Shown: one piece after another, positions 1-64,000 of the stretch
Layout: every line of letters starts with the position of its first letter
Numbering within the stretch: position 1 is the stretch's first letter
Source of the DNA: Dehalococcoidia bacterium
Lineage (GTDB): Bacteria; Chloroflexota; Dehalococcoidia; SM23-28-2; WHTN01
Assembly: GCA_009377715.1 (NCBI GenBank)
Contig: WHTN01000004.1
Location: 4,753 to 68,752, forward strand
DNA: 64,000 nucleotides
Direction of reading: 5' to 3'
The notes under the pieces: generated by a model
Seen by the model: the letters and a program-made list of their open reading frames with translations, nothing else
Databases searched by the model: none
Told to the model about the DNA's origin: nothing
Translations under genes and position numbers: made by a program

Positions 1-34
1 CGATACGAAGGCGCCGCTGGGCGCCTTCTTCGCG

Positions 35-1348
35 CTAGCCGATCTTCTCGGCGCCGCCCATATACGGACGCAGCGCTTCCGGCACGACGACAGAGCCATC
101 GCGCTGCTGGTAGTTCTCCAGCACGGCGATGACCGTGCGAGGCAGCGCTACACCTGAGCCGTTCAGCGTGTGGACGAACTCCGGCCGCGCGCCCTTCTCC
201 CGCCGAAAGCGCACATTCGCCCGCCGCGCCTGAAAGTCGGCGCAGTTGGAGATGCTGCTGACCTCCAACCACTCCTCGCAGCCGGCGGCCCACACCTCGA
301 GATCGTAGGTCATCGCCGCGGCGAAGCCGAGGTCGCCGGTGCAGAGCTGGACGACGCGGTACGGCAGGCCCAGCAGGCGCAGGACTTCCTCGGCGTCGGC
401 AAGCATAGTATCGAGTTCGGCGTCGGACTCCTCCGGCAGGCAGAACTTGTACATCTCCACCTTATCGAACTGATGTCCACGCTTGATGCCGCGCACGTCG
501 CGGCCGGCGCTCATCTTCTCGCGGCGGAAGCACGGCGTATAGGCAGCGTACCGTAGCGGCAACGCGTCGCCCTCGAGGATCTCGTCGCGATGGAGGTTAG
601 TGATCGGCACTTCGGCCGTCGGCACGAGCCAGATGTCGTCTTCGACGTCGTGATAGAGGTTATCGGCGAACTTCGGGAGCTGGCCGGAGCCCACCAGCGT
701 CTCTTCTTTCACGACGAACGGCGGATCGACCTCGGTGTAGCCGTGCTTGGTGACGTGCAGGTCCAGCATCCAGTTGATTAGCGCCCGCTCCAGCCGAGCG
801 CCTGCGCCCTTCAGCACGTAGAAGCGAGAGCCAGATAGTTTTACGCCGCGCTCAAAATCGATTATGTCAAGCGCTTCGCCGATCTCCCAGTGCGGCCGCG
901 GCGCGAAGTCGAAGGTCGGCCTTACGCCCTCGGTGCGGACGACGACGTTCTCCGTCTCGTCCCGCCCGATAGTGACGCGCTCGTTGGGGATATTCGGTAG
1001 CTGCATCGCCAGGCCTTGCAACTGGTCCTCGGTCTGTTTTACGTCCACCTCAAGCTCGTTGATGCGCTCGCTTACATCCCGCATACGCGCCATCAACTCG
1101 TCGCGCTTTGTCGTTGCGGCGGCGGCTTCGCCTTCGTCTTTCGCGCGCTGGACGGCCTGGTTCAGCCCGCCGATCTCTTTGCCGGCGACGTTGCGTTCGG
1201 CTCGCAGCGCCTCGTACTCCTGCAAGAGCGTGCGCCGTCTTCCATCGAGCGCGATGATGTCATCGACCGGCGCCGCGTCGGCCTGACGGTCATGCAACGC
1301 CTTGCGGACGGCGTCCGGGTTATCGCGCACGAACTGAATGCTCAGCAT
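35..1348 (-). CDS. serS: seryl-tRNA synthetase
   Basis: 437-aa ORF; N-terminal coiled-coil tRNA-binding arm plus class II aaRS catalytic core; full length. Confidence 0.95.
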   Translation of the reverse strand: MLSIQFVRDNPDAVRKALHDRQADAAPVDDIIALDGRRRTLLQEYEALRAERNVAGKEIGGLNQAVQRAKDEGEAAAATTKRDELMARMRDVSERINELEVDVKQTEDQLQGLAMQLPNIPNERVTIGRDETENVVVRTEGVRPTFDFAPRPHWEIGEALDIIDFERGVKLSGSRFYVLKGAGARLERALINWMLDLHVTKHGYTEVDPPFVVKEETLVGSGQLPKFADNLYHDVEDDIWLVPTAEVPITNLHRDEILEGDALPLRYAAYTPCFRREKMSAGRDVRGIKRGHQFDKVEMYKFCLPEESDAELDTMLADAEEVLRLLGLPYRVVQLCTGDLGFAAAMTYDLEVWAAGCEEWLEVSSISNCADFQARRANVRFRREKGARPEFVHTLNGSGVALPRTVIAVLENYQQRDGSVVVPEALRPYMGGAEKIG

Positions 1349-1364
1349 ATTGTTCCATTAACCT

Positions 1365-1425
1365 CGTAGCTGCAGACCTTTAGGTCTGCTAAAGCCTTTG
1401 CAGGTCTAAAGACCTGCAGCTACGT
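1365..1425. repeat. compound palindrome: two hairpins (GCAGACC-TTTA-GGTCTGC and GCAGGTC-TAAA-GACCTGC) nested inside an 11-bp outer stem CGTAGCTGCAG...CTGCAGCTACG
   Basis: read directly; lies between NUDIX 3' end and serS 5' end; 16-mer core CAGACCTTTAGGTCTG recurs at ~32438. Confidence 0.6.
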
Positions 1426-1447
1426 ATCATGGCTACGTTTGTTTTAA

Positions 1448-1491
1448 CCGCTCATGGTTCGACACGTTCACCATGAGCCTGTCGAAGGGCC
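1448..1491. repeat. REP-like palindromic repeat, family 1 (CCGCTCATGG...CCATGAGC hairpin followed by CTGTCGAAGGGCC)
   Basis: hairpin arms GCTCATGGT/ACCATGAGC read directly; related copies at ~33269, ~42492-42583, ~43944. Confidence 0.6.
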
Positions 1492-1995
1492 AACAACATT
1501 TTCTGTGTGGCTCGTCGATCTCGCCATTTCTATCGCCTTCAAGGCGAGCAGGCACACGTCCTCGGAAACTGGTACGGAGATGCCGCAGCCGGCCAGCTCA
1601 AGAGCGCAGTCGCCCCGCAAATCGGCTTCGTCGACCCATACGCTTATCGCATCGGCATCCGGCGACATGGCCGGGACACCATCGAGCGGGCGGCAGAAGA
1701 AGATGAAGTCGACGTGCTTGTGGGGCTCTCCGCGGTCGAAGCTGTTCTCCAGCAGTATGGCGACGGGCGTCGGAAGTTGCTCCGGATAGGCGAAAGCCAG
1801 GGGTTCCCGGCCAGGTAGCACTTCCACAGCCAGCCCGGTCTCCTCGAGCACCTCGCGCAGAAGCCCCGTAACCGGATCTTCGTCGGGCAGAAGATGGCCG
1901 CCGGGCGGCAGCCACATCTGCGCCTTGCGGTGCCACTGAAGCAGGACCTTGCCGTCGTTGACGACGAAGCCAGTAGCCGTGAAGTGCCTCTCCAT
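1468..1995 (-). CDS. NUDIX hydrolase
   Basis: Nudix box GGHLLPDEDPVTGLLREVLEETG in 175-aa ORF. Confidence 0.85.
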   Translation of the reverse strand: MERHFTATGFVVNDGKVLLQWHRKAQMWLPPGGHLLPDEDPVTGLLREVLEETGLAVEVLPGREPLAFAYPEQLPTPVAILLENSFDRGEPHKHVDFIFFCRPLDGVPAMSPDADAISVWVDEADLRGDCALELAGCGISVPVSEDVCLLALKAIEMARSTSHTENVVGPSTGSW

Positions 1996-2000
1996 GTGCC

Positions 2001-2648
2001 TTAGTCTAACAGCGAGAGGTCGAAATGGGCCAGATCGTCGAGTACTACGTCCGCGAGACTTAGGTCGAGTCCCGTCGTGCTGAGCGTTCGCACAGCTACG
2101 ACGAACATTTCGGCCGCGTTGGCCGACCGTATGCCGGACGGCGAGTCCTCGATCGCCAGGCAGCGCTTAGGCCCTACGCCGAGCCGTTCCGCTGCGAGAA
2201 GATAGCAGTCAGGCGCCGGCTTGTGGCGCTCGACCATCTCGCCGGAGACGATGATTTCGAACGCGTCGCCGAGGCCGATGCCTTCGAGCAGCGCATCAAC
2301 CCACGCGCCCAACGATGACGACGCCAGCCCCAGTCGAAGGCCGCGATCGTGCGCGGCCGATATCAGTTCGCGGACGCCGGTGTTGGGCTCGGCGGGCTTG
2401 CGCAGTTCGGCGAGGACGGCGGGGTCGTAGAGGCGCACATACTCGGCCAGCGGCCGCCTGAGGCCGTAGCGGCGGATGTACTCCTCCCAGGCCGCTTCGA
2501 CGCTGAGACCGATGATCTCGGCGTAGTCGCGTTCTGGGACGAGGACGCCCTCTTCGGCAAGGATCGTGTTGACGGCTGCGTAGTAGCGCGGCTCGCTGTC
2601 GGCGAGCACGCCGTCCATATCGAAGATAATGGCGTCGAAGCGCGGCAT
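2001..2648 (-). CDS. HAD-superfamily hydrolase (subfamily IA, beta-phosphoglucomutase-like)
   Basis: motifs FDMDGVL, HKPAPD, EDSPSGI. Confidence 0.85.
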   Translation of the reverse strand: MPRFDAIIFDMDGVLADSEPRYYAAVNTILAEEGVLVPERDYAEIIGLSVEAAWEEYIRRYGLRRPLAEYVRLYDPAVLAELRKPAEPNTGVRELISAAHDRGLRLGLASSSLGAWVDALLEGIGLGDAFEIIVSGEMVERHKPAPDCYLLAAERLGVGPKRCLAIEDSPSGIRSANAAEMFVVAVRTLSTTGLDLSLADVVLDDLAHFDLSLLD

Positions 2649-2651
2649 CGG

Positions 2652-3317
2652 CTACTGTTGCTCCCAGACGACGTTATCCGACGCGTGGACGATGAGAATA
2701 TCGCCGGAGCAGATTTCGCTTAGCGTATTTAGTTCTTGTGGGGCGCTAGGATCGTAGCTCCGCCAGCTTTGATCGCTTGCTTCATATTGCCACGCCACGT
2801 CTAGGACATCCAGGGTCGCGAACGCATCTTCGACCGGCTTACAGCCATCCGGGTGCCACTCGACGAAGTTCCACCCCTGCCAGAGGTCGACCGTATGCGT
2901 TTGCGGCGTCTCACAGGTCAGGTCCAGCCGGTGCTGCTTGGTGGGATCCCAAACTCCCGTCTGAGCGCAAGGGAGGAACACGGGTTCAGGGAACGGGTCT
3001 ACCCAATCGAAGGTAATCGTATCGCCGTAGCCAGCGCAGCCCCGCTCGACGGTAGTCGCCTTCACGTCTACGGTATAGCCAATGCCAAGCTCCTCGATGT
3101 CCTGGACTTCCGCCAGGCCGCAAATCTTATCGCGGATCTTCGCCCGCACCAGCGTTCCTACTTCAGGAGGCGCCCCTTCGACGGTGACGGTGCCATAGAA
3201 CGTGACGTAACTGAACGTAGGCTGAGCATCGACTTTAGAAGCGTCCGGAGAGACGGTTAGAACTACAAGAGCCACGATACCCGCAAGCGCCAGAATGAGA
3301 GCAACCGATTTCCTCAC
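2652..3317 (-). CDS. secreted/membrane-anchored hypothetical protein (domain A + domain B, paralogous to both ends of the upstream beta-helix protein)
   Basis: hydrophobic signal/anchor (VALILALAGIVALVVL); start moved to GTG ~3317 because the ORF-track start overlaps the upstream gene by ~210 nt; domain similarity seen by eye. Confidence 0.55.
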   Translation of the reverse strand: MRKSVALILALAGIVALVVLTVSPDASKVDAQPTFSYVTFYGTVTVEGAPPEVGTLVRAKIRDKICGLAEVQDIEELGIGYTVDVKATTVERGCAGYGDTITFDWVDPFPEPVFLPCAQTGVWDPTKQHRLDLTCETPQTHTVDLWQGWNFVEWHPDGCKPVEDAFATLDVLDVAWQYEASDQSWRSYDPSAPQELNTLSEICSGDILIVHASDNVVWEQQ

Positions 3318-3328
3318 GATGTTGACCT

Positions 3329-5232
3329 TTAGTCCTGGAGCCAAACGACGCCTTCCAACATATAGATGCTTAGGATGCCACAGACCTCTTGCAGCGTATT
3401 CACACTCGCGGGCGCGTTCGGATCGTAGCCAAGCCACGTTTGCGTCTCGCCGACGAACGCCCACGCAGTGCCCAGAATGCCCGCTTCTGTGAGTTGACGG
3501 AACGCCCAGTCCGCCGGACGGCAGCTTGAGGGCTGCCACTCAACTAAGTTCCAGTCGCCGAATAACGGCACCAGCGCAGCATCGCGCGCTCCAAATTCGT
3601 AAGCGCCGATATCGCAAATAACGCTGCCGCCGGTATTGTCATCGAAGGGTCTCGGGCGGCTGCGCTGATCTCTATCTGGGCATGCGCTGTTATCGCCAGC
3701 GTCTATGGCAGGGCTGCCGAACAGCAAGGCGTGCGTAAGCTTAGCACCACCGTCGTCGCCAAGCTCACTGAGCAAAGCATCATCCACAACGCGATCACCA
3801 CTGGCGTCAGCCAGACCGCAAGTGTCGTCGTCCGCGATACTGTGGTTGGTGGATATCGGCTCCGGGCCGCCGCAGTTGGTTTGAATGTTACGAGCGACGA
3901 TGGTGTTCGTCATCGTCGCGTCGCCGGAATTGTATATCCCGCCGCTACCGCCAGCCGCTAAGCTCGCATTGTCAGCAATCGTGACGTTAGTGAGGGTCAG
4001 CGTCCCGCTATTGCTTATGCCTGTGCCTTCGGTAGCCGACTGATTGCCGCTGATCGTGCTGTTCGTCAGGGTCGCGGTGCCCGTATTACTGAGGCCACCC
4101 CCTAAGTCTCCGTAGTTGTCGCTTATCGTACTCAGGGTGACGGTGAGTGCACCGTGGTTATCAATACCGCCTACGCCCAGATCGCTAATGTTTGTGCTTA
4201 TGGTACTTTCGGATATTTCGAGAGTGCCGGAGTTATGAATGCCTGCGGTACCGTCGACGCTGCTGTTTCCGCTTACGACACTCGTGTCAATAATAAGCGA
4301 GCCGTCATTGAGTATGCCGCTACCCTGAGCTGCAATATTTCGGCCGATCTCACTATCACGTACTAAGGCGGAGGCCCCGTTGTGCAAAGCGCCACCGGCG
4401 CTACTGCTATTTGCGTTGATAGTGATTCTTCTAACTGCAAGAGCACCTTCCAGATTATGAATGGCGCTACCAGCCTCGCTGTTGCCATTTCGGATAGTTA
4501 GATTCGCTGCGCTGAACTTGGTAGCGCCGACGACGTGGAACACCCTATCGAGGGCACCACCGTCTAGAGTACTTGTAGCCGTGCCGGATCCGACAATTGT
4601 AAGGTCGTCCGTGATATCTAAGTCACCCGTCTCGGCCTCATCTTCGGCTGCAGCGCCATTAGCGATGGTCAAAGAATAAGTGCCAGGCGGGACCGATATT
4701 GCGTCCAGGCCAGATACAAAGTTCGCTTCTTGGACGGCCGCCCGCAACGTGCATTCGCCCAGGAACGTTGCGCAGGCGTTATCACCTAACACCTCATCGC
4801 CAGCGTCGCGCTCGCTAGTGACGACAAACGTACGTAAGGCTTCGGAACAGACCAAGTCTAGTTCTTGAAAGCCCCCGTCCCAACTGCCGACGGTAGGCAG
4901 CCCAGAAACTCACCTTGAATGGTCTCCACCTCGAACAGGATTACCTTGCCCGTAGTGCCGCAATTTAACTCGTGACCTATCCAAAGTACATCTATGACAT
5001 ACCCTATGCCGATATCTTCAACCTCTCGAACGGTAGTCTGGCCACATAGATGGCCATCGATCCTGGCGCGGATTTCAGTGCCAATGGGAGGTATGGATCC
5101 ATCTACCAAAACCGTACCGGATATTCTGGTGGGTGGCCCTATTTGAGCTCGCGCGGAATCGTTGTCGGCGGAACTGACCGCTATCAAACTTGTGAGCAGA
5201 ACAGCCGCTGCTAAAAGTATTAGCTTTCTCAT
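3329..5232 (-). pseudogene. secreted CSLREA-type right-handed parallel beta-helix repeat protein, frame-disrupted (ORF-track pieces 4858..5232 and 3329..4855 are one gene)
   Basis: signal peptide MRKLILLAAAVLLTSLIAVSSA; domain A continues across the ORF boundary in the -1 frame (..WDGGFQELDLVC.. matches ..VWDPTKQHRLDLTC.. of the paralog); CTLRAAVQEAN (CSLREA-like) motif; many NxGxLTLTNSTISGN beta-helix repeats; shift around 4885-4900. Confidence 0.6.
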
Positions 5233-5244
5233 TGCTCTAGCCTC

Positions 5245-6732
5245 CTACCCCCTACTCCTGAGTTGCGGGAAGAGTATGACCTCACGTATAGACGTCTGAC
5301 CCGTGAGGATCATCGTCAGGCGGTCGATGCCCATGCCGAGGCCGCCGGTGGGCGGCATGCCATGCTCAAGCGCCGTGAGGAAGTCCTCGTCTACGACCTC
5401 CGCTTCGTCGTCACCGGCAGCGCGGAGGCGGGCCTGCTGTTCGAAACGCAGGCGTTGCTCGATGGGGTCGTTTAGCTCCGAGAAGGCGTTCGCCACCTCG
5501 AAACCGCCGATGAACCCTTCGAAGCGCTCGACGTAGCGCGGGTCGTCCGGCCTTTGCTTCGCGAGCGGCGAAAGCTCGATGGGGTAGTCCAGCAGAAAGG
5601 TCGGCTGGATCAGGTGCGGCTCTACGAACGTCGAAAGCAGTTCGTCGATAAGCTTGCCGCGACCCTTGCTGGCGAGGTCACCCGGCGGCAAGCCAAGCGC
5701 CAGCATCGCCTCGCGCAACGAGCCGGCCTCCGGATACTCTTCGAAGTCGAGGCCAGAGCGCTCTTTGATCGCTTCACGCAGCGTCATCTGCCGCCAGGGC
5801 GGCGTAAGGTCTATCTCGTGGTCGCCGCGGGCGACCTTGGGCGTGCCGAGCACCGATATCGCGACGTTATATACAAGCTCTTCGACCATCCGGAGAACGT
5901 CGCGGTAATCGGCATAGGCCTCATACGACTCCATCGTCGTGAACTCGGGGTTGTGTTTGGTGGACAGGCCTTCGTTACGAAAGATACGGCCGACCTCGTA
6001 CACCTTGTCGATGCCGCCGACGATAAGCCGCTTGAGGTGCAGTTCGGTCGCTATGCGCATATAGAAATCGCTATCCAGCGCGTTGTAGTGCGTGACGAAC
6101 GGCCGCGCCGCTGCTCCTCCGGCGCTTGCCTGCAGGATCGGCGTCTCGACCTCAAGGAAGCCGCGGTCGTTCATGAAGCGGCGCACTGCCGCGACCACGC
6201 GGCTGCGCGTTAGCGCTATGCTGAGCGACTCCTCGTTGGCGATGAGGTCGAGATAACGCTGGCGATAGCGGGCTTCGATGTCCTGAAGGCCGTGCCACTT
6301 CTCTGGCAGCGGCCGGATGGATTTCGAGAGGAGCGCGTACTCTTTAGCTTCGACAGTGATCTCGCCGGCGCGAGTGCGGAATAGCGGCCCCACGACGCCG
6401 AGGAAGTCGCCTAAATCGAGGTCCTCCAGTCCAGCGTAAGCTTCGCCGATAAGGTCGCGGCGGAACTGCGCCTGGATCTTGCCGGAGCCATCTCGCAGGT
6501 CTAAGAACGCTACTTTGCCCATGACCCGCATAGCGGTGATGCGCCCCGCGACGCGCGCCTCGACATCGGTGCGCTCCGCTCTGCTGCTTTCGGCCTCCTC
6601 GAAGATGGCCGTCGCTTGGCCCGCAGTATGGGTACGTTGCCAGCGCGCAGGGTAAGGATCGACGCCCTGCTCTCGAAGCCTATCGAGCTTCGCCAGGCGC
6701 TGGTTGATTACTTCTTCGCCTCTATCCGGCAC
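5245..6732 (-). CDS. lysS: lysyl-tRNA synthetase (class II)
   Basis: 495-aa ORF with OB-fold anticodon-binding N-terminus and class II core; greA-lysS arrangement conserved. Confidence 0.95.
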   Translation of the reverse strand: MPDRGEEVINQRLAKLDRLREQGVDPYPARWQRTHTAGQATAIFEEAESSRAERTDVEARVAGRITAMRVMGKVAFLDLRDGSGKIQAQFRRDLIGEAYAGLEDLDLGDFLGVVGPLFRTRAGEITVEAKEYALLSKSIRPLPEKWHGLQDIEARYRQRYLDLIANEESLSIALTRSRVVAAVRRFMNDRGFLEVETPILQASAGGAAARPFVTHYNALDSDFYMRIATELHLKRLIVGGIDKVYEVGRIFRNEGLSTKHNPEFTTMESYEAYADYRDVLRMVEELVYNVAISVLGTPKVARGDHEIDLTPPWRQMTLREAIKERSGLDFEEYPEAGSLREAMLALGLPPGDLASKGRGKLIDELLSTFVEPHLIQPTFLLDYPIELSPLAKQRPDDPRYVERFEGFIGGFEVANAFSELNDPIEQRLRFEQQARLRAAGDDEAEVVDEDFLTALEHGMPPTGGLGMGIDRLTMILTGQTSIREVILFPQLRSRG

Positions 6733-6763
6733 TTCTTACCTCATCTGAAGATGTCTTACTCAT

Positions 6764-6796
6764 AATAGCAAAAGGGCGGTGGATGACCCACCGCCC
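6764..6796 (-). terminator. rho-independent terminator of greA
   Basis: hairpin AAGGGCGGTGG-ATGAC-CCACCGCCCTT followed on the minus strand by TTTTGCTATT. Confidence 0.5.
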
Positions 6797-6821
6797 TTCA
6801 GTTAAGTGCATCGCCGATAAG

Positions 6822-7295
6822 TTAACCGATGTTTGCGATGGTAAAGCGTAGGGTGCCTGCGGGCACCTTAACCGAAACTTCTTGCCCCACACGCTTGCCG
6901 AGCAGCGCCTGACCGACGGGCGACTCGTTGCTGATACGGCCGTCCTTGGGATCAGCCTCCGCACTGCCGACGATCGTGTACTGCTCCTCTTCGCCTTTTT
7001 CGTTATGCACGGTCACCGTCGACCCTAGTTGTACGTTGTTGGAGTGATGGGCTTCTTCCTCATCTATAAGTACGGCGTTCTGGACAAGCTGCTCTAAGAT
7101 CAGTATGCGTCCTTCTACAAACGCCTGCTCGTTCTTCGCATCCTCGTATTCGGGGTTGTTTTGCGGGCTGGCCAGCTCTTTGGCCTCTTGTATTCGCTTA
7201 GCAACCTGCGGCCGTCGCACGGTTCGGAGGTGCTCGAGCTCCTCTCCGAGCTTCGCTAACCCGTCTTTCGTTAGCGGGATCTGTTTTAGGGTCAT
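6822..7295 (-). CDS. greA: transcription elongation factor GreA
   Basis: 157-aa ORF; N-terminal coiled coil and C-terminal FKBP-like domain signature. Confidence 0.95.
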   Translation of the reverse strand: MTLKQIPLTKDGLAKLGEELEHLRTVRRPQVAKRIQEAKELASPQNNPEYEDAKNEQAFVEGRILILEQLVQNAVLIDEEEAHHSNNVQLGSTVTVHNEKGEEEQYTIVGSAEADPKDGRISNESPVGQALLGKRVGQEVSVKVPAGTLRFTIANIG

Positions 7296-7681
7296 TTCAC
7301 GCTCCTAAGAGTCTTAGAAAAAAGCAGACTGAGAGATTTGGCCCCCAGTCTACTTACAATAAATCCGCTCCATATTATAGCATAGCTTTTGCCTGTCAAC
7401 GGATGGATAACGGATTAATGGATACGCGGACGATATTGAATGGTAGGAGATGTTCGCCGAACCACTCTCACTTCAAGGAATAAATCTCTGCCGATTTTAA
7501 TCGGCAGCTTCAAGGTAGCTGCGGGTTGGGTCATTGCGAGCGAAAGCGAAGCAATCTCAGCCCGTTCTATTACGTTGGACTACGTAGCTGAACTTTGGTG
7601 TTATGGCTGCTGGCTGTCTCCACCCTGTTTCGCATGGTACAATGCGCGTAATTGACAATAAGGTTGTGAGGCGGAGGGCGA

Positions 7682-8764
7682 TTGAGTAAGCTGGCGTGGG
7701 TGGCGGTCATACCTCTGTTCCTAAGCGCTGCCGTAGGTGGCGCCGCCGGAGCGCTTATAGCTTATTTCATCGTCGGGAACGATGATAATAATAACGCCTC
7801 AGCAATCGTAAGCCAGGTGGTCCTCGAAGAAGAATCCGCCCTCATAAGCGCGGTGCAAAAAGCAGCGCCCTCCGTAGTAGCCGTAGTGAGCCAAAACACA
7901 TCGAACCAGGGCGGCGCCACCACTGAACGGCTTTCGCTCGGCTCCGGCGTAATAATCGACGCTCGCGGATACATCGTCACGAACGAGCACGTGATTCACG
8001 AAGCGGCGCGCCCCACAGTAATCCTCGCGAACGGAGAGGAACGCCCAGCCGAGGTGATAGGGCACGACGCTCCCTTCACGGACTTGGCAGTCTTGAAGGT
8101 AGCGGAGGGTGGACTGCAGGCGATCGAACTGGGAGATTCGAGCGCTCTCCAATTGGGCCAGCGGGTGATAGCGCTGGGCAACTCGCTGCACGACTTTAAG
8201 AACAGCGTCACTCTTGGAGTCGTAAGTGGGACCGAACGCCGCTTCCCAAGAGAGAACATCTTTATGGAGGACCTGATCCAGACCGATGCCGCAGTGAACC
8301 CCGGCAACAGCGGCGGCGCGCTTGTCAATGCCGCCGGTCAGCTCGTCGGCGTCCCAACAACGGTCGTGCGGTCGGATACCGGACAGGAGGTCGAAGGTAT
8401 CGCCTTCGCTATAGCAAGTCGGACCGTAGGCGAAATAACGAACGAAATAGTAAGAAACGGCCGCATAGCCCGACCGTATCTCGGGGTGGTACACCAAGAC
8501 CTCTTCACGCCGGACGCAGGCCGCCAGTTAGGCCTAACCGCTACGCGTGGCGCGGTCGTGACCGAAGTCACGCCCAACAGCCCGGCGGCGGCCGCTGGCA
8601 TCCGGCGCGGAGACGTCATCTTGCGCATCGGCCAGCAAGACGTCACGCCAGAGATGCCGTTTCTCAACATCCTGCGCAGCCTTCGCCCCAATCAGCAGGT
8701 AGACATCGTCATTGACCGCCGTGGGGAGAGAGTGATTCTCTCCGATGTCACTCTCGGCAGCTAG
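7682..8764 (+). CDS. trypsin-like serine protease with PDZ domain (HtrA/DegP family), TTG start, N-terminal TM anchor
   Basis: catalytic motifs TNEHVI, GNSGGALVN; PDZ-like C-terminus; GGAGG RBS upstream. Confidence 0.9.
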   Translation: MSKLAWVAVIPLFLSAAVGGAAGALIAYFIVGNDDNNNASAIVSQVVLEEESALISAVQKAAPSVVAVVSQNTSNQGGATTERLSLGSGVIIDARGYIVTNEHVIHEAARPTVILANGEERPAEVIGHDAPFTDLAVLKVAEGGLQAIELGDSSALQLGQRVIALGNSLHDFKNSVTLGVVSGTERRFPRENIFMEDLIQTDAAVNPGNSGGALVNAAGQLVGVPTTVVRSDTGQEVEGIAFAIASRTVGEITNEIVRNGRIARPYLGVVHQDLFTPDAGRQLGLTATRGAVVTEVTPNSPAAAAGIRRGDVILRIGQQDVTPEMPFLNILRSLRPNQQVDIVIDRRGERVILSDVTLGS

Positions 8765-8819
8765 TCTCTAGAGTGGAAAAATCGCCAGAGAGAAGCTATA
8801 CTTTTAGCCACCGTAAACT

Positions 8820-10664
8820 ATGAGTCGCATACCTCCTCCTCGCCGTCCCCGCCCCTCGCTTGCAAGGGGGGGAGCAGTCGAACGCCGCCACGAAAGTGGA
8901 GATCCGGTCCCTTTTATAATCGGCGGCGTAATAGTTTTTCTGGCTATCTTGATCTTAGTCCTGTTTCTGCCGCCGTTCTCACTACTCGGGGATGGCGGAG
9001 ACGACGATGGCGACCAGGTATCGACCTCTTCCGGTCTTACATTCAACACCAGCGAGCAACTGCCTGCGTTACCGGATAACCTTGTTGCCGTCAGCCCGCA
9101 CTTATCGGATATCAGGGTGCCCTCCAATCTAACTGATGGGCAGGTCCTCATCAGGATCCGGCTAACCCGTCCCGTCCAGGACGCTTCCAACATCGGCTTC
9201 TATACGTTCGAAGATAACCAGTGGAGCCGTATAGGCGGGGCGTCCCTATCCGAGGACAGACGTGAGGCGCTAGCAGAGTTCGACGAAGTCCCGTCAAACC
9301 TCGCCGTGTTGCAGCTTTCCGGCGCGGCTTTGCAAGTTACTGCCTGGCTGCCCCAGGGCGCAACAGTTAAACAAGAGGCGCAAAGCGTAATAAACGTATT
9401 AAACCCTCTTGGCCTCACTCCAAGAAGCGATGGCAGCGTCTCCGGCAACCTCGGCCAGTTACCCGCTGGATCTTTCCAAGTCCAGCCGGCCCTCCGAGCC
9501 ATCGATGGTGAGGCGGCAAGCGCCGTAACTGCAATACTATCGAATTCAGGGGCGACCCAGCAGCATATCGAGGCGATAGCGAATATCGCCCGACAAGGCG
9601 ACTATAGCGGCATCGATATCGATTACCGCTCTCTCGAAGTAGTGGAGAGACAACAGTTCACCGACTTCATAACGCGACTAGCGCAGCGACTCCACGACGA
9701 TGGCCGCTCCCTAAGCGTGACGCTGCCGCTGCCACAACGGCAAGGCGATATGTGGCGGACCGGCGCCTACGACTGGCCAGCGATAGGCCAAGCCGCGGAT
9801 GTCGTCAAAATCGTGTCCGAACAAGACCAGTCGATCTACAGATCGGTCATGACGGATGTTCTGACCTTCGCTACGGGCGAAGTCCCTGCGAGCAAACTGT
9901 TCCTGATACTGAGCCCCTTCAGCCACGAACGCACCCCCAACGGGATACGTTCGCTTTCGTTCGTCGAAGCTCTCGGCACGGCAACCGTAATGAGCGTAAG
10001 AAGCCCGATGGGCCCGATAAGCACCGGCACGCGCGTTACCGTAACCGGCGATAACATCTATCGCCCAGACGGTGCAACTGGCATCCGTTGGGACGAGGAC
10101 GCCTCTATAGTAAGCTTCTCTTTCCGCTCAAATAACGAGGAGCACACCATCTGGGTCGAGAACTCGTTCAGCATCGCGTTTAAACTCGATCTAGTCCGCT
10201 CCTTCGGGCTGGGCGGGGTAGCGATCGAAGATGCTTCCGACAGTGCAGGAGGCGCCGATATATGGTCGACCGTGGCTAATTCGGTAGCGGGCAGTCTAAC
10301 TCTCGCCAGGCCACACCCGGACAACCTGAGGGCAACGTGGGAAGCCGAACAGGGCGCTATAGAGGCAGGGACCAGCGGGCAAGCAGCAACATGGACTGCC
10401 CCGGACCGTGCCGGAACATATCAGGTCGCCCTTATCGTCGGCGACGGCGTTGCCAGGGTCGGGCGAAGGCTCGATCTTCAGGTGGGCGGTGGCGCGAGCA
10501 CGCCCGCTCCCACAACGGCCGCTACGCCCGTATCGACCGTAGCACCGACTACAATCGCGACGGCTACTCCCGTGCCCACCGCCGAGCTAACGATCGAACC
10601 TACAGCGACGCCTGAACCGACGCCAGAGCCTACCCCTTCACCAACGCCAACCCCTACACCGTAA
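8820..10664 (+). CDS. membrane-anchored GH18-like (chitinase-fold) domain protein with Ig-like segment and Pro/Thr-rich C-terminal tail
   Basis: TM helix IIGGVIVFLAILILVLFL; GH18-like ..YSGIDIDYRSLE.. with Arg where the DxxDxDxE catalytic Glu sits; GLGGV motif; PT-rich tail at ~10490-10661. Confidence 0.7.
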   Translation: MSRIPPPRRPRPSLARGGAVERRHESGDPVPFIIGGVIVFLAILILVLFLPPFSLLGDGGDDDGDQVSTSSGLTFNTSEQLPALPDNLVAVSPHLSDIRVPSNLTDGQVLIRIRLTRPVQDASNIGFYTFEDNQWSRIGGASLSEDRREALAEFDEVPSNLAVLQLSGAALQVTAWLPQGATVKQEAQSVINVLNPLGLTPRSDGSVSGNLGQLPAGSFQVQPALRAIDGEAASAVTAILSNSGATQQHIEAIANIARQGDYSGIDIDYRSLEVVERQQFTDFITRLAQRLHDDGRSLSVTLPLPQRQGDMWRTGAYDWPAIGQAADVVKIVSEQDQSIYRSVMTDVLTFATGEVPASKLFLILSPFSHERTPNGIRSLSFVEALGTATVMSVRSPMGPISTGTRVTVTGDNIYRPDGATGIRWDEDASIVSFSFRSNNEEHTIWVENSFSIAFKLDLVRSFGLGGVAIEDASDSAGGADIWSTVANSVAGSLTLARPHPDNLRATWEAEQGAIEAGTSGQAATWTAPDRAGTYQVALIVGDGVARVGRRLDLQVGGGASTPAPTTAATPVSTVAPTTIATATPVPTAELTIEPTATPEPTPEPTPSPTPTPTP

Positions 10665-10676
10665 CGAATCTTCGAC

Positions 10677-11234
10677 ATGCGGGTTATTGCTGGCACTGCG
10701 AAGGGCCTCCCCCTCAAGGCCCCAAAGGGCAGCGGTCTGCGGCCAACGTCGGACAAGGTCCGCGGCGCTCTCTTCTCTATCCTAACGTCAGCCGGTGTCG
10801 ATCTCGATAGGATACTAGATCTATACGCTGGAACCGGCGCCTTGGGCATTGAAGCTTTAAGCCGCGGCGCCGAACATTGCGATTTTGTCGAGCCGAATAC
10901 GGCTGCTTGCGCTGCGATTCGCGACAACCTTAGTCGCACTGGTTTCGCTGATAAGGCAAGCGTTCATTGCAATTCCATGCAAGTCGCCCAGAGGCGGCTG
11001 TTAGGGCCGTACACGCTCATTATGGCTGACCCACCTTACGATGATATGATGGCTGTTGATACGGTGTTAGGACTGGCATCATCGCTCTTGCGTGACGGCG
11101 GTTCGATGCTCGTGCTGGAGCACTCATCGCGGCATGAGCCACCCGAACTTGTGGAACGGCTCATGCAAACACTCAGCCGTCGCTACGGCGATACAGCGGT
11201 CTCTATATACAAACCGGCAGGAGGCGAAGATTGA
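10677..11234 (+). CDS. rsmD: 16S rRNA (guanine966-N2)-methyltransferase RsmD
   Basis: SAM motif LDLYAGTGALGIEALSRGA and DPPY motif; rsmD-coaD synteny. Confidence 0.9.
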   Translation: MRVIAGTAKGLPLKAPKGSGLRPTSDKVRGALFSILTSAGVDLDRILDLYAGTGALGIEALSRGAEHCDFVEPNTAACAAIRDNLSRTGFADKASVHCNSMQVAQRRLLGPYTLIMADPPYDDMMAVDTVLGLASSLLRDGGSMLVLEHSSRHEPPELVERLMQTLSRRYGDTAVSIYKPAGGED

Positions 11235-11719
11235 CCACGGCGATCTATCCGGGTCGTTTTGATCCCGTAACCAACGGTCACTTGGACATCGTCCAACGTG
11301 CGACAGCGCTATTCGACAAAATCATCGTGGCTGTTTATGAACTCCCCGCGGAGGTCGGCCTATTTTCCACGGAAGAGCGCGTCGCCTTATTCCAACAAGC
11401 AGTCGCTGATTTGGATAATGTCGAGGTAGCATCGTTTAGCGGTCTCGTGGTAGAATTCGCTCGCCGCCAGCAGGCTAAAGTAATGGTTCGAGGCATTCGC
11501 GCCGTAACAGACTTCGAAAATGAGTTCAGTATGGCGATGATGAACCATAAAATGGCTCCAGAGGTAGAGTCTGTGTACCTGATGACTCGTTCGGAGCACC
11601 TTTTTATCAGCGGTAGCCGTATTCGCGAAGTGGCGATGCTGGGCTATGACGTTCATGGAATGGTGCCAGAGCATGTAACCGAAGCGTTGCGTAAGAAGTT
11701 CGAGCGCGGACGGTCCTAG
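11231..11719 (+). CDS. coaD: phosphopantetheine adenylyltransferase
   Basis: MTTAIYPGRFDPVTNGHLD nucleotidyltransferase motif; 4-nt overlap with rsmD. Confidence 0.95.
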   Translation: MTTAIYPGRFDPVTNGHLDIVQRATALFDKIIVAVYELPAEVGLFSTEERVALFQQAVADLDNVEVASFSGLVVEFARRQQAKVMVRGIRAVTDFENEFSMAMMNHKMAPEVESVYLMTRSEHLFISGSRIREVAMLGYDVHGMVPEHVTEALRKKFERGRS

Positions 11720-11809
11720 GAGTATCCGGCAATCGACATACTGCACCTCATTGATAGGCTTGAAGAGTTAGTAGCGGAAGGCCGTAAGCTACCGCTTCGC
11801 GGTGGACTC

Positions 11810-12247
11810 ATGGTAGACCGCCAGCGCCTGCTTGATCTGATCGATCAACTACGAATATCCGTCCCCGCCGATATTCACGAAGCGCAGAAAATCATGCATT
11901 CACAGGACCAGATACTGGCACAGGCCCGCAAAGACTCGGAGGAGATACTCAGCCGTACAGACAGCGAACGAAACCGACAGCTCCAGGAGCACGAGCTGAC
12001 CCGACAAGCGGAGGACAACGCTCAGAGGATCATCGACGAAGCGAACGAACGGGCCAGAGAGCTAGTGAAAGATGCGGAGACTCAGGCGCGTGCCCGGCTC
12101 GACGAATCGATGACGACTGCACAGCAGCAGATGAGCGAGGCCGACCTCTACGCTTTGCAATCGCTCCGCCGGCTGGAAGGCCAGATCGAGAACTTTCTCA
12201 CTACCATCCGCCGCGGCATCGACACCTTCGAAGGCAAGCGGCGATAG
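11810..12247 (+). CDS. hypothetical coiled-coil protein (ATP-synthase-b-like charged helix)
   Basis: 145-aa highly charged, Q/E/R-rich helical ORF; no specific family recognised. Confidence 0.55.
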   Translation: MVDRQRLLDLIDQLRISVPADIHEAQKIMHSQDQILAQARKDSEEILSRTDSERNRQLQEHELTRQAEDNAQRIIDEANERARELVKDAETQARARLDESMTTAQQQMSEADLYALQSLRRLEGQIENFLTTIRRGIDTFEGKRR

Positions 12248-12254
12248 CCTTACG

Positions 12255-13200
12255 TCAATTTAAGAAGTTTATAGCTCTTTGAGCTAGACACCCCTCATCG
12301 CATCCACATGTCGAAGTTCTGCGTTGCTCTAAGCGACACTGGCCTAAAAACGGCGATAACTCTAGTACTTCTCCCAGAGACTTACGAAACACGTTATCGT
12401 AATCAGACTCAGAAGGCCTCGGCTCAACGTTGTGACAAGGACTAATCCAACCGTCCCATCGCACCACAAGCTCTTTAGCGATCGCCACGCATTTGTTCGG
12501 CTCACGATAGCGAGCAAGTGTCGCCTCTCCAAGTCGAACGCGAACATGAGCTTTATCACCGATCATATCGATATGCTCTCTGAGTAGCTCGAAAGGCACA
12601 AAAAAGGCTGTCTCCCTTGGTAGCTGCTCTGCCTTGCGGCACACTCGTCAATATGCGTAGTTCATGAATTCCCAATTCATCGCAAAGAGTTGCTGCTTGG
12701 AGTAGATCAGTCAAGTTGCCGGGGTATGCGAAGAAGGTACACGTAACATTGATTCCAGCCTTGACCATATTTTTAACTGCGAGACATGTCGCTTCAAAAC
12801 TCCCTTGTATCCGAGTTAATGCATCGTGACGAGCAGCCAGCCCAGAATGAAGAGATACACGGCACAGATCGACCCAATTCTTCATCTCAAGCGCTCTTGA
12901 GGAGTCAATCGGAACCAGCCGATATGACGAGTCGAAAAGGACACCCATTGAGAACAATATGGTATTTAACCCGCAGACCTTTGAGCACTCTAGAATTGAG
13001 TGTAGTGATTCATGAAGCAACGGTTCGCCACCTGTAACGATTAGGCTTTGCCCACCTTGGTCTTTAAATTCCTTAATGAGTTTGCAGGCAACGGTATGAT
13101 CCATTTTCTGAGTTCTGCGTAACCCGGCTGATACAGAGCAGTGCCCGCACGCTAATGGACACTGCTGCGTAATCTCCAACCGTAAAGTATCAATTGTGTA
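12255..13200 (-). pseudogene. radical SAM / SPASM-domain enzyme, frame-disrupted (ORF-track pieces 12556..13257 and 12255..12644)
   Basis: CPLACGHC (CxxxCxxC) and TGGEPLL in N-terminal piece; Cys-rich twitch/SPASM-like C-terminus (WDGWISPCHNVEP...CGCDEGC) in another frame; shift within ~12600-12645 next to an A6 run at ~12600-12605; start trimmed to the internal Met. Confidence 0.7.
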
Positions 13201-13777
13201 CATCTGCGGTACTCGATAATAATTGGCGTATGGCAGTGATTGCTTCAAGCCTTGCATCTGTCGAAACTACGACCAATTCGCCAACTTGAAGATCGCACTC
13301 GCGTGCTACCAACCGCTGCAGTCTTGCGAGTCCCACGAAATTGCTATATGCCTTACTGTGGTAATGTTGACTGCGGTACGTTGCTGTCATTATGAGTTCA
13401 CCATCGCGCTGGTGAAATTGAATCGATGAGAGACATGGAAACCCTCTGTTCGCCGCAGCTGAAGTTGATGGCCTACCGAAAAGAATTGGCCGTGGATCGA
13501 CTCCACTTCGGCGCAACGAACGAATGATTCTTACAATTTGATTGACCTTGCCACTCCCGTCATAGTCAACCATTCGCACAAAATAATTGCGGCTATCCAT
13601 TTTCCTTATAAGGCGCTGCGCAGCCTTTTCCCAATTGCTTGCCTCGATCACGGAAATCGGCATTATAGTACGGGCTACGGCACGCATACTGTGTGAGGCG
13701 TCTAGCGATAAAGCCCGATCTATAAGGACACCGCGCTCATCCTCAAAAGACGAAGGTCTTTCTATGCTTACTACCAA
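13190..13777 (-). CDS. thymidylate-synthase-fold protein, 3' portion of a gene interrupted by the IS1595-family insertion
   Basis: alignable by eye to ThyA core: ..GFPCLSSIQFHQRDGELIMTATYRSQHY..SNF..ARECDLQVGELVVVSTD.. vs E. coli ..[46 protein letters not shown]..; begins at TTG 4 nt from the IS left end. Confidence 0.6.
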   Translation of the reverse strand: MVVSIERPSSFEDERGVLIDRALSLDASHSMRAVARTIMPISVIEASNWEKAAQRLIRKMDSRNYFVRMVDYDGSGKVNQIVRIIRSLRRSGVDPRPILFGRPSTSAAANRGFPCLSSIQFHQRDGELIMTATYRSQHYHSKAYSNFVGLARLQRLVARECDLQVGELVVVSTDARLEAITAIRQLLSSTADVHN

Positions 13778-13854
13778 ATTAGGGTAATAATCTAGTTGAC
13801 TCAGTAGAAAAGTCGCTCTATGATTGCTTTAATCTTATTAGCCTGTGGGAGATT

Positions 13855-14610
13855 ATGCAGTCATTTAGCGGTTTTGATTTGTTCGGTTTGGGGCAATTCA
13901 TCACCGCGCTAACGGAAGGGGAAGGGCAGCGCATAATCCCAGAAGACACGCGCCATCAGATGGAGCAGGCTGCGCGGCAGGCCCGGCGGACATGCATTCT
14001 TTGTGGTTTTCCCGCAACGGCTGCTGGACTCGCAAGACTAATTGCCGACCTGCAAGCTCCAATAACTGAGGAGCAGGTCACGATAGGAGGGAGGTATTGC
14101 TTCCAGGCTCTAACGGATGAAGCAGGCGCTAGATTATTTCTTTACATGGGCGAGAGTCGTAGGTATTACTATGAGTCCCCATCAGAAGGATGGAACGATG
14201 TGTTAGAGAAGTTTCCGTCAGCGCGGCTCGACATAGAGGAAGCCAGCAAATGTTACGCATTAGCCCGGTATACAGCTTCTGTGTTCCATTCGATGCGGAT
14301 ACTAGAGCCAGCGTTGAATGCGCTTGCTGGCGAGTTTGCTGTGTCTACGGATAGGGCAAACTGGCATAACATCCTAGATCAGGTCGTTGCCGCTATTGAA
14401 CAAAAGAGTAAGGCGCAAGGGGCTGGGTGGACAGACCAACAGTTCTATTCGGAGGCGGCTGTAGACCTACGTTTCTTCAAGGACGCGTGGCGCAATCACG
14501 TAATGCACGTACGAAAGACCTTTGATGAAGAAAGAGCGTTAGGTATTTACCAGCGGGTCCGCGACTTAATGAGGCACTTATCTACCAAACTAAGCGAGCC
14601 ACCCCTATGA
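13855..14610 (+). CDS. passenger gene of the IS: hypothetical protein with a possible HEPN-like R-x4-H motif (WRNHVMH)
   Basis: 251-aa ORF between IR-L and transposase; the single R-N-x3-H motif near the C-terminus is the only HEPN evidence. Confidence 0.5.
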   Translation: MQSFSGFDLFGLGQFITALTEGEGQRIIPEDTRHQMEQAARQARRTCILCGFPATAAGLARLIADLQAPITEEQVTIGGRYCFQALTDEAGARLFLYMGESRRYYYESPSEGWNDVLEKFPSARLDIEEASKCYALARYTASVFHSMRILEPALNALAGEFAVSTDRANWHNILDQVVAAIEQKSKAQGAGWTDQQFYSEAAVDLRFFKDAWRNHVMHVRKTFDEERALGIYQRVRDLMRHLSTKLSEPPL

Positions 14611-14759
14611 CTTGTCCCGCACCTCATCCTTCGGCTCTCGTATTGCTTCCTTCGGCACGCGGACTATCTTGCGCGTCAACCGCTCAAATCGTTCCCATGC
14701 CGTCTCCGGCGTGCCCTTCGGTTTCTTGGGGTCATTTGCCATGTTTCCCCCTTCCCTGT

Positions 14760-15719
14760 CTACGTTGGCGTCGTAGCGTCTCCTATAAGCTCTGCGTAGG
14801 TCAATCGCTTGCCTGTAATCCTCTTAGCGAGCCGCAGGAAGCGCTCGCCGTCGGTTGCCCTTCGACTGTTGAATCGAAAGGCTTCTTCATCAAGATAACG
14901 GAAAAGGTGGAACGGCTCTACGCTTACATAGGTGCCTTTGATAGCACGTTTCAAGAGGCTCCAGAAATTCTCAATGCCGTTGACGTGAATCCTGCCTTCG
15001 ACGTACTTCTCCGCGTGGTCAATAACACCATGAATATAATCCATCTTCAAGTCATCATAAGAGCGAAACGCGTCTGTAAAGACCTCAGCGCCTTCCTTAG
15101 CCTGACTGCGGACTTGCCCGCTCAGGGCATGGCGGCGACGATTCGCTACGATGGTAGTCCTGACGGTGCTGTGTCCGTCTGGCCCGTGACGCTCCAAAAG
15201 GCCCATGACTGCAACTTTGCCAGTGGCCCAGGTACCAGTAATCTTCTCCGCTCGCTTGTCCTTGTGCATGAAGCGGGCCTTGCCACCGATAAAGGTTTCA
15301 TCGACTTCGATGATGCCGTCCATCTTAGTGTAGTCATCGGACTGCATAGCGAGCCGTATGCGATGGAGCATAAACCAAGCGGTTGTTTGAGTCACGCCGA
15401 GAGCACGGGCCAATTCATAGGAGCTAATACCGTTCTTGTCGTTGGCAATAAGCCACAAGGAAGGAAGCCACCTGTCCAGACCGATAGGGCTGTCCTCAAA
15501 GATAGTCCCTACCTTGACCGAGAACTGCCGTTTGGCGTGCTTGTCCTTGCACTCCCACAGTTGGCGAGTAGAGATGTAACGCGCATCGGTTCGGCCACAA
15601 TTAGGGCACGCGATAACGCCATCGGGCCATCGCATCGCGAGCATAAACTTTTGACAAGTCTCAGGGTCAGAAAAGAACTTAATCGCTTCGAGAAGGGTTG
15701 CGGGCTGGCTGTTATTCAT
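14760..15719 (-). CDS. IS1595-family transposase (ISXO2-like, N-terminal zinc ribbon + DDE domain)
   Basis: 319-aa ORF; ..MRWPDGVIACPNCG.. zinc-ribbon and ISXO2-like DDE region. Confidence 0.9.
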   Translation of the reverse strand: MNNSQPATLLEAIKFFSDPETCQKFMLAMRWPDGVIACPNCGRTDARYISTRQLWECKDKHAKRQFSVKVGTIFEDSPIGLDRWLPSLWLIANDKNGISSYELARALGVTQTTAWFMLHRIRLAMQSDDYTKMDGIIEVDETFIGGKARFMHKDKRAEKITGTWATGKVAVMGLLERHGPDGHSTVRTTIVANRRRHALSGQVRSQAKEGAEVFTDAFRSYDDLKMDYIHGVIDHAEKYVEGRIHVNGIENFWSLLKRAIKGTYVSVEPFHLFRYLDEEAFRFNSRRATDGERFLRLAKRITGKRLTYAELIGDATTPT

Positions 15720-15784
15720 GGCTTTTACTCCTTACAGCCACATTATAACCCAGATAGCTTACTGAGTCAACTAGGTTATTACCC

Positions 15785-15945
15785 AAATTAGATACTCGAT
15801 GATCCTTGGTTTCGAGAAGACAGCTTATAGCTGTTTGCCACGCAGGCCATATATCTGTTTCCGGAATATACAAAGACTGTTCATGGTACAACCTCTTTAT
15901 CTGGTATAGCTTTGAAGGCGAGGCTATCTTGAAGGGCTGATTCAT
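15785..15945 (-). other. displaced 5' fragment of the ThyA-fold gene (in frame with 13777 once the IS and one AAATTA copy are removed)
   Basis: ORF 15712..15945 runs from ATG into IR-R; its frame is continuous with the TTG at 13777 across the insertion point; reconstructed product ~248 aa (ThyA is 264 aa). Confidence 0.45.
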
Positions 15946-16933
15946 CCATTCTTAGTCGTTTGGCCATCGACTGTGAAAGCACTCTGTAATAATTCAGTGG
16001 TGTCGTCTCCCCTTTGGGTGGCGTCATTTTTTTTAGGACTCTAACTGTTGAGTCATTAACTATACCCAGAGCACGCAGCCGGGCGAGTGCTGCTGCGTGG
16101 CTAATTCCATAAGAAGTTTCCATTTCAGCCAGGCTATCCAATATGAAACCTGATGCTAGATATGCTTGAATAGTTTGTCGGGGCAATAGAAGGGCTGAAG
16201 CGAAGACATCTGCTCGATATTCCATGTGCGAACGTGGGCCAGGGCGTTCCCAGCCCGCATCACAAACCGTTGTCCGTAATTCACGATCCATCAGGTAATG
16301 AGCTAATTCATGGGCAAGTGTAAAGCGCTGACGGGAACGCGGCTGGTTATAGTTGACGATTATTGAGGCAAACCTCTTCTCGTCTACGACCATACACCCT
16401 GCAACCCTGGACTTACTCGGAAAACGGGCCCCGAAGACGGCTAGGCCTAGGCGGGTTAAAAGGCCTGAAAAACCGCTTATTGGTTCATTTGGTGGGATAC
16501 CCAAATGTTTACGAATCCTGCGCGCTAGCAACTCACCGGCTTCTGTATCTGCACGAAGTGCTAAATTACGGGTTACATTCGGCGTCTCGCAGGAATCGGA
16601 GACTTGCGAAAGAGAATCATGCAAGGTAAGAAACCAAGATAAGACAGCTTGATCCTCGGGGCTAACAGGTCCAGACCGAAACCGGAAAAGATTGCTACGA
16701 CTGGCCTTTACCGATACAGTTGGTCGGGGCTTAAGTAACTCTACGACAGGACAATTTAATAGTTTGGAAATTACTGAAAGCTCGGAGGCAGTAACGCTAC
16801 GCGATCCTTGCTCAATTCGACTTATCGCAGATCTATCGACACCAAGCAACTCGGCGAGTTGTGCCTGGCTCAGGCTTTGACGATAGCGTGCTTCTTGGAT
16901 ATTGTATCCAATATCCTTATCCGAAACTCTCAT
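15881..16933 (-). CDS. fused XRE-family HTH + ImmA/IrrE-family zinc metallopeptidase (COG2856-like) regulator
   Basis: HTH ..LSQAQLAELLGVDRSAISRIEQG..; HEXXH as FTLAHELAHYLMD; start placed at internal Met (MRVSDKD) because upstream is AT-rich promoter-like DNA abutting the leuS stop. Confidence 0.8.
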   Translation of the reverse strand: MRVSDKDIGYNIQEARYRQSLSQAQLAELLGVDRSAISRIEQGSRSVTASELSVISKLLNCPVVELLKPRPTVSVKASRSNLFRFRSGPVSPEDQAVLSWFLTLHDSLSQVSDSCETPNVTRNLALRADTEAGELLARRIRKHLGIPPNEPISGFSGLLTRLGLAVFGARFPSKSRVAGCMVVDEKRFASIIVNYNQPRSRQRFTLAHELAHYLMDRELRTTVCDAGWERPGPRSHMEYRADVFASALLLPRQTIQAYLASGFILDSLAEMETSYGISHAAALARLRALGIVNDSTVRVLKKMTPPKGETTPLNYYRVLSQSMAKRLRMDESALQDSLAFKAIPDKEVVP

Positions 16934-16940
16934 TTCGGAT

Positions 16941-16970
16941 ATTATAGGCCGGTTATGATCATGGATGCAA
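16941..16970 (-). promoter_or_regulatory. candidate sigma70-type promoter for the XRE-ImmA gene (leaderless transcript)
   Basis: minus strand TTGCAT (16970-16965), 18-nt spacer, TATAAT (16946-16941), ATG 7 nt downstream. Confidence 0.35.
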
Positions 16971-17010
16971 TATTTATTTAAGAGTTTATGTGCGCATTCC
17001 ACACAGGAAA

Positions 17011-19461
17011 TTACCTCAGCACCACGTTGACCAATCGCCCCGGCACGTAGACAATCCGCTCGATGGAAGCACCACCGACGTGCGGCTGCACCTTCTCGCT
17101 GGTGAGAGCGAGCTGCTTCGCTTGCTCCTCACCGATGTCGACCGGCACGGTCAGGCGGTCGCGCAGACGGCCGTTCACCTGTACCACTAGTGTTACCTCT
17201 TCCTCGCGTGCGAGTTCGGCATCATATTCCGGCCAGGCCTGGGTATGTATCGAATACGGATGTCCGGTGTGTGCCCAAAGCTCTTCCGCGATGTGAGGCG
17301 TCAGCGGCGCGGTGAGCAGCAAGAGCGCATCGGTCGCTTCGTGCCATGCCTCAGTGTCTACAGGGCCGGCGTCGGTCGCCCTGTAGAGATGGTTCGTAAA
17401 TTCCATAAGGGCAGCGAGCGCTGTATTAAAGCGGAACCGTTCGATGTCGTTCGTGACGCGCTTGATCGTCTTGTGCGTGAAGCGCCGTAAATCTCTGGTC
17501 GCAGATTCGTCCGCGCTCGTTATGGACTCGATATGATCCTGTGTTATGTTCCAGACGCGATTCAGCCAGCGCCATATACCGCTAATGCCGTCTAGATTAA
17601 ACGGCCCGCCATCTTCCCAAGGACCGAGGAACATTAGATACGCCCGGAAGGTATCGGCGCCGTACGCGGCCACCTGTTCGTCAGGCGCGACAACGTTGCC
17701 GCGGGACTTGCTCATCCGCTGCCCGTCCGGGCCGAGGATCTGGCCCTGGTTGAATAGCCGTATGAACGGCTCATCGCCGGAAACGAGCCCTAAATCGCGC
17801 ACGACCTTCCAGAAGAAGCGGGCGTAAAGGAGGTGCATAACCGCATGCTCTGCACCGCCGGTGTACTGGTCGACGGGCAGCCACTTCGCCGCTGCGACTG
17901 ATTCGACCGGCCCATTATTGTAATGCGGGCTGGCGTAGCGGATAAAGTACCAGTTCGAGTCCAAGAAGGTGTCGATCGTATCGGTCTCGCGCTTGGCGGG
18001 CTTGCCGCACTGTGGACATATCGTATTGACGAAGCCTCCGTGGCGGGCCAGCGGCGATTCGCCGGTCGGCTTGAATTCTGCATCTTCGGGCAGCAGGACC
18101 GGCAGCTGGTCCTCCGGCACGGCGACGACGCCACAGTCCGGGCAATAGACTATCGGTATCGGACAGCCCCAGTAACGCTGGCGGGAGATGAGCCAGTCCC
18201 GTAAACGGTAGATCGTCGTTCGCCGACCCCAGCCTTGCCGCTCGATGTACTCGGAAACAGCCTGCTTCCCTTCCTCGCTCGGCGTACCGTCGAACTGGCC
18301 GGAGTTGATCATGATCCCGAGATCGACGAACGCCTCGGTGAACTCTTCGCGCTGCCAGTCGGGCGGAGAGATGACCACTTTAATGGGAAGGCCATACTTT
18401 TTGGCGAACTCGAAGTCCCGCTGGTCGTGGGCAGGCACGGCCATGACGCAGCCCGTGCCGTAAGAAAGCAGTACGTAGTCGGCGATGAAGACCGGCACGT
18501 CTTCACCGGACAGCAGGTTCTTGCAGTATGCGCCCGTGAAAACGCCGGTCTTCTCGCGCTCGGTCGAAAGCCGCTCGATCTCAGTAGCGCGCCGACTCTG
18601 TTCTACGTAAGCCTCAACCTCGGACCGGCGGTCAGGTGTAGTCAGCAACGGTACGAGCGGGTGTTCCGGCGCCAGCACCATAAACGTCACGCCGTAGACG
18701 GTGTCCGGGCGCGTCGTGAAGACGCGTATCTCCTTCTCGGAGACGCCAGGTGCATCAATGCCAAACGCTATCTCAGTCCCATAACTCTTGCCGATCCAGT
18801 TGCGTTGCATCGCCATCACGGCGTCCGGCCATTGAAGACCGCTGAAATCGAGTAGTTCGTCGGCGTAACCAGTGATCTTGCCTAGCCACTGCTCGATGTC
18901 ACGCTTGGTCACCACTGTACTGCAGCGCTCGCAAGTGCCGTCCGGCAATACCTGCTCGTTGGCCAGCACGGTCTGGTCTACAGGACACCAGTTTGCTGGA
19001 GCTTTCGCGCGGTAAACGAGGCCTTTCTCGAACATCTTTGTAAAAAACCATTGCGTCCATTTGTAATAATCGGGGAGGCAGGTTATTACCTCGCGACTCC
19101 AATCGAAGCCGGCGCCCATGGTCTTGAGCTGTCCGCGCATCCGCTCGATGTTTTCCATTGTCCAGGTGTAAGGATGGATGCCCCTCTTGATGGCCGCGTT
19201 CTCGGCCGGTAAACCGAACGCATCGAACCCCATGGGCAGCATGACGTTGTGGCCTTTCATCCTCTTGTAGCGGGCATACGTATCGGATGGGGCCATCGCG
19301 TACCAGTGGCCTACGTGCAGGTCGCCGGAGGTGTACGGGAACATCGTGAGGGCGTAGAACTCGGCCCGCGGGTCGTCGTCGCGAGCCCTGTAAATCTCAT
19401 CTTGCTCCCACTGCTGCTGCCACTTTTTTTCGATGGCAGTGGGGTTGTATCTCTCTACCAA
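17011..19461 (-). CDS. leuS: leucyl-tRNA synthetase
   Basis: class I aaRS with HIGH-type (HVGHWY) region; start moved to TTG ~19461 (GAGAGG SD 8 nt upstream, ..ERYNPTAIEKKWQ.. typical N-terminus); ORF-track start 19590 adds a 43-aa AT-rich extension. Confidence 0.9.
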   Translation of the reverse strand: MVERYNPTAIEKKWQQQWEQDEIYRARDDDPRAEFYALTMFPYTSGDLHVGHWYAMAPSDTYARYKRMKGHNVMLPMGFDAFGLPAENAAIKRGIHPYTWTMENIERMRGQLKTMGAGFDWSREVITCLPDYYKWTQWFFTKMFEKGLVYRAKAPANWCPVDQTVLANEQVLPDGTCERCSTVVTKRDIEQWLGKITGYADELLDFSGLQWPDAVMAMQRNWIGKSYGTEIAFGIDAPGVSEKEIRVFTTRPDTVYGVTFMVLAPEHPLVPLLTTPDRRSEVEAYVEQSRRATEIERLSTEREKTGVFTGAYCKNLLSGEDVPVFIADYVLLSYGTGCVMAVPAHDQRDFEFAKKYGLPIKVVISPPDWQREEFTEAFVDLGIMINSGQFDGTPSEEGKQAVSEYIERQGWGRRTTIYRLRDWLISRQRYWGCPIPIVYCPDCGVVAVPEDQLPVLLPEDAEFKPTGESPLARHGGFVNTICPQCGKPAKRETDTIDTFLDSNWYFIRYASPHYNNGPVESVAAAKWLPVDQYTGGAEHAVMHLLYARFFWKVVRDLGLVSGDEPFIRLFNQGQILGPDGQRMSKSRGNVVAPDEQVAAYGADTFRAYLMFLGPWEDGGPFNLDGISGIWRWLNRVWNITQDHIESITSADESATRDLRRFTHKTIKRVTNDIERFRFNTALAALMEFTNHLYRATDAGPVDTEAWHEATDALLLLTAPLTPHIAEELWAHTGHPYSIHTQAWPEYDAELAREEEVTLVVQVNGRLRDRLTVPVDIGEEQAKQLALTSEKVQPHVGGASIERIVYVPGRLVNVVLR

Positions 19462-19504
19462 CCTATTTACCTCTCGCTTCTTTTGCCTACGGCCTCGTTC
19501 GCCT

Positions 19505-19969
19505 TTAGCGAAGTCGATTCTGCATATATCGTACCACTGGCGCCAATCTTTCGTATGCAAAATTATACCGATTATTATCCTCTGCGCCACTGTTACCGAA
19601 TTGAGTTACGTCGTTATGCAATTCGAAAAGTTCGTCGAGAAGAGCTACGAATGCTCCGTCCAAATCGAAGTCATCGATATCGCGAGATTGGGCATTAGCA
19701 TCGTTCAAGGCGTCTCGCTTGACAGCCTCTGGCAGGATGGTGACAACCGCCCTTCGCATGGCGAAGCGGTCGATCTCTGAGCCGGTTGCGCCGACGCGGA
19801 AGCGTTCCTCTAGAATTACGAGCGAGAAGCGGTCGAAGGAGCGCCACAGTTCGAGGAACGCCCGCGGCCAGTCTCCCTGAGCAGCAGAGCTTTGAGCCGC
19901 CTGAAGCATCGTCTGCGCATCGGCCCGCATAAGACTATCTCTTGGGTTCAACACTGATTGTGAGGCCAT
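19505..19969 (-). CDS. hypothetical protein
   Basis: 154-aa ORF upstream of leuS; 3' end runs into AT-rich leader-like DNA so boundaries uncertain. Confidence 0.35.
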   Translation of the reverse strand: MASQSVLNPRDSLMRADAQTMLQAAQSSAAQGDWPRAFLELWRSFDRFSLVILEERFRVGATGSEIDRFAMRRAVVTILPEAVKRDALNDANAQSRDIDDFDLDGAFVALLDELFELHNDVTQFGNSGAEDNNRYNFAYERLAPVVRYMQNRLR

Positions 19970-20038
19970 AAGGCTCCGACATTTTAATGCGCGTCTTCTT
20001 AAGCTTATACCATTGCTATTTAAGAGACCATTTTAAAG

Positions 20039-20069
20039 TTTGACAGTCGGTACAAAGGCCACTTAAAAT
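20039..20069 (+). promoter_or_regulatory. candidate promoter of tRNA-Asp
   Basis: TTGACA (20039-20044), 19-nt spacer, TAAAAT (20064-20069), ~12 nt before the tRNA. Confidence 0.3.
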
Positions 20070-20081
20070 TAGGAACGAAGC

Positions 20082-20158
20082 GGCCCCGTGGTGTAGTGGC
20101 CTAACATATCTCCCTGTCACGGAGAAGATCGTGGGTTCGAATCCCATCGGGGTCGCCA
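20082..20158 (+). tRNA. tRNA-Asp (anticodon GTC)
   Basis: cloverleaf folded by hand: acceptor GGCCCCG/CGGGGTC, U8, D stem GTGT/ACAT, anticodon stem TCTCC/GGAGA with loop CTGTCAC, T stem GTGGG/CCCAT with TTCGAAT loop, G73, encoded CCA; followed by T-run. Confidence 0.85.
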
Positions 20159-20280
20159 CTCTTTTTGTATTTAGATATTCCAAAGAAGCTACTCTAAGTT
20201 TGACGGACCAAGCGATGGCCAGGTCGGGCCAAAGTCTGAGCTTGATGGTTCGTCGGTCCTTCCGATTAAACCACCACGGC

Positions 20281-20913
20281 AGGCCGAGCCTATAAGCGAT
20301 ATCGCCGTGATCGGCGCCGGCTACGTGGGACTGGCGACAGCCGTGATGATGAGCGCCTGGGGGCACAGAGTACAGTGCTTCGATAGGGATCAGGCGAAAG
20401 TGAACCTACTCGACGCCGGCTTCTGCCCGATCGTTGAGCCTCGACTGCCTGATTTTGCTACGCGATCAGCTCGATACGGGGCGCTTGACTTTTAGCTCTA
20501 GAATCGACGTGAGCAACGCCCAGGTGGTCTTCGTATGCGTCGGTACACCCCCAAACGATGAGGGTGGTGCACACCTCGCTGACCTATTCGAAGCGGTTGA
20601 AGCGATCGGCAAGACGATGCAGCCCGGCCTGACTGTCGTTGTAAAAAGCACGGTCCCCGCTGGGACGTGCGATCGCGTGGAGGGGCTGCTGGCGCAGTAC
20701 GCTACGCCGGACTCATTCTCCGTCCTCTCGAATCCAGAGTCCCTGCGTCAGGGCAGCATCATCGACGACACCGAGCAGCCCGACCGCATCGTGATCGGTG
20801 CGCGGGACCGAGAGGATGCGGAAGTGTTGGCGCGCATATACGAGCCTGCTCGATCGGATCGGCGCGAGCTGCGGCGATCCTTCAACCATCCCTATTCGTA
20901 TCTAGGTCTGTAG
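20281..20913 (+). pseudogene. UDP-glucose/GDP-mannose 6-dehydrogenase family, N-terminal NAD-binding fragment only, frameshifted and truncated
   Basis: ..DIAVIGAGYVGLATAVMMSAWGHRVQCFDRDQAKVNLLD.. Rossmann region with no ATG; split into two overlapping ORFs; central and C-terminal domains absent. Confidence 0.7.
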
Positions 20914-21042
20914 TCACTCGCGGTTTTGTTTGTCCGCTTTAACTTCCTCAATAAACATGCCCGGTTCTCTTGCTTTCTAACGGCCAGCCGTTAGTATCAA
21001 TAATAAGAGTGATCTCAATCAAAGCTTAGCAGGAGTAGAGGG

Positions 21043-21258
21043 ATGTGTCGCAGTATTAAGAGACTACGCAATAGCAGTGGACGGGCGAATGAGGAAGAGA
21101 TCGAAGCCGCAGCCCTCCAATTCGTGCGGAAGGTGAGCGGCTACTCAAAGCCATCGAAAGCCAACGAGGAAGCCTTCAATCTCGCCGTGAACAAGATCGC
21201 GGCGGAATCGCGGCAGCTCCTGGACTCGCTGGAGACGCGTACGGCGCCTCACGAGTGA
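21043..21258 (+). CDS. small conserved hypothetical protein (DUF2277-like)
   Basis: 71-aa ORF MCRSIKRLRN...AALQFVRKVSGYSKPSKANEEAFN..; family assignment from memory. Confidence 0.45.
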   Translation: MCRSIKRLRNSSGRANEEEIEAAALQFVRKVSGYSKPSKANEEAFNLAVNKIAAESRQLLDSLETRTAPHE

Positions 21259-21321
21259 TTATTGATAACCAAAAAAGCTAAGCGCGATGACTAGGAACGT
21301 GCGCGTTCGGAAAGCACCATG

Positions 21322-21666
21322 TCATTTCCTGGTATGGTCGCCTTCCCTCATGATCGTATCTGCATGCTGCCCGCAAAATGACACGATAGTGCCGTCATCC
21401 ATCTCGATTACGATATCTTGTGAGTAAGGCCGACTACATACCACACGCCGAGCGGAAACGATCCGCTTGCTAATGATGCTCTCGACCAGACGCGAGGTCT
21501 CGGTGTCAGCTTTCCATCGTTCCGCTGTAGTAGGCGTGTGGGAACCGGATTCGCCCACGTTACGGTTGCAAACGGTACAAAACACCCGGTTGCTTGGCCC
21601 TTTCCACTCTTTGCGTACTGGCTGCTCTTTGCCACAATGGGCACAAAACCAGATTTCTCCAGCCAT
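21322..21666 (-). CDS. hypothetical zinc-ribbon protein
   Basis: CAHCG...CTVCN motifs; competes with overlapping ORF 21408..21731. Confidence 0.35.
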   Translation of the reverse strand: MAGEIWFCAHCGKEQPVRKEWKGPSNRVFCTVCNRNVGESGSHTPTTAERWKADTETSRLVESIISKRIVSARRVVCSRPYSQDIVIEMDDGTIVSFCGQHADTIMREGDHTRK

Positions 21667-22049
21667 TGCTTACTCCTTCTGAGTTCCGTCTGTCGAACGT
21701 GGCTCCCGACCCGTGCCATGCGGGGTATCACTTCGGGCGCTTGATGAACATGATCTGCTTCTTGTACTTTTCTGGTAAATGTTCACTGCAATAGTAATGT
21801 CTGCTGGTCGCCAGGCGTATCGAATATTTCGGCGACGTGGTACATGCGGGGCTGCGAGTTTCTCCGCCCTCGCAACGATTCTTACCCGGCAAGGCACTAT
21901 CGTCGATCGCACATGTGCCTAGGCTCGGATAATCGGCGTCTACAAGAACCTCATACACAGCCATGGGTTACGTGTTACAACGGAATCGCCCAGCGCCAGA
22001 GGCAGCGGAGGGAGAGTTTAACCGTTTGGTAACTGGCACACCACCCACC

Positions 22050-22298
22050 TTAAGCTTTGCTGTTGATTAGTGAAACAGCTTCTGCGGCACCAACTTGTCC
22101 ATCGCCAGGTGAAGTGTCATCTTTGTACCAGCCAGCAATGGCCGTATGCAAAAAGTGGCCCACTTCAGCGTTGTCCTTTTTAACGATTAGCGCCTGATAG
22201 GACGGTAACCCGTAAGAGTCGCTCTTTGCGACTCCCCAGTAAGCGTCGTCTGCGTCGATTCTGATTTGGAAACCATCACTAAGGTATATATTGATCAT
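22050..22298 (-). CDS. hypothetical protein
   Basis: 82-aa ORF, no recognisable motif. Confidence 0.3.
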   Translation of the reverse strand: MINIYLSDGFQIRIDADDAYWGVAKSDSYGLPSYQALIVKKDNAEVGHFLHTAIAGWYKDDTSPGDGQVGAAEAVSLINSKA

Positions 22299-22342
22299 CC
22301 TCTACTCCTCCCGAGCTTCTAAACGGCTTTGCATCTCCAATG

Positions 22343-23014
22343 CTATAGCATTTCGTGAGACGAAATCTCCTTCACTCCGGGCCGGCCGGCGGCGATACTT
22401 CGAGCCACAGCCATTTGCTGTTCGCTTGCCTCCAGCCCTCTGAGGCGGACCGCGCCGTTGAACGATCGTACATGTATTCGCGCCCCATGCATGCCCGGAT
22501 CTTTGCCGATAGCGACGGCCACATCGCTTTCGATCTCCGTATCGCTTAGCATCTCATTGCGAACATCCATGACGCCTTTAACGCGTCGAGTAACAGCTTC
22601 GGCCATCCACTTATGCGACGAAGAAGCCATACTGCCTTGTAAGCGAACAACGCCATCCGTAACTTCAACCCTCATCTTGTCAACTTGGCCGAGAGCACGT
22701 AACTGTTCGACCCCTCTCAGCGCCCCGCGAACGTCCGACTTAATCTCTTCGTCAGTCCTGTATGCTGGCAACTTTTTGAGTTCTTTCATGTTGATGTTTA
22801 ATAGGACCACGCGGTCCGCTACACGGTTAATGAGACTTATGGGAAGCCTGATGTACTTAGAAAAAGGCAGGCCCCTGCGGATGATGATCCCGCTAATATC
22901 CGGGCTACCCTGAGCCCGCACAAAACCGCTTACAACGCCCGCGTAAGCATCGCGGCATTCTACACGCGTACCGACATTTATGTCGGTCTTCAATGCCGTA
23001 TCCATAATAGTCAT
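22343..23014 (-). CDS. PRC-barrel + tandem BON-domain protein (osmotic/envelope-stress type)
   Basis: two BON-like segments ..VRLQGSMASSSHKWMAEAV.. and ..VRLRGLEASEQQMAVARSIA..; start at internal Met assumed. Confidence 0.55.
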   Translation of the reverse strand: MTIMDTALKTDINVGTRVECRDAYAGVVSGFVRAQGSPDISGIIIRRGLPFSKYIRLPISLINRVADRVVLLNINMKELKKLPAYRTDEEIKSDVRGALRGVEQLRALGQVDKMRVEVTDGVVRLQGSMASSSHKWMAEAVTRRVKGVMDVRNEMLSDTEIESDVAVAIGKDPGMHGARIHVRSFNGAVRLRGLEASEQQMAVARSIAAGRPGVKEISSHEML

Positions 23015-23526
23015 AGGTTCTACCTCCAAGATAAGCACCCTAGCGTTGGGCCAGGCGATCTAAAATACATAATTGCAAGATGATCCGGGCTAATCGCCCG
23101 GCCCCTGCTGGTATAACGTCTTCTTTAATTCAGGAATCTGAAGATTGCTTGTCGGCCTCGTCAACTCCGGTTTGCCTCAGCAAAATCGCAATCAGAACTT
23201 CAAGAGTCCCTCGAACATTCAACGAAAACGTATCTTTGGCACAAGTGATTTTGTCCGAGTACCTGCGTGGTGAATGCCATGCTCGACGGAACGATGAAGT
23301 CCTGGTGTTACACACGTGTAATACACGCTTACCGCCATGAGCCCTCCTTTCCGAGCAGCAAAGGCGGCATCTCGATCCCGAGGGGAATTGGGGTGAGGCC
23401 TCTGCAAGGGTGCGTTTCCAGCATACCATTTCCTTGGTCTTAATTCTACAGACGGATGAGGCCGCCCTAATCGCACCGGCTTCCATCTTAGGCGTCGATT
23501 TACAGACCCATGCGATGCTGTCACTT

Positions 23527-23576
23527 GTAAAGCAAGGGTGGGGAGACGAATCGTCTCCCCACCCTTGCTTTACAGC
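23527..23576. repeat. long perfect hairpin (23-bp stem TGTAAAGCAAGGGTGGGGAGACG, 2-nt loop) followed by T-rich tract
   Basis: read directly; just downstream (minus strand) of the RRM / zinc-finger gene pair. Confidence 0.6.
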
Positions 23577-23596
23577 GTTTTCCTTAGGCTAGGTGA

Positions 23597-23785
23597 CTAC
23601 GACTGCGTACGCCGTTTACTAGCCACCGTCCAAGCTTCGTAGGTGTTGCTGTTGTGGAACTCTTTAATCGCTCCACAGTATCGACAGGTGCCCTCGCTCA
23701 CATAGCCCTTAGGGGGCTGAATGTCCCAGTAATGCCGGCATGCGGCTTCATCAGAACAGGCGGGGCTACTGTCGTTTTCTACCAT
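23597..23785 (-). CDS. small Cys-rich (zinc-finger-like) hypothetical protein
   Basis: 62-aa ORF with C..C...CRYC pattern. Confidence 0.3.
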   Translation of the reverse strand: MVENDSSPACSDEAACRHYWDIQPPKGYVSEGTCRYCGAIKEFHNSNTYEAWTVASKRRTQS

Positions 23786-24129
23786 CTACGACTTCCGCCG
23801 CCGGAGCGACCTCCACCATAACCATCGCCCCCGCCGCCATAGCTGCGCTGACCGGAAGAAGCACGGTTCTCCTGCGGACGGGCTTCTTGCACCGTAATAG
23901 TCCGACTTCCGAATGACTTGCCGTTCAGTTCTTGAATGGCTTTATCAGCCTGGTCCTGGCTCGCCATTTCGACGAAGCCGAAGCCCTTCGATCTGCCGCT
24001 ATACTTATCGTTTATTACGCTCGCCGATACTACCTCACCAGCCGACGCGAACCAATCGCGAAGGTCGCCGTCTGAGGTTTCGTAGGACAAATTGCCTACA
24101 TAGAGTTTGGTTGCCAATGGTGCCTCCAA
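23779..24129 (-). CDS. RRM-type RNA-binding protein with Gly-rich tail (cold-shock Rbp-like)
   Basis: RNP2 LYVGNL and RNP1 KGFGFVEM; C-terminal GGGDGYGGGRSGGG. Confidence 0.8.
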   Translation of the reverse strand: MEAPLATKLYVGNLSYETSDGDLRDWFASAGEVVSASVINDKYSGRSKGFGFVEMASQDQADKAIQELNGKSFGSRTITVQEARPQENRASSGQRSYGGGGDGYGGGRSGGGSRRW

Positions 24130-24311
24130 ATATATCGCCCATTATGTGGGGATAGCTACCCTTCCCGTTTTATGCTGCCTACGAAGGGGGAAAGGGGTCG
24201 CCTAAGGAGACAGTGCGTACGCTACGCTTATAGTATAGCACATGTACGCTACAAAAGCGTCGCTTAGACAGCCAAACCGTAAGAAAACTTCGTAAGTATA
24301 CTGATACAACG

Positions 24312-24959
24312 ATGGAGAAAATCGCTGATGTCCACTTGCGGCCACAACTAGGGGGCTTATCCCATCTCGGCGCGGCTATTGCGGTGACCGCCGGGACGCC
24401 CATATTGTTCATTGCAGCGGAATCTCCCCAAGAGTATGTCAGTGCAACGGTATTTGGAGCGAGCCTAGTACTTGTTTACTGGACGAGCGCGGCCTATCAT
24501 CTCGTGGCCGGCACGCCGTTCCTCCGAAGAACCCTTGATCGGCTGGACGACTCGATGGTGCTAGTGTTAATAGGCGGCACTTATACTCCCTTCTGTCTCC
24601 TCGTGCTCAATATGGCCTGGGGTATAAGCTTGCTGGCGCTCATCTGGACTGCCGTAGGTATCGGCGTCGTGATCAATCTTATCTATCCCGTGCGCCCGAA
24701 CTGGTTCCGTCTGGCGTTTTACGTCCTGTTGGGCTGGCTGGCTTTGGTGCCGGCAAACGAACTCGCGAATGCACTCTCAGCAGTCCCTTTGGTAATGTTA
24801 GTCTGGGGCGGAGTGGCGTATACGCTCGGCGGTGTTATATATGCCGTCGGAAAGCCCAACCCGTGGCCACAGACGTTCGGCTATTTGGAGATCTTCCACA
24901 TCTTTGTGATAGCCGGAAGCGCTTTGCATCACTCATTAGCAGCCCTCTATGTGCTTTAG
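24312..24959 (+). CDS. hemolysin III / PAQR-family membrane protein
   Basis: 7-TM pattern with conserved His-rich ends (..HLGAA.. / ..HIFVIAGSALHH..). Confidence 0.8.
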   Translation: MEKIADVHLRPQLGGLSHLGAAIAVTAGTPILFIAAESPQEYVSATVFGASLVLVYWTSAAYHLVAGTPFLRRTLDRLDDSMVLVLIGGTYTPFCLLVLNMAWGISLLALIWTAVGIGVVINLIYPVRPNWFRLAFYVLLGWLALVPANELANALSAVPLVMLVWGGVAYTLGGVIYAVGKPNPWPQTFGYLEIFHIFVIAGSALHHSLAALYVL

Positions 24960-25045
24960 CCCTTCGATACGACACTACGTTAAGCGAGAGTTTTATGCGC
25001 TGACATAGGGCAGTATGTTAGACGCAAATTACGGTGACCGTAAAT

Positions 25046-25700
25046 TTATGCCTCTTGCTGTGTCAAAGCGACCAACTGCTCGAACTGTTCGTGATTGGGG
25101 CCGACAAACGGCTCGGCGGCGGGGACAGAAGCAAGCACCTTCAAAAACTGCTCCGTGACACCTCTCGCTGGAGGCAAATGCGAAGAAAGGATGATCTTGG
25201 GATCGATCTGCCTTACACGCTCCAGCCCTACCGCAAACTTGGCCTCATCGGTTAAGGGGCCCAAGGCGAATCGGAAGTCGCCCAGCCGAGCATGCCACCA
25301 GCCAGCGCAGCTTCGGGGATTTCCGTCGCATCTTCCGCTGGCTCGCGCAATAAAGCGCCGAAGGCATCTGCAGAAAACAACGCGCCGGATTTCTCATCGT
25401 AAAGGGCCGCAGTTAGCAGGTTATCGAAGAGGGGTGGCCTGAGCGCCGAAAGTTTGCGGTCTCCTACATCGACCGTATCCCCAGGATTAATGGCGTACAC
25501 CCTATCCATCGGCAAAGGCCACCACGTCGCCATTCTTAAGGCGCAGAAGGCATTCGTAATGAGTCGGGCCTGCGGAGCGATCTCCATAACCGCCTGGATG
25601 TTCCCCGTGTGGTCAGCATCGTCATGAATCCCTCATGGGGGATCTCCAAATAGCCAGGGATGACCGTGATTTCATCAGTTGCCTTGAAAGGCTTTTCCAT
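25046..25700 (-). pseudogene. MBL-fold metallo-hydrolase (possibly flavodiiron-type, H-x-D-x-D-H motif), split into three frames
   Basis: MEKPFKATDEITVIPGYLEIP.. then FHDDADHTGN in another frame after a C5 run; further shift at ~25252-25264 (GGGGCCC). Confidence 0.5.
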
Positions 25701-25798
25701 TTATATTGCTCTTTTCCAGTCTCTTAGTCTTTAAGGATTATCACTAAGAATATAGCTCTATTGCTCAACCATACAGGGCCTGGTGACAAATTTACCCC

Positions 25799-26299
25799 CT
25801 ATAGAACGAACGGGATCCATCGTTTTACTCTCCGGCGATACTCATCATAATCGCGTCCGAATTGCTTGCGCAGCCGCTCTTCGTCCTCTAGCACCCGCTG
25901 ATGCAGCATCGCCGCATTTACTAAAAGCAGCAGCCACGGCAGCTTAGAACGCAAAGTCAACGCCAATCCGGCGGTAAATATGAGATCGCCGAGATACATC
26001 GGATTACGCGTGAAAGCGTACGGCCCCTCTTGGACTAACTTATCCGGTAGGTTTTCGAAGCTACCGCCTCCGCCACCCTGACGCGTCCGGTACCTACCTA
26101 TAAGTCGGTGCTGGTAGTAACCCAAGGCGAGCAGCGGCGCAAAGCGCACGTCAATAGTGAGAACCCCGTTCCGCCGAAGCGTTTCGTAGGCAAAGGCCAG
26201 GCCAGGGAATATCTTGAATGTCCTGGTATGGGTATTTTGAAAGTCGTCCCAACTATGCCTCACGATCGAGTGTAGTTTTACGTTCTCAGGCCATTTCAT
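25799..26299 (-). CDS. isoprenylcysteine carboxyl methyltransferase / phospholipid methyltransferase family membrane protein
   Basis: ..YAFTRNPMYLGDLIF.. and ..EERLRKQFGRDYDEYRRRV.. Confidence 0.75.
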   Translation of the reverse strand: MKWPENVKLHSIVRHSWDDFQNTHTRTFKIFPGLAFAYETLRRNGVLTIDVRFAPLLALGYYQHRLIGRYRTRQGGGGGSFENLPDKLVQEGPYAFTRNPMYLGDLIFTAGLALTLRSKLPWLLLLVNAAMLHQRVLEDEERLRKQFGRDYDEYRRRVKRWIPFVL

Positions 26300-26361
26300 C
26301 CGCTTTCTCCATTTACTAACGACAGCCTTTTGAAACCCTTCTTATCGGAACGAAACTAAGT

Positions 26362-26727
26362 TTAATCGCGAGCGTCGAGTTCGGTAGGCAGGCGCTTCGG
26401 GGCGATCATACGATAAGCATCGGTCACGAGATCGGCGATTTCGGCCCAGTCGACCGGGACGTCGAGCCACACGCCGAGCCAGTCGCGATGGCCCACGTAA
26501 GGCGGGACGAAGAACCGCTCCGGTGCCGACATAACAAGAACGTCCTGTGCTCCTGGAGCGGCAGCGCACCAGAAAGCCAAGCGGTCGTCGTGGTGGTGGT
26601 CAGAGTACGTCACGAACGTCTTCTTGCCGCCGATAAACCAGGTTGGCTCGCCGTGACTAAGCCGTTCGGTGGTGTCGGGCAGAGTAAGGCACAGTTGCCT
26701 TAGCTTTTCGAGAGGATCGTCCGCCAT
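26362..26727 (-). CDS. MmcQ/YjbR-family protein (putative)
   Basis: 121-aa ORF with the family's L..C..LP/..W..GGK.F..../..HW..V.LD pattern. Confidence 0.5.
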   Translation of the reverse strand: MADDPLEKLRQLCLTLPDTTERLSHGEPTWFIGGKKTFVTYSDHHHDDRLAFWCAAAPGAQDVLVMSAPERFFVPPYVGHRDWLGVWLDVPVDWAEIADLVTDAYRMIAPKRLPTELDARD

Positions 26728-26854
26728 GCTAGAAGTTTAGCTTAGAATTACGATTCAACAAAACTTTCGTTGCGATTTTTTGTTGTTAATCTGGCCGCCT
26801 CAGCAAAGTGGGCCAAGCTAAAGCTTGGCCCACTTATTTCGCGGCCGCGTTAAA

Positions 26855-29017
26855 CTAGGCCTGCGGCTCTTGTTGGAGCGGCGCAGGCCGCTCCACCGAG
26901 TCCACACGGATAGTGGGCAGGACTCGTACCAGCCAGCTAGGCGCCCACCAGTTGGCTTTGCCCATTAACTCCATCGCCGCAGGCACCAAGACCAGCCGCA
27001 CGACAGTAGCATCGATCAGGACAGCGAAAGCGAGCCCGAAGCCTATCAGCTTGAGGGCGCGTTCGTCGCCCAGGATGAAGCTACCGAACACACAGACCAT
27101 GATCGCCGCGGCGGCCGAGATAACACGGCCGGTCGCCGCAAGGCCATCAGCTACGGCACGGCGGTTATCGCCACTTCGGTCGTACTCTTCGCGAACGCGA
27201 GTGAGCAGGAAGACCTCGTAGTCCATGGAGAGGCCGAAAACGATGGGGAACAGCATCATCGGCGCCCAGGCTTCTATCGGTCCTTCTTTACCAAGACCGA
27301 AAACGCTACCCAAAAAGCCCCACTGGAAGACCGCTATCATAGCGCCGAACGAGGCGCCGATCGAAAGCATGTTCATTACCACAGCTTTAAGCGGCACTAC
27401 CACGCTATGGAAAACGGTCAGTAGCAGGAGGAACGAAAGCAGCAGCACAGCGCCGAAGAAGAGCGGTAGACGGTCGCTCATGTAATCGGAGAAGTCTACT
27501 ACAGCAGGCGGCAGTCCAGTTAGGAAGATCTGCGGCGATGTCCCATTTATAACGGGAGGGATAACATCGTTGCGCAGGCGATGCACCAGGTCCGTTGTCT
27601 CTTCGTCCTGTGGCGCATAGTCTGGATATATCTGGAATAGATGGACCGAGCCATCGGCGACAGCGTTAGGCTCCGTTACGGACTCTACGCCCGGCGTAGA
27701 CTCCATAGCGCTCTTCAGGCGTTCGAGCGTGGCGAGGTCCGACTGTCCGTTCGGCGTGTCGGCGACGACCAGGAACGAGCCGTTGAAGCCCGGCCCGAAG
27801 CCCTCGGAGAGCAGGTCATAAGCGCGTCGCGTAGTATCGCCCGTGCCCCGGTTGCCAGCATCCGCGAAACCAAGCCGCATAGAGAAAACCGGGATCGCAA
27901 GCACGAGCAGCAGCGCCGTGCTCGCGATGAGTGCAGGCCAAGGGTGGGCTTGAATGACGCGACTCCAGCGGTACCAGAAGGAGCGACCTGTATTGCCCTC
28001 CCCTCTAGTGAGATGGGGCAATGCCAGCTTGTCTATGTTGTGTCCCACAAAACCGAGCAACGCTGGAAGCAAGGTTATGGATGCGAACATCGTCATGAAG
28101 ACGGCCAATATTGCTCCAGTGGCTACGCTACGCATGAAGTCCAGGTTCATCATAAACATGCCGAGGAGCGAGATGACGACCGTCAAGCCCGCAAACACCA
28201 CAGCGCGTCCCGAAGTGTCGATGGCCAGAGTCACGGCTTCAGGCGGCTCTAGGCCGTCGTGTAGGGCCTGCCGGTAGCGGGTCACGATGAAGAGGGCGTA
28301 ATCTATGCCGACGCCGATGCCAATCATGGCCGCGATTTGCGTAGTGAACTCAGGCACACTCAACACGCGGGTCACTAAACCGATAAGAGCAACGCCGCAG
28401 CCAATCCCGAAGAGAGCTGTTATGATCGGCAGACCCATCGCCAACAGAGAGCCGAAGGCTACTAACAGAATGACGATGGCCGCTACGATACCAATTAATT
28501 CACTAGAGAATCCAGGCACGTCCGCGAAGATATCGCCACCAAGTTCCACCTGGAGCCCTGGAACGCTGATCTGTTCGTGCAGTGCCTGGACTTCGTCTGC
28601 ATCTTCGATGTACTGCTCCTCGTCGCGGTCGGAGAAGTTGACTTCGGCGAAGGCGATATTGCCGCCATCGGATATCTGATGCGAGTTATCTGGCTCATAT
28701 GGGCTGACAACCTCTACGCCCTCGACATTGCTCGCGATATCCGCAAAAAATGTCTCCATGGTCTGCCGGACCGCCGGGTCGTCAACCCCCTGCTCAGCCT
28801 CGAATACAACTTGGCCAGTGAAGCCAGTACGTTCGCTGACTCCCCGGGCCTCCAGAAGGTCGAAGGCATCCTGGCTTTCCGATCCCGGCAGTTCGAATTC
28901 AGTCTTGTATTCGCCAGCCAGGCCGGTGGAGATAGCGAATAGCCCGACTATCAGGCCGATCCAACCCAACAAGACCAGACGGCGTTTGCTGTAACAAATT
29001 TGTGCGAGTTGCTTCAT
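26855..29017 (-). CDS. MMPL-family (RND superfamily) membrane transporter
   Basis: 720-aa ORF; two 6-TM bundles separated by soluble loops. Confidence 0.85.
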   Translation of the reverse strand: MKQLAQICYSKRRLVLLGWIGLIVGLFAISTGLAGEYKTEFELPGSESQDAFDLLEARGVSERTGFTGQVVFEAEQGVDDPAVRQTMETFFADIASNVEGVEVVSPYEPDNSHQISDGGNIAFAEVNFSDRDEEQYIEDADEVQALHEQISVPGLQVELGGDIFADVPGFSSELIGIVAAIVILLVAFGSLLAMGLPIITALFGIGCGVALIGLVTRVLSVPEFTTQIAAMIGIGVGIDYALFIVTRYRQALHDGLEPPEAVTLAIDTSGRAVVFAGLTVVISLLGMFMMNLDFMRSVATGAILAVFMTMFASITLLPALLGFVGHNIDKLALPHLTRGEGNTGRSFWYRWSRVIQAHPWPALIASTALLLVLAIPVFSMRLGFADAGNRGTGDTTRRAYDLLSEGFGPGFNGSFLVVADTPNGQSDLATLERLKSAMESTPGVESVTEPNAVADGSVHLFQIYPDYAPQDEETTDLVHRLRNDVIPPVINGTSPQIFLTGLPPAVVDFSDYMSDRLPLFFGAVLLLSFLLLLTVFHSVVVPLKAVVMNMLSIGASFGAMIAVFQWGFLGSVFGLGKEGPIEAWAPMMLFPIVFGLSMDYEVFLLTRVREEYDRSGDNRRAVADGLAATGRVISAAAAIMVCVFGSFILGDERALKLIGFGLAFAVLIDATVVRLVLVPAAMELMGKANWWAPSWLVRVLPTIRVDSVERPAPLQQEPQA

Positions 29018-29081
29018 GCTGTTTACTCCTAAAAATAATTACTTCTTGGACCAGATGTATCAGCCATATGGGCCCACACTA

Positions 29082-29883
29082 CTACTGAATGCGACTCCGC
29101 AAAGAGAGAAACGCCAGTGTGATTGTAACCACGCCCAAAGCTGCAACCGTGAGAAACGTTATCCCAATATCAGCAGCGTCCCAACCAGTCAGCGAGAGCG
29201 CCCGCATGCCTTCCAATATGTAAGTCATCGGGTTGAACGTAGCAGCAGTCTCCAACCAGCCCGAGAGAGCTTCCTTCGGCGCGAACATCGTGGTGGTGAA
29301 GATCAGTGGCATAAAGAGGAACCACATGCTCTGCGTCGCCTGAGCATTACCCGTCTTGAGAGCGATAGCGAAGCCGATCCCGGAATAGGCCAGTCCGAAC
29401 AGGCTGCTCATAAACACTAACACCACAGCACCTGGCAAGCCAGTCTCAAAGTGAAGCCCTGTTGCGACGGCGACGAGCAGAACGATGACCGCTTGGATCG
29501 TGATGCGAATGAAGTCAGCGCCCATGGCGCCGATCAGTATAGAAATGCGATTGGCCGGCGTGAGCAACAGTTTATCGAAGTAGCCGCTTTCGATGTCGGC
29601 GACCATGTTCAGGCCAGCCCTGTACCGCAAACAGGATCCCAACCGGTAGCTGAAAAGCCTTCCAATTCGTGATACCGAAAGTATCGGCGAACGCGTCCAA
29701 CGACCCTACCATGATGAAGTAGAAGAATATCGGGACAAGCATGTTAGGAATCAGGTAGGCCGGCGTCCGCCATGCTAAGCGAGCCTCCCTAGCCGCTAAA
29801 AGTAGTGTGGCGCGGACCCCCTGCTGCCAGGAAGACCAAGGCGTAAGCCTAGAAGCTTGGGGAAAAGAAAGTTCCGTCATCAT
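29082..29883 (-). pseudogene. ABC-2-type transporter permease, frameshifted (pieces 29572..29883 and 29082..29642)
   Basis: N-terminal piece ends ..VGILFAVQ then continues ..AGLNMVADIESGYFDKLLLTP.. in another frame; shift at ~29605-29625 (GGG run). Confidence 0.7.
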
Positions 29884-30854
29884 AGCGTTTTACCTCCGTC
29901 TTGCGTAGCCTCAGCGCCCTCGAGTCGGGAACCCGTCGCACGCAAGAACACTTCGTCGAGCGTCGGCTGTGAGATCGCGACCGAACCCACCGGAACACCG
30001 GCCGAGTCGAGCATACGGATCACGTCGGCGACTACCCCTGTGCCGTCGTTCACGAACAGCGTCAGGCTGGCCTCTTCCGATCTCAACTCTTTAATGCCCT
30101 CCAGTTGGCTGAGGATCGATCCTGCATGGTCACGTCGTTCAGGACTTACCGCTACTGTTACTACGTCGCCGCTGATAGAGGCCTTAAGGCCGCTTGGCGT
30201 ACCTTCAGCTACGATTCTGCCACGGTCGATAATCGCTAGCCTGTTCGCCAGCCGGTCTGCTTCTTCCAGGTAGTGCGTGGTGAGGAAGACTGTTACGCCG
30301 AACTGGCTGTTGAGTTTGCTAATCTCCTGCCAGATGGTCTGTCGGCTGGCAGGGTCCAGTCCCTCAGTAGGCTCGTCGAGAAAGAGGATGGCGGGACTGT
30401 GGACGAGGGCGCTGGCTAGATCGAGCCGGCGCTTCATGCCGCCTGAATAGGTCTTGACGTGACGATCGGCGGCGTCCACGAGGCCTACCAACTCTAGTAG
30501 TTCTGCCGCCCGATTATTCGCCTGCGAAGTGCTTACGCCGAAAAGTTTCGCTTGCATGGCCAATAGCTCTCGGCCAGTGGCCATCGCATCGAGGCCAGCC
30601 TCCTGGAGGGCTACGCCGATCGAGCGGCGGATCTCATGCTGATGGCTATAGATATCGTATCCGGCAACCGTCGCGCGGCCGGCCGTCGGCCGAAGGAGTG
30701 TCGTCAACATTCTGACGGTCGTCGTCTTGCCAGCGCCGTTCGGACCAAGAAACCCGAATATCTCACCTTCTCGTATCTCGAGATCGATGCCCGCCACGGC
30801 GACTACGCCGCTCGAAAATTCTTTACGAAGACCTTCCGCTTCGATAGCTTTCAT
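29880..30854 (-). CDS. ABC transporter ATP-binding protein (DrrA-like)
   Basis: Walker A GPNGAGKTT, signature LSGGMKRRL, Walker B LFLDEPT; start at MKAIEAEGL. Confidence 0.9.
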   Translation of the reverse strand: MKAIEAEGLRKEFSSGVVAVAGIDLEIREGEIFGFLGPNGAGKTTTVRMLTTLLRPTAGRATVAGYDIYSHQHEIRRSIGVALQEAGLDAMATGRELLAMQAKLFGVSTSQANNRAAELLELVGLVDAADRHVKTYSGGMKRRLDLASALVHSPAILFLDEPTEGLDPASRQTIWQEISKLNSQFGVTVFLTTHYLEEADRLANRLAIIDRGRIVAEGTPSGLKASISGDVVTVAVSPERRDHAGSILSQLEGIKELRSEEASLTLFVNDGTGVVADVIRMLDSAGVPVGSVAISQPTLDEVFLRATGSRLEGAEATQDGGKTL

Positions 30855-31208
30855 ATTCTGACTCCGTCCAACATCTCTGAAGTAGCTGATGTTCAATGCG
30901 CTCACGTTTTGCCATATCATTAGTACCTCAATTCACACTGGAAGTCTAGCTGTTCTATATCCTGAAATGGATTGGATAAGATCACTTCTTCTGCCAGTTC
31001 TCCGAGCTACGCAATAAAGGGTTTTCTGCGGGGTCCGCCGGGTGAAGTTCATTCCATCCGGCCGACCATCCGCATTTCAGATCATAGAGGTAGGGCGCGG
31101 GACCGCTCTTCCGTTGAAATGCGTATTTTTCGGCGCCGTTCGAGGTACAGCCAGACCTAAAGCATGCGGAGGACATCAGGCCGATGGCGGAGAGTACGCA
31201 GATCGCGT

Positions 31209-32240
31209 CTACAGTACTGCAGCGATCCGATGACGGAAGGCGTACGCGGTCGCCTCGGCGCGGTTGTGTGCGCCGATCTTCTGGTAGATGTTGCTGATGT
31301 GCCGCTCGACAGTACGGTTACTGATCGTGAGAGTTCGCGCCATCTGATCGTTGCTGCTGCCACTAGCCAGGAGGGCAAGGATCTCCAACTCACGTTCAGT
31401 CAGGCCATCGGGGCGTGGCCGCTCGCTAGCATCCTCGAGAAACTGATCGATGGCGGCGAATATACCTTCCGTATCGCCGACGAAAGGGAAGACAGTGGAG
31501 CCTCCGAGGATGACCAAGCGCGCTCGCGGCGTAGCGGCGGCAAACTTCCTTACCAACTCAAGCGTTGGGTATGCCGCCTCCCGCCGGTGGAGGATGAGCG
31601 CCGGCATCGTCAATTCTCCCAGCTTAGGCATCAGGTCAAAGTCTTGAAAGCGCGCCATAGCCCCCAAATAGTAGTCCGAGGTCGCGCAATCGCGCATGTA
31701 TGCCGCGTAACGACGGCCCTGTTGCATGTCCGCCCACGCCAACCCAAGCTGAGAAATGATCTCGGTAAACGTAGGCCAGTCCATCCCTGCCGTTGCACGG
31801 GCTGCTTGAACTGGCGGCGAAGACTCTACGAACTCTCGGTTACTCGCAAACGGGGACCAGAACACCAAATGCGATACCGACTCCAGGTGCTGGCAAGCAT
31901 AAAGAACAGCAGTAGCCGAAGAGTGCAATTGCGCTAAAAGCGCAAATCGCTTCAACCCTTCTTTGCGCGCTACCGCTTCGATATCGTGCACAGCGAGTGC
32001 TAGATCGAAGTCTCGATGCCGGTCCGAGAGACCTATACCCCGGTGGTCGAGGCGGATGAGACGATAGTTCGCTGCCAAGCGCTCAAGCCAGGCCCGCTGC
32101 TCGGGGTACTGCCATTCGCGCGTGAGGTGGCTTAGGCCGCCACCACCTGTAAGACACACGAGAGGCGCGCCTTCGCCCCTGCTGTAGTACGCGATGTTAA
32201 CGCCATCGTTTGTTCTGGCGTACTGGATGTACGGCTCCAT
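31209..32240 (-). CDS. alpha/beta-hydrolase-fold protein fused to C-terminal LuxR-type HTH
   Basis: C-terminus ..LTERELEILALLASGSSNDQMARTLTISNRTVERHISNIYQKIG..; N-terminal alpha/beta hydrolase-like. Confidence 0.75.
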   Translation of the reverse strand: MEPYIQYARTNDGVNIAYYSRGEGAPLVCLTGGGGLSHLTREWQYPEQRAWLERLAANYRLIRLDHRGIGLSDRHRDFDLALAVHDIEAVARKEGLKRFALLAQLHSSATAVLYACQHLESVSHLVFWSPFASNREFVESSPPVQAARATAGMDWPTFTEIISQLGLAWADMQQGRRYAAYMRDCATSDYYLGAMARFQDFDLMPKLGELTMPALILHRREAAYPTLELVRKFAAATPRARLVILGGSTVFPFVGDTEGIFAAIDQFLEDASERPRPDGLTERELEILALLASGSSNDQMARTLTISNRTVERHISNIYQKIGAHNRAEATAYAFRHRIAAVL

Positions 32241-32435
32241 GGTGTCATTATAGCGCCTGCGTGGAAGTACGAGGCCGTCTCCTTTTAATCATACGTAGCG
32301 ACGTGCGCCACTATAGCCAGCCCGGCGTTGTAACGAGTCCACCTATGGTTCTGTACTGCTCTTAAACGCTGCTTTAATTAACTCTAAATGTATGGGTAGG
32401 CTTAAGCTGTCCGTCCTGAATCGCAAAATCAACCT

Positions 32436-32516
32436 CGGACAGACCTTTAGGTCTGTCCCTACGAAGCAAAATCGATCTAACGATACTGTAGGGGCGGCTC
32501 GCGAGCCGCCCCTACT
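32436..32516. repeat. two intergenic hairpins: GGACAGACC-TTT-AGGTCTGTCC (shares the 16-mer core with 1376-1393) and GTAGGGGCGGCT-CGCG-AGCCGCCCCTAC
   Basis: read directly; between divergent genes. Confidence 0.5.
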
Positions 32517-32631
32517 TAACTTCATTGTTGTGAGTAAGCCTGTAAGATATCTCCGCCCATCGGCATGCATAGGTGAGCGAAACCCATAAGTAGCAGGATA
32601 TGTACGCCACTTCTAACAGGATTTTTATTGA

Positions 32632-33180
32632 ATGGCTAACGCTCTGGCTCCAAGATTGAACTACGTATTGGAGGAGCAAGTGATTCCAGAACAGCCCGAC
32701 TTCGATAATCTACCACAGCCACTCGATGGTCTGTCCGAAATGAGCAAGCCGCAGATGGAGCGGTTCAGAGCTTCGATGCGCGTTCTGTGGCGCAACCGTC
32801 CAAAGGCATTGCTAAAGAGCGAACTATACGACTACTCGCTGAAGCTTTGGAGGGAGATGGAGCATTGGCAAGTCTTTAACTACGGCCAGGGCGATATGCG
32901 GTATTGGTCGCTTGGTGGCCGCGGGGGCGAATTACTAGCCTGGTGGGCAGCATTTCAAACCGCTCTCTTCATGGCTCGGAGCGGCGTTTTGGAAGCCGTT
33001 GAGTCCGAGAAAAAGCTGGCCTGGCCAATGCAACTGTTGTACTGGCATGGCTTCCTTCACGGGCTGCAGGCTCAGAGCCGCGGCTGGGGTCAGAACGAGG
33101 CAGGAGCTGAGTTACAGACGTCACCCTGGATGGAAGAAATTAAAGAGATCATCGATTCCTTAAGCGACACTCCAACATAG
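32632..33180 (+). CDS. hypothetical protein
   Basis: 182-aa Trp-rich ORF, no recognisable family. Confidence 0.45.
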   Translation: MANALAPRLNYVLEEQVIPEQPDFDNLPQPLDGLSEMSKPQMERFRASMRVLWRNRPKALLKSELYDYSLKLWREMEHWQVFNYGQGDMRYWSLGGRGGELLAWWAAFQTALFMARSGVLEAVESEKKLAWPMQLLYWHGFLHGLQAQSRGWGQNEAGAELQTSPWMEEIKEIIDSLSDTPT

Positions 33181-33268
33181 TGACCTTTACTGGAGTCGAC
33201 AGCGTTATGCTGACGACGGCTCTTCGACAAATTACATCCTGACTTGCCAAAGGGCCAAGGTAGTGCAA

Positions 33269-33304
33269 CCCGCTCATGGTTCGGCATGCTCACCACGAGC
33301 GGGG
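33269..33304. repeat. REP-like hairpin, family 1 (CCCGCTCATGGT...CACCACGAGCGGG)
   Basis: read directly; immediately 3' of ku. Confidence 0.55.
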
Positions 33305-33309
33305 CGATG

Positions 33310-34161
33310 CTAACCCGCCTTTCGGCGGCTACCCCGCCCACCAGCAGCCGTCTTTTCTCCTGAACCATCTGTCTCTGTAACGGAAGACCTGCCCTTTTGC
33401 GCTTCTTCTAGACTCGCGCGAAGAGCAGTCATAAGGTCGACAACCTTGCCTCTGGTGGGGGGCGGTTCCGCGATCTTCGCGCCCGTGACTTTCTCTTCCA
33501 CCACGCTCAAAAGGGCGTCGCGATATTCGTCCTTGTACTTCGTCGGATCGAAGTTCGTGCTGAGCATATCCACCAGCGATCGGGCCATTTGCAGCTCGCG
33601 CTCCGAAATGCCTAGATCGTCGGCCGGCAGGCTGAGTTCAGCCGCCGATTTCACTTCGTCCGGGTAGTACATCGTCTCCATGCCGATGACTTCATCCTGC
33701 GGTCGCAGCAGGCATAGCTGCTCCTTCTGCCGCAACGCGATCTTCGCCAGCGCGACCCGGCCTGTCTCTTGCAAAGTCTTACGCAGCAACGCGTAGGGCT
33801 TAACGCCGGTCTCTTCCGGTTCGAGGTAGAAGCTGCGCTCGTAGTAGATCGGGTCGACTTCGTCGATGTTCACGAAGTCGGTAATGTCAATGGTATGCGT
33901 GCTGCGAACAGGCACTCGCTGGAAGTCTTCGTCTTCGAGCACCACGTACTGGTCTTTAGCAAACTCATACCCTCTGACTACGTCGCCCCACTCGATTACC
34001 TCTTCGTCGAACGGGCAGTACCTTTGCTGGCGGATCCTGGTAAGGCATTTCTTATGTAAAAGATTGAACGAAATGTCCTTGCTGTCTGTAGCTGTATAAA
34101 GCCTCACTGGGATCACCACCATGCCGAAGCTGATTGCCCCTCGCCACATAGATCTAGGCAT
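33310..34161 (-). CDS. ku: Ku protein (NHEJ)
   Basis: MPRSMWRGAISFGMVVIPVRLY.. canonical bacterial Ku N-terminus. Confidence 0.9.
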   Translation of the reverse strand: MPRSMWRGAISFGMVVIPVRLYTATDSKDISFNLLHKKCLTRIRQQRYCPFDEEVIEWGDVVRGYEFAKDQYVVLEDEDFQRVPVRSTHTIDITDFVNIDEVDPIYYERSFYLEPEETGVKPYALLRKTLQETGRVALAKIALRQKEQLCLLRPQDEVIGMETMYYPDEVKSAAELSLPADDLGISERELQMARSLVDMLSTNFDPTKYKDEYRDALLSVVEEKVTGAKIAEPPPTRGKVVDLMTALRASLEEAQKGRSSVTETDGSGEKTAAGGRGSRRKAG

Positions 34162-36883
34162 CTTTGTCCTCCAAATTCTGATTTATGAGCGACTGAAGGT
34201 CGTGTCGATAGTTTAGGATGTCCCGCCATGGATCGCCGTTTTTTTGAAGGCGGGCCGGTACAGTAGCGATAGTAAAATCGGTGGGATACACCGACATCAA
34301 TTCGTCCCAGGCTATCGGCGTAGATACGCTGGCGAAAGTGCTAGGTCGGAGCGAATAAGGCGCGGCCAGGGTCTTACCTCGCGAGTTCTGATTGTGGTCG
34401 AAGAATATCTTCCCTGTCCGCTTTCCCACAGTCCATTCCATAGTGATCTCGGTAGGCAACAGTGACTGTAGGAATTTGCCTATCGTAGCGCACAACTGCC
34501 GTATGACGTCATAGTCGTATTGCCGGACTACCGGTACATATATATGAAGGCCTGTCTTGCCAGACGTCTTTACGAACGGCACGAGGCCGAGATCCTCTAA
34601 AACTGATTTAAGGGTCAGCGCGGCTTGGCGAACGCGCTGATAAGCACTTTTGTTTAGTTCCGGTTCTTCGCCCGTCTTCTCTTTCCCGGAGTAAATGTAC
34701 GGGTCGAGGTCGAAGATGATGAAGTCTGGGTAGTTCAGAGTGCTAGCGTCGATGTTTGCCTCTGACCCTTCAAAGGTCGTAGGCAGGTGCAAGGCGTCAG
34801 GCTCGGGGTTGACGCGCGATAACCACGGATGCAGTTCGATGACACCTAACTGCGCTAACCAGGCCAAGGTAGGCACGTTCTGAACGATGATGTATTCGCT
34901 ATCGGTATCGAGATGGGACGAATACAGCTTTACCTTGCTTACGAAGTCCGGTACGGGGTCCGGCACGTGCTTCTGGTAGAAGGACTGCCCGTTTATGCCG
35001 TTCGGATAGCGGGTGAGGTTCATCGGCCGCTCTTGTAAATGCGGTAGCACGTACTCCGACACAGAGACGTAGTATCGGATCAGGTCTCGTTTCGTGAAGG
35101 CCGGCCGCTTACCAACCGCAGGCCAGAGTTCCTTATTTAGATTGGTCAGCTTGATTTCGTAACCTTCGGCCGTAACGGTCATCGAATCGCGCGCGTTCTC
35201 CAACTGTTCCAACAAGCCTGAACTCGTTTGGTCTGCTGAATACATCGTTGGTATATCTGTCGTACTGGGCGCCGCTTCCACCGACTCGCGGGTGACGGTG
35301 GACGGATCTATATCATCGCGCAAACCAACGTAAACTGGGGCGCGCAGGTAATTTTCGTTAGTCCAGGAGCTAAACTTTACGCGCACGACTAGCGAAGGTT
35401 TCACCCAGAGCGGCGCCTCTTTCTGGCGGGGTATCGGTTCGTCGAAGGGATTCACATCGGTTTCGATCGCCTCCAACTTGTCCAGCAGCATTGCGAGTTC
35501 CTTATCGGTGAACCCGGAGCCGACCGAACTAGCGAAGTGCAGTTGCCCATCTTCGTAGTAGCCGAGCAGCAATGCGCCGAACGTGCGCTGGCGATGCCCC
35601 TGGCCGGGCAAGTAGCCGCAGACGACAAATTCCTGCTCCAGGACGGACTTAATTTTCAGCCAACTACTGCTACGCTGCCCAGGCTCATAGATGCCGTCAC
35701 GGCGCTTTGCCACCATGCCTTCCAGGCCGAGAGACGTCGCGATCTTGTACAGCGTCTGGCCATCGGAAGGCACGGAGTCGACGACGAGGACGTTGTCCGA
35801 GGGTGGGCAGACGGCACGCAATTGGCGCTGTCTGTCCTCCAAAGGGACCCTCGTTAGGTCGTAGCCGTCGGAGTACAGGAGGTCGAACACGTAATAGAGG
35901 ATGGGTATCGCTTGCCGGGTGCCGTTGGCGGTCGAGCCGTTCAGATAGAGGCGATTCTGCAGTAGCTGGAAGTCTGGCACGCCGCTCTCGTTTATAGCGA
36001 CGATCTCGCCGTCCAACACCAGTCCGCCATTCGCTAGGCCGGCGAGTTCGGAGACGATCTCAGGATATTGGCTGGTAATATCCAAGCCACGACGGCTTCG
36101 GAGGACGGTCTTGCCGTCTCTGATGTATGCGATCGCCCTTACCCCGTCTAGCTTGGGCTCGAAAAGCCAGGCTGGATCGGAGAAGGGCTTAGCCACAGAC
36201 TTGGCAAACATCGGCGATACAGCCTTGGGAAATGGCTTCTGCACCGCCTTACTGCTGGTCCCCGCCATCGATTGTGGCGCTTGCACGCCGCGGATGACCT
36301 GCTCGATGGTACGGCGACTGATCACGGACGCTTCATCGGATATATCCACGCCGGCATACGCATCTTTGTGCTTGATAAGCAGCCATTGCGCATCGCTGTT
36401 GCCATCCTTGCCGCGCGTCTTCACCAATGTCCAGGAGCCGCGCAGCTTAGCGCCTTTCAGCCAGATCGATATTTTGCCGTCCTCGATCTGCTTCCGCATA
36501 CGGTCCGCCGCTTCTTCTGGGTCGCCGAATGACAGTTGGTTGTTATCGTCAGGCGAATAAGTACCATAGTCCCACACGATCACCGGGCCGGCACCGTAGT
36601 TGCGTTCCGGAATAACGCCCTCGAACGTGGCGTAATCAAGCGGATGATCTTCGACCTGAACTGCGAGTCGCTTCTCGTTAGGATCGGGGGAGGGCCCTTT
36701 CGGCACAGCCCACGACTTCAGCACGCCATCGACCTCTAGGCGAAAGTCATAATGTAGGCGGCGGGCGGCGTGCTTCTGTACGACGAATATTGGGTCGGGC
36801 TGGGCGGTGTGATTCGACGCCTCCGGCTCGGGCGTACGCTGGAAGTCACGCTTTCGTTTGTATTCGACGAGGTTTTTGTTCAA
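34154..36883 (-). CDS. ligD: multidomain ATP-dependent DNA ligase LigD (phosphoesterase - ligase - polymerase/primase)
   Basis: PE domain FVVQKHAARRLHYDFRLE; ligase KxDG as EPKLDGVRA; C-terminal primase-polymerase domain; 8-nt overlap with ku. Confidence 0.9.
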   Translation of the reverse strand: MNKNLVEYKRKRDFQRTPEPEASNHTAQPDPIFVVQKHAARRLHYDFRLEVDGVLKSWAVPKGPSPDPNEKRLAVQVEDHPLDYATFEGVIPERNYGAGPVIVWDYGTYSPDDNNQLSFGDPEEAADRMRKQIEDGKISIWLKGAKLRGSWTLVKTRGKDGNSDAQWLLIKHKDAYAGVDISDEASVISRRTIEQVIRGVQAPQSMAGTSSKAVQKPFPKAVSPMFAKSVAKPFSDPAWLFEPKLDGVRAIAYIRDGKTVLRSRRGLDITSQYPEIVSELAGLANGGLVLDGEIVAINESGVPDFQLLQNRLYLNGSTANGTRQAIPILYYVFDLLYSDGYDLTRVPLEDRQRQLRAVCPPSDNVLVVDSVPSDGQTLYKIATSLGLEGMVAKRRDGIYEPGQRSSSWLKIKSVLEQEFVVCGYLPGQGHRQRTFGALLLGYYEDGQLHFASSVGSGFTDKELAMLLDKLEAIETDVNPFDEPIPRQKEAPLWVKPSLVVRVKFSSWTNENYLRAPVYVGLRDDIDPSTVTRESVEAAPSTTDIPTMYSADQTSSGLLEQLENARDSMTVTAEGYEIKLTNLNKELWPAVGKRPAFTKRDLIRYYVSVSEYVLPHLQERPMNLTRYPNGINGQSFYQKHVPDPVPDFVSKVKLYSSHLDTDSEYIIVQNVPTLAWLAQLGVIELHPWLSRVNPEPDALHLPTTFEGSEANIDASTLNYPDFIIFDLDPYIYSGKEKTGEEPELNKSAYQRVRQAALTLKSVLEDLGLVPFVKTSGKTGLHIYVPVVRQYDYDVIRQLCATIGKFLQSLLPTEITMEWTVGKRTGKIFFDHNQNSRGKTLAAPYSLRPSTFASVSTPIAWDELMSVYPTDFTIATVPARLQKNGDPWRDILNYRHDLQSLINQNLEDKDA

Positions 36884-37290
36884 CTCGCTGCCTTGAGGAA
36901 AAGCTTCAGACGAGGATAGCGGCTATTGCCCCTTATAACATGAGATTACTCAGAAGACGATTTCAATGGCGTTGAAGATCGACTACCACGAATTACAGTT
37001 CCCTAACAGCACAGCGCTGAACATAACGTGCCGCTCTATGCAATCCCCATTTCCTGTATGCCGTAGTGTGCATATGCATCAGGGTCTGCACAGTAACATA
37101 AATTAAAACGCTCGGTCAAGGTTACAGGTTACCCAGAAGCAATGCCCGTTACTTTCAATTGCTCGACTAGGCGTCTAAAGGAGCACATCCGCTTACCAAT
37201 CGAAAAATTGCAGCTTGTGCCGTGCCGTAAACCTTATTGACATCGAACGGCACAAGCATTACGCTGGTACAGACTCAGTAATGTCGTGCC

Positions 37291-38037
37291 TTGGTCAGTT
37301 TTATGGCCGATAGCCGCAAAGTTGCCGTCTACGTTTCACTGCGAACCCTCCTCAAAGCCATTGAGACGCTGGAGGATGGGCTACCTCCACGCATCGATAC
37401 CTCTGTCTTCAACAGCTTCTCCGTGCCGGTAAGAAGTCACCTCCTATCGGCCTTTAAATTCCTCGGCCTTATCGACGATGACGGGCATATACAAGAAGCC
37501 CTCGCCCAGCTCATACGCGACAAGGAAAGTCGCGCTATCACTTTCAGTGAAGTCTGCGAACGAAGCTATAAAGAGATCGTTAAGCTAGCCGAAGAGACCG
37601 CGTCGCAACGAGACCTCGATGACGCCATGCGCGTCCACGGCGTACAAGGCGCTACACTGGAAAAGGCGGTGCGTTTTTATCTGCAAGCAGCCGAATACGC
37701 CGGGCTTCCCGTCTCGCCATTATGGCGAAACATGAGGGGCCGCTCTAGGCCAACCGACCGCGCAAGACGGGCGACCTCGCAAAGAGCCACGCGAGCTTCG
37801 CAAGCAGCAAGGTCCGCCATGCCGGAAAACGGCTATGGAGGCTCCCAAGCAGAGCGCAAAGGCGACGAGGATATATTGACCGCAGAGTTCTCTAGCGAAG
37901 GAAGCGTTATCTTACACCTGAAGTCAGAGGCAGCTTTCCATCCCGATTTCGTCTTTTCAATAATCGACAAGGTGATGGAAAGAGTCGCTCAGTACGAAAC
38001 GAAAGCAGCGCCGTCGCAAGGGCAGGACTTCGAATAG
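37291..38037 (+). CDS. hypothetical protein with R/S-rich low-complexity linker
   Basis: 248-aa ORF after a ~400-bp AT-rich intergenic region. Confidence 0.5.
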   Translation: MVSFMADSRKVAVYVSLRTLLKAIETLEDGLPPRIDTSVFNSFSVPVRSHLLSAFKFLGLIDDDGHIQEALAQLIRDKESRAITFSEVCERSYKEIVKLAEETASQRDLDDAMRVHGVQGATLEKAVRFYLQAAEYAGLPVSPLWRNMRGRSRPTDRARRATSQRATRASQAARSAMPENGYGGSQAERKGDEDILTAEFSSEGSVILHLKSEAAFHPDFVFSIIDKVMERVAQYETKAAPSQGQDFE

Positions 38038-38110
38038 TGCGTCAAATTTTAGCAGTCGCAAGCCAAGCCGCTGGAATTCGCTTACCCGGTCCGGACTACA
38101 ACCAGCTTGT

Positions 38111-39181
38111 CTACGCCAGACTCTGCTCCCCACACCTCGCCCGGGCGACCCAGGATCTGGCGCACGTTAGCCGGCGAACTTGGCAGGGTAAAGACCTGGA
38201 AGGCCTCCTGCACCGGATCGAAGCGCACCATAGCGTTCGCCCGAAATCGCTCAGCCAGACGATATCTTCATCGTCGACGTAGACCGCGTACGCCTGCGGG
38301 CGATCGCCGGGCAACCGCCACTCGCTCCAAGAGTTCGTAGCGGGATCGTACATGCCAAGCTGTCCCGCGTTCCACTCGCTTACCCAGACGCGACCCTGCG
38401 AGTCCGGCCATACCCGGGCGCGCTCCTTGACCGGCAGTCGGCGGTTCGATGACCGCGGCATCTCCAGTTTCCAAATCGATGCGAGTGATGTGACTGCCAG
38501 CCAGCGAGGCGTAATACACGTCGCCAGCTGGCGTAGTGCTGATCCCGTACGGCCCGCGGCCACGCGGGGCGTCGAAGACCTCGATCTCTCCAGTTTCGGG
38601 ATCGAGGCGGCCGTAGATGCCGTTCTGCCCCGTGAACCAGAGGATGCCCCGATTATCGAAGGTAGCTGTGTTCAGATTGGCCGAGCCTACCGGCAAAGGG
38701 TACACCACCTGCACTTCCTCCATCGCCGGGTCAACCCTTACGATAGAGTTCAGGCCGCCATCCGTGATCCAGGGCGCACCATCCGGCCCAATGATGACGC
38801 CGTGCGGGCCGAGCCACTACCTAGATCGATATGATGCGTCTGGCCGGTGGCTGGATCGAGGCGGCCGAGCTCGCCACTACCCTGCGCCGTGTACCAAACG
38901 CTTCCGTCCGGCGCGGGCGCTACGTCGTGCGGACGCGAGCCGGCCGGCACCGCGTACTCTTGGATCTGAGGCTCGATCACCTCGGGACGTGGTGTCGCAA
39001 CCGGTGAAACGGACGTTGTGGGGGTAGCAGTGGACGATGGCGTCACTACAGGCTCGCTCGGCGACGGTCCGCCGGACGCTGTCTGATCGCCGTCGCCTCC
39101 ACAAGCGCTAACTATGATGGCTACGGATATCAGCCACGCGAAGGCAGCGAAGAATCCTACCAGCCGTTTGCGTACAATCAT
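38111..39181 (-). pseudogene. Vgb-like (streptogramin-lyase-type) beta-propeller lipoprotein, broken into at least 3 frames
   Basis: lipobox ..VSACGG..; PT-rich linker; repeats ..GSVWYTAQGSGELGRLDPATGQ.. / ..GILWFTGQNGIYGRLDPETGE.. / ..GRVWVSEWNAGQLGMYDPATN.. in three different frames. Confidence 0.6.
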
Positions 39182-39329
39182 ACCTTTGCTCTATCAAATT
39201 ATACGGCCCGCTCTGGCCAAGCGATGCATGGATCGAAAGCCAAAGCGCCTCCCTGTCCTCGCCAAATACCCAATCTGGTAAAGTCGTGATATTGTAGCAT
39301 TGCTCACACACCTATCAGGGGGACGTTGA

Positions 39330-40271
39330 ATGTATACGAAGATTTTAGCACCGCTGGACGGCTCAAAACTTGCAGAGCAGGTACTGCCTTACGCAGGCGC
39401 GCTGGCAGCGGGACTTAACATCAGCCTTAAGCTTTTTCACGCCGTAGACTTAAGGCCGCTCTCCATAGCCGATCCCATGACGGCGCGCTACTTCGATTAC
39501 GAAGGTCTGCGTACCGAATCAGAGAACTACTTGCAGGAACTCGGAGCGCCGCTGAGGAGCGAAGGTGTGCACGTCTCCATCGAAGTAGCAGAGGGGACCC
39601 CGGAACAAGCCATACTAAGCGAACTTGAACAGGACCCCAACGCACTGATCGCAGTAACAACGCATGGACGGTCCGGCCTTAGCCGCTGGGTGCTGGGCAG
39701 TACCGCAGAAAAGATCCTTCATGCGACTACCAACCCGATGTTAGTGATCCGTTCTTACGAAGAAGATTCGGCACCACACAACGTCAAGTTGGAGAAGCTG
39801 ATCGTTCCCCTGGACGGCTCTCGGGTGGCGGAACAGATCTTACCTCACGCGATCGCGGTAGCTAAAGCGCTCCGGCTGGACGTGTATCTCATCCGCTCTA
39901 TCCCATCCAGCGGAGAGTACCATCGATATATGGAAGAGTATGTCGAAGCCGGCCCTGATCCGACGGTAGGCAGCAGGTCTAGCGGCCTTTACGAAGAGTT
40001 CTCCAACACCGCGAGCGCCCAGATTCAGGAATATCTTCGCAAGGTGGGCGACCGGTTCAGAGCTGAGGACGTGTTCTCCGTGCATGAGAAGATCCTCGAA
40101 GGGTCAGCTGCCGATGCGATAATTGAACTCGCGCACGAGACGCCCAACAACCTCATCGCGATGACCTCGCACGGCCGTTCCGGTATAGGCCGCTGGATAA
40201 TGGGCAGCGTAAGCGATCGCATAGTGCGGTATTCCCACGATCCGGTTCTGATGGTGCGGGCGACCGAATAA
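39330..40271 (+). CDS. tandem universal stress protein (two UspA domains)
   Basis: two ..HGRSG.. ATP-binding-type motifs. Confidence 0.85.
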   Translation: MYTKILAPLDGSKLAEQVLPYAGALAAGLNISLKLFHAVDLRPLSIADPMTARYFDYEGLRTESENYLQELGAPLRSEGVHVSIEVAEGTPEQAILSELEQDPNALIAVTTHGRSGLSRWVLGSTAEKILHATTNPMLVIRSYEEDSAPHNVKLEKLIVPLDGSRVAEQILPHAIAVAKALRLDVYLIRSIPSSGEYHRYMEEYVEAGPDPTVGSRSSGLYEEFSNTASAQIQEYLRKVGDRFRAEDVFSVHEKILEGSAADAIIELAHETPNNLIAMTSHGRSGIGRWIMGSVSDRIVRYSHDPVLMVRATE

Positions 40272-40293
40272 CAACGCCGAAAGGAGGCGAACG

Positions 40294-40569
40294 ATGGCGA
40301 TCTTCGTAACTATAGTGATTCGTCCGCCAGATCCTGAGCGCTTCGAAGCCGCGATACGTGAATTCGGGTGGCCCGGAGAAGCCGACGGCGCATGGGACCA
40401 GTTCTTCGGAAAGCGTGAGGGCGATCCTAGTCTATATGTCATAGCCGGAAAATGGGACTCACACGAAGCGATGCACCGCTATACGGACAGGATCGGCGGA
40501 GCGTTCAACGCGCGTGCGGGGACAGAGGACGCCGAGTGGCAGACTCTTACCTGGGAGATAATCGAGTAG
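40294..40569 (+). CDS. small ABM-like (antibiotic-biosynthesis-monooxygenase fold) protein, putative
   Basis: 91-aa ORF ..WDSHEAMHRYTD.. pattern. Confidence 0.4.
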   Translation: MAIFVTIVIRPPDPERFEAAIREFGWPGEADGAWDQFFGKREGDPSLYVIAGKWDSHEAMHRYTDRIGGAFNARAGTEDAEWQTLTWEIIE

Positions 40570-41189
40570 CCTAAAATAGGTGATGCACGTAGGTTCATGC
40601 ACGTGGAAAACGGAATGAGCACGGCGATCAGCATATGTTCCGACCAGCATCGACGTCAGCGCTCATCGGCGTGATCGACCTGCTGCTGTTGCTGGTCTTA
40701 GCGGGGTGTGGATGGGGTTTGTAGGCTTGGGCCGCGAGCCAGACCGACGCAGAAGCCTGGGATCACGAATCCTTTTGGTCGATAGTCCTTCCAGCTATGC
40801 TTCTATTGAGTGGCGCCGCTGGCTGGCTTTGTCCCGGTGTGGCCAGGCTGGTGGGTGTGGCGCTGATTGTGCCGCAGGCGATTACGCTATTCGCGACATC
40901 GGGAAGTGGCCCGCTGGCGATCGTCGGCCTTTTTGTTCTTTATCATATTCGCCGTGTTTTCAGCACCGTTGCGCTGATCGCGGCAAGCTTGCGAAAGCCA
41001 CCGTCGGCTGCAAGGCGTCCGTAGACACGAGAGAACAATGCAGTGTTCAACGCCCATGCGCGGGCAGAAGATGTCAAAATGGCAAACTCTCGGGAATACT
41101 CGCGTACTAACACATACGGCACCTGGAAAAGTGAAATATACCGATGTATGCTATATGTAAAGTCCAGAAGTGAATTCATCTAAGCGTAT

Positions 41190-42341
41190 ATGAACCAGCA
41201 AAAACCCTTAAACACAGGACAGGCAACTCTCCAGCGCTACGCCGATAACCTAAGAGATGAGGCCGAAGGCATTCATCTTTATCGGATGCTCGCCGCGCAC
41301 GAGAAGAATGACCAGCGTAAGCAAATTTTGCTTGGGCTGGCCGCCGTCGAGGAGCGTCATGCGGAGATCTGGCGCGAGAGATTACGCTCCTCCGGTATTG
41401 AAACGTCTGACTATGGGCCCAGCCTACGCGTAAAAATCCTCGGTTTCTTAGCCAAACGTTTCGGCGTGCAGACGGTGTTGCCGGTGGTGCGCATAATGGA
41501 GGCCGAAGGCTACAGCAAGTACATGGGCCAGGGATCCTTAGGCGCGTCTCTCGCCTCCGACGAGTTGGAGCATGGCCGCACACTCGCTCGCCTGGAGAAG
41601 GGAGGCTCCGAGAAGACCGGGGACATCACAAAGTATGAGACGTGGCACCGCCGTGGGGCGGGTGGCGCTCTGCGCGCTAGCATCTTCGGCGTGAGCGACG
41701 GCTTAGTATCTAACGCGTCGCTGATCATGGGCTTCGCTGGGGCACGAGTAGACGAGGAGTTTATCGTCCTGGCGGGCGTAGCTGGCCTGCTTGCCGGATC
41801 GTTCTCTATGGCGGTAGGTGAATACGCCTCCATGCGCGCTCAGCGAGAGCTCTTCGAACGGCAGATAGCGCTGGAGAGGATGGAGCTCGAAATCGCCCCT
41901 GAAGAGGAGCGTGACGAACTGCTGCGTATCTATCAGGCCAAAGGGTTGCCAGAAGATGAAGCCGTGACCGTGGTAGACCGCCTGATGGAGGATCCGGAGG
42001 TCGCCCTCGATAGCCTCATACGGGAAGAGCTGGGCCTCGACCCGGAAGAGCTCGGGTCGCCCTGGGCCGCGGCCATAGGGTCTTTCGTATCGTTCGCTTT
42101 CGGCGCCCTTGTGCCAGTAGCGCCCTTCTTCTTCGGCTTTGCGACCGGCAGCATAACGCCTCTCATTATCATAAGCATCATATTGAGCGCGCTGGCCCTG
42201 TTCGCTCTCGGCGGTTCGCTGTCGCTTTTCACCGGCCGTAACGTTATGGCAAGTGGCGGCCGGCAAGTAGCGCTCGGTGTTATCGCAGCGGCCTTGACCT
42301 TCGGTATCGGCCGTATAATCGGCGTCTCGGCTGGACTATAG
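41190..42341 (+). CDS. MbfA-like protein: N-terminal ferritin-like/erythrin domain fused to VIT1/CCC1-family Fe/Mn transporter
   Basis: ferritin-like ..GIHLYRMLAAHE..EERHAEIWRE..; C-terminal VIT-type TM domain. Confidence 0.75.
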   Translation: MNQQKPLNTGQATLQRYADNLRDEAEGIHLYRMLAAHEKNDQRKQILLGLAAVEERHAEIWRERLRSSGIETSDYGPSLRVKILGFLAKRFGVQTVLPVVRIMEAEGYSKYMGQGSLGASLASDELEHGRTLARLEKGGSEKTGDITKYETWHRRGAGGALRASIFGVSDGLVSNASLIMGFAGARVDEEFIVLAGVAGLLAGSFSMAVGEYASMRAQRELFERQIALERMELEIAPEEERDELLRIYQAKGLPEDEAVTVVDRLMEDPEVALDSLIREELGLDPEELGSPWAAAIGSFVSFAFGALVPVAPFFFGFATGSITPLIIISIILSALALFALGGSLSLFTGRNVMASGGRQVALGVIAAALTFGIGRIIGVSAGL

Positions 42342-42491
42342 CCTCTCCTCTAAGTCATTGCGAAGCGCCCATGGCGCTGAAGCAATCTCCGCCAGTTCCA
42401 TTACGTTTGCTCAATGCCACTGAGCTACCGTTGTATCGCAGTTGAGGGATTGCCACGGCCGCCTTATGGCGGCCTAGCAATAACATTAGTT

Positions 42492-42583
42492 CCGCTCATG
42501 GATTCGACAGGCTCACCATGAGCGGTTCCTTCGCTCCACCCCTGGGCGGTTCTTCCCGCTCACCCTGAGCTTGTCGAAGGGCC
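42492..42583. repeat. REP-like repeat, family 1, two-unit copy (CCGCTCATGG...CCATGAGCGG hairpin, then CCCGCTCACCCTGAGCTTGTCGAAGGGCC)
   Basis: read directly; between convergent MbfA-like and aminotransferase genes. Confidence 0.6.
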
Positions 42584-42630
42584 ATTCCTATCGCTACAGC
42601 GGCTCGCTAAGGCGAAAGCCATTGGAAGGC

Positions 42631-43884
42631 TTAATCTCGGACGGCTTCCTTCTGCGCGCCGATGGCGGCGGCGAACCCGGGCAACGCTCGCTCGATCATC
42701 TCATCGCTGGCGGTGAGCGATATGCGGAAGTAGCCGGGCATTTCGAATACCGCGCCCGGCAGGCAGAAGACATCGTGCTTCGCCAGAAGATCGCAGAAGG
42801 CCATATCGACGGCAAGCGGGGACTTCACGAGCAGGTAAAACGTCCCTTCCGGCGTCTGTAGATCGTAGCCCATCTTCCGCGACTCCGGCACCATCCGGTC
42901 GCGTTTCGCCTGCAGATGCGCTATGTCTATCGACAAGACGTCGATATCGGGCAGCGCGTGCTGCAGCAGAGCGTTCGGAAACGCGAAGCCGTTCACGAGC
43001 TGCGAGGCGAAGATCGCCGGACGCAGATCATCTCGACCCTGCATCACTGGCGGCAGAGCGATATACCCGATCCGCTGACCCGGCGTAAGCAGAGTCTTGC
43101 CGTAGGTGTACAGCAGAAGCGAATTGGGATAATACCCTGTCGGACTGGGATAATGGTTGCCATCGTAAAGGATGTGGCTATATGCCTCGTCGGAAAGGAT
43201 ATAGATCGCCCGGCCGTTACGTTGACTGGCAGCTTCGAGCAAGCTCGCCAGCCGTTCTAGCGTTTCGGGAGGATATATCCTGCCGGTAGGGTTGTTCGGA
43301 GAGCTGATGATAATGGCACGCGTGCGAGGCGTGATCACCGCTTCGATCGCCTTTAAGTCGAGGTCGAACGTTTCCCGATTGCACCTGACTCTAACCGGCA
43401 CGTCGCCCGCCGCAGCTATGATCGCTTCGTAGAAGAACCAGGGAGGACTGACGAAGATTACCTCATCGCCGGGGTCGGTAACGGCCGCGATGCTCACCGA
43501 CAACGCCGAGAAGAGGCAGGTGGTCATAAAAATGTCGTTTGGCTCGAAGGCGACGCCGCGCTGTCGTTGCAACGATTCGGCGATGATCGCCCGGGAAGCG
43601 GGCTCGTTCTCTTTGTAGGCGAACCAGTCTTTGTTCTGCGGTTCGGCCCACTTCTTCAAAGCGGCTGTGAACTCCGGCAGCGGCCATTCTTGGGGATTGC
43701 CGACCATGAAATCGCTGAGGCCGGGCTCACCCAGCCGGCGCGACCATTCAGAGTTGGTGATGAAGTCCACTACGGGCGCCATTATTTGCAGGATATCGCT
43801 CATCCGTTTAGAAGGACCATTCATACTCATTCTAGACCTCCAAATACGTGAATAGGACGCTTCGCCTAAGAGCTGCCTGCCCAA
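42631..43884 (-). CDS. PLP-dependent aminotransferase, class I/II
   Basis: 417-aa ORF with fold-type I aminotransferase features; true start may be the internal MSMNG (~43830). Confidence 0.8.
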   Translation of the reverse strand: MGRQLLGEASYSRIWRSRMSMNGPSKRMSDILQIMAPVVDFITNSEWSRRLGEPGLSDFMVGNPQEWPLPEFTAALKKWAEPQNKDWFAYKENEPASRAIIAESLQRQRGVAFEPNDIFMTTCLFSALSVSIAAVTDPGDEVIFVSPPWFFYEAIIAAAGDVPVRVRCNRETFDLDLKAIEAVITPRTRAIIISSPNNPTGRIYPPETLERLASLLEAASQRNGRAIYILSDEAYSHILYDGNHYPSPTGYYPNSLLLYTYGKTLLTPGQRIGYIALPPVMQGRDDLRPAIFASQLVNGFAFPNALLQHALPDIDVLSIDIAHLQAKRDRMVPESRKMGYDLQTPEGTFYLLVKSPLAVDMAFCDLLAKHDVFCLPGAVFEMPGYFRISLTASDEMIERALPGFAAAIGAQKEAVRD

Positions 43885-43943
43885 TTATGTCACTCTGAGT
43901 GCAACGGAGAGTCTTACGTAAATATGAATCAAGCGTAAGATTC

Positions 43944-43981
43944 TTCGCTCCCCGGAGTTTACCCTGAGTTTATCGAAGGGG
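43944..43981. repeat. REP-like repeat, family 1, degenerate copy (..TTTACCCTGAGTTTATCGAAGGGG..)
   Basis: read directly. Confidence 0.4.
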
Positions 43982-44106
43982 TCGCTCAAGAATGACAGTA
44001 ATAACTTGCTGGATTAGCGCAGACCCTAGAACAGATCGCTCTCTTTCGTGCGTCCGCCGTTCACTAGGCTGAACGCCCGGTAGTAGCCCATCGAACTCCA
44101 AAGCTC

Positions 44107-44826
44107 TCAATGGAAAGACTCGGGTAGCTTCAAGAGAGAGTTGTAGCCGGGCAATTGCGAACGGTGACAGCGAACCGCTTCCCAGACCTGCTGCCAGTAC
44201 GCAGACGTGTCGATCCGAGCGGTGATCGGCCACTCTTCCCAGGGATGCACCCGCCGCTCCTCGCCATCGATGTGCATGACGAGGTCGCCAAATGCGGACT
44301 CGTACATGTCCAGGGTCTTCTTGGTCTCTGCCATATAGTACAACTTGGAAACGCTGTGTGAAGGGCGCCCTTGTCTATCTTCATAACTCGAATCAGTGGC
44401 AGCCACAATGGCGGCAGTAGCGAACTGGCAGATCGCGATGTGGTCCGGATGGCCATATGCGCCATTAGGGTCGAAGGTGATGACTACCTGTGGACGGACC
44501 TGGCGTAAGTGGTGGACAAGCTGCGCGATCACGCCCGACGGGTCCGCTTGATCGAACTCGCCATCGCGGTAATCGAGGAAAGCTACGTCGCGAACGCCGA
44601 GCATTTTAGCGGCCGCATGAAGCTCTGCTTCCCTGATGCGACCCAACTCGTCTGGCCCCGGATACTCGCTCTCCGGCCCAAACCAGCCGCGCTCGCCGCG
44701 AGTAGCCGTGATCACGTACGTACCAATGCCGTCAGCGGCGTACCGGGCTAGCGTGCCGCCATTGCCCAGCGTCTCATCGTCTGGGTGAGCGAGTATGCAC
44801 ATGAGTTTTAATGCTTCCTGCGCCAT
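44107..44826 (-). CDS. PIG-L/LmbE-family N-acetylglucosaminyl deacetylase
   Basis: AHPDDE motif near N-terminus. Confidence 0.8.
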   Translation of the reverse strand: MAQEALKLMCILAHPDDETLGNGGTLARYAADGIGTYVITATRGERGWFGPESEYPGPDELGRIREAELHAAAKMLGVRDVAFLDYRDGEFDQADPSGVIAQLVHHLRQVRPQVVITFDPNGAYGHPDHIAICQFATAAIVAATDSSYEDRQGRPSHSVSKLYYMAETKKTLDMYESAFGDLVMHIDGEERRVHPWEEWPITARIDTSAYWQQVWEAVRCHRSQLPGYNSLLKLPESFH

Positions 44827-44845
44827 TCATGCCTCCAAGGCACTT

Positions 44846-45175
44846 TTACATTTCCACGAAGCCTTTATCCATGTGGCCGGGCTGAATCTTAAGGTGCAAC
44901 TCCGACCTTAGAGCCATTGCGTGCATGGTTGTGACCCCTTTATTAGCGTGATCTGCACTCTCCCACTCCGACACACGACATACATATCCGGAGCTATCTG
45001 AGGCCTTGAGCGCGTGAGCGCTTAAGCAACCTTCCAAGCTTTTGGCGTAGTCCATAAGCTCTTTATTTATTTTTTCTACTTCCGCTTCCTGACCGGATAT
45101 TGGGACCATCATAGAGATCGCTACATAAGCCATGTCGTCCTCCGCTGAAGGTTTAAAGCGCGTTAATTCTATCAT
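44846..45175 (-). CDS. ABM-like small protein, putative
   Basis: ..VSEWESADHANKG.. pattern; start at internal MIELTRF assumed. Confidence 0.35.
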   Translation of the reverse strand: MIELTRFKPSAEDDMAYVAISMMVPISGQEAEVEKINKELMDYAKSLEGCLSAHALKASDSSGYVCRVSEWESADHANKGVTTMHAMALRSELHLKIQPGHMDKGFVEM

Positions 45176-45269
45176 ATGTATGGTGCTTCTCAGATGCTTG
45201 ACATTACTATCTAGGAAAGCTTTAAATAAACGCAAATTACGATCGGCTTACAGAATTGAGGGTTACGAC

Positions 45270-46544
45270 ATGCTGGACGTCAACAACCTCGTGGATGGCA
45301 ATCAGGGACTGGTCAACCGCCGTATTTACGTCGACAGGGAGATATACGAGCAAGAGCTAGAGCAGATTTTTGCGCGCGTATGGTGTTTTCTAGGCCACGA
45401 ACCGCAGATCCCCAACCCGGGCGACTTCGTCGCATCGTACATAGGCGAAGACCCTGTCCTCTTGGTACGCGACTCGCGAGGCAAGATCGGCGCTTTCCTG
45501 AACACCTGCCGCCATCGTGGAATGCGCGTGTGCCGTGCGGACGCCGGCAACGCGGCCGCCTTCACCTGTACGTACCACGGTTGGACTTACGGCAACGATG
45601 GAAAGCTGGTAGGCGTGCCGGGGTACAAGGAGTACTACTACGAAGAACTCGATATGGAGCAGTGGGGGCTGGTGCCGGTGGCGCAGGTGGACTCCTATCA
45701 GGGTATGATCTTGGGCACCTTCGATCCTTCGGCTCCGCCGTTGCTCGAATACTTAGGCGACATAGCCTGGTATCTCGACTTTCTAATCCACCGTCGCGAA
45801 GAAGGTATCGAGGTTGTGGGAGGCGTGTCCAAATGGATCATGCCCTGTAACTGGAAGTTCGCCGCAGACAACTTCATCGGCGACAACTATCACATACCGG
45901 TGACCCACATATCGGCGACGAAGCTCGGCTTCTCCGGCACGTTACGCCGTCGGGCGTTTCAGGTCAATCCAATGGACGGCCACGGCATCATCAGCAGGCT
46001 GATCGACGCGGAGGAACCGGGTTCTTTTATGAGCACCTTATTTCCGGAAATGGCCGCTTACCAGGAAGAAGTCCAGGTGGCCATGGAGAAGCACCTAGGC
46101 GACCGTGCGAAGCAGATCATTCCTATAGTCGGCACGGTCTTCCCGAACCTGTCCTTCGAAGCGTTCACGTTCCGCGTGTGGCACCGCGCGGCCCGGACAA
46201 GACCGAAGTATGGGTCGTGGTGCTACATCGATAAGGCCGCACCGCCAGAGATAAAGAAACAGATGCACCTCTTCCACCAGCGCCGCTTCGGCCCGGCGGG
46301 TACCTTCGAGCAAGACGACGGCGAGAACTGGAATATGACGACGGCTTCGAGCATGGGGCGGGTGAGCAGGCGCTACGAGTTCAATTATCAACTGGCCCTC
46401 GGTCACGAGGGTACGCACGAAGACTTCCCGGGCGTCGTCGCCGATGGGCCGAGCGAGCATAGCGCTCGGGGCTTTTACCGGCGCTGGGCATCTCTGATGA
46501 AAGCAGAAAACTGGACGGAGAGAATTAACGCTCTGCAGCAGTAG
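45270..46544 (+). CDS. Rieske [2Fe-2S] aromatic-ring-hydroxylating oxygenase, alpha subunit
   Basis: Rieske CRHRG...CTYHGW; mononuclear Fe ..DNYHIPVTH..; start at MLDVNNLV with GAGGG RBS. Confidence 0.85.
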   Translation: MLDVNNLVDGNQGLVNRRIYVDREIYEQELEQIFARVWCFLGHEPQIPNPGDFVASYIGEDPVLLVRDSRGKIGAFLNTCRHRGMRVCRADAGNAAAFTCTYHGWTYGNDGKLVGVPGYKEYYYEELDMEQWGLVPVAQVDSYQGMILGTFDPSAPPLLEYLGDIAWYLDFLIHRREEGIEVVGGVSKWIMPCNWKFAADNFIGDNYHIPVTHISATKLGFSGTLRRRAFQVNPMDGHGIISRLIDAEEPGSFMSTLFPEMAAYQEEVQVAMEKHLGDRAKQIIPIVGTVFPNLSFEAFTFRVWHRAARTRPKYGSWCYIDKAAPPEIKKQMHLFHQRRFGPAGTFEQDDGENWNMTTASSMGRVSRRYEFNYQLALGHEGTHEDFPGVVADGPSEHSARGFYRRWASLMKAENWTERINALQQ

Positions 46545-46583
46545 GTTGTAAAATAAAGAACAGATTTGGAAGCGAGGTAAAGA

Positions 46584-47651
46584 ATGCCCAAAGTTACAGT
46601 AGACCAGTTCAAAGACCTTTCGATAACTCTTTACAAAGCGGCGGGCGCCACCGACGAAGAAGCTAACGTGGTGACCGATTGCCTGCTGTACGCGACGCTG
46701 CGCGGGCACGACAGCCATGGGGCCGGTCACCTGGCTCAGTACATGCGCGGCTTCATGGGTGGGCGAGGTTTCACCGTCAACCGTGATGCCAACATCCGTG
46801 TGCTGAACGAGACGCCCTGCACCATCGCCGTCGATGGCGACTTCTACATGGGCCAAAAGGTGACGATGGACGCTACGCAAAAGGTCATCTCCAAGGCGAA
46901 GGAGATGGGCATCGCCGCCGCCACGGTGACGAACTGTATTCACAACGGCTCGCTCGGCTTCTACGCTAACACCATCGCCGAACAGCACATGATCGGCATA
47001 GCAACCACCTGCTCGCAGAACGCTGCGCCTCCGTGGGGAGGGGTCGAGCCGTTCCTCGGCACGAACCCGATCGCCTTCGGTATCCCCGCCAAAGACGAAT
47101 GGCCCATCATCATCGACCTAGCAACATCGTCCACCACATGGCGCGGACTTAATCCGTTGCTACAGTCCGACCGCGAGATCCCTTGGGGCTGGCTGTTGGA
47201 TGAGACCGGTGAGGTAACAACCGACCGTGAGAAGTTTGCTCCTCGTCAGGGACGCGGCGCCATGGCTAACATGGCAAATAACCATAAGGGTTATGCCCTA
47301 CAGCTAGCGGTAGAGATGCTAGGCGGCGTACTGCCTGGGCTGCTCACCGGTCACACGGTGGCCGTAGACGGCAGACTCAACAGCCCCTCGCTCATCATGG
47401 CGATCAACGTCAGCTTCTTCCAAGACGTGGATGCCTTCGAAGAGAAGGTAGCCGAGAGGACCCGCGAGATCAGAAACTCGAAGAAGAAGCCCGGCGTCGA
47501 TGCCATCTACATGCCCGGCGAAAGGGGCATGCACATAATGGAGGAGCGCTTGCGGGAGGGCTTCGACATCAACGAAGGCTATTGGAACGAGATCAAGGAA
47601 GTCGCCGAACAGCTCAACGTACCGATGCCCGAAGTAGCCGCCGCTGCCTAA
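46584..47651 (+). CDS. Ldh2-family (malate/L-lactate/sulfolactate dehydrogenase type 2) oxidoreductase
   Basis: 355-aa ORF with family pattern ..RGHDSHG.. Confidence 0.8.
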   Translation: MPKVTVDQFKDLSITLYKAAGATDEEANVVTDCLLYATLRGHDSHGAGHLAQYMRGFMGGRGFTVNRDANIRVLNETPCTIAVDGDFYMGQKVTMDATQKVISKAKEMGIAAATVTNCIHNGSLGFYANTIAEQHMIGIATTCSQNAAPPWGGVEPFLGTNPIAFGIPAKDEWPIIIDLATSSTTWRGLNPLLQSDREIPWGWLLDETGEVTTDREKFAPRQGRGAMANMANNHKGYALQLAVEMLGGVLPGLLTGHTVAVDGRLNSPSLIMAINVSFFQDVDAFEEKVAERTREIRNSKKKPGVDAIYMPGERGMHIMEERLREGFDINEGYWNEIKEVAEQLNVPMPEVAAAA

Positions 47652-47662
47652 CAGGGATAGGC

Positions 47663-47697
47663 AATCTTAAATAGGGCGACCCAAATGGGTCGCCTTA
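47663..47697. terminator. bidirectional rho-independent terminator
   Basis: GGGCGACCC-AAAT-GGGTCGCC hairpin with T-rich tracts on both strands, between convergent genes. Confidence 0.5.
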
Positions 47698-47702
47698 TTT
47701 AG

Positions 47703-48877
47703 TTACCCGGCCTCTTTGACAGGCACTGGAGCAGGACCCGCCTCGAACTGCGCCGTCTCCGACTCTGGCTCTTTCACATAGAGCCAGAAAACGACGACTG
47801 AGGCTAAGGCTATGATTCCGGCCACCGGCCCCAGGTAAGTGTAACCGCCCCATGAGTCCACTATCTGCCCGCCCACGACCGAACCGGTGACGAAGCCAAA
47901 CTGCAAGCTTGAGGTGAACAGGGCCATAACGGAGCCTCGCAGACGCGGGATCATCTCCGTCATCATCGTTTGCGCGCTCATATGGTGGGCGCTGTTTGGG
48001 GCAGCCAAGAAGAACAGCGCAACCAGAGCCGCGAGCCTCCAGTCGATAATAGTGGTAAACGCTATCATGATCGCGGCGTCGATTAAACGGCCGACGATGA
48101 CTATCTGGCGCCTACCGCGACGGTCGCCCAACCGCCCGCCGACGTTCGTGCCGATCAGCGAGCCTACGCTCATGACCATGTTAGGTATTGCCAGCAGCGC
48201 GACCGGCAGGCCGAAAACGTCGTGGAAATAAGCGCCCAAAAAGGTAATGAGGATAGCCCAATGAGCGACATTGAGATAGTTAGCCAGCAGCCCCAGGCAG
48301 TCGGCCGGTGCCGCACGACGGCCAAAAGCGTGTCGATATACCCTTCTGATGCGCCGTCTTTACTCTCTTTCCGCTCCTCTATAGGCAGCTTTTTCAAAAT
48401 GATTATCACGGAGATAATGCTCACAACTGCAAGGAAGGCGAAATTTATCCGCCAGGATACGAAATCAGCGAGGACAGCGCTGATCGGGAGGGCCACAATT
48501 GGAGCCGTTGTGTTGGCGGTGAACACCCACGCCATCGCCTTACCACGCTCGTTATAGGGGAAGTAGTCGGCTACGGCTGCGAAGACAGCCGACATAAGCC
48601 CAGCTGCGCCAACACCTTGGAGTGCTCTGGACGCCACGAGGACCCAGAATGTAGGAGCAACCGCTGACATCGCGCTGGCAAAAGCGAAGATAACGAGACA
48701 GACGAGGATAACAGGCCGGCGGCCGATACGATCTATGGTTGGCCCAACAAGAAGTGAGCCGATGGCAGCTACCAATGCGTAGACCGAAGCCAGCAGACCG
48801 CTGGTGCCCCTACTGACGCCGAAATCATCGGAGATCTCAGATAGTATTGGGATTACGACCAGATTACTGAAGAGCAC
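47703..48877 (-). pseudogene. MFS transporter, frameshifted (pieces 48170..48877 and 47703..48239)
   Basis: N-terminal 6 TM and C-terminal 6 TM in different frames, overlapping 48170-48239. Confidence 0.65.
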
Positions 48878-49041
48878 TACGAACGAAGCCGTACAAAGGA
48901 CGGCTAGGATGAAATAACGGTTGGTAGGCGAGACGTTCGTACTCGCAGAATCTGCAGAGCCAAAAATCAGGCACGCACTTTATAACAATGATGGTTAAGT
49001 GTACATGATCTATTGTACGAAAGGATACTCTGAAACTGAAC

Positions 49042-51219
49042 TCAATCGATCATCACGATCTCTACATCTTCTTCTTTACGCAGTATGCTAAAGCCTATAT
49101 GCTGCGCTGTACGCTCCAGCAGGAGATCGACAGAGCTATCGCCAACCTTAAGATTCCTTATCTCAACCTCTTGCAGAAAGTCCGGCAATCTAGGGTGCAT
49201 TAGGTACACCCGTCTTTCAACAGCGTTAACAGACAGTCCCAGGCATGCCTGAAGTAGCATAAATACGGCGCCGGCGGACCAGGACTGCGGGGAGCAGGCC
49301 ACCGGATAGAGCGTCGGCCCCTCGCCGGGTCTGCGCTCGAAGCCGCAAATGAGCTCAGGGAGGCGATGGCGCTCCATGAGTAGCGAACTCTCGAATACTC
49401 CCGTTAGTACCTTAATGACCTTATCTTTGAATCCGTAACGGGCCAGACCGTACGCTATCAACGCATTATCGTGGGGCCAGACCGAACCGTTGTGGTACGA
49501 CATGGGGTTATAACGCGCCTCGGACGTGGGGATAGTCCTCACGCCCCAACCAGAGAAGAAGTCGGGCTGCACCAGCCCGTCCGCTATCTTTTCAGCGGCT
49601 TCCGGACTAGCGATCCCCGTGAATAGGCAGTGCCCGGCGTTGGAAGAACGCACGCGGCAAAGCTGATTATTGCCGTCGAGCGCGATAGCATAAGTCGAGA
49701 GGTCATCGCACCAAAACGTCTCCTCGAACCGCTTCTTAAGAATGTCCGCTTCCATTAGAAGCGCCCGCGACTTACCCTCCAGCCCAAGGGCATGGGCCAG
49801 ATTTGCAGCGCCGCGCTTTGCCGCGTACACGTAACTCTGCACCTCGCATAGAGCGATTGAGCCTTCAGCGAGCGACCCATCCGCATGGAAGATGGCGTCA
49901 TAAGAGTCCTTCCAACCCTGATCCGACAATCCCTTAGGCGAACGCTTGATATACTCGATGAAACCATCGCCATCGAGGTCGCCGTATCTGTCGATCCAGT
50001 CGAGGGCTAAGGTGATATTGTCCCAAATCGCCTGTAAAAAGCTCCGGTCCCCCGTGCGCTCGTAATAGGCGTTGGCCAGAATTATAAAAAGAGGCGTGGC
50101 GTCAACGCTGCCGTAGTAGCGGCGAAACGGGACTTCCCCTAGCCTCGCCATTTCGCTATTGCGTACCTCGTGGAGTATCTTCCCGGGCTCAGCGTCCTCT
50201 TCCGGAACGATCTTTTGCGCCTGCGTGGCGGCCAAATACGCGAGGACGCCCCTGGCTATTTCTGGATCGAAGCAGAGAGTCTCCAAGGCAGTGATGATCC
50301 CATCGCGGCCGAAAATAGTGTTAAACCAAGGAACGCCCGCGTAAGGGTAAAGACCATACGGTGTCGTGCTGAGCATCATGTGCAGGTCCTCACGCGAATG
50401 ATCGAGCCACTTGTTGAAAAGATCGTTCGAGCTGGAGATCTGGCAGTCATTGGCGTTCGCCGTGACTCTTGTTTCTTTAGCCTTTTTAAGTCCATCGCCA
50501 TGGGACATCATCTCGAAAGCTTCTTCATCGCTTAAGTCACATGCTACGGTGAGGTAAAAATACGCCTCTTCCTTTGGAGTAAGGTAAGCGTGGAAACCAA
50601 GGCCTCCTGATGAGGCGTTCGTGGTTTCGATTGACCCCGTAGCCAGGTATTCTATCCGCGTACTCCTTCGGACGTCGTCCAACCCGTAGTAGGGAAGGAC
50701 GATCCTGCCCTCATCAAGCTCGTCCTCCAACCGTCTGCCCCGCCTCTCACGCTTCAAGCCTCTCACCTCGAAGATATCGGCGAAGTCAGAGGCGAAATTT
50801 ATGGAGAAGTCTAATTCTAACGGCTCCAGGCCGTAGTTCTGGATCTTGATCGTCTCGTAGCAGGCGCCCTCCCAGAGAAACTTGGTGCGCAGTATATGTA
50901 GAGTTCCGCGCGGCACGGCCTGATCGTCCATATTCATGTCCGGATTGGTGAGGTCGATGGCGAGAACAGTGTTGTCCTCGCGTACGGTGGAGCTGAGCAT
51001 CAATGGGCGGCTATTGCCAAGGATAAACTCCAGCCTGGAGAGAAATCGCGTGCCCCGATGGTAGAGGCCCTGCTCCCCCAAGCCTATAGGATGGATATCT
51101 CCGTACCCATCGAAAACAGCGAAGGTATGCTCGTGCTTTAGTACGCGTGTATGCTGATCGGCGAGAGGGGACGTGGCAAGGATGTAAAATTTCCCCTCGA
51201 TGTTAACGATATCCTCCAA
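49042..51219 (-). CDS. glycogen debranching enzyme / amylo-alpha-1,6-glucosidase family (GDE N- and C-domains)
   Basis: 725-aa ORF with (alpha/alpha)6-barrel glucosidase features. Confidence 0.8.
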   Translation of the reverse strand: MEDIVNIEGKFYILATSPLADQHTRVLKHEHTFAVFDGYGDIHPIGLGEQGLYHRGTRFLSRLEFILGNSRPLMLSSTVREDNTVLAIDLTNPDMNMDDQAVPRGTLHILRTKFLWEGACYETIKIQNYGLEPLELDFSINFASDFADIFEVRGLKRERRGRRLEDELDEGRIVLPYYGLDDVRRSTRIEYLATGSIETTNASSGGLGFHAYLTPKEEAYFYLTVACDLSDEEAFEMMSHGDGLKKAKETRVTANANDCQISSSNDLFNKWLDHSREDLHMMLSTTPYGLYPYAGVPWFNTIFGRDGIITALETLCFDPEIARGVLAYLAATQAQKIVPEEDAEPGKILHEVRNSEMARLGEVPFRRYYGSVDATPLFIILANAYYERTGDRSFLQAIWDNITLALDWIDRYGDLDGDGFIEYIKRSPKGLSDQGWKDSYDAIFHADGSLAEGSIALCEVQSYVYAAKRGAANLAHALGLEGKSRALLMEADILKKRFEETFWCDDLSTYAIALDGNNQLCRVRSSNAGHCLFTGIASPEAAEKIADGLVQPDFFSGWGVRTIPTSEARYNPMSYHNGSVWPHDNALIAYGLARYGFKDKVIKVLTGVFESSLLMERHRLPELICGFERRPGEGPTLYPVACSPQSWSAGAVFMLLQACLGLSVNAVERRVYLMHPRLPDFLQEVEIRNLKVGDSSVDLLLERTAQHIGFSILRKEEDVEIVMID

Positions 51220-51378
51220 ACGATCGCCTCCTTGGCTCTCCTACAATCGTGTTCCTGGGTCCCGCACAACGTCAAGAAGCCTTTCACCTACATCATTCCG
51301 TGCCCGGGCCGAGTCGTAAGAGCAAATTACTCATTCCCTTAATTATAGATTACGAATGGCCCTGAAGGAGCGGGGTAA

Positions 51379-52155
51379 CTATTTGATCAGGTGGTGGCGC
51401 ATACCGACAGGGCTAGATAGAAGAAGATCGGCAGAGACAACGATGATCCAAAGCAGATGTCCGAGGTCGCTCCATTGCGGCGAGCCTTCCACACGACCTC
51501 TATACACGACGACTACGTGGGTAGCCGGAACGAACCATGACACCACCTCCATCGCGGCAGGCAGCCGCTCGATGGGAAAGAATGTCCCGCCGCCCAGCCA
51601 GAACATCGGCGTTATGTAAATGGCGAAGAAGTAATTGAGCGAGCTCACCGACTTTGCGATGGACGTGTAGGCGAGTCCGGTCGACGCAAGCATGATCCCT
51701 GGCAAGAAGCCTAACGGTATGATCAGGATAGCTAGCGGCGATGAAATAGCTCCGAACGCCGCCGCCACAATAAGTATATAAACGCTCGATATAACGGCGC
51801 GCGTCGCGCCCCAGCACCTTCCCAGCGATCACGTCCTCTATCCCAACCGGCGTAGTGATGATAGCGTTGTACGTGCGCTGGCTCTCCGTACGGAAGTATG
51901 CTCCCCAGGTGCATTCGCCTACGGCCGCCCACATCGGATAGATCGTAAGAAGGCTATAAACTCGATGTAACGCTGATCGCTGCCAAGATCGATCAGACCG
52001 CCAAGCCCCACACCCAGCGCTAGCAACGAAACGACCGGCTCGACGAGCGGCCAAACGGCCTCCGACCGCCACAGGCGCAGATAGACGTCGCAGTTGCGTT
52101 GCCACACCCTAAAACTACGAAACGATAGGCCGTTCGTTATCGTTGCTATGCTCAT
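51379..52155 (-). pseudogene. ABC-2-type transporter permease, fragmented over at least 3 frames
   Basis: N-terminus ..VWQRNCDVYLRLWRSEAVWPLVEPVV.. and C-terminal TM pieces in different frames. Confidence 0.6.
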
Positions 52156-52167
52156 ACGTCTGTCCGT

Positions 52168-52930
52168 CTATTCGATTAAGCCGCGGCCGGTCAGCCGAAG
52201 GAATACGTCTTCGAGGTTAGCGGGACGGTAAACTACCTTCGTCCCTTCGGGTATGGCCTCTGAAAGGTCGAAGCGGTCGGTGGAGTCGTTTTGAAAATGC
52301 GTAGATAATGTCCTCGGCCGCTTCCCTCGTACTTCTTCCGTTATGTGAAGCTCCATCGCCGCTTTACCAACATACCGTTCTACAAGCTCGTCAGGCTCGC
52401 CTTCGGCGAGGATCTTCCCCTGGTTGATTATCACAAGCCGGTCGCATAAGTGCGCGGCTTCCTCCATATTGTGCGTACTTAGAAGCATGGTGACGCCCTG
52501 CGCTTTAAGATGCCGCATCTTCTGCCACAGCAGGTGCTTGGCCTGCGGGTCCAGTCCCGTGGTCGGCGAGTTGCATAAACTCGATCGCTTCGCTGGCTGC
52601 AGCAACCGCTTTAGCCTTCGGAATGCCGAAGTAACGAGCGTATACCAATAAATTCTGACGGACGGTCAGGTCGGGGTCCAGGCTATCGTCCTGAGGCACG
52701 ACGCCGAGGATAGACTTTATTCGCCGCGATTCGCGGCTTACGTCCATGCCGGCTACTCGCAATTCGCCTCCGCTGAGCGGAGATACGCACGAGATCATGC
52801 GCATCGTTGTACTCTTACCAGCGCCGTTCGAGCCAAGCAAACCGAAGCATTCGCCAGCGGCCACTTCAAACGAGATGCCATCGACCGCTGCTAGATCATC
52901 GTAGTGTTTGACGATGTTGCGGGCACTTAT
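52168..52930 (-). pseudogene. ABC transporter ATP-binding protein, at least 2 frameshifts
   Basis: ..ISARNIVKHYDD.. , GSNGAGKSTT, and ..SPTTGLDPQ..LLSTHNMEEA.. lie in three frames. Confidence 0.65.
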
Positions 52931-52998
52931 GATCGACCATTTGAGTTCGCCATACTAATAGCTATTCTAATTGATCCACGGCTACGGAACGACGAGAT

Positions 52999-53208
52999 GT
53001 AAGGGCGCACGGCCGTGTGCCTTACGCGAATGACTTCGATGACTGGGCTACGGTAGATCGTCTAAAATGCGCGGCTATGGGACATATTGTAGGGGGCGCA
53101 TGGCCATACGCCCCTACGCGTGATTAGAGTCAGACGCTGGCTATCTCTGATGGGTTTGACGCCTAGCCAGAACAATAGTAAGGGCGCACGGCCGTGCGCC
53201 CTTACGCG
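52999..53208. repeat. array of three ~30-bp palindromic REP-like repeats, family 2 (GTAAGGGCGCACGGCCGTGCGCCCTTACGCG), ~90-bp spacing
   Basis: copies at 52999-53028, 53089-53120 (divergent), 53178-53208; fourth copy at 57476-57501. Confidence 0.6.
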
Positions 53209-53228
53209 GTTTGATTAGAAGGCAGACG

Positions 53229-54227
53229 CTAGCTTTCGCCGCCTCCGATGGCCTCAACCTTCATGCCGGCGTATTTCTTCTCTAGCTCTGCCCAACGCTC
53301 TCCCGCAGCCCAGCAACCATCGTAGTACTCCTTGGGCATCGTCTCATAGATGTACGGCGGGCGGACGGGGCCAGGCTTACAGTAACCGGTCGCCTCCATG
53401 AAAACGCGGTTGAACTGAATATTGAAGGAGGCGAAGATCTCCGGGCTATTGATCGCTCTCTGCGGCTCATGCGCCCATTCCATGTCCTCAGCGATCTTGT
53501 CAGCGCGCTCCATATCCTTCGAAAGGATGGCGTCCATCAACGCTTTCGCGGGAGCAAGTCCCTCCGCCAGCCACCAACCGGTGGTGATGTTCTCAGGGCA
53601 GACCTTTGCCAGACGGTAAGCGCCCTGTCCACCGGAGCAGAAGTTAACGCGGCCTTTGGTAACCTCAACGGCCTCTTTGATTATCTGCGATTGGCTAAAC
53701 TTCGCCGCCATCACGGTCGGCGCCTTCTGGGCTATCCCCTGCCAGAAATCCAGCCCGAACGGAAAGCGAAACGCTCGTGCGTTGCAGTAGACCATAATGC
53801 CGAAGTCAGGGAACGCCGCCGATATGCCAGCGTAGTGCTGGACAGCCATATCTAGCGTCGCCGGCTGCCACATCGGTATGCCGAGCAGCATCGCACTGGC
53901 GCCCTGCTCCTTGACGAAACGGATGCGTTTCGCCATCTCATGTGTGCCAAGCGCAGTGGCGCCCATGAAGGTGGGGATGCGACCGTTCACTGTAGTGAGG
54001 ACGCAGTCAACAAACTTGCGGTAGTCTTCGTCGGAGAGCGTAGCGCACTCGCCGGTGGTGCCTAGCGCCATAAGGGCGTCCGCGCCATCGCGAATGAGGT
54101 TCTGTATCATGCTAGCCGTTTCATCCAGATCAACGGTATCGGTAGCTAGTACGCTTTCTGAGCCAGGCTTGGCGGGAGTCGGTATTACCGCAACCACTCC
54201 CCGGACTTCATCAGCTGTTAGCATCTC
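53229..54227 (-). CDS. DapA/NAL-family class I aldolase (dihydrodipicolinate-synthase-like)
   Basis: GTTGE motif (ALMALGTTGECATL); start at MLTADEV. Confidence 0.8.
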   Translation of the reverse strand, partial: EMLTADEVRGVVAVIPTPAKPGSESVLATDTVDLDETASMIQNLIRDGADALMALGTTGECATLSDEDYRKFVDCVLTTVNGRIPTFMGATALGTHEMAKRIRFVKEQGASAMLLGIPMWQPATLDMAVQHYAGISAAFPDFGIMVYCNARAFRFPFGLDFWQGIAQKAPTVMAAKFSQSQIIKEAVEVTKGRVNFCSGGQGAYRLAKVCPENITTGWWLAEGLAPAKALMDAILSKDMERADKIAEDMEWAHEPQRAINSPEIFASFNIQFNRVFMEATGYCKPGPVRPPYIYETMPKEYYDGCWAAGERWAELEKKYAGMKVEAIGGGES

Positions 54228-54282
54228 ATATCCTCCTTTTCTTTGTAGCATTATGTAATTTGTGAGCCCTTGGTTAGCAAAG

Positions 54283-54314
54283 AATAAGGGCGGCTTGTAA
54301 GCCGCCCTTATTCT
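54283..54314 (-). terminator. rho-independent terminator after the solute-binding-protein gene
   Basis: AAGGGCGGC-TTGTAA-GCCGCCCTT hairpin followed on minus strand by TTCTTTGC. Confidence 0.5.
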
Positions 54315-54326
54315 TTGGGGCTTTTT

Positions 54327-56024
54327 TTAGGCCTTCACCCAGGCTTGGGCGAAGCGATGCGACTCGATGGGCAGCTGCTTGTAGCCGCCGATCTTAGGCG
54401 CCACGGCTACGTCACCGTTGCTGGTGAATGCAGCCATGCCGGCCGCGTCATCGATGATGCGCTTCTGTATCTCCTTGAGGATCGCCTTCCGCTCCTCTGG
54501 GTTGTTCAGTATAGTCGACTGACGGTCGATCAGATCGTCCAGTTCCCTATCGCCGAGCTGCTTGAAAGCCGCCGCGTCGGTGCCGCTGGAGTGGAAGAAC
54601 AACCGCAAATGCCCGTTGGTACCGCCACCGCTTGTCCTGTGGCTACCGAGGTAAAGTTCGGAATCGCCGCGGATGTAAGCGCGCTCGGTGATTTCGGTCT
54701 TGTCCAAGAACCGGATAGTAGGCTCGACACCGATCTCCTTTAGGTTTCCGACGAATAGTTCGCCGGCCACCCTGGTCTCTGTGCCAGCTACCCCGACATC
54801 CAAAACCGGCTTCCAGCTGCCGAGATCAACGCCCGCAGCAGAAAGAAGCTGGCGCGCTTGCTGGACGTCCCTGCCCATGAGGCTCTTAAGCTCAGCCTCC
54901 GATAGATGCCAATCGACGCCGGGCAAATAGACGCCTGCGTTTAGCCAGGCGCTGCCGAAGTACACGTCACGGATGATCGCCTCACGGTCGATCAGGCGGT
55001 TAATCGCCTGACGCACCCTCTGGTCGCCATTCAGGCCTTGAGCTGGCATGGCGATCAACGAGATAAAGCTCCCGGCCTGCCACAACTTAGAATCAACAAC
55101 CTGGAGGTCAGGTAAGCTCTGCTGCAACAGCCTCGTTACCTGACCGTTGGTTGGGATGGTGTGTCCTTGCCCCGATCTGAAAGCTGCCTGGGCAGTGTTG
55201 GCATCAGCTATGATGATCCTGTTGTAGGAATCGGCGTAAGGCTGACCCTGGATAAAGTAGTCAGGGTTGCGCCTTAGCTCTAGGACCTGCTCGGGTATCC
55301 ATTCGTCGAAGATCCACGGGCCGCTACCGATGGCCGGGCCGTTCTTAAGGTCGCCATTTACTTCGACCGCTTCCCTAGCCACAATCTTTTGGCGGGAGTC
55401 AGCTACGGCGTACATGAAGTCGGCATCGGGGGTTTTCAGCGTCATCCGGATCGTGCTGTCGTCGGGAGCCTCGACCTTCTCAATCACTGAAATAATCCCC
55501 GCGTTCGTCTTCTCAGATACGATCCGCTGGTAACTGTAAACGATGTCCTGCGCGTTGAGCACACGACCGCTCACTGGAGCGATGTTCTGCCATTTGACGT
55601 TCGGTCGCAGCTTGAACGTAAACGTCTGGGGGTCCGGGTTCTCGAAGCTCTCAGCTAGATCGCCGGTAAAAGCTATCTGCTCTGGGTACTTATCGAGATC
55701 GAACTTCATCAGACGGCTGTAAACCATGGCCGGGCCGGTCTCGTGGAGGACCGCGAACGAGTTACCGTGCGGGTCCATGTGAGGCAGGGCTTCTGTGCCT
55801 TCATTAATGAACACAAACGTTCCGCCACTCGTCGGCTGCTCTGCCGCCCCAGGGGAACTACCGCCCGTCGCCGTCCCTGTCGGTCCGCCGGCTTCCTCTT
55901 CCTCGCCGCAGCCGATAACGGCCGCTGCTGCTAGGCCTGCGCTGCCCAGGGCTGTCCCTTGCAGAACGCGCCTGCGGCTCAGCCGCCGCTGCCAAAACTT
56001 CTGCCAGTAAACTGTCTCAGACAA
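54327..56024 (-). CDS. ABC transporter substrate-binding protein, family 5 (peptide/opine/nickel type), Tat signal lipoprotein
   Basis: twin-arginine SRRRVLQG followed by ..AVIGCG.. lipobox; 565 aa. Confidence 0.85.
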   Translation of the reverse strand: MSETVYWQKFWQRRLSRRRVLQGTALGSAGLAAAAVIGCGEEEEAGGPTGTATGGSSPGAAEQPTSGGTFVFINEGTEALPHMDPHGNSFAVLHETGPAMVYSRLMKFDLDKYPEQIAFTGDLAESFENPDPQTFTFKLRPNVKWQNIAPVSGRVLNAQDIVYSYQRIVSEKTNAGIISVIEKVEAPDDSTIRMTLKTPDADFMYAVADSRQKIVAREAVEVNGDLKNGPAIGSGPWIFDEWIPEQVLELRRNPDYFIQGQPYADSYNRIIIADANTAQAAFRSGQGHTIPTNGQVTRLLQQSLPDLQVVDSKLWQAGSFISLIAMPAQGLNGDQRVRQAINRLIDREAIIRDVYFGSAWLNAGVYLPGVDWHLSEAELKSLMGRDVQQARQLLSAAGVDLGSWKPVLDVGVAGTETRVAGELFVGNLKEIGVEPTIRFLDKTEITERAYIRGDSELYLGSHRTSGGGTNGHLRLFFHSSGTDAAAFKQLGDRELDDLIDRQSTILNNPEERKAILKEIQKRIIDDAAGMAAFTSNGDVAVAPKIGGYKQLPIESHRFAQAWVKA

Positions 56025-56183
56025 ATAGAGCCTCCTTCGATACTTTCCGGTTTTTACCGTATGTTTTGGTTATACAGGAACCGAAACTTACGATCAACTT
56101 GACTGTTTCTATTATAGCATCGGTGGACAAGCGCGAATTGAGATAATAGCTAAAGCAACGAGGGCTACCGCGGATAGCGTTCG

Positions 56184-57434
56184 TTACGATTGCATCGTCG
56201 CGGGCGCCATTCGCCTGCTTAACCCCAGGACGCCCAAGCCGGAGACTGTCAGTGCAGTACAGGTCAGATATAAAGCGTTGTAGCCGGCCGCAGAAATTAT
56301 GAAACCGCTCAACAAGCCGCCCACCATAAAAGCTAGCTGAAAGGAAGCCGAGAACGTCGCCCAAGCTGCCCCTTGCCTTCCTGCAGGGGTCCGGTCCATC
56401 ACCATAGCCATAGCGGCGGGCGTGATTGCCGCACCACCAACTCTATATATCAGCGAAGCCAGTAGCAGCGTTACGAAGGTAGTCGCTTGCGTAAACAAGA
56501 AGATGCCGACCGCAGAAATGACAAACCCAACGAACAGAGAGGCGTCCCTACCGATCCTATCCGACGCACGGCCGAGCGTTAACTGGGCTACCACGGCAAC
56601 TACGCCACCGATAAGGAAAATAGCAGCGACATTGTCGATGCCACGGTCGCGGGCGAGCAGTGGCAGAAACGAAGTGGTAGCGGGGCCGGTAGAGATGCTA
56701 AGTAAAACGAAACTGGAGGGTAGCAGCGCCTCTTTTTCGAAAAGCGCCGAAAGAAAGCTCTGCGATCTTTGGGCGGGTCTAACCGGCCGCGGCTGGCTCT
56801 CGATACCTACGACGGCGAAGGCGCCGAAGAAGCCCAGTAAACCAGCGAGCAAAAAGACTATTGCAAACCCATTGGCGTCGAGAAGCCATAAGCCCAGCGC
56901 CGGTAGGGCTGCCGGCCCGGCGGTCAAGGCAACTTGGTAGTAGCCCGCCGCTTCACCGCGGCGCGTTGCCGGTGTCAGAATCCCGACCATCGATTGCCCG
57001 CCAGGCCCAACTCCTGACCAGCCGACGCCCGTAGCGATTTGAGCGAAGTACGGGGTAACGCCGCTTGGGACGAGCCAGCTCAGGCTGCCCAGACCTACTA
57101 GGACCGAACCGTAGGCGAACACACCCGTGGCCTTCCAGGCGTCGATTAATCGCCCTGCAAGTGGTCTTAGGATAAAGCCGATAGCGCCGAAGATGGCTAT
57201 GACGATCCCTGCGGTTGCGCTAGATCCGCCTAGATCGACAACTCGTAGAGGAATAATGGGCCCTAGTATCGATGTGCTGCTGTAAGCGAAACAAGCAGCC
57301 AGGCAGACCAAGGCAAACGAACGAGTCCATAACTTACCACTCGGGCTAAAGGCGTCGGAAGCTTCAGTGCTTACCGTAGTGACATCTCGCCGCCTTCGCC
57401 AAGGTAAGGGGAACCCCTTCTCGGCCATTACCAC
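56184..57434 (-). CDS. MFS transporter
   Basis: 12-TM ORF, 416 aa. Confidence 0.8.
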   Translation of the reverse strand: MVMAEKGFPLPWRRRRDVTTVSTEASDAFSPSGKLWTRSFALVCLAACFAYSSTSILGPIIPLRVVDLGGSSATAGIVIAIFGAIGFILRPLAGRLIDAWKATGVFAYGSVLVGLGSLSWLVPSGVTPYFAQIATGVGWSGVGPGGQSMVGILTPATRRGEAAGYYQVALTAGPAALPALGLWLLDANGFAIVFLLAGLLGFFGAFAVVGIESQPRPVRPAQRSQSFLSALFEKEALLPSSFVLLSISTGPATTSFLPLLARDRGIDNVAAIFLIGGVVAVVAQLTLGRASDRIGRDASLFVGFVISAVGIFLFTQATTFVTLLLASLIYRVGGAAITPAAMAMVMDRTPAGRQGAAWATFSASFQLAFMVGGLLSGFIISAAGYNALYLTCTALTVSGLGVLGLSRRMAPATMQS

Positions 57435-57475
57435 CCGACCCTAACACAGAGACTATCCTTTAACAACTAAAAAAT

Positions 57476-57501
57476 CAGGGGCGCACAGCCGTGCGCCCCT
57501 G
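57476..57501. repeat. palindromic repeat, family 2 copy (CAGGGGCGCACAGCCGTGCGCCCCTG)
   Basis: read directly; intergenic. Confidence 0.5.
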
Positions 57502-57525
57502 CATATGTACGTTTCTGGCGACTAC

Positions 57526-59886
57526 CTAATCATCATCGTCGTCGTCATCGTTGCCGCGGTTGTTCCCACGTTCGTTATCATTATTTTGGCTTCCGTTGTT
57601 ATTGTTACCCTGGTTGGAATTCGAGTTTTGCTGGCCCCGGTCGTTGTTCGACTGAGAGGGGCCAGGTGTAGTAATCGAAGGCGCGTCGCCGCTCCGAGCC
57701 ACATCGGCAGGCACTTGTCCCGGATTATACCTACTAAGGCCGGCTACTGCAAGGTCGGATGAGCATCTGCCGCTTACACAAGCGGTTAGGTTAGTCAGAC
57801 CGGGCGGTCTTTCGAAGTTCTTCACTGATACGCCTTCATGAGCCGCAGCCATGAATGCTTTCCAGATCGGGCCGGCCGTTCCGGAAGCAAATGAGTCAGT
57901 CCTCATAAACGTGCCGTCCGAGTTTCCTACCCAGATCGCAACCGCGATATCGGGAGTGTAGCCTGCTATCGTCGCATCGCGGAATTTTTCGCTGGTGCCG
58001 GTCTTGACCGCAGCAGGGCGCCCGACAGTGAGACCGCTCCAGGTGATCACTTCCTTTGAAAGGATATCGGTGATGATGTAGGAGGCAGCCGCCGGTACTA
58101 CTTCTTTCTCTTCGGGCTGATCGAATTCGTAAAGCACCTTGCCCTCAGAGTCCTCGACGTGGAGGACGGCAACCGGGTCGAGTTCCCTGTAGCCATCGGG
58201 GAACTCCTCACCGCTTTCCAAATCGCCGACCGAGGGCATGCCGCTCATCACGCCATTGTTCGCGAGCACCGAGTAGGCGTACGCCAGATCCAACAGATGC
58301 AACTCGCCTCCACCTATTGTTAGCGAAGGCCCGTAGAGGCTCCTATCCTGCAAGCCTGTGATACCCATCTTATGGAGCGTGTCGATGACGTTGTCCACAC
58401 CAACGTCGATCATCGACCGTACGGCTGGCACATTCATGGACTCGGATAGCGCTTTACGCATGGTTACCGGCCCCAGATACCGGTCGTTCCAGTTCTGTAC
58501 CGTGCCGCGATCGGCATTGCAAATCGGAGGGCACGGGATCGGCCGGTCCCAAAGTATGGTGCCGGCGCTCCACCCCTGAAGAAGCGCTGTCAGATAAGTA
58601 AACGGCTTCATAGTGGAACCAGGAGAGCGATCGCGAGTGGCAACGTTAACTTCGCCATCAACATCGCTTCGCCAGTAGTCCCGGCTACCTACCATTACTA
58701 GTATCTCCCCCGTCTCAGGATCGATGGCGACCAGCGAGCCATTGTGCGCGTTATAAGTATTCTCAACTGAACTAATATGATCTTGGACTATAGTTTGCGC
58801 TCTGTTCTGCAGTTGTAGATTGAGGCTAGTGGTGATCTTCAGACCACCTGTTGATATGAGAGTCTCGCAGTCTGTCCCTTGCGGCACATCCAGATATCCC
58901 CGTTCGCACATTCGCTTCAACGAGTCCCTTACGTAGAAAACGAAGTGGGGCGCATTTAGCGGAAAGTCGGATGCGATGAAAGTTAACTCCTGCTCCTTTG
59001 CCGCTTGTGCTTCCTCAGCGCTGATATGTCCGTGCTGGACCATAAGGTCTAACACCTGGTGCTGGCGATTTATAGCTGCCTCGTAGTTCTCTGATAGCGT
59101 CGGAGTGTAGTAGCCAGGCGCTTGAGGTATACCGGCCAACAGTGCTGATTCAGCTAAGTTCAAATCCATGGCAGATTTGTCGAAGTACCTTTTAGCGGCT
59201 GCCTCGATCCCGTAGGCGAAGTTCCCGTAGTACAGCTGATTAAGGTACCACTCCAGTATTTGGTCCTTCTCGTACCGCTTAGTAAGCTCTAGCGCTAAAA
59301 CCACTTCCTTGAGCTTACGCGATAAAGTACGTTCAAACCTCTCTTCCTCAGGTATATATACGTTCTTCACTAACTGCTGTGTGATAGAGCTTCCACCTGT
59401 GCCATCGAAGAAATTTTCGTTCACGCCTGGGAAAAGGTTCTCATACGCCGCCCTGGTCAACCCTTTTATGTTGATGCCCGGGTTGTTGTAGAAGCTCGCA
59501 TCTTCGGTCGATATCGTGGCTTTGATCATCCACGGCGATATCTCTTCCAGCTTCACTGGATTCCGCAATCCCCCAAGGGGGTCCAAGAACTGATACAGGA
59601 ATTCACCATTACGATCGTATATCTGGCTTGGGCCTATGCTTACGTTCTCGATTACATTTTCCGCGGGGTCCAGTTCATCAGTGTAGCTCTGGTACAGTGC
59701 CGTGGCGCCAGCAACGGCTACACCCGATGCGACCACGAAGAAAAGACCGATAAACGCTATCGCCCATAGCCAGCGCTGAGCTTTGGACGTCTGGTGGCTA
59801 TGAAGCAGCCGTATTGCGCTCAGGCGCTGAAAACGCCTATGTTTGCGGCCGTTCCCGTTATGGTTATAGCTATGCCTAGTGGCCAT
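57526..59886 (-). CDS. class A penicillin-binding protein (transglycosylase + transpeptidase) with Asn/Asp-rich C-terminal tail
   Basis: GT51 motif ..GGSSITQQLVKN..; SxxK as STMKPF; tail ..QGNNNNGSQNNDNERGNNRGNDDDDDDD. Confidence 0.9.
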   Translation of the reverse strand: MATRHSYNHNGNGRKHRRFQRLSAIRLLHSHQTSKAQRWLWAIAFIGLFFVVASGVAVAGATALYQSYTDELDPAENVIENVSIGPSQIYDRNGEFLYQFLDPLGGLRNPVKLEEISPWMIKATISTEDASFYNNPGINIKGLTRAAYENLFPGVNENFFDGTGGSSITQQLVKNVYIPEEERFERTLSRKLKEVVLALELTKRYEKDQILEWYLNQLYYGNFAYGIEAAAKRYFDKSAMDLNLAESALLAGIPQAPGYYTPTLSENYEAAINRQHQVLDLMVQHGHISAEEAQAAKEQELTFIASDFPLNAPHFVFYVRDSLKRMCERGYLDVPQGTDCETLISTGGLKITTSLNLQLQNRAQTIVQDHISSVENTYNAHNGSLVAIDPETGEILVMVGSRDYWRSDVDGEVNVATRDRSPGSTMKPFTYLTALLQGWSAGTILWDRPIPCPPICNADRGTVQNWNDRYLGPVTMRKALSESMNVPAVRSMIDVGVDNVIDTLHKMGITGLQDRSLYGPSLTIGGGELHLLDLAYAYSVLANNGVMSGMPSVGDLESGEEFPDGYRELDPVAVLHVEDSEGKVLYEFDQPEEKEVVPAAASYIITDILSKEVITWSGLTVGRPAAVKTGTSEKFRDATIAGYTPDIAVAIWVGNSDGTFMRTDSFASGTAGPIWKAFMAAAHEGVSVKNFERPPGLTNLTACVSGRCSSDLAVAGLSRYNPGQVPADVARSGDAPSITTPGPSQSNNDRGQQNSNSNQGNNNNGSQNNDNERGNNRGNDDDDDDD

Positions 59887-60138
59887 TTACACCTCAATTC
59901 TGTGAGCTCGCAAAACGGCAATAACGTCCGCAGAAGAGGAGCGGAAGGAGCAACCCAAATATCCGACTTTACACATTACAAATTCGTAAAACCAGTTCGT
60001 CACAAATCTAGCCTTCATTACATAAGGCACTCATAAGTAAAAACGAACGAAGGCAGCAAACGGAGCACTCCCGGCACAGGCGATGAAGCGCAGCGTGAAG
60101 TGATGGACTAAATGCTTGCTCTGAGGCGCGGACTTGGG

Positions 60139-61467
60139 CTAGCGGTCTTGGGAGACAGGCTCCGCTCGCGTAGACATATTGTGATGAGCGAAGTAGTTCA
60201 TCCCCGGTAACGTCTCTAATCGCCGGTACTTAGGGTTTAACAGAGCAACTATAAGAACACAGATTGAAATTATCACGCCTGCCGTGGCAAGAGTCGCTTG
60301 GGGACCGATCTCCTCTGCCGCAATAGTCATGGGCAAAGAAGCGATGGGCATGAACGACCAGGTCATCATATAGACACTCATTACGCGCCCATGGTACTCC
60401 GGTTCGGCGTACATCATTACTAACGTATTGTTGATAGACATGAAGATAGTGCCGCAGAAGCCCATCAGCATTAAGCCCACAAGCGCAAATTCGAAGCTCA
60501 TAGCCGAAGCGAAGGTAAGTAGAAAGAGGCCGAAGCCTATACCAGCCACAAGCTGCATTTGTGACTTGCGAGGGTTGGCCGACATGGTGCTAATAACCAG
60601 CGATCCCACAAGCGCTCCCAGGCCAGCAAAGGTTGACATCATGCCCAGACCCTCAGCTCCGACGTGATGGACTGTCCGAGAGAAAAGCGGCAGTAGCGTC
60701 ATGTAAGGCATACCCAGCATCGTAACGACGAATGCCAATCCGATGAGGGTCGTGAGGACGGAACTGGCGCGGATGTACCGCAGTCCCTCGCCGATCTCTT
60801 CGGTCATCGCCCTAGGTACGCGGTCCTTAGGTACGGCACTGTGCGGCAGCCTAAACAAGGTCAGGACCACTATTAAATAAAAGAAGGCTATCAGGTAGAA
60901 AACGCCGGTTAAGCCGAAAAAGGCGAGGGCTATCAGCACGCCAGCGATCGAGGGCGCGGCGATACGAGTGAGATTCATGGCAGCGTTGCTGAGGGCTATG
61001 CCGTTCATCAGGTCTCGCTCGCTTAGGATCTCTGCCAGAAGCGCCTGGCGAGCAGGCATGTTGAAAGCAAAGATTGCGCCTTGAAATAGGCCAAGAGCGA
61101 AGAGATGCCACACCTCGATAACATCGATGTGCACCAAAATAGCGTTCGTTAAAGCCAAAACGCCCATCAGCACCTGAGAAGCGATAAGGATGCCCCGCTT
61201 CTCAAGGCGGTCAGCGACCGCGCCACCCACTAGTCCGAAGACCATCTGGGGTATACCCCAGGCCAACGCAACCAGGCCTAAGGCAATAGCTGAATCGCCG
61301 GTGATCTCCGCAGTCAGCCAACCGCGAGCGATCTGCTGCATCTGCATAGCGGAGAACGATGCGAGCATGGAGAACCAAAGTATGCGGTAATCCAGGTTGC
61401 TAAAAGCGGAAAAGGTCTTTCGCCACCCGTGTAGCTGGCTTTCCGTCTCAGCGTGCGCTACGTCCAT
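60139..61467 (-). CDS. MFS transporter
   Basis: 12-TM ORF, 442 aa. Confidence 0.8.
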   Translation of the reverse strand: MDVAHAETESQLHGWRKTFSAFSNLDYRILWFSMLASFSAMQMQQIARGWLTAEITGDSAIALGLVALAWGIPQMVFGLVGGAVADRLEKRGILIASQVLMGVLALTNAILVHIDVIEVWHLFALGLFQGAIFAFNMPARQALLAEILSERDLMNGIALSNAAMNLTRIAAPSIAGVLIALAFFGLTGVFYLIAFFYLIVVLTLFRLPHSAVPKDRVPRAMTEEIGEGLRYIRASSVLTTLIGLAFVVTMLGMPYMTLLPLFSRTVHHVGAEGLGMMSTFAGLGALVGSLVISTMSANPRKSQMQLVAGIGFGLFLLTFASAMSFEFALVGLMLMGFCGTIFMSINNTLVMMYAEPEYHGRVMSVYMMTWSFMPIASLPMTIAAEEIGPQATLATAGVIISICVLIVALLNPKYRRLETLPGMNYFAHHNMSTRAEPVSQDR

Positions 61468-61671
61468 ATCACCCTTCGCAGTCCCACATCAACTCCGCTC
61501 GCAGCATAAATATACTAAATAACAATAAGGCTTCCAGGAGATTTAGTCTATAAGCTCAACCAGGATTCATGTCTAAATACGAATAATTCTAACACACTAA
61601 ACAAATCTCCGGCTAAAATATTAGCGTAATAAGTGATAGAGCAGGAAATTTAAGAATTCCATAGCTTTATA

Positions 61672-61700
61672 TTGACAGTTACCGATCCATACTATATAAA
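61672..61700 (+). promoter_or_regulatory. candidate sigma70-type promoter in a 450-bp AT-rich divergent intergenic region
   Basis: TTGACA (61672-61677), 17-nt spacer, TATAAA (61695-61700). Confidence 0.3.
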
Positions 61701-61917
61701 GACTACATCAATGCATTAGGGCCGATCCCATTAGTACGGCTGTTTACTTACTGATAAGTTAAAACTATACTTTGCTTAGGAGTTGTAAATAGCACCCAGT
61801 GCGAGATCCTAAATATTTTTGCCGTACTTATTGTCTGATGCGGCATTTGCCTTTATACTATGGCGCAAAATTAGAAAGTGGTCCCAGAAAAAGTAAATAG
61901 TAGGGGGTAAGTGAGCC

Positions 61918-62865
61918 ATGCAACAATATATCGCCCGTAGAGCGCTCCTCATTATACCCACCATGCTTTTGGTGAGTATTTTCGTCTTCGGTATGGTGCG
62001 GGTCCTGCCCGGCGATGTGGTACTGGCGCAACTCTTTGATGCTCCCCAATTCAGGCCTGAGGACGAAGCACGGCTACGCGAAGAGCTTGGTTTGAATACC
62101 CCCGCGCCCGTCCAATACGTCGAATGGATAGGCGGAGTAGTACGAGGCGACCTTGGGGATTCCCTGTGGACGGGACGGGACGTTGCGAGCGAGATCTGGA
62201 AGCGCATGCCCGTTACCTTTGAGCTGGCTATAATGACGTTCATGATCTCCCAAATTATCGCCCTTACCGTGGGGGTGATTTCAGCGATTAGACAGGACTC
62301 TGCGATCGACTACATCTTACGAGTGTTTGCTATTGGAGGACTCTCGATACCTTTCTTCTGGATTGCTACATTAGTAATAGTTTTGGGCGCTAGATATTTC
62401 GGATATTTACCTCCACTTGTTTATCAGTCCTTTGTGGATGATCCTCTAGGGAACCTTCAACAATTTATAGTCCCTGCTGCTATCCTAGCCTTCGGTGGTT
62501 CGGCAACGACCATGCGCATGATGCGATCGTCGATGCTCGAGATCCTACGTCAGGACTACATTCGCACCGCCTGGTCGAAGGGTCTTCGTGAGCGACAAGT
62601 AATCTACCGCCACACACTCCGCAACGCGTTCCTTCCAGTAGTAACGTTACAAGGCGCCCAGATAAGCTTCCTCCTAACGGGAAGCTTGATAGCCGAGATC
62701 ATCTTCAACCTCCCCGGCACTGGTCGCTTGGCTTATGACGCCGTGATTAACCGTGACTACACGATGATCCAAGGCATCGTTTTAGTCTTTGGAACATTGT
62801 TTGTAGTGATCAACTTGGTCGTCGACCTGATTTATGCGTGGCTCGATCCTCGCATCCGCTATTAG
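61918..62865 (+). CDS. ABC transporter permease (DppB/OppB-like)
   Basis: 6-TM ORF with EAA-type loop. Confidence 0.85.
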   Translation: MQQYIARRALLIIPTMLLVSIFVFGMVRVLPGDVVLAQLFDAPQFRPEDEARLREELGLNTPAPVQYVEWIGGVVRGDLGDSLWTGRDVASEIWKRMPVTFELAIMTFMISQIIALTVGVISAIRQDSAIDYILRVFAIGGLSIPFFWIATLVIVLGARYFGYLPPLVYQSFVDDPLGNLQQFIVPAAILAFGGSATTMRMMRSSMLEILRQDYIRTAWSKGLRERQVIYRHTLRNAFLPVVTLQGAQISFLLTGSLIAEIIFNLPGTGRLAYDAVINRDYTMIQGIVLVFGTLFVVINLVVDLIYAWLDPRIRY

Positions 62866-62895
62866 AAGCAGAAACCGTTAAAGAGGAGGTCAACA

Positions 62896-63900
62896 ATGGC
62901 TGAAGAGACACGTAATGTACAGGGAAGCGGTGAAGCCGCTGTAACGACGCTAGGCCGTTATGCGGAACGATCATCGCCTATTACCAGCTTTGGCCGCGTC
63001 GTCTGGAAGTTCGCGCGTCACAAGCCCCTCGCTTTTGTGGGTGCTGTTATACTTGTGGCATTACTAGTGATCGCGATAGGGGCCGACCAGTTCGCTCCGT
63101 ACGATCCAGTCCTCACGTCTTCGGACACGCTGGAGGGGCCAAGCGTCGACCACTTGATGGGCACCGACCAATTAGGGCGAGACGTTTTCAGCCGTATCAT
63201 TTGGGGATCCCGGCCCTCGCTCTTTACCGGCTTCATGGTCGTCTCTGTTGTGGCCGTGTTCAGTCTATTGCTAGGTCTCACTTCCGCCTATCTGGGCGGT
63301 CTTTTCGACCTCACCATTCAGCGCGTCGTTGACGCTTTCATTGCCTTCCCGTCAGTGCTATTCGCTCTCACTTTCTTAACGATTTTCAAGGGCGGTATTC
63401 CGTTAGGGCCAATAGATATAGAACCCGTCAGATGGAGTACGCCTTTGATGATCGTGGTGGGGCTGATCATCATTCAGACGCCCCTTAGCTCCCGTATCAT
63501 TAGAGGCGCCACGTTCGGAATTATCAACACGCCGTACGTGGAAGCGGCAAAGGTCGTCGGCGCCAGCACTCCGCGTATAATCCTACGTCACCTGGCCCCG
63601 AACGTATTCCCTGTTGTGATCGTCATCGCTTCGGTACAGCTAGGCAGTATTATCCTGATCGAAAGCTCGCTCAGCTTCCTTGGCCTTGGGCTGCCCCCTC
63701 CGCATCCAAGCTGGGGCGGCATGCTTCAGGGGAGCGGCCGCGCTTACATGGAGATAGCGCCCGGGCTGGCGATCTTCCCAGGTGTCGCTATCAGCCTTGC
63801 GGTGCTGGCCTTTAACCTCTTCGGCGATGGGCTGCGGGACATCCTAGACCCACGGCTCAGGGGCGCTGCAGGCCGAGCGAATTTCGCTGGAGGCCGTTAG
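62896..63900 (+). CDS. ABC transporter permease (DppC/OppC-like)
   Basis: N-terminal extension then 6-TM core. Confidence 0.85.
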   Translation: MAEETRNVQGSGEAAVTTLGRYAERSSPITSFGRVVWKFARHKPLAFVGAVILVALLVIAIGADQFAPYDPVLTSSDTLEGPSVDHLMGTDQLGRDVFSRIIWGSRPSLFTGFMVVSVVAVFSLLLGLTSAYLGGLFDLTIQRVVDAFIAFPSVLFALTFLTIFKGGIPLGPIDIEPVRWSTPLMIVVGLIIIQTPLSSRIIRGATFGIINTPYVEAAKVVGASTPRIILRHLAPNVFPVVIVIASVQLGSIILIESSLSFLGLGLPPPHPSWGGMLQGSGRAYMEIAPGLAIFPGVAISLAVLAFNLFGDGLRDILDPRLRGAAGRANFAGGR

Positions 63901-64000
63901 GCTACAGAACGCATAGCAGTAATGAAAGACTCCCGCTGTATGGCGGGAGTCTTTCATTTAGAAGCGAACGGCCATTGACATGGTCAGCCATGTCACACTA

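Follow-up and report, generated by a model that had tools for sequence, protein, structure and literature searches.

The gene at 15881..16933 on the minus strand of the window (the whole 64-kb stretch of DNA analysed here) appears to encode an autoregulated, protease-cleavable repressor of the CapH-CapP or RmrA kind, heading a nucleotide- or DNA-base-modification cassette; we put the probability of this reading at roughly 60%. It builds on the observed domains and catalytic residues of the protein, on the conservation of its start codon, promoter and operator, on synteny in relatives, and on insertion-sequence and frameshift lesions in the local cassette. The regulator is intact in the window, and we propose that it now controls little beyond itself.

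Domains and conserved residues of the regulator

The first-pass annotation described an XRE domain fused to an ImmA-type peptidase. Pfam finds both parts, HTH_3 at aa 35-89 (4e-13) and Peptidase_M78 at aa 210-309 (6e-15) of the 373-aa form of the ORF, and PADLOC and PDB sequence matches agree with the fusion. The HEXXH-type peptidase sequence quoted in that annotation, FTLAHELAHYLMD, is present in ORF 15881..17002 on the minus strand. The features of the protein are as follows, with residues numbered on the preferred 350-aa form:

15881..16933, minus strand: XRE-ImmA fusion gene in the preferred 350-aa reading (ATG 16933, stop codon 15881..15883)
16736..16900, minus strand: XRE helix-turn-helix domain, aa 12-66 of the 350-aa protein (Pfam HTH_3, Foldseek)
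16676..16681, minus strand: Phe85-Arg86, candidate cleavage site in the segment past the HTH (suggested by conservation and by the cut in CapH)
16298..16312, minus strand: HELAH (H208, E209, H212)
16076..16375, minus strand: M78/ImmA-IrrE zinc peptidase domain (Pfam, residue conservation, Foldseek)

Foldseek searches with an AF2 model of the regulator (pLDDT 89, pTM 0.89) match the HTH part to C.BclI, C.AhdI and P22 c2 (rmsd 1.1-1.3), and also to SinR, and the peptidase part to IrrE (3dti and 3dte; 8e-4 to 3e-4) and CapP (7t5t); the alignments to IrrE and CapP span only ~170 columns. By sequence, the PDB search returned CapP (5e-19), IrrE (6e-18) and a solved full-length fused homologue, 9vzy (4e-38), for which a literature search found no accompanying paper. 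Fourteen RmrA models head the PADLOC matches, reaching 4e-29 over nearly the full length (aa 33-326), and capP scores 4e-25; NCBIfam assigns the protein to the spr1629 repressor/antitoxin family, and PHROG 2439 ("transcriptional regulator") matches it over its full length (1.7e-45). A C-terminal GAF domain was not detected by Pfam, in the AF2 model or by Foldseek; the ~60 residues past the peptidase are modelled as short helices and strands.

Conservation across 85 fused homologues follows the expected catalytic geometry: H208 and H212 are invariant, and at least 90% of the proteins retain E209 and E238 (E238 in 83 of 85), E238 being the likely third zinc ligand of the M78 domain. Twelve residues past HExxH, C224 lies in a loop and resembles the cysteine switch of CapP, its equivalent being restricted to nine close homologues. 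Arg86 is invariant (85/85), preceded by F, L, Y or M in 65 of the 85, and split systems retain the same Arg in their stand-alone HTH protein. By analogy with CapH, which is cut at F82/R83 (PMC13228613), we infer that Phe85-Arg86 is a candidate self-cleavage site.

Start codon, promoter and candidate operator

The regulator gene lies directly downstream of leuS, and the junction contains the elements listed here:

17011..19590, minus strand: leuS, the upstream housekeeping neighbour (Pfam LeuRS domains)
16989..17005, no strand: candidate operator, 17-bp palindrome TGTGTGGAATGCGCACA (TGTGC-N7-GCACA, 1 mismatch)
17000..17002, minus strand: GTG that opens the longer 373-aa ORF, the form given by the NCBI record (P0114); judged not to be the start
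16965..16970, minus strand: -35-like hexamer TTGCAT (3/6 to the consensus TTGACA; TTG kept)
16941..16946, minus strand: -10 hexamer TATAAT, 7 nt (atccgaa) before ATG 16933..16931

The gap of 8 nt between leuS and the long ORF is as first described (leuS stop codon 17011..17013, GTG 17002..17000), and the same stop codon lies 5 nt from the palindrome. The island starts at the end of leuS, where GC falls from ~0.60 to 0.46-0.53. An Rfam scan gave a single match, a tRNA at 20082..20155.

Comparison with eight close homologues favours the short start. Six of the eight are annotated from the Met equivalent to ATG 16933; one (P0003) starts two residues inward of that Met, and another (P0006) has a longer annotated N-terminus yet carries a Met at the equivalent position. 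An independent gene call on the regulator also gives 350 aa. The internal ATG (MRVSDKD), which the first-pass annotation preferred while leaving the choice to homologues, is thus the start kept in relatives, and the 23-residue extension is without counterpart in them. We rejected the 373-aa start on three grounds, namely the lack of conservation of the extension, the position of the GTG within a conserved palindrome, and the conserved spacing between the -10 box and the start codon; the deposited 373-aa annotation is accordingly judged, from sequence comparison, to be better read as 350 aa.

The promoter proposed earlier, TTGCAT and TATAAT 18 nt apart with the latter ending 7 nt before the ATG, was found exactly so. 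Within the 64-kb window TATAAT alone occurs at chance level (17 found, 18.3 expected), while TTG-N21-TATAAT-N7-ATG occurs once, and in 0 of 100 shuffles. A generic promoter scan omitted the site because TTGCAT matches TTGACA at only three of six positions; it is conservation of the layout in relatives that lifts the promoter above chance. In nine of ten loci a TAnnnT hexamer is separated from the start codon by 6-7 nt (6 nt in the eight further loci), an arrangement found at 1.27% of all ATG/GTG in the same sequences, and in eight of ten a TTG stands at 16-18 nt spacing from the -10 box. The 6-7 nt before the start codons of the examined loci hold no Shine-Dalgarno or GGAGG-like motif. Since the -10 box ends 7 nt before the ATG, transcription would start on or next to its A, and the regulator mRNA is apparently essentially leaderless, so that the leaderless-type geometry first suggested for this one gene stands, on sequence, as a conserved layout. 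Two observations count against the proposed model: the -35 is weak (3/6), and one locus (L002, which has no cassette) offers only AATACT at the -10 position.

The first-pass annotation suggested looking for operator repeats around 16935-17000, and a palindrome was found close by. Centred at -64 from the ATG and covering the GTG of the long ORF, 16989..17005 is the sole site in the 64-kb window with at most one mismatch to TGTGC-N7-GCACA. The motif precedes the -35 in all ten loci, whose upstream genes are unrelated; it is perfect at the equivalent place in seven relatives (0.14 expected in 122 kb) and carries two mismatches in two further ones. Its centres range from -48 to -64 and do not overlap the core promoter. 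Further copies within the cassettes are none better than chance. Split-gene relatives lack TGTGC-N7-GCACA and have other palindromes.

The decayed cassette and its intact relatives

Downstream of the regulator the window contains the remains of a cassette:

15784..15891, minus strand: 5' fragment of a ThyA-like gene (~35 codons; aligns to the N-termini of intact homologues)
15784..15791 and 13775..13782: 8-bp target duplication CTAATTTG flanking the IS1595 element
13783..15783, minus strand: IS1595-family insertion sequence, 2001 bp (Pfam, NCBIfam, inverted repeats, target duplication)
14760..15719, minus strand: IS1595 transposase (DDE_Tnp_IS1595 and Zn_ribbon_IS1595; NCBIfam transpos_IS1595, 1e-52)
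13855..14610, plus strand: passenger ORF of 251 aa inside the IS1595 element
13190..13774, minus strand: 3' part of the ThyA-like gene (Pfam Thymidylat_synt, PF00303, 32.8 bits, cutoff 24.3)
12255..13257, minus strand: radical SAM/SPASM gene, frameshifted (T6 run near 12600-12605)

The 5' ThyA-like fragment overlaps the end of the regulator gene. The insertion sequence has terminal inverted repeats of 24-35 nt, and an 8-bp target duplication is typical of the IS1595 family; in silico removal of the element and one copy of the duplication restores a single ThyA-like ORF. The 3' part of this gene retains the catalytic-type Cys in GFPCLS and is 52% identical to the intact homologue at locus L003. 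In the radical SAM gene the Radical_SAM and SPASM Pfam domains sit on two overlapping ORFs, which tblastn and alignment identify as one protein split across two frames; the frameshift is also present in an independent Logan assembly. The earlier statement that the regulator heads a ThyA-like/rSAM module thus holds for relatives, where the module is ThyA-like/rSAM or ThyA-like/MazG_C, and fails here, where it is broken.

Tblastn and HMM searches found no UDG-like or MazG_C gene elsewhere in the window. The 251-aa ORF was considered as a fourth cassette gene or as a UDG-like homologue, and rejected, since it lies inside the insertion sequence and its alignment is spurious (18-24% identity); a HEPN-like assignment from its RNHVMH motif is without support in Pfam, PADLOC, NCBIfam and the PDB. 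Without the insertion sequence the island is ~2.7 kb long and lies 5 and 7 nt from the stop codons of two housekeeping genes. We found no convincing direct repeats flanking it and no integrase, excisionase, replication or structural genes within it.

In 12 independent loci the regulator gene is followed directly by a ThyA-like gene. Ten of these also have a UDG-like gene, and the fourth gene encodes either MazG/MazG_C or a radical SAM/SPASM enzyme; the cassettes comprise three to six genes, and overlap or translational coupling between the regulator and ThyA-like genes is seen. L003 is of the radical SAM type, and L006, L008 and L017 are of the MazG_C type. In distant relatives, found on plasmids of several phyla and in one archaeon, the ThyA-like gene is preceded by an HTH gene and an ImmA gene that are not fused, an arrangement shared by seven of seven annotated plasmid loci and by L012-L016. 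Beside these distant relatives, some of them on conjugative plasmids, are genes for 5-hmdU DNA kinase, MazG/MazG_C and UDG. Defence-type neighbours of relatives include Cas3, Type ISP restriction, HicAB and a dCTP deaminase-like protein. Of the named cassettes, the nearest comes from a Dehalococcoidia MAG. The partners in cassettes of the window clade gave no match in PADLOC 2.0, and nothing on the cassette was found in a literature search whose reach stopped short of Burroughs 2015 and Iyer 2013; terms for the cassette are absent from the polyvalent-protein paper.

The ThyA-like protein of the close clade is minimal (230 aa). An AF2 model of a homologue (pLDDT 91) has the ThyA/MilA fold, with Foldseek matches to MilA (2e-10), ThyA and the phage dCMP hydroxylase AfhB, and the GFPCLS Cys is invariant in five close members and kept in at least 90% of a wider 20. 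By sequence match and modelled fold, the downstream partner is assigned to the thymidylate synthase/pyrimidine hydroxymethylase superfamily. A word-indexed search had made the family look tiny (22 clusters, one genome locus, two metagenome loci), a view discarded after a full HMMER scan gave 403 clusters at E<=1e-30, all "hypothetical" where the source names them; ThyA-like relatives number roughly 1000. The viral contigs and phage genomes searched contained no ThyA-like relatives, and on this ground a phage origin of the cassette was rejected.

Proposed mechanism, alternatives and comparison with known systems

In the mechanism that we propose, one 350-aa chain joins an M78 zinc peptidase of the ImmA/IrrE/CapP type to a putative XRE-type repressor, made up of the HTH and a short conserved segment with the invariant hydrophobic-Arg motif. 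The gene would have a sigma-70-type promoter of its own; with the -10 box only 6-7 nt away from the start codon, the mRNA would be essentially free of leader and Shine-Dalgarno. The protein would most likely bind as a dimer to TGTGC-N7-GCACA just upstream of the -35, and by binding there would control its own operon. Since the palindrome lies outside the core promoter, the regulator may instead be an activator, although CapH acts as a repressor from a comparable position. If CapH/CapP, ImmR/ImmA and DdrO/IrrE are a guide, stress or infection would activate the peptidase, which would cut the repressor part, perhaps at the F85/R86 bond, and so induce the operon. Directly after the regulator gene, the operon of relatives encodes a ThyA-like enzyme predicted to modify pyrimidines at C5, then a protein of the UDG superfamily and either a MazG/MazG_C nucleotide pyrophosphatase or an rSAM/SPASM enzyme, a gene set suggestive of a nucleotide- or DNA-base-modifying conflict (defence-type) cassette. 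The de-repression after DNA damage suggested at first is an analogy. No counterpart was detected of the GAF domain with which CapP and IrrE build their ssDNA-sensing groove, so the ssDNA or DNA-damage trigger of those proteins is not simply transferable.

A distinctly less probable alternative is that the protein is an antitoxin of the RosmerTA type, in which the XRE-peptidase post-translationally neutralises a toxic ThyA-like enzyme or its companions and DNA binding is type II autoregulation; once the insertion sequence and frameshift had removed the partners, the cell would no longer have been addicted. The 14 RmrA models and the spr1629 repressor/antitoxin match point this way, the toxins partnered by RmrA are highly diverse and may be encoded on either side of it (PMC10440598), and deletion of rmrA was unobtainable in the published system. 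The regulator genes without exception come first in a co-directional row and accompany a ThyA-like gene that they often overlap, a linkage that could reflect an antitoxin-like or enzyme-processing role instead of transcriptional control alone. However, no PADLOC RmrT model was matched by the window neighbours or by partners at related loci, the cassette has three to six genes rather than two, and toxicity of the ThyA-like enzyme, UDG-like protein or MazG would have to be assumed, and the conserved operator and promoter layout indicate at least a transcriptional role.

It is improbable that we are dealing with a prophage or ICE immunity regulator (ImmR/ImmA proper) of excision or lytic genes whose element would carry the ThyA-like cassette as cargo serving, say, DNA hypermodification or anti-restriction. 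The prototype of the domain pair is ImmA/ImmR, PHROG 2439 indicates that phages carry the fused form, and distant relatives on conjugative plasmids stand beside 5-hmdU DNA kinase and MazG genes, a combination typical of phage thymidine hypermodification (PMC8989533). Against this, the small island is wedged between housekeeping genes and holds no mobility or structural genes, the viral searches returned no ThyA-like relatives, close relatives sit among defence genes, and the cassette has so far consistently been a stand-alone island of three or four genes. Least credible is a 373-aa product from GTG 17002 made on leuS read-through, with the promoter a chance match in coding sequence: the NCBI record carries that form and read-through transcripts probably exist, as no terminator-like site was found between leuS and the regulator, but the palindrome containing the GTG is kept in 10 loci with unrelated upstream genes, no Shine-Dalgarno precedes the GTG, the GC shift falls exactly there, and extension and -10 spacing both speak for the shorter gene.

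Considered by itself, the regulator belongs to a class already well known, and in the window its cassette is dead. The comparison with relatives contributes a candidate operator, TGTGC-N7-GCACA, with a conserved and predicted leaderless promoter for one fused HTH-peptidase clade; a candidate self-cleavage motif, hydrophobic-Arg86, invariant in the fused proteins and kept in split partners; and the tight linkage of XRE and ImmA to an unannotated ThyA-like gene family (~400 clusters at E<=1e-30) whose members travel with UDG, MazG/MazG_C, 5-hmdU-kinase or radical SAM genes. We offer tentatively, as a broader idea that may well be wrong, that XRE and ImmA form the built-in infection or stress switch of modules in which a minimal ThyA-like enzyme and a UDG-superfamily protein with MazG/MazG_C, rSAM or 5-hmdU kinase make or install a 5-substituted pyrimidine on demand, poisoning phage replication or marking DNA. 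Such modules occur on plasmids of several bacterial phyla and in one archaeon, and in defence-type neighbourhoods of metagenomic contigs. If the idea is right, the module family is widespread and experimentally untouched, and the radical SAM version would be new chemistry within it. According to the DefensePredictor report (2026), thymidylate-synthase-containing defence systems have been validated only recently, which makes the intact loci L003, L006 and L017 candidates for inducible nucleotide-modification defence.

A close parallel is CapH with CapP (Lau et al. 2022, bioRxiv 10.1101/2022.04.27.489752; Calloji et al. 2026, PMC13228613), likewise an XRE HTH repressor with an M78 HExxH peptidase, which regulates CBASS, DISARM and other defence operons (Lau et al. 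2022; PMC13228613). Shared traits are a conserved element upstream of the -35 (bound by CapH, here a predicted operator), a hydrophobic-Arg motif past the HTH, a loop Cys 12-13 residues past HExxH as in CapP, the existence of fused forms, and adjoining defence genes. Unlike CapP, the regulator has no detected GAF domain and no evident ssDNA groove; it is the first co-directional gene, whereas capH/capP are divergent from their operon, and its partners are ThyA-like, UDG-like and either MazG_C or rSAM proteins rather than CBASS or DISARM. RmrA of RosmerTA (Millman et al. 2022, bioRxiv 10.1101/2022.05.11.491447; Ernits et al. 2023, PMC10440598) has the same N-terminal HTH and Zn-peptidase in about 350-400 aa, but the present loci have no RmrT-family partner and comprise several genes with enzymatic partners.

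The logic of a protease-cleaved XRE repressor would, by analogy, also be that of ImmR/ImmA (ICEBs1) and DdrO/IrrE (Deinococcus), which in contrast are two proteins with regulons for DNA repair or element excision; IrrE, unlike the regulator, has HTH and GAF domains past its peptidase. Transcription of lambda cI from PRM is leaderless, starting on the first codon of an HTH repressor that regulates itself through nearby operators. The present gene differs in having a single recognisable operator upstream of the -35 rather than a tripartite switch, and its 5' end is a prediction from sequence.

DefensePredictor (Science 2026, PMC13092281) validated DS-3/NTTI and predicted systems with MazG, MazG-C, UDG and HTH proteins, crediting the earlier prediction of the MazG/MazG-C/UDG/HTH systems to Burroughs et al. 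2015 (NAR 43:10633). Like NTTI and those predicted systems, as described there, the cassettes combine a thymidylate-synthase-fold enzyme with nucleotide-handling enzymes in defence-type neighbourhoods. NTTI is listed with a 361-aa canonical TS, a dNMP kinase, a 5-hmdU kinase, a TIR protein and Nmad2, and no XRE/ImmA appears in that list (PMC13092281). Judged by the same description, the window clade shares the TS-fold protein only, having no kinase, TIR or Nmad2 (HMUDK occurs only in distant relatives), and it instead places a 230-aa ThyA-like protein, a UDG-like protein and either MazG_C or rSAM behind a fused XRE-ImmA regulator.

A fused HTH-peptidase regulator

We propose, at a probability of about 0.6, that the XRE-ImmA fusion gene at 15881..16933 (-) encodes a protease-cleavable repressor of the fused CapH-CapP or RmrA kind, which regulates its own expression and gates a modification cassette that is now inactive. 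The fusion is borne out by HTH_3 and Peptidase_M78 domains in the protein, together with the motif FTLAHELAHYLMD. A word-indexed protein search retrieved 91 relatives, and a profile of 85 homologues matched PDB entry 9vzy, a solved 393-aa fused protein, at full length (4e-38), with CapP and IrrE as the next matches. The AF2 model (pLDDT 89, pTM 0.89) suggests, from its pTM, a single compact body, with low confidence in the loop from HExxH to the third ligand; the Foldseek matches are IrrE and CapP for the peptidase part, with restriction-modification C-proteins and phage repressors for the HTH.

Among the 85 homologues, H208 and H212 are invariant and E209 and E238 nearly so. Arg86, ~20 residues past the HTH, is likewise invariant; 65 homologues have F, L, Y or M directly before it, and the separate HTH proteins of split systems retain the Arg86 equivalent. 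Since CapH is cut at F82|R83 (PMC13228613), F85|R86 can reasonably be proposed as the cleavage site. The nine close homologues carry a Cys 12 residues past HExxH, resembling the cysteine switch of CapP. In contrast to CapP and IrrE, no GAF domain was detected in the regulator, so an ssDNA groove is not evident and a DNA-damage trigger cannot simply be assumed.

The top PADLOC matches are RmrA (4e-29), already described as the HTH-peptidase antitoxin of RosmerTA (PMC10440598), and CapP (4e-25); a RosmerTA-type antitoxin role is a minor possibility, and the cassette partner proteins gave 0 matches to PADLOC 2.0. A role in mobile-element immunity would be in keeping with a full-length match (1.7e-45) to a PHROG family of phage 'transcriptional regulators'; the island at 12255..17005, between leuS and a convergent 145-aa gene, contains no integrase, and we consider this role quite improbable.

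The cassette in relatives and its relic in the window

Gene contexts of the relatives, scored with HMMs built in this analysis, reveal a conserved cassette in 12 independent loci. The fused XRE-ImmA gene is directly followed by a ThyA-like gene (230-245 aa), frequently with a 1-4 nt overlap; 10 of the 12 loci also have a UDG-superfamily gene of roughly 210 aa, on the opposite strand wherever found; and the fourth gene is MazG+MazG_C in seven loci and radical SAM/SPASM in the window, L003 and L004. The ThyA-like protein retains a catalytic-type Cys (GFPCLS), and its model has the fold of ThyA, MilA CMP-hydroxymethylase and phage dCMP-hydroxylase. The UDG-like protein bears the motifs GEAPG and HPS; its Pfam UDG match (1e-4) is below cutoff, and its PDB matches, to SMUG-type glycosylases, are weak. 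Neighbors include Cas3, Type ISP restriction enzymes, HicAB, a dCTP-deaminase-like gene and transposases; the closest homologue (locus L002) lacks the cassette and adjoins cas3.

Apparent frameshifts occur in ThyA-like, MazG_C or regulator genes of L004 (9044..9768), L009, L011 (1808..2678) and L018 (548..1593); those in L011 and L018 may be sequencing errors, not decay, because these are low-coverage long-read contigs (names ending 1x or 2x). In L005, the gene called on the plus strand at 9823..10482 (219 aa, Arg-rich) is probably a miscall; the minus strand holds the UDG-like gene at 9823..10458.

The first-pass annotation had placed the regulator at the head of a ThyA-like/rSAM module; this holds in the relatives, whereas the window's own cassette is broken by an IS1595-family element and a frameshift:

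15784..15891, 5' part of the ThyA-like gene (about 35 N-terminal codons), after the regulator gene
13783..15783, IS1595-family element, 2001 bp, between the ThyA-like parts
13774..13190, remainder of the ThyA-like gene

The element, present once in the window, ends in 24-35-nt terminal inverted repeats, is flanked by an 8-bp duplication (CTAATTTG), and carries a transposase and, on the opposite strand, a 251-aa passenger ORF; its in silico removal with one duplication copy restores a single continuous ThyA-like ORF. In both the window and the independent Logan assembly, the radical SAM reading frame shifts at a T6 run close to 12600 (about 12600..12605); the mutation may be fixed, the site may be prone to slippage, or the two assemblies may share a read error. 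No UDG-like gene is present in the window. GC content is 0.46-0.53 in the island vs about 0.60 outside. The island fits tightly between its neighbors, with 7 nt to the convergent gene's stop codon and 5 nt to that of leuS.

The passenger ORF (13855..14610, +) has its own promoter-like site (TTGACT-17-TATGAT, 13796..13824); its product matches nothing in Pfam, NCBIfam, PADLOC or PDB and hits phrog_32483 (function unknown) only weakly. The Logan contig L001 is identical to the window except for one substitution and one extra base, a G directly past the regulator stop (L001 2317, window ~15880), so that in L001 the ThyA-like 5' fragment can start within an ATGA overlap; the window's candidates are TTG 15891 or ATG 15945. 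Either polymorphism or an assembly error may explain this one-base difference.

A full HMMER scan of representative clusters returned 403 ThyA-like clusters at E<=1e-30 and 1040 at E<=1e-10; all members named in their source are 'hypothetical protein'. By tblastn, 20 plasmids carry the family (Actinomycetota, Alpha- and Betaproteobacteria, Cyanobacteriota and one haloarchaeon), and a phage genome collection yielded none. In all seven annotated plasmid loci, separate HTH and ImmA/IrrE peptidase genes are co-directional with the ThyA-like gene in one operon, in the order small ORF, HTH, ImmA/IrrE, (C1 peptidase in four), ThyA-like in six; in the Mycobacterium locus, ThyA-like precedes HTH and ImmA. 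Alongside are genes for UDG, MazG/MazG_C, a 5-hmdU DNA kinase (HMUDK_hel, 2.5e-112), and ACP or phosphopantetheinyl-transferase, and metagenomic loci L012-L016 share this organization. Judged by the split-gene loci, what is one fused regulator gene in the window clade is two neighboring genes elsewhere, and the XRE/ImmA-ThyA-like linkage is old and tight. Plasmids L019 to L025 are from Mycobacterium, Sulfitobacter, Streptomyces, Rhizobium, Haloarcula, Burkholderia and Nostoc; their recurrent operon starts with a small ORF or ACP, and the C1 peptidase is papain-like.

Start codon, promoter and candidate operator

Reading of the minus strand confirmed all coordinates previously assigned here, next to a gene with the Pfam LeuRS editing, catalytic and anticodon-binding domains:

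17013..17011 (-), leuS stop
16989..17005, palindrome, 5 nt past the leuS stop, enclosing the GTG of the long ORF
17002 (-), GTG of the long ORF, 8 nt past the leuS stop
16970..16965 (-), TTGCAT, -35-like, 18-nt spacer to TATAAT
16946..16941 (-), TATAAT, -10
16933 (-), internal ATG (MRVSDKD), 7 nt (atccgaa) past TATAAT

The 373-aa form is the NCBI record, and an independent gene call on L001 gives the 350-aa form. In an alignment of the eight closest homologues (37-45% identity), the Met aligned with the internal ATG is the start in six; P0003 starts two residues inside it, and P0006 has a longer annotated N-terminus with a Met at this position. In P0009, the DNA has a -10 box within the annotated N-terminal extension. 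The 23-residue extension of the long form has a counterpart in none of the relatives aligned. The comparison thus favors the short start, and the palindrome enclosing the GTG is independent evidence against the long one; that the gene is a long read-through ORF is scarcely credible.

The promoter motif proposed from the sequence is present as claimed: TTG-N21-TATAAT-N7-ATG occurs once in the window and in 0/100 shuffles, TATAAT by itself being at chance frequency. A generic promoter scan missed the site because TTGCAT agrees with the -35 consensus at only 3/6 positions. We compared DNA upstream of ten homologous genes (window, L002-L008, L017, L018), which shows no obvious similarity beyond the promoter elements and palindrome. 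A TAnnnT hexamer ends 6 nt before the start codon in nine (7 nt in the window; L002, the exception, has AATACT), vs 1.27% of all ATG/GTG in the same sequences, and eight have a TTG 16-18 nt before the -10. Every start codon begins with a purine, and none of the ten is preceded, in its 6-7 nt, by a Shine-Dalgarno-like sequence. This layout, kept despite 37-45% protein identity and differing upstream genes, predicts transcription starting on the start codon itself. About 500 nt upstream of leuS, a tRNA gene (20082..20155, +; Rfam 62.6 bits) adjoins a strong promoter-like site (TTGACA-18-TAAAAT, 20040..20069).

The suggested search for operator repeats near the regulator start found a conserved 17-bp palindrome, TGTGC-N7-GCACA, upstream of the -10/-35 elements in 10/10 loci. 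Perfect copies number seven, where chance would give 0.14 across the 122 kb searched. Two loci deviate at two positions and the window at one, and within the 64 kb no site other than 16989..17005 has <=1 mismatch. Six loci have the palindrome centered at -59/-60 and three at -48/-49, an offset between the main classes of about one helical turn; in the window it is centered at -64. TGTGC-N7-GCACA is absent upstream of the first operon gene in the split-gene relatives L019 to L025, L012 and L014; several have other 15-17-bp palindromes in the same place (L020, TGTCTGAAAAACAGACA; L019, TGTCAGAAAATGCGACA; L012, GTCGGAAAATCCGAC), which suggests that operators and HTH proteins diverged together.

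Proposed control and known systems

In our preferred reading, the regulator would be made from a leaderless mRNA and would bind the palindrome upstream of its own -35, on the model of CapH, which acts at an element upstream of the -35 at its own promoter (bioRxiv 10.1101/2022.04.27.489752; PMC13228613). It would gate a nucleotide- or DNA-base-modifying conflict cassette, inactive in the present genome. We infer repression rather than activation, and likewise the inducing signal, self-cleavage and cassette chemistry. The local copy is a relic; the comparison nevertheless supplies concrete testable predictions and intact relatives to examine.

Our literature search found no published account of a cassette combining fused XRE-ImmA, minimal ThyA-like, UDG-like and MazG_C/rSAM genes. 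PMC13092281 describes thymidylate-synthase-containing defense systems validated in 2026, among them DS-3/NTTI (TS, dNMP kinase, 5-hmdU kinase, TIR, Nmad2), and treats systems of MazG, MazG-C, UDG and HTH as predicted and untested, with a pointer to Burroughs et al. 2015. Regulators that fuse HTH and M78 are already known as CapH-CapP fusions with CBASS and DISARM (bioRxiv 10.1101/2022.04.27.489752; PMC13228613), and one such protein is already solved (9vzy). By itself, the regulator adds one member to this class; what distinguishes it is the set of conserved leaderless-type promoter, candidate operator and cassette, including the radical SAM version.
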